Virus record (IMG/VR): IMGVR_UViG_2651869782_000006
From: a virus
Lineage: Duplodnaviria; Heunggongvirae; Uroviricota; Caudoviricetes
Reading direction: 5' to 3' (one strand)
DNA: 5,034 nt
Shown: positions 1-5,034 of the stretch, piece by piece
Layout of the letters: each line of letters opens with the position of its first letter
How positions within the stretch are numbered: position 1 is the stretch's first letter
The notes under the pieces: generated by a model
What the model was told of the DNA's origin: nothing
Database searches by the model: none
The model's input: the letters and a program-made list of their open reading frames with translations, nothing else
Made by a program: the position numbers and the translations under genes

Positions 1-172
1 CTGTATTGCCACGTTTTTTTCGCGTCAGAATTATGGCGGGGCGTACGGGGCCGACTTCGGTCGGGCCGGGTTCTTGTGTAGCCGGTACTGCGAACCTCGT
101 ACGTCTCGCCACCCACAGTTTCGCAGCTCTGGATGGTGAGTTTTCACAACTTACTACACAAGGGGCCACACC

Positions 173-403
173 ATGGCAAACCGCAAACCACACCGCGCTA
201 TCGCGGAGCGTCGTCACATCCAGACTGAAATCAACCGCAGACTTTCCCGCGCATCACGCGTCGCGCAAATCATGCACATCAATATGTTGCATGAGCGCAG
301 CCACGCACTATCAAACATTTATTCCGCCTCTGTTTTCAGCTATCTGGCGGATGATCTGCACGAGCTTCAACAGCTCATCCAGCAGCAAAACAAACTCCAT
401 TAA
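173..403 (+). CDS. hypothetical small basic protein (76 aa), possibly a DNA-binding regulator; function not recognised
   Basis: ATG at 173 preceded by AAGGGG (160-165) at 7-nt spacing; TAA at 401-403. The translation has a basic N-terminus (RKPHRAIAERRH) and reads like a real, likely helical protein. It lies upstream of and in the same orientation as the replication gene. The overlapping ORF 6-479 in another frame is Ser/Cys-rich and looks spurious. No family recognised. Confidence 0.5.
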   Translation: MANRKPHRAIAERRHIQTEINRRLSRASRVAQIMHINMLHERSHALSNIYSASVFSYLADDLHELQQLIQQQNKLH

Positions 404-475
404 TTCCTGTTCCGGGCCTTTCCTGCACCTTGCGGCGGGAGGCCTTCACACATCTGTAACAAGAGGATTGCCGCA

Positions 476-841
476 ATGATTCTCGCCAACGACTTTCTTG
501 AATACCTGCTCAACACAGAACGTGATCTTGCCGCTCGCGTGCGTGATCGTTATGACATGTACCAGAAATCCCTGCCTGTACCGCAGCTCGCTGACGGAAA
601 GATTGTTATTGATGGTCGCTACATGATTGACAGCCACGAGGGAAATTGCAGGCTTTACCGCATTGAAGGTGGCACCCCGTCCGTTATTGGCATTTACCAG
701 CGCCCATCCTCTGCAATCGTCGATGTGATTGCCGACAGCATCCGCATCACACATCGCCATGCCGACACAGAAGACACCGTGCTGGAAATTCAGCGGCTGG
801 CTACAGTCTGCCGCGACACCCTGAATGGCATGACGAAGTAA
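476..841 (+). CDS. hypothetical protein (121 aa), function not recognised
   Basis: ATG at 476 preceded by AAGAGGA (461-467) at 8-nt spacing; TAA at 839-841, only 6 nt before the ATG of the replication gene, suggesting translational coupling. Balanced, non-repetitive composition. No family recognised. Confidence 0.55.
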   Translation: MILANDFLEYLLNTERDLAARVRDRYDMYQKSLPVPQLADGKIVIDGRYMIDSHEGNCRLYRIEGGTPSVIGIYQRPSSAIVDVIADSIRITHRHADTEDTVLEIQRLATVCRDTLNGMTK

Positions 842-847
842 ATCACT

Positions 848-3672
848 ATGACGGCAGAGTACATCAGGGACTGGCAACAACCGCGCCACGCAGTGGGGCG
901 TGAAGGAACGGGGATCCCCGCTCCTGAATCCACGCTTTCCTCCTGGCTGGATGCCTACCGGGTAGAGAACGAGCGCCGCCAAGAAATGGCTGATGCGGCG
1001 TTCTCCGCCACGCCGCTGGGCAACCTGATTAATAAAAGCCTGGACGCACAGGAAAAACAGGACAAAACCATCACACTGGCAGGAGACGCCAGAAAACAGG
1101 CACGCGGCGCGGTGGATGAAGCCATGGCCTCGCTGCGCCTGCTGCCGTCCTATCTGCGCGATCCGCTTATTCGCCACCTCTCCTTCCTGCGCAAAAAACA
1201 GGAAGCCGATCGCCAGAAAGGCAAAAAGAGCTGGCAGGCAGAACGCTACGCGCGCGGAACCCTGCGCAAAATATTCGAACGTCTGGACCACACCGATCAG
1301 CCGCTGGCTGACACCGGGTTATCGCGCCCTTGCCGGACGCGAACGCCTGGACGATTTGCTTTACCTGCCGCAGCTCAACAAACAACAGATACAGACGCTG
1401 GCCACCATGACGGCGGCGATGTTCAGCAGCACATTCGAAAAACTCTGCGATGGCCTTGGCGCCACAGATGGCGAACTGACCATGGAGGTAACGCTGAAGG
1501 CATATCAGATGCTGGCCCGCATGGCGTTACACCTGCACACCATGCCGCCACATTACGAAGCACTGACAACAGACAAAGACCGGAGGAACGAACCGGACAC
1601 GGAACTGCTACCGGGCGCAATCCTTCGCCTGACCTGTGCGGAATGGTGGAAACGCAAACTGTGGCTGTTACGTTGCGAGTGGAGAGAAGAACAACTCCGC
1701 GCCGCCTGTCTGGTTTCCAGAAAAACATCACCCTATCTGAGCCAGGACGCGTTAAGCGAGTTTCACGCACAGCGCGAGAAAACACGCGATTTCCTGAAAA
1801 GTTTCATGCTGGAAAACGAAGACGGGTTCACGATTGATCTCGAGACAGTGTATTACGCGGGAGTAAGTAACCCGGTCCACCGTAAAGCAGAAATGATGGC
1901 CACCATGAAGGGACTGGAACTTCTGGCCGAAGCCCGTGGCGACAAAGCGGTGTTTCTGACTGTCACCTGCCCGTCAAAATACCACGCCACAACAGAGAAC
2001 GGTCATCCGAATCCCAAATGGAACGGGGCCACCATGCGCGACTCCAGCGATTACCTGGTTAACACGTTTTTTGCGGCGGTCCGCAAAAAACTGAACCGCG
2101 ACGGTCTTCGCTGGTATGGCATCCGCACGGTGGAGCCTCACCATGACGGCACCGTGCACTGGCATATGATGGTCTTTGCACATCCGGAAGAAATCGAAAC
2201 CATCGTGTCCCATCACCCGCGATATTGCCATTCAGGAAGACCGCCACGAGCTGGGCAATGACATAACTCCGCGCTTTAAGGCGGAGTACGTAGACGGCTC
2301 AAAAGGCACACCAACCAGCTACATCGCCACCTACATCGGAAAGAACCTGGACAGCCGCGCCGTGGATGGCATCGACCCGAAAACGGGCAAGCCACGCGTT
2401 GACCACGAAACCGGAAAATCAATGGCAGAGAGCGTGGAACGCGCCATCGGCTGGGCGCGCCTTCACCGGGTCCGCCAGTTCCAGTTCTTTGGCATTCCCT
2501 CTCGTCAGGTATGGCGTGAACTCCGCCGCCTTGCCAGCCAGATGGCACGCAACCCGGAAGGCCCACAACGGCTGAAGGATGATGCAATGGATGCGGTACT
2601 CGCTGCCGCTGATGCCGGGTGTTTTGCCACCTACATTGAGAAACAGGGCGGCGTACTTGTTCCACGCAAAGACTACCTGATTCGCACCGCCTACGACCTC
2701 GCAGATGAGCTGAACGATTACGGCGAACAGAGCGTACAGATTTACGGGATCTGGTCACCACTCATCGGGGAGTCTTCCCGTGTGTGCACACATCCGGATA
2801 ACTGGAAGCTGGTAAGACGTAAACCGGAAGCGGAAGACAGCGCCCGCGAAAATGGTTTTGACCTTCAGGGCGGCCCTGCCGCCCCTTGGACTCGTGGCAA
2901 TAACTGTCCCCGTGTACAGGAAACAGACAACAACGGGACAGAACAGCCGGAAGAACGGCCAGCACCGTGGCCGCAGCTCCCTGACGGCGTTGAAGTGAAC
3001 GAATGGATGCGCTCACTGAAACGGCACGAACGCCGGGCGCTGATGCGTTCGCTGCGTGACAAACAGGCAAAAAACAGCAGTGATGAAATGCAGAACTGGA
3101 CACAGAGCCGCAAACAGCAACAGCCTTTGCCTGATAACCACGAATTACTCGCTAAAGAATGGCGGGAGTCTGCTGAATCTCTCGGCCTGCATATCGGTGA
3201 ACAGCAGATGCAGCACCTGTTACGGGGCGGCAGTCTGTACGTTGACGGCAGCATCATTGCACCGCAGGGATTTGAAATTGTACGCAAACCGGATACCCGA
3301 CCGGACAGCCGAATCACGCAGCTCTGGCAACGCCTGAGCCGTAACCACGGCGTAAGCAGCACGGAGATCCGCCATAACCCAGTCGCCAGCTATCTGGAAC
3401 AACTAGGGGCATCAGACCCCGAAGCCGCCGCACGCCTGGCATCCACACTTCAGCAAGACCAGAACACCATGAAAACACCCGTTACCGTACTTTCTGACAT
3501 GCTGCGCGCCATCCGCGACGCAGAGCACGAACAGAGAATCAGTGAAACAACTGAACGCGCCCGCCGCAAAGCAGACCTGCTGCGGGGTGACCTGACCAGT
3601 GGAAACAAAAAACAGACAGAAACGGGATTCACAAATCCCGTAAATGAGCAAAAAACGCGCCGCGAAATATGA
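848..3672 (+). pseudogene. A: rolling-circle replication initiation endonuclease, phage P2 gene A family (HUH superfamily), interrupted by two apparent single-base insertions (genuine pseudogene or homopolymer sequencing error)
   Basis: Three overlapping ORF-track segments in three frames read as one protein: 848 to about 1316 (frame of ORF 848..1837), about 1317 to about 2210 (frame of ORF 1116..2261), and about 2211 to 3672 (frame of ORF 2176..3672, TGA at 3670-3672). Outside these intervals each ORF translates to Cys/Arg-rich out-of-frame-looking sequence. An HUH-type motif, VHWHMMVF, is encoded at 2154-2177. A paired-tyrosine motif, SYIATYIGKN, has Tyr codons at 2320-2322 and 2332-2334, the YxxxY arrangement of phiX174 A / P2 A-type initiators. 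The composite would be about 940 aa. Confidence 0.75.
3606..3647. repeat. direct repeat copy 1 (42 bp) containing palindrome ACGGGATT-CACA-AATCCCGT (3622-3641); lies inside the 3' end of the replication gene
   Basis: Hand alignment of 3606-3647 against 3679-3720 gives 34/42 matches. Both 8-bp palindrome arms are identical between copies while the 4-nt spacer differs completely (CACA vs TCAG). Confidence 0.6.
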
Positions 3673-3678
3673 AGCGCG

Positions 3679-3720
3679 CACAAAACAGGCAAAAACGGGA
3701 TTTCAGAATCCCGTAAACGA
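3679..3720. repeat. direct repeat copy 2 (42 bp) containing palindrome ACGGGATT-TCAG-AATCCCGT (3695-3714); lies in the intergenic region upstream of parM
   Basis: Same alignment as copy 1; the copies are offset by 73 bp. Copy 2 ends 28 bp before the parM ATG. Confidence 0.6.
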
Positions 3721-3748
3721 TTAATTAATCAACATAAGGAAAAGCGAC

Positions 3749-4708
3749 ATGAAAATTTGTATCGACGACGGCTCCACCAACATCAAGCTGGCATGGACTG
3801 AGAACGGCGAACGCCGCAACGCCATCAGCCCGAACAGCTTCAAGTCGGAATGGTCTGCGCCGTTCGGTGGCACGCAGCCCGCGAACTACATGCTTGATAG
3901 CGTGCGCTATGGTTTTGATCCGGTCAGCGATCGCTTTGTCCAGACGACCGACACGCAATACCAGTACAGCGATGTGAATGTCATTGCCATTCATCACGCG
4001 CTGGTCAAATCAGGCATCACACCACAGGAAGTGGATGTGGTTGTCACCCTGCCACTGAGCGAATATTTCGACACAAACGCACAGCCGGACATGGCCAACA
4101 TCAACCGCAAAAAAGCAAACGTCATGCGCCCGGTGGAATACCAGAACGGAAAAGCATTCACTATCCGTAACGTACGGGTTATGCCTGAATCCATTCCGGC
4201 TGGCTTTAAAGCACTGGCTGACATGAGTCCGTTTGAATCCCTGCTGATTGTGGATTTAGGCGGAACCACGCTGGATGTGGCAAAGGTTCAGGGACAACTG
4301 GCAGGTATCAGCCAGGTGTTTTGCGATCCACACGTAGGCGTTTCCCTGATGGCCGATGCCGTACTGTCGGTGATGGCCACTAACGGTATGCGCACCAGTC
4401 ACCACATCGCCAATACCATTATCGAACATCGCCATGATGAAGCCTGGCTGCGCCAGCACATCCACAATGACGCGCATTACGCCAGCCTGATGGCGGTTAT
4501 TCGTGAAAAGGAAGAAACACTGAAACAACGCGTGATCCGCGCGCTGGCGGTTTTTTCGGGTTACGGGCGGGTGATGGTTGTCGGTGGCGGGGCGGAGATT
4601 GTGGCACCCGCTATCCGCGAAGCCTGCGGAGTTAATGCGACTTTCATCGCGGACGGAGTGCCACAATTTGCTCTGGTTAATGGGCTGTACGCAATGAACA
4701 AGGAGTAA
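3749..4708 (+). CDS. parM: ParM/StbA-family actin-like plasmid segregation ATPase (type II partition)
   Basis: ATG at 3749 with AAGGA (3736-3740) at 8-nt spacing; TAA at 4706-4708. Actin-fold signatures are present: N-terminal phosphate-1 motif IDDGSTNIKLAW, ISPNSFK, YSDVNVIAIHHAL, PESIPAG, phosphate-2 motif SLLIVDLGGTTLD, and adenosine motif VVGGGAEIV. By recollection it is collinear with plasmid R1 ParM along the full length at roughly 40-50% identity (not computed). Confidence 0.9.
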   Translation: MKICIDDGSTNIKLAWTENGERRNAISPNSFKSEWSAPFGGTQPANYMLDSVRYGFDPVSDRFVQTTDTQYQYSDVNVIAIHHALVKSGITPQEVDVVVTLPLSEYFDTNAQPDMANINRKKANVMRPVEYQNGKAFTIRNVRVMPESIPAGFKALADMSPFESLLIVDLGGTTLDVAKVQGQLAGISQVFCDPHVGVSLMADAVLSVMATNGMRTSHHIANTIIEHRHDEAWLRQHIHNDAHYASLMAVIREKEETLKQRVIRALAVFSGYGRVMVVGGGAEIVAPAIREACGVNATFIADGVPQFALVNGLYAMNKE

Positions 4709-4712
4709 ACCA

Positions 4713-5024
4713 ATGACGACACCAACCAGAAGAATAAGTTTCTATCTGAAGCCAGCTGCCGTCAAGAACGAAGGAGAAGCATGCGCCTGGCTGGACAGCC
4801 TTACACCAGAAGCCCGCAAAAGCGGCCAACGCGTGGCTTTTCTGGCCGGGCTGGCACTTCTGAAGACGAATCCGGCAGAGGCTTACCGACTGGCCGCATG
4901 GGCTGATGATGAGATGTTACCTGTGACACAAATCAGCTCAAAAAAGTTTGAAGCACAGTCTGCACCAGTGGCTAAGATAACCAGCCAGATGGCTGGGAAT
5001 ATCCGGGCGTTATTTCCTGAGTAA
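4713..5024 (+). CDS. parR: ParR/StbB-like centromere-binding adaptor protein (likely ribbon-helix-helix)
   Basis: ATG at 4713 with AAGGAG (4700-4705) at 7-nt spacing, 4 nt after the parM stop; TAA at 5022-5024. At 103 aa, and sitting immediately downstream of parM, it fits the parM-parR operon layout. The N-terminus (TRRISFYLKP ... LDSLTPEARKS ... AFLAGLAL) resembles the R1 ParR N-terminal DNA-binding region as I recall it. Confidence 0.65.
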   Translation: MTTPTRRISFYLKPAAVKNEGEACAWLDSLTPEARKSGQRVAFLAGLALLKTNPAEAYRLAAWADDEMLPVTQISSKKFEAQSAPVAKITSQMAGNIRALFPE

Positions 5025-5034
5025 AAGCATCTGC

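Follow-up and report, generated by a model that had tools for sequence, protein, structure and literature searches.

Apart from two extra bases, the region 848–3672 of the analyzed window is an ordinary P88/P2-type replication-initiator gene of an Escherichia coli prophage. As written, this copy cannot work, since its two catalytic motifs lie in different frames and translation from the start codon yields 150 native residues followed by 179 residues that are out of frame. The window, which is the entire stretch of DNA that was studied, has the same extent as contig JHRV01000108.1 (5,034 bp) from the draft E. coli assembly GCA_001265655.1 (WGS JHRV01). There is, in our assessment, an even chance that both extra bases are an artifact of a consensus built from mixed alleles and are absent from the bacterial DNA.

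Genomic context and identity of the gene

The genes in the window make up the early module of a prophage of the P88-like group (Xuanwuvirus, P2-like). Positions 1–5024 share 96.0–96.5% nucleotide identity with P88, with five genes in common order coding for a derepression protein, a 121-aa protein, the replication endonuclease, ParM, and a partition protein. The modules containing the replication endonuclease of Xuanwuvirus P88 (SF19_gp16, YP_009113059.1) and its E. coli prophage copies are approximately 96% identical to the window over 5 kb. Both ends of the contig, which is complete at 5 kb, fall within prophage sequence, as one would expect at places where assemblies are interrupted by related prophages. 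The gene was found at 1,637 places in 1,445 E. coli genomes, and approximately 12% of the carriers possess more than one copy.

The homologous gene is a single open reading frame (ORF) of 2,823 nt and 940 codons in P88, in 80 IMG/VR loci, and in approximately 1,320 complete E. coli genomes. The gene in the window is exactly 2 nt longer than the single ORFs of P88, P88_4B11, and vB_EcoM-569R5, and among all copies examined it alone carries +1 insertions at 1297–1300 and 2209–2214. The initial annotation had regarded the three frames as one split replication gene and had proposed an alignment to intact homologs; the split is indeed real in the sequence, and the intact homologs read through in one frame. 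Once both insertions are removed, the predicted product has 940 aa and a mass of 107 kDa.

The repaired protein matched the Pfam family Phage_GPA (PF05840) with 434.9 bits (cut-off 31.4) over profile positions 2–321 of 321, whereas the unrepaired fragments reached 369.7 bits (profile 2–275) and 49.3 bits (profile 271–321). It shares 31% identity over 687 aa (E = 1e-78) with gpA of phage P2 (NP_046795.1), an HUH/two-tyrosine initiator of rolling-circle replication, including the conserved segments VEPHHDGTxHWHMM and YIAxYIxKN. P2 gpA differs in being shorter (761 aa), the repaired protein having a longer C-terminal region, and in being encoded without interruption. P2-type A proteins act in cis. 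According to the P2 record, the ori nick lies within gene A itself.

Table 1. Features of the replication endonuclease gene in the window.
Feature	Position	Strand	Remarks
gpA-family (P2 A-like) HUH/Y2 replication endonuclease gene	848–3672	+	2,825 nt with two +1 insertions; PF05840 and P2 gpA match
Native frame, part 1 (residues 1–150)	848–1296	+	ORF reading then continues out of frame to a stop at 1837
Extra base 1	1297–1300	+	Codons 150/151; placed by alignment to homolog alleles; not a homopolymer
Perfect 6-bp inverted repeat TCAGCC-GCT-GGCTGA	1297–1311	+	Window allele only; stem of 5 bp, or bulged, in the in-frame alleles
Native frame, part 2 (residues 151–455)	1298–2212	+	One base off register relative to part 1
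Phage_GPA (PF05840) catalytic domain	1386–2358	+	Residues 180–503 of the repaired protein; cut by site 2 at profile position ~272 of 321
HUH metal-binding motif H437-W-H439	2157–2165	+	Aligned to HWH of P2 gpA
Extra base 2	2209–2214	+	Codons 455/456; placed by alignment to homolog alleles
Native frame, part 3 (residues 456–940)	2214–3672	+	Gene called at 2362–3672
Catalytic tyrosine pair Y491-I-A-T-Y495 (Y-x3-Y)	2320–2334	+	Aligned to YIAKY of P2 gpA

Reading frames and location of the extra bases

As written, the gene is distributed over an ORF that starts at 848 in frame 2 (329 aa, the last 179 of which are out of frame), an ORF at 1116–2261 in frame 0, and an ORF at 2176–3672 in frame 1. 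The positions given in the initial annotation for the HUH motif and the tyrosine pair were confirmed by the alignment to P2 gpA, and so was their separation, the former lying in frame 0 and the latter in frame 1. All homologs examined carry both motifs on one uninterrupted polypeptide, but the window does not. The three overlapping ORFs could also stem from programmed ribosomal frameshifting or from a gene that is split by design and has assembling fragments, and nothing else speaks for either. Every homolog examined is a single ORF, the frame-2 ORF remains open for 179 codons beyond site 1 with no slippery site or stop-codon stall seen on reading, and the third frame has its earliest ATG at 2362, 3′ of the catalytic tyrosines. 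As the interruption is conserved in no homolog, these explanations were rejected and are given practically no weight.

The initial annotation had assigned the first shift to the GGG at 1316–1318. Removal of a G at this position restores the ORF but replaces the conserved SRWLTP by QPLADT. The homologs, which encode (H/S/G)RWLTPGY, are already in the second frame from approximately 1301, so that the extra base is located at 1297–1300. It is T1297 when compared to the nearest local haplotypes (GA^CAGCC, the DSR allele) and G1300 when compared to the GATCA^CCGC (DHR) alleles. For the second shift, the extra base is T2213 relative to the nearest local haplotype (strain PE15, CCCA^CACCC), C2214 relative to TCCCAT^ACCC, or one C of the CCC at 2209–2211 relative to GCC^ATCACCC (B-type alleles, e.g., P88_4B11). 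The previously suggested deletion within 2209–2211 is therefore admissible, while the alternative at 2216–2218 fits no observed allele.

Relative to the nearest local haplotypes, both insertions are a T between A and CA that yields CCSATCASCC, in a non-homopolymer context. This 10-mer is common to both sites. A motif-specific signature of error or mutation was considered for it post hoc and discarded, the similarity of the allele pairs at the two sites being a sufficient explanation. One unmutated CCNACANCC occurs at 4576–4584.

The initial annotation had favored sequencing error on the grounds that both insertions lie in homopolymer runs. This argument fails for site 1, which lies outside runs under every observed reference allele, and it holds for site 2 relative to one allele class only, the B-type alleles, against which the insertion can be written as CC to CCC. 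Base-calling errors in C or G runs, as made by 454, Ion Torrent, or long-read platforms, are thus very unlikely to be the cause, even though other public frameshifted copies of this gene are homopolymer events. The GGG at 1316–1318 is conserved and lies downstream of the point at which the frame changes. Furthermore, all 15 runs of at least five bases (including T7 and seven A6) match the homolog length in three reference phages, which makes a homopolymer-error platform unlikely, and the 5 kb contain no other indels. Homopolymer error was consequently dismissed as the cause at site 1 and, more generally, in the contig.

Uniqueness of the insertions and absence of decay

Both insertions are private to the window in the alignment with 80 homologs. 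Among these homologs, indels inside the gene are in-frame, with the exception of a few of 1 nt at its extreme 3′ end, and the two insertions are thus more than a chance difference. Exact k-mers spanning the insertion sites had zero occurrences in IMG/VR, the GTDB representative genomes, and the JGI metagenomes. BLAST searches with 71-nt queries against 5,426 complete E. coli genomes retrieved no full-query match of 100% identity at either site; the best matches all contained a one-base gap (site 1, 98.6%; site 2, 97.2%). On the protein level, the 381-aa middle fragment was a singleton in a set of approximately 15 billion proteins, exact-protein look-ups returned only this contig, and none of the six matches to the out-of-frame peptide contained the site-1 junction. 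Related elements sharing the interruptions, which would have pointed to a real split or a pseudogenized gene, were hence not encountered: no other sequence searched has either insertion. The copies of the same gene annotated by PGAP as frameshifted in strains ETEC4071 (QDW56_RS07850) and CAU16175 (GTP13_RS03100) contain one frame-breaking single-base insertion each, but these are homopolymer events (A5 to A6 and A6 to A7) at positions equivalent to 1223 and 3069 of the window.

The repaired frame contains no stop codon. The window has 10 private substitutions in the gene (3 synonymous and 7 non-synonymous), which is within the range of the intact homologs, whose singletons total 163 synonymous and 168 non-synonymous changes. 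All four neighboring genes are intact, and no other indel distinguishes the window from P88. A long-standing pseudogene was rejected based on the open repaired frame and the ordinary substitutions, and with the intact neighbors these findings also give no support to the idea of a decaying or helper-dependent element, in the sense of long-term decay, that had been raised initially. Since no other searched sequence has the insertions, the gene either died very recently or is an artifact of the assembly. The initial choice between a dead gene and a sequence error still names the right two options, with error slightly favored.

Allele structure at the two sites

When the whole gene was scanned, shift-consistent polymorphic patches with three differences turned up at two places only, namely the two frameshift sites. 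At each of them the window combines two common in-frame alleles into their +1 union, so that a single deletion converts it into either of two different alleles. This two-allele property was shown by 13% of simulated random insertions; for the multi-base type observed at site 1, the figure was 1.3%. Haplotypes exist for both allele classes; P88_4B11 and three further haplotypes (L021, L053, and L063), which combine GATCACC with CCATCACC, are separated from the window over 5 kb by these two gaps only. The flanks of site 1 are identical to one allele class for approximately 70 nt. Inference of the ancestral allele from flanking haplotypes in the first 80 loci was precluded by the mosaic nature of the family, and targeted k-mer searches resolved it locally. 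In the gene family as a whole, the alleles at the two polymorphic patches are distinguished by one insertion together with a deletion close by, and one of the patches lies on a quasipalindrome.

Origin of the insertions

A mixed-allele consensus would arise as follows. The draft consensus may have been built over two co-resident P88-like prophage alleles of approximately 96–97% identity, the second copy being hypothetical. At a shifted three-base patch, aligners would write one insertion and one deletion (GATCA-CCGC versus GA-CAGCCGC, and GCC-ATCACCC versus TCCCA-CACCC), and a consensus or polishing step that kept the inserted columns and omitted the matching deletions would generate exactly GATCAGCCGC and TCCCATCACCC. 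In the reads, mixed haplotypes would appear as GATCACCGC together with GACAGCCGC and as CCATCACCC together with CCCACACCC, with few or no reads containing GATCAGCCGC or CCCATCACCC.

Several observations favor an artifact of this kind. The insertions are private to the contig, they coincide with the only two patches of three shifted differences, and at both sites a single deletion leads to either of two common alleles whose haplotypes exist. The share of multi-copy carriers and the contig ends inside the prophage are in line with co-residence, and there is no further sign of damage in the repaired frame, the substitutions, the neighboring genes, or the indel pattern. Other observations count against it. 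A pure de Bruijn-graph assembler outputs only k-mers that are present in the reads, so that an overlap-consensus or read-mapping polishing step would be needed. RefSeq protein accessions exist for the other genes of the contig, which, in view of RefSeq quality control, suggests that the assembly overall is not riddled with frameshifts. Copying-model and best-two-donor chimera tests using sampled haplotypes showed the window to be divergent, but did not single it out as an outlier. The exact flank match at site 1 makes a simple one-base event equally parsimonious there, and the inverted repeat perfected at this site is a signature of a real mutational mechanism.

It is somewhat less probable, but still a serious alternative to the mixed-allele artifact, that the insertions are genuine and recent and that the replication gene of the prophage was knocked out in this strain. 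At site 1, a quasipalindrome-templated (template-switch) insertion would have converted the hairpin CAGCC/GGCTG into TCAGCC/GGCTGA, and a second, by then neutral, +1 event would have followed at site 2 in a tolerant loop. With the HUH motif and the tyrosines on separate polypeptides and the A protein acting in cis, the rolling-circle start would be lost and the element would persist as a chromosomal passenger only. The site-1 hairpin with its 3-nt loop has a predicted stability of −5.8 kcal/mol, compared to −1.9 to −4.4 kcal/mol in the in-frame alleles, and only 2% of simulated random insertions landed in a perfect inverted repeat of at least 6 bp. Quasipalindrome template-switch insertions are an established class of E. 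coli mutations (PMC7202029), for which multi-nucleotide outcomes have also been described (PMC8604942). Site 1 resembles the quasipalindrome reporters of the Lovett laboratory (PMC7202029) in that a one-base insertion perfects an imperfect inverted repeat; the likeness is restricted to this site and sequence-based, and a mixed-allele consensus would give the identical sequence.

Further points in favor of genuine mutation are the location of the extra bases outside homopolymers and the correctness of all long runs, both atypical of sequencing error, the usual pseudogene appearance of two hits in one gene with intact neighbors, and the annotated frameshifted copies of the gene in complete genomes. 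Against it stands the lack of either insertion among approximately 1,800 gene copies and the very large collections searched; without independent occurrence, the sites are not strong hotspots. Moreover, both events fell on the only two patches of this type, for which the joint chance is approximately 0.002 or less if independent random events are assumed. Site 2 also has no convincing templating repeat, the distant 6-bp pair TGATGG (2167–2172) and CCATCA (2210–2215) found by eye being at chance level by hand estimate, and private or non-synonymous substitutions are not in excess, as they would be after time spent as a pseudogene. Rather improbable is the more specific reading that both insertions are genuine as the uncompensated +1 intermediate of a recurrent process in which a nearby compensating deletion follows the template-switch insertion; this process would give rise to the shifted multi-nucleotide polymorphisms of P88-type gpA. 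Finding GATCAGCCGCTGGCTGA and CCCATCACCCGCGAT independently in unrelated strains, allowing for variation in the flanks, would speak for recurrent mutation.

Implications

If the insertions are a mixed-allele artifact, they constitute a methodological warning for genomes in which related prophages co-exist, as a consensus over shifted multi-base polymorphisms could then mimic pseudogene frameshifts outside homopolymers. If the insertions are real, the contig would add another case of a prophage whose replication gene was inactivated by frameshifts; such a fate is common, and the finding would matter little. Only if the improbable +1-intermediate reading were true would the allele pairs DHR/DSR and AIT/SHT of the population be the products of repeated frameshift and rescue in two tolerant loops, and prophages of this type would survive without a working replication gene.

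Genomic context of the replication gene

At 5,034 bp, the window spans all of contig JHRV01000108.1 from the E. coli draft assembly GCA_001265655.1. From end to end it is 96–97% identical to the early regions of Escherichia phage P88 and of further phages and prophages of the Xuanwuvirus group (P2-like Peduoviridae). The gene order of the module matches that of P88, and the four genes neighboring the replication endonuclease are intact. An ORF (6–479) overlaps the C4 antisense RNA, over which the records of P88_4B11 and vB_EcoM-569R5 carry a 618-nt ORF that also overlaps the derepression gene and is labelled “transcriptional regulator” and “hypothetical protein,” respectively. Its PHROG matches fell on the part translating the C4 RNA region, and the annotation may be spurious. 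A plasmid-type ParM (StbA_N/ParM_N) and Plasmid_stab_B pair lies immediately 3′ of the replication gene of this integrating P2-like prophage and is a conserved feature of P88-like phages. In a collection of 15 billion proteins, neither the ParM nor the 121-aa protein of the contig had an exact counterpart elsewhere. The contig starts (1–40) just past a conserved terminator-like hairpin, AACCGCGCCAGCGGTTTTTTT in the upstream flanks of the homologous loci L004–L083, and stops (5015–5034) 10 nt into a downstream module that has several alternatives; each end thus coincides or nearly coincides with a mosaic junction in this phage family.

Features of the contig, hypervariable patches of the replication gene, and frameshifts in other copies
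Feature	Position	Strand	Remarks
C4 antisense RNA	29–116	+	Rfam RF01695, 83.2 bits (gathering score 45), full-length
Derepression protein	173–403		76 aa
121-aa protein	476–841
Replication endonuclease (gpA)	848–3672
Patch at site 1	1294–1303		codons about 148–152; alignment of 80 homologs
Patch at site 2	2206–2218		codons 453–456; alignment of 80 homologs
ParM	3749–4708
Plasmid_stab_B partition protein	4713–5024
L089 (E. coli ETEC4071)	1223 (window equivalent)		A5 to A6; annotated “frameshifted”
L090 (E. coli CAU16175)	3069 (window equivalent)		A6 to A7; annotated “frameshifted”

Identity and reading frames of the replication endonuclease

As initially annotated, the replication gene spans three successive frames. 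It is 2,825 nt long, whereas in P88, P88_4B11, and vB_EcoM-569R5, intact homologs of the kind proposed for comparison, it is read through as a single ORF of 2,823 nt (940 codons). Alignment to the homologs revealed exactly two window-specific one-base insertions and no further gap; removing the two bases yields a stop-free 940-aa protein of 107 kDa, in agreement with the anticipated size of about 105 kDa. The repaired protein contains the Pfam domain Phage_GPA (residues 180–503, 434.9 bits) and shares 31% identity with P2 gpA over 687 residues (E 1e-78). The HWH motif (2157–2165) and the YIATY tyrosine pair (2320–2334), both correctly located at the outset, align to the P2 motifs. The gene is the P88-type ortholog among the HUH/two-tyrosine initiators of the P2 gpA (Phage_GPA) family, and of the family features examined, ORF continuity is the only one that the copy in the window lacks.

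Position and nature of the inserted bases

Homologs read ...TD(H/S/G)RWLTPGY..., and the second frame of the window contains RWLTPGY already from about position 1301. The first extra base therefore lies at 1297–1300 (site 1), whereas the initial annotation had placed it about 19 nt further downstream, in the GGG at 1316–1318. The second lies within 2209–2214 (site 2), where three placements are equivalent, among them the originally proposed CCC (2209–2211). Site 1 is flanked by an imperfect direct repeat at 1283–1316, CTGGACCACACCG/CTGGCTGACACCG, whose copies are 77% identical at a spacing of 21.

Since the family is very mosaic, the closest local haplotypes were sought as references. At site 1, the IMG/VR contigs L097 and L100 match the window across the flanks compared, and the complete E. 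coli genomes RIVM_C037166 and P15-25 are identical to it for 70 nt; all four share two window SNPs first taken as private, and their sole difference is one missing T (CCGA^CAGCC, giving CCGATCAGCC in the window). The closest haplotype at site 2, strain PE15, likewise lacks one T (CCCA^CACCC, giving CCCATCACCC). By comparison with alleles of the other common class (GATCA^CCGC, GCC^ATCACCC; e.g., P88_4B11), the insertions read as +G and +C. Site 1 is not a homopolymer event under any observed allele, contrary to the earlier assignment of both shifts to such runs, and all 15 contig runs of at least five identical bases have the same length as in three reference phages. Homopolymer base-calling error, the explanation originally favored, is thus very improbable and was rejected.

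Uniqueness of the insertions

Neither insertion was found in 80 IMG/VR loci or in about 1,320 full-length copies from complete E. coli genomes (the best 71-nt matches were all one base shorter), and scanning IMG/VR, GTDB representative genomes, and JGI metagenomes for exact k-mers was likewise negative. The 381-aa middle fragment was a singleton in a set of about 15 billion proteins, from which the 329-aa product of the first ORF was absent, and searching for homologs of the out-of-frame peptide that follows site 1 did not recover the insertion. Shared interruptions in related elements, which the initial annotation regarded as indicative of a genuinely split or decayed gene, were thus not seen outside the contig. 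A programmed frameshift, or a gene split into functional parts, was discarded as next to impossible because none of the homologs examined has the interruption.

Two complete-genome copies flagged as “frameshifted” by PGAP (L089 and L090) carry their insertions at positions other than those of the window. The sister strain ETEC4070 has a gene of normal length (2,823 nt), and the ETEC4071 frameshift may therefore be an assembly error. In metagenome assemblies, too, frameshifted fragments change frame at other positions, in one case following an A5 run. The enterobacterial P88-type gpA additionally occurred in GTDB representatives of Gram-positive taxa, namely L085 (Vagococcus sp. WN89Y, 226-kb contig; 85% protein identity) and L087 (a contig of the Planococcaceae MAG UBA3378; 93%), which points to contaminated or mis-binned contigs and not to true host range.

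The repaired frame is open throughout. Among 80 homologs the window had 10 private substitutions (3 synonymous, 7 non-synonymous), at least two of which proved shared after wider haplotype sampling; intact homologs have equally many singletons at a similar ratio (overall 163 synonymous to 168 non-synonymous). Together with the intact neighboring genes, these observations give no sign of long decay of the gene and indicate that the lesions are either very recent or not real.

Origin of the insertions

Both insertions sit in short hypervariable patches at which the common in-frame alleles look as if displaced by one base relative to each other: GATCACCGC (encoding DHR) versus GACAGCCGC (DSR) at site 1, and GCCATCACCC (AIT) versus TCCCACACCC (SHT) at site 2. 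At each patch the window is a +1 superstring of both alleles, so that removing one base or another yields either of them. Of simulated random insertions, 13% had this property, trivially, via an adjacent SNP, and only 1.3% had it with alleles that, like those of site 1, differ at more than one position. A whole-gene scan found about 25 shift-consistent patches, of which only two, exactly the frameshift sites, had three differences; smaller, two-base patches occur elsewhere in gpA. After insertion, the two sites have the 10-mer CCSATCASCC in common, which is absent from the rest of the window. Two independent random events at both patches are unlikely, and this improbable coincidence implies that the insertions are somehow linked to the shifted polymorphisms. 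The DHR/DSR and AIT/SHT alleles themselves suggest past compensated frameshifts or template switching.

The preferred explanation, to which we assign about even chances, is an assembly consensus artefact over two related prophages. The strain would carry two related P88-like prophages. To place reads or super-reads derived from the second allele on the first, one insertion plus one deletion would be needed at just these two patches, and a consensus or polishing step retaining the inserted columns would produce the observed union of alleles. More than one gene copy is present in about 12% of gene-bearing E. coli genomes, a 5-kb contig terminating within prophage sequence is compatible with an assembly broken at repeats, and there are haplotypes that combine the required alleles at the two sites and show only these two gaps relative to the window over 5 kb. 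Such an artefact would explain the location and uniqueness of the insertions and the absence of other damage. We infer both the second prophage copy and the assembler behavior; a pure de Bruijn assembler is incapable of yielding such a union, no description of the assembly method of the draft was found in the literature, and chimera tests against the sampled haplotypes did not single out the window.

Somewhat less probably, both insertions are real, recent mutations. The site 1 insertion converts CAGCC-GCT-GGCTG (5 bp) or a bulged TCA-CC form into the perfect 6-bp hairpin TCAGCC-GCT-GGCTGA, with a predicted DNA folding energy of −5.8 kcal/mol versus −1.9 to −4.4 for the in-frame alleles, and only 2% of random insertions landed in such an inverted repeat. 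Perfecting a hairpin in this way is the hallmark of quasipalindrome template-switch mutagenesis, which is documented to cause +1 frameshifts as well as multi-nucleotide changes (PMC7202029, PMC8604942). The mechanism could also account for the shifted population alleles at site 1. However, site 2 is without a convincing template, and no second independent instance of either insertion occurred in very large samples, so that the sites are not strong hotspots.

Consequences for replication

Frameshifted prophage genes and draft-assembly frameshift artefacts are both commonplace, and nothing here is thus new in kind. As written, the N-terminal ORF encodes 150 native residues before the native sequence ends, the HUH motif and the tyrosines are in separate frames, and the third frame has its first ATG at 2362, past the tyrosines. 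Should the insertions be genuine, the prophage would therefore be unable to initiate rolling-circle replication, and since the P2 A protein acts in cis, rescue by a helper would be doubtful.

Follow-up and report, generated by a model that had tools for sequence, protein, structure and literature searches.

Two conserved dyads upstream of parMR in a P88-like prophage: a probable docking and control site for the partition system's DNA-binding protein

Which protein, if any, reads a palindromic element that occurs twice at the junction of a replication gene and a partition operon is the question raised by the window described here, the whole stretch of 5,034 nucleotides that was analysed. It represents the early region of an E. 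coli prophage that is P88-like (Xuanwuvirus, P2 family), and its genes follow in the order gpA replication endonuclease, ParM and a ParR of the R1/pB171 type. The gpA gene (848-3672, plus strand, stop codon TGA at 3670-3672) is disrupted in the window by two 1-nt insertions and its 3' end overlaps the first copy of the element. The parM gene (3749-4708, plus strand) encodes an actin-like segregation ATPase of 319 aa (PF06406, 1.7e-81; PF21523, 5.8e-69), and parR (4713-5024, plus strand) encodes a protein of the StbB family of 103 aa (PF10784, 1e-23), which is the presumed dyad binder. From the comparisons given below, the element is most likely the docking and control site of the DNA-binding protein of this system.

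When the window was searched for repeats, one family of direct repeats was found, with copy 1 at 3606-3647 and copy 2 at 3679-3720, each of 42 nt, 81% identical and 73 bp apart from start to start. Copy 1 lies within the last 22 codons of the gpA frame and copy 2 lies in the gpA-parM intergenic region with its end 29 nt from the parM ATG, and the 31-bp spacer between the copies (3648-3678) contains the gpA stop codon. Both copies carry a perfect 8-bp inverted repeat around a 4-nt centre, dyad 1 (3622-3641, arms 3622-3629 and 3634-3641) being ACGGGATT-CACA-AATCCCGT and dyad 2 (3695-3714, arms 3695-3702 and 3707-3714) being ACGGGATT-TCAG-AATCCCGT. The 8 differences between the copies fall on all 4 positions of the centre, on none of the 16 positions of the arms and on 4 of the 22 positions of the flanks, for which random placement gives C(22,4)/C(42,8) = 6e-5 by hand calculation. 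With up to 3 mismatches allowed, ACGGGATT-N4-AATCCCGT occurred 2 times in the window against 0.01 expected from 200 shuffles, and in the whole 35.8-kb P88 genome it occurred solely at the two homologous places. The repeat search and the shuffles thus bear out what a sequence-only reading of this DNA had claimed, namely a duplicated 42-bp palindromic element with a divergent centre. The hairpin energy of dyad 1 is -10 kcal/mol on either strand (-10.2 kcal/mol for the minus-strand hairpin). In an Rfam covariance-model search of the window the element was unmatched, the single match being a C4 antisense RNA at 29-116, and a literature search did not find the dyad sequences printed.

As judged from homology, both copies travel with parMR and not with gpA. 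In an E. coli lineage whose shorter gpA is succeeded by a distinct ORF of 155 aa, similarity with the window starts at about 3608, and homology with one lineage that has another upstream gene sets in about 20 nt before copy 1. An ORF other than gpA precedes the dyads in Hafnia, and the same holds for one E. coli lineage. When phage records were examined, 84 matched the window, but 70 of these share just a 50-nt island in gpA (2866-2915) and lack the region 3560-3800; this region was present only in 14 P88-like records, all of which have parM. Homology across lineages with different upstream genes therefore assigns the element to the parMR cassette.

The element was then compared in three diverged prophage clades, and two of these, from Hafnia and Plesiomonas, keep the core GGG-N10-CCC twice. 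Both prophages are P2-like and syntenic with the window, and their ParM proteins are 61% and 62% identical, respectively, to that of the window. The cores, at 3624-3639 in dyad 1 and at 3697-3712 in dyad 2, the latter 52 nt upstream of the parM ATG, are spaced 73 bp apart in the window and in Hafnia and 72 bp apart in Plesiomonas, and their offsets from the ATG are -125/-52, -128/-55 and -131/-59 in the window, Hafnia and Plesiomonas, respectively. In a three-way alignment of E. coli, Hafnia and Plesiomonas the only invariant contiguous blocks were GGGA, AA.CCC, CGGG, A.CCC and ATTAAT. The hairpins, however, are lost in Hafnia and Plesiomonas, where they reach only -4 to -5 kcal/mol compared to -10 kcal/mol in the window. 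Because these relatives keep the cores without the hairpin, what is conserved is sequence at a fixed spacing, as for a protein site. Searches for intermediate lineages gave only E. coli-type loci with ParM identity of at least 88% or plasmid types with about 50%, and a degenerate-pattern scan of viral contigs for the dyad together with ATTAATCAA gave 120 random matches, 0 of them with a ParM gene. The third clade, from Serratia and Enterobacter, to which the locus L099 belongs, does not have GGG-N10-CCC and has one long inverted repeat in its place.

Variation among close E. coli relatives was examined in 83 loci, with dyad 1 counted in 82 since one locus (L018) lacks it. Both palindromes were perfect in 23 of the 83 relatives, one was perfect in 34 and neither in 26, so that the earlier statement that both copies keep perfect 8-bp arms describes the window and not the element in general. 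The outer C of dyad 2 is replaced by T in 22 of the 83, and the diversity of the arms (pi 0.054) is on par with that of parM third codon positions (0.045). The inner GG/CC did not vary at all, neither in dyad 1 (3625-3626 and 3638-3639; 82 relatives) nor in dyad 2 (3698-3699 and 3710-3711; 83 relatives). In a covariation analysis of the hairpins in 85 sequences, a depth too shallow to be informative, 0 compensatory pairs were found and the score equalled that of the shuffled control. With arms that vary like synonymous sites and no compensatory changes, the argument that perfect arms point to selection had to be given up; the perfect 8-bp hairpin arms in the window are a lineage-specific elaboration and not a selected feature. 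The idea that the DNA site and the protein tail encoded by copy 1 are co-constrained is not supported either, because the gpA tail has common non-synonymous polymorphisms over copy 1 (F>L in 35 and V>A in 6 of 82 relatives) and because the reading frames that happen to extend into the element differ in other lineages. A consistent RNA strand for the hairpins was also considered and rejected, since by eye the common variants of copy 1 keep minus-strand pairing and those of copy 2 plus-strand pairing. A fused single copy was found in two natural variants.

The diversity of parM at the three codon positions is 0.006, 0.0035 and 0.045, respectively, a pattern of strong purifying selection on parM in these prophages, which indicates a system in use. 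Identity between this ParM and those of plasmids is 46-52%, with 46% for R1 ParM. The ParR family profile matches pB171 ParR (PDB 2JD3) with E = 5e-16, a phmmer search of PDB with ParR alone gave no match, and the AlphaFold2 model of ParR is poor (pLDDT 57) and therefore does not confirm the fold. Across the E. coli ParR alleles the N-terminal RRISFYLKP and the C-terminal NIRALFPE are invariant and the linker is variable; outside the invariant beta-strand RRISFYLKP the alleles are 42-98% identical. No linkage was found between dyad haplotype and ParR allele, but as the beta-strand is invariant this test is powerless. The counterparts of RRISFYLKP are TRRVSFYLKP in Hafnia, TRRISFYLNP in Plesiomonas and NRKISFYLKP in Serratia/Enterobacter, the last of which goes with a different inverted repeat.

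Of the features that mark a type II (ParMRC) system, a ParM ATPase, a ParR gene directly downstream and repeated cis sequences upstream of parM are all seen here, whereas the direct iteron array of a parC is absent, although plasmid relatives do have direct arrays. Cassette linkage, the deeply conserved cores and an R1/pB171-type ParR together make a parC or an operator bound by ParR the best candidate, and on these grounds the two roles first suggested for the element, a ParR-bound centromere and a par operator, are retained. We consider the chances about even that the two copies are the cis site of the type II ParM/ParR cassette, parC-like and made of two dyads. Such a site would have counterparts in plasmids. 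In R1, parC consists of two sets of iterons around a promoter (PMC2241845), and the element resembles it in lying directly upstream of parM-parR, in being bipartite, with two repeat blocks and a short spacer, and in having homologous partner proteins; in addition, the right halves of the dyads, CCC-N-AAA, are similar to the R1 iteron core ACCCAAAA, and Hafnia dyad 1 has a right half that matches the R1-like iteron AAACCCAAAAAC exactly. In the plasmid relatives, too, two repeat clusters lie upstream of parM, and copies of the repeat are 72 bp apart in an R1-like and 73 bp apart in a pOXA-48-like plasmid. The element differs from R1, where 2 x 5 direct 11-bp iterons extend over 159 bp (PMC2241845), in having two inverted-repeat dyads, in the overlap between copy 1 and the gene before it and in that no consensus promoter was found, whereas R1 has a clear promoter, TTGACT...TAAACT, in its 39-bp centre. 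A-tract phasing at 10-11 bp is strong in an R1-like control (p = 0.001) but reached only p of about 0.05 in the window, with none in Hafnia and Plesiomonas, and since this periodicity is not significant the idea that each 42-bp copy is composed of four degenerate 11-bp iterons was dropped. The par1 locus of pB171, whose ParR/StbB (PDB 2JD3) is the closest solved ParR by profile, likewise has very few sites upstream of parM, namely two 10-bp repeats (PMC9426499), but these are described as direct repeats whereas the prophage has palindromes at a distance of 73 bp. The site is thus most likely of a known kind, in an arrangement that is new. The operators of Arc, Mnt and CopG are palindromes of about 20 bp on which two ribbon-helix-helix dimers occupy adjacent half-sites, and the dyads are like them in being palindromes of roughly 20 bp; these proteins, however, are transcriptional repressors without a segregation role. 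Counting against the parC reading are that the repeats are inverted and only two in number, that neither A-tract phasing like that of R1 nor a sigma-70 consensus promoter was found, that the arms are near the synonymous rate within E. coli, that dyad haplotypes and ParR alleles are unlinked, that the Serratia/Enterobacter clade is without the core, that single fused copies exist and that the ParR model is poor.

If the parC reading is right, ParR dimers, or dimers of dimers, would bind with an N-terminal ribbon-helix-helix to each dyad of 16-20 bp, the essential bases being two triplets, GGG and CCC, at a distance of 13 bp. The 73 bp between the dyads are about 7 helical turns, so both would lie on one face of the DNA and their complexes could act together; the resulting nucleoprotein complex would offer the conserved C-terminal tails of ParR to ParM filaments. 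The anatomy of the element, its linkage to parMR, the deeply conserved dyad cores and the families of ParM and ParR are established; ParR as the binder, a centromere role for the complex and the presence of a promoter we infer. With regard to the last, ATTAATCAA (3724-3732, plus strand), which does not vary between E. coli, Hafnia and Plesiomonas, has offsets of -25 to -29 relative to the ATG and sits in the palindrome GATTAATTAATC (3719-3730), is a candidate weak -10 element (ATTAAT, 3724-3729). Dyad 2 may overlap this putative weak promoter at its -35 position, and for this reason ParR could repress parMR. The sequence-only reading had placed the parM promoter region here, but a sigma-70-like promoter was not detected in 3300-4000; promoter scans of both strands gave nothing convincing, and conserved promoter hexamers were not found in the spacer 3648-3678.

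Other explanations have to be weighed against ParR binding. Some other DNA-binding protein, for example a host factor or a regulator of the phage, could use the dyads as operators and so control either a local promoter or transcription that reads through from gpA into parMR. GGG-N10-CCC at fixed spacing is a protein-type constraint that does not by itself identify the protein, and a dyad of 16-20 bp is more typical of helix-turn-helix dimers than of the known ParR sites, which are direct repeats (PMC9426499). Nevertheless, the P88 genome has no further occurrence of the motif, as it would be expected to have for the operators of a general phage regulator, the dyads always accompany parMR whichever gene is upstream, and ParR is the sole DNA-binding protein conserved in the cassette, which leaves this explanation with a small but real chance. 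It is unlikely, too, that the hairpins are minus-strand intrinsic terminators or 3' ends of small RNAs that stop leftward transcription into gpA. It had been argued that terminators are improbable since no T-run follows the hairpins, and this is correct for the plus strand, where the tails are AAATGA and AAACGA, but not for the minus strand, where T-rich tails come after both hairpins (TTTTTGCCTGTTTTG and TTCTGTCTGTTTTTTG), which were called terminator-like. As in a Rho-independent terminator, an 8-bp GC-containing stem, with an energy of about -10 kcal/mol, precedes a T-run on that strand; the left flank with its A-run and CGGGA (ACAGGCAAAAACGGGA) is common to the Serratia/Enterobacter clade, whose long hairpin likewise precedes a minus-strand T-run. 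But here there is no transcription unit to end, as neither a minus-strand gene nor a promoter-like site was found on the parM side, and between its portal gene and parR P88 already carries two hairpins that are terminator-like on the minus strand and stronger than these. Nor is the hairpin conserved: in the 16 of 83 relatives with GCGGGATT...AATCCTGT the minus-strand hairpin of copy 2 falls to -3.3 kcal/mol, Hafnia and Plesiomonas keep the dyad cores without a stable hairpin or T-run, and neither compensatory changes nor an Rfam match were found.

Still less probable is a neutral origin, in which a quasi-palindrome was duplicated locally as a by-product without a function of its own and its arms are alike by descent or by template-switch correction. 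Such an origin would agree with arms that vary like synonymous sites within E. coli without covariation, with the single-copy deletion variants and with the weak constraint on the gpA tail encoded by copy 1. It does not agree with the persistence of two copies, unchanged in spacing and position, in relatives with a ParM identity of about 60%, where the surrounding non-coding DNA has diverged, with the invariance of the inner GG/CC in all 83 relatives (82 for dyad 1) or with loss of a copy in only 2 of about 138 loci. Finally, the element could be a recognition or origin site of the gpA rolling-circle initiator, or a single-strand hairpin of replication. Copy 1 is indeed within gpA, and P2-family origins sit inside gene A. 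However, of the 84 phage records, the 70 that match within part of gpA only are without the element, and the ORF before the dyads is not gpA in Hafnia or in one lineage of E. coli; a replication-initiator element, one of the roles suggested earlier, is thus very improbable.

Returning to the parC reading, a defined cis fragment lets one ask whether P88 parMR partitions DNA at all. It is possible, though doubtful, that an integrating P2-like phage runs a working ParMRC machine with a two-dyad centromere whose ParR reads inverted repeats; with a centromere of just two dyads of 16-20 bp, ParR would recognise inverted and not direct repeats. Since the characterised ParR proteins all bind direct repeats (PMC9426499), a ParR that binds these dyads would be the first shown with inverted repeats and a two-site centromere. 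If it does not bind them, the element would be an ordinary operator or terminator of little wider interest. A working machine would mean a stably inherited episomal state for the phage, or the positioning of replicating genomes. A survey flagged P88 as a possible phage-plasmid despite its integration (PMC7969092). P88-like prophages were found in 1,323 of 5,426 complete E. coli genomes (about 24%), O157:H7, ST131 and UTI89 strains among them, and one complete genome lists the entire P88-like element as a 34.5-kb circular plasmid.

Over its entire length, at 95-97%, the window matches genomes of the genus Xuanwuvirus (P2-family, Peduoviridae), Escherichia phage P88 among them, and matching chromosomal prophages were present in 1,457 of 5,426 complete E. 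coli genomes; segment 3560-3800 by itself was found in 1,323 of the 5,426. The best match of an E. coli genome in the collection to the whole 5,034-base window was not above 98.1%. Every gene is on the + strand, namely those for a 'derepression' protein (173-403), a hypothetical protein (476-841), the replication endonuclease gpA (848-3672), ParM (3749-4708; PF06406 and PF21523) and a 103-aa StbB/ParR-family protein (4713-5024; PF10784). Compared to P88, gpA carries two single-T insertions, at 1297 and 2213, and is read in three frames (848-1837, 1116-2261 and 2176-3672), which reflects either a decaying prophage or a sequencing error. A profile containing the window's ParR matched the solved pB171 ParR (PDB 2JD3, E = 5e-16), and on this homology we classify the cassette as a type II, R1/pB171-like ParM-ParR pair within an integrating P2-like phage. 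When the literature on P88 and ParM was searched, only a remark came up that P88, an integrating phage, nevertheless has genes for partition (PMC7969092). A complete P88-like genome with an integrase (L102, NZ_CP148288.1, 34,461 bp) is deposited as a circular E. coli 'plasmid', and plasmid records hold 22 of the 1,463 places in the E. coli collection that match 3560-3800; both are consistent with an episomal state. Near the start of the window, a C4 antisense RNA (RF01695) was strongly matched in Rfam at 29-116 on the + strand (83 bits, E = 6e-16), shortly before the derepression gene, a layout that recalls the P1 immI-like antisense-RNA/antirepressor module, here inside a P2-like phage.

Upstream of parM the sequence-only reading had placed a duplicated palindromic element, and all of its coordinates were correct. 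The two 42-bp copies, 3606-3647 and 3679-3720, are 73 bp apart and 81% identical, and each holds ACGGGATT-N4-AATCCCGT with perfect 8-bp arms (dyad 1, 3622-3641; dyad 2, 3695-3714). A shuffled window would be expected to contain this pattern 0.01 times, and the pattern has no other occurrence in the 35.8-kb P88 genome, and our literature search found no paper printing the dyad sequences. The eight differences between the copies fall on all four centre positions and on none of the 16 arm positions, a placement with a random probability of about 6e-5 by hand calculation. It was from these perfect arms that selection had been argued, and this argument fails among close relatives. In 83 relatives with ParM 97-99% identical, the 200 nt upstream of parM occurred as 58 distinct haplotypes, and the arms were polymorphic at 3628 (T>C, 35/82), 3641 (T>C, 6/82), 3695 (A>G, 34/83) and 3712 (C>T, 22/83). 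Both palindromes were perfect in only 23 of the 83 and neither was in 26. Mean diversity (pi) was 0.054 in the arms, 0.045 at parM third codon positions, 0.055 in the spacer between the copies, 0.028 in the CGGGA/TCCCG core and 0.169 in the 4-nt centres. In an alignment of 85 sequences no pair of the 16 had changed on both sides, and covariation scored the same as in the shuffled control, and another 55 metagenomic loci gave the same variant spectrum. Thus, within E. coli nothing marks the arms as selected; only an inner GG/CC pair in each dyad (3625-3626 with 3638-3639, and 3698-3699 with 3710-3711) was invariant in the close relatives. The centres (3630-3633 and 3703-3706) are hypervariable, at about four times the synonymous-site value, and that of copy 2 segregates TCAG:TAAA at 47:35. 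Two of about 138 loci, L018 and L250, have a single fused copy in the region homologous to 3606-3720; these are independent 73-bp deletions with different junctions, and in L018 this leaves the gpA frame to end within the downstream palindrome, at its GATTAA.

A deeper comparison was made with syntenic P2-like prophages found by ParM protein search in Hafnia (61% ParM identity), Plesiomonas (62%), and Serratia and Enterobacter (53-58%), in which gpA, sometimes an extra ORF, and parM-parR follow in this order with the portal gene farther downstream. In a stretch from 400 nt before parM to 200 nt into the gene, GGG-N10-CCC occurs exactly twice in both Hafnia and Plesiomonas, at -128 and -55 from the ATG (spacing 73 bp) in the former and at -131 and -59 (72 bp) in the latter, compared to -125 and -52 (73 bp) in the window. 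The sole contiguous blocks invariant in the three-way alignment are GGGA, AA.CCC, CGGG, A.CCC and an ATTAAT at -25 to -29. The inner arms and centres in Hafnia and Plesiomonas are non-complementary, with predicted hairpins of -4 to -5 kcal/mol versus -10 in the window. Conservation thus lies in base identity at fixed spacing and position and not in a foldable structure, which is the hallmark of a protein-binding site with dyad symmetry. The GGG-N10-CCC motif is missing from the Serratia/Enterobacter clade, in which 19-bp arms, GGGAACGA.ATAGAAAAAT, flank a variable apex of about 27 nt to form a single long inverted repeat; these arms diverge too, without compensation. The repeat lies at about -118 to -51 from the parM ATG in five loci (L093, L095, L096, L099 and L100), and its apex, which differs by locus, can often fold into a small hairpin by itself. 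ParR varies in parallel, with the beta-strand TRR(I/V)SFYL in the three dyad-bearing lineages versus NRKISFYL in the Serratia/Enterobacter clade.

It had also been claimed that the site and the gpA tail encoded over copy 1 constrain each other. This was not supported, as the arm changes that are common in copy 1 replace amino acids (F>L, V>A), the last gpA residues vary too (RREI or HKT), and ORFs of other lineages enter the element. One E. coli lineage, in which similarity to the window starts at about 3608, has a shorter gpA and then a separate 155-aa ORF whose 3' end enters the same sequence; in Hafnia a 167-aa ORF passes through both dyads and stops within dyad 2, and in Plesiomonas gpA stops 6 nt past dyad 1. 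Because different upstream genes run into the element across lineages, the coding overlap is incidental and the element is part of the parMR module.

The proposal that the element is a ParR-bound parC analogue is partly supported, on grounds other than perfect arms, namely the dyad cores and the plasmid parallels. ParR is the cassette's only conserved DNA-binding protein. In ParR the N-terminal strand RRISFYLKP and the C-terminal NIRALFPE do not vary among E. coli alleles that are otherwise down to 42% identity, and the linker is hypervariable, in agreement with the known design of a ribbon-helix-helix domain and a ParM-binding tail (PMC5016525). The Escherichia alleles are 42-98% identical, with nearly all divergence in residues 55-95 and the N-terminal 50 residues and NIRALFPE fixed; ParM, unlike ParR, is >88% identical in the sampled E. 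coli-type loci. In plasmid relatives, short direct repeats form two clusters upstream of parM, and copies of the repeat lie 72 or 73 bp from each other in an R1-like and a pOXA-48-like plasmid; parC of R1 itself has its 39-bp promoter core between two sets of five 11-bp iterons (PMC2241845). A 12-mer iteron of the R1-like plasmid, AAACCCAAAAAC, recurs without change as the right half of Hafnia dyad 1 and resembles the CCC-N-AAA right halves of the window's dyads; it is shared by loci L090 (3384-3395) and L087 (574-585). Because of these ParR and plasmid parallels, a ParR-bound parC analogue is the best explanation, and the prediction that ParR binds the dyads is about evenly balanced. Against it, characterised ParRs all bind direct repeats (PMC9426499), there are only two sites, and no iteron-like periodicity is detectable in the element. 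What is new is a putative type II partition cis-site with two dyads in place of direct iteron arrays, carried by a prophage that is very common in E. coli. The promoter scan found no consensus promoter, and the ParR structure model was too poor in quality for use. If ATTAAT at 3724-3729 were a weak -10 element, dyad 2 would lie over the -35 position and ParR might repress its own operon.

Other possible explanations for the element are that it serves a different regulator, that it is a neutral duplication, or that the hairpins are minus-strand terminators. Terminators had been judged unlikely in the sequence-only reading, which overlooked the T-rich tails that follow both hairpins on the minus strand; an A-run and CGGGA flank are also common to the Serratia clade, whose long hairpin likewise precedes a T-run. 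However, there is nothing there to terminate, two further terminator-like hairpins lie on the P88 minus strand between the portal gene and parR, the minus-strand hairpin of the commonest copy-2 variant is down to -3.3 kcal/mol, and both the hairpin and the T-run are missing in Hafnia and Plesiomonas. The suggested role as a recognition element for gpA, the replication initiator, is unlikely, since 70 of 84 phage records have only a 50-nt island in gpA (2866-2915) in common with the window and are without the dyad region, and the 14 that have this region all have parM.

The 2866-2915 island is about 90% identical in those 70 records, which are otherwise unrelated Klebsiella/Salmonella P2-like phages, and is a candidate gpA nick site or origin. 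A perfect 12-bp palindrome, GATTAATTAATC, at 3719-3730, closely precedes the ribosome-binding site of parM. It occurs as the symmetric double variant GGTTAATTAACC in five relatives and as the single intermediate GGTTAATTAATC in five, and its ATTAATCAA part is unchanged in Hafnia and Plesiomonas.
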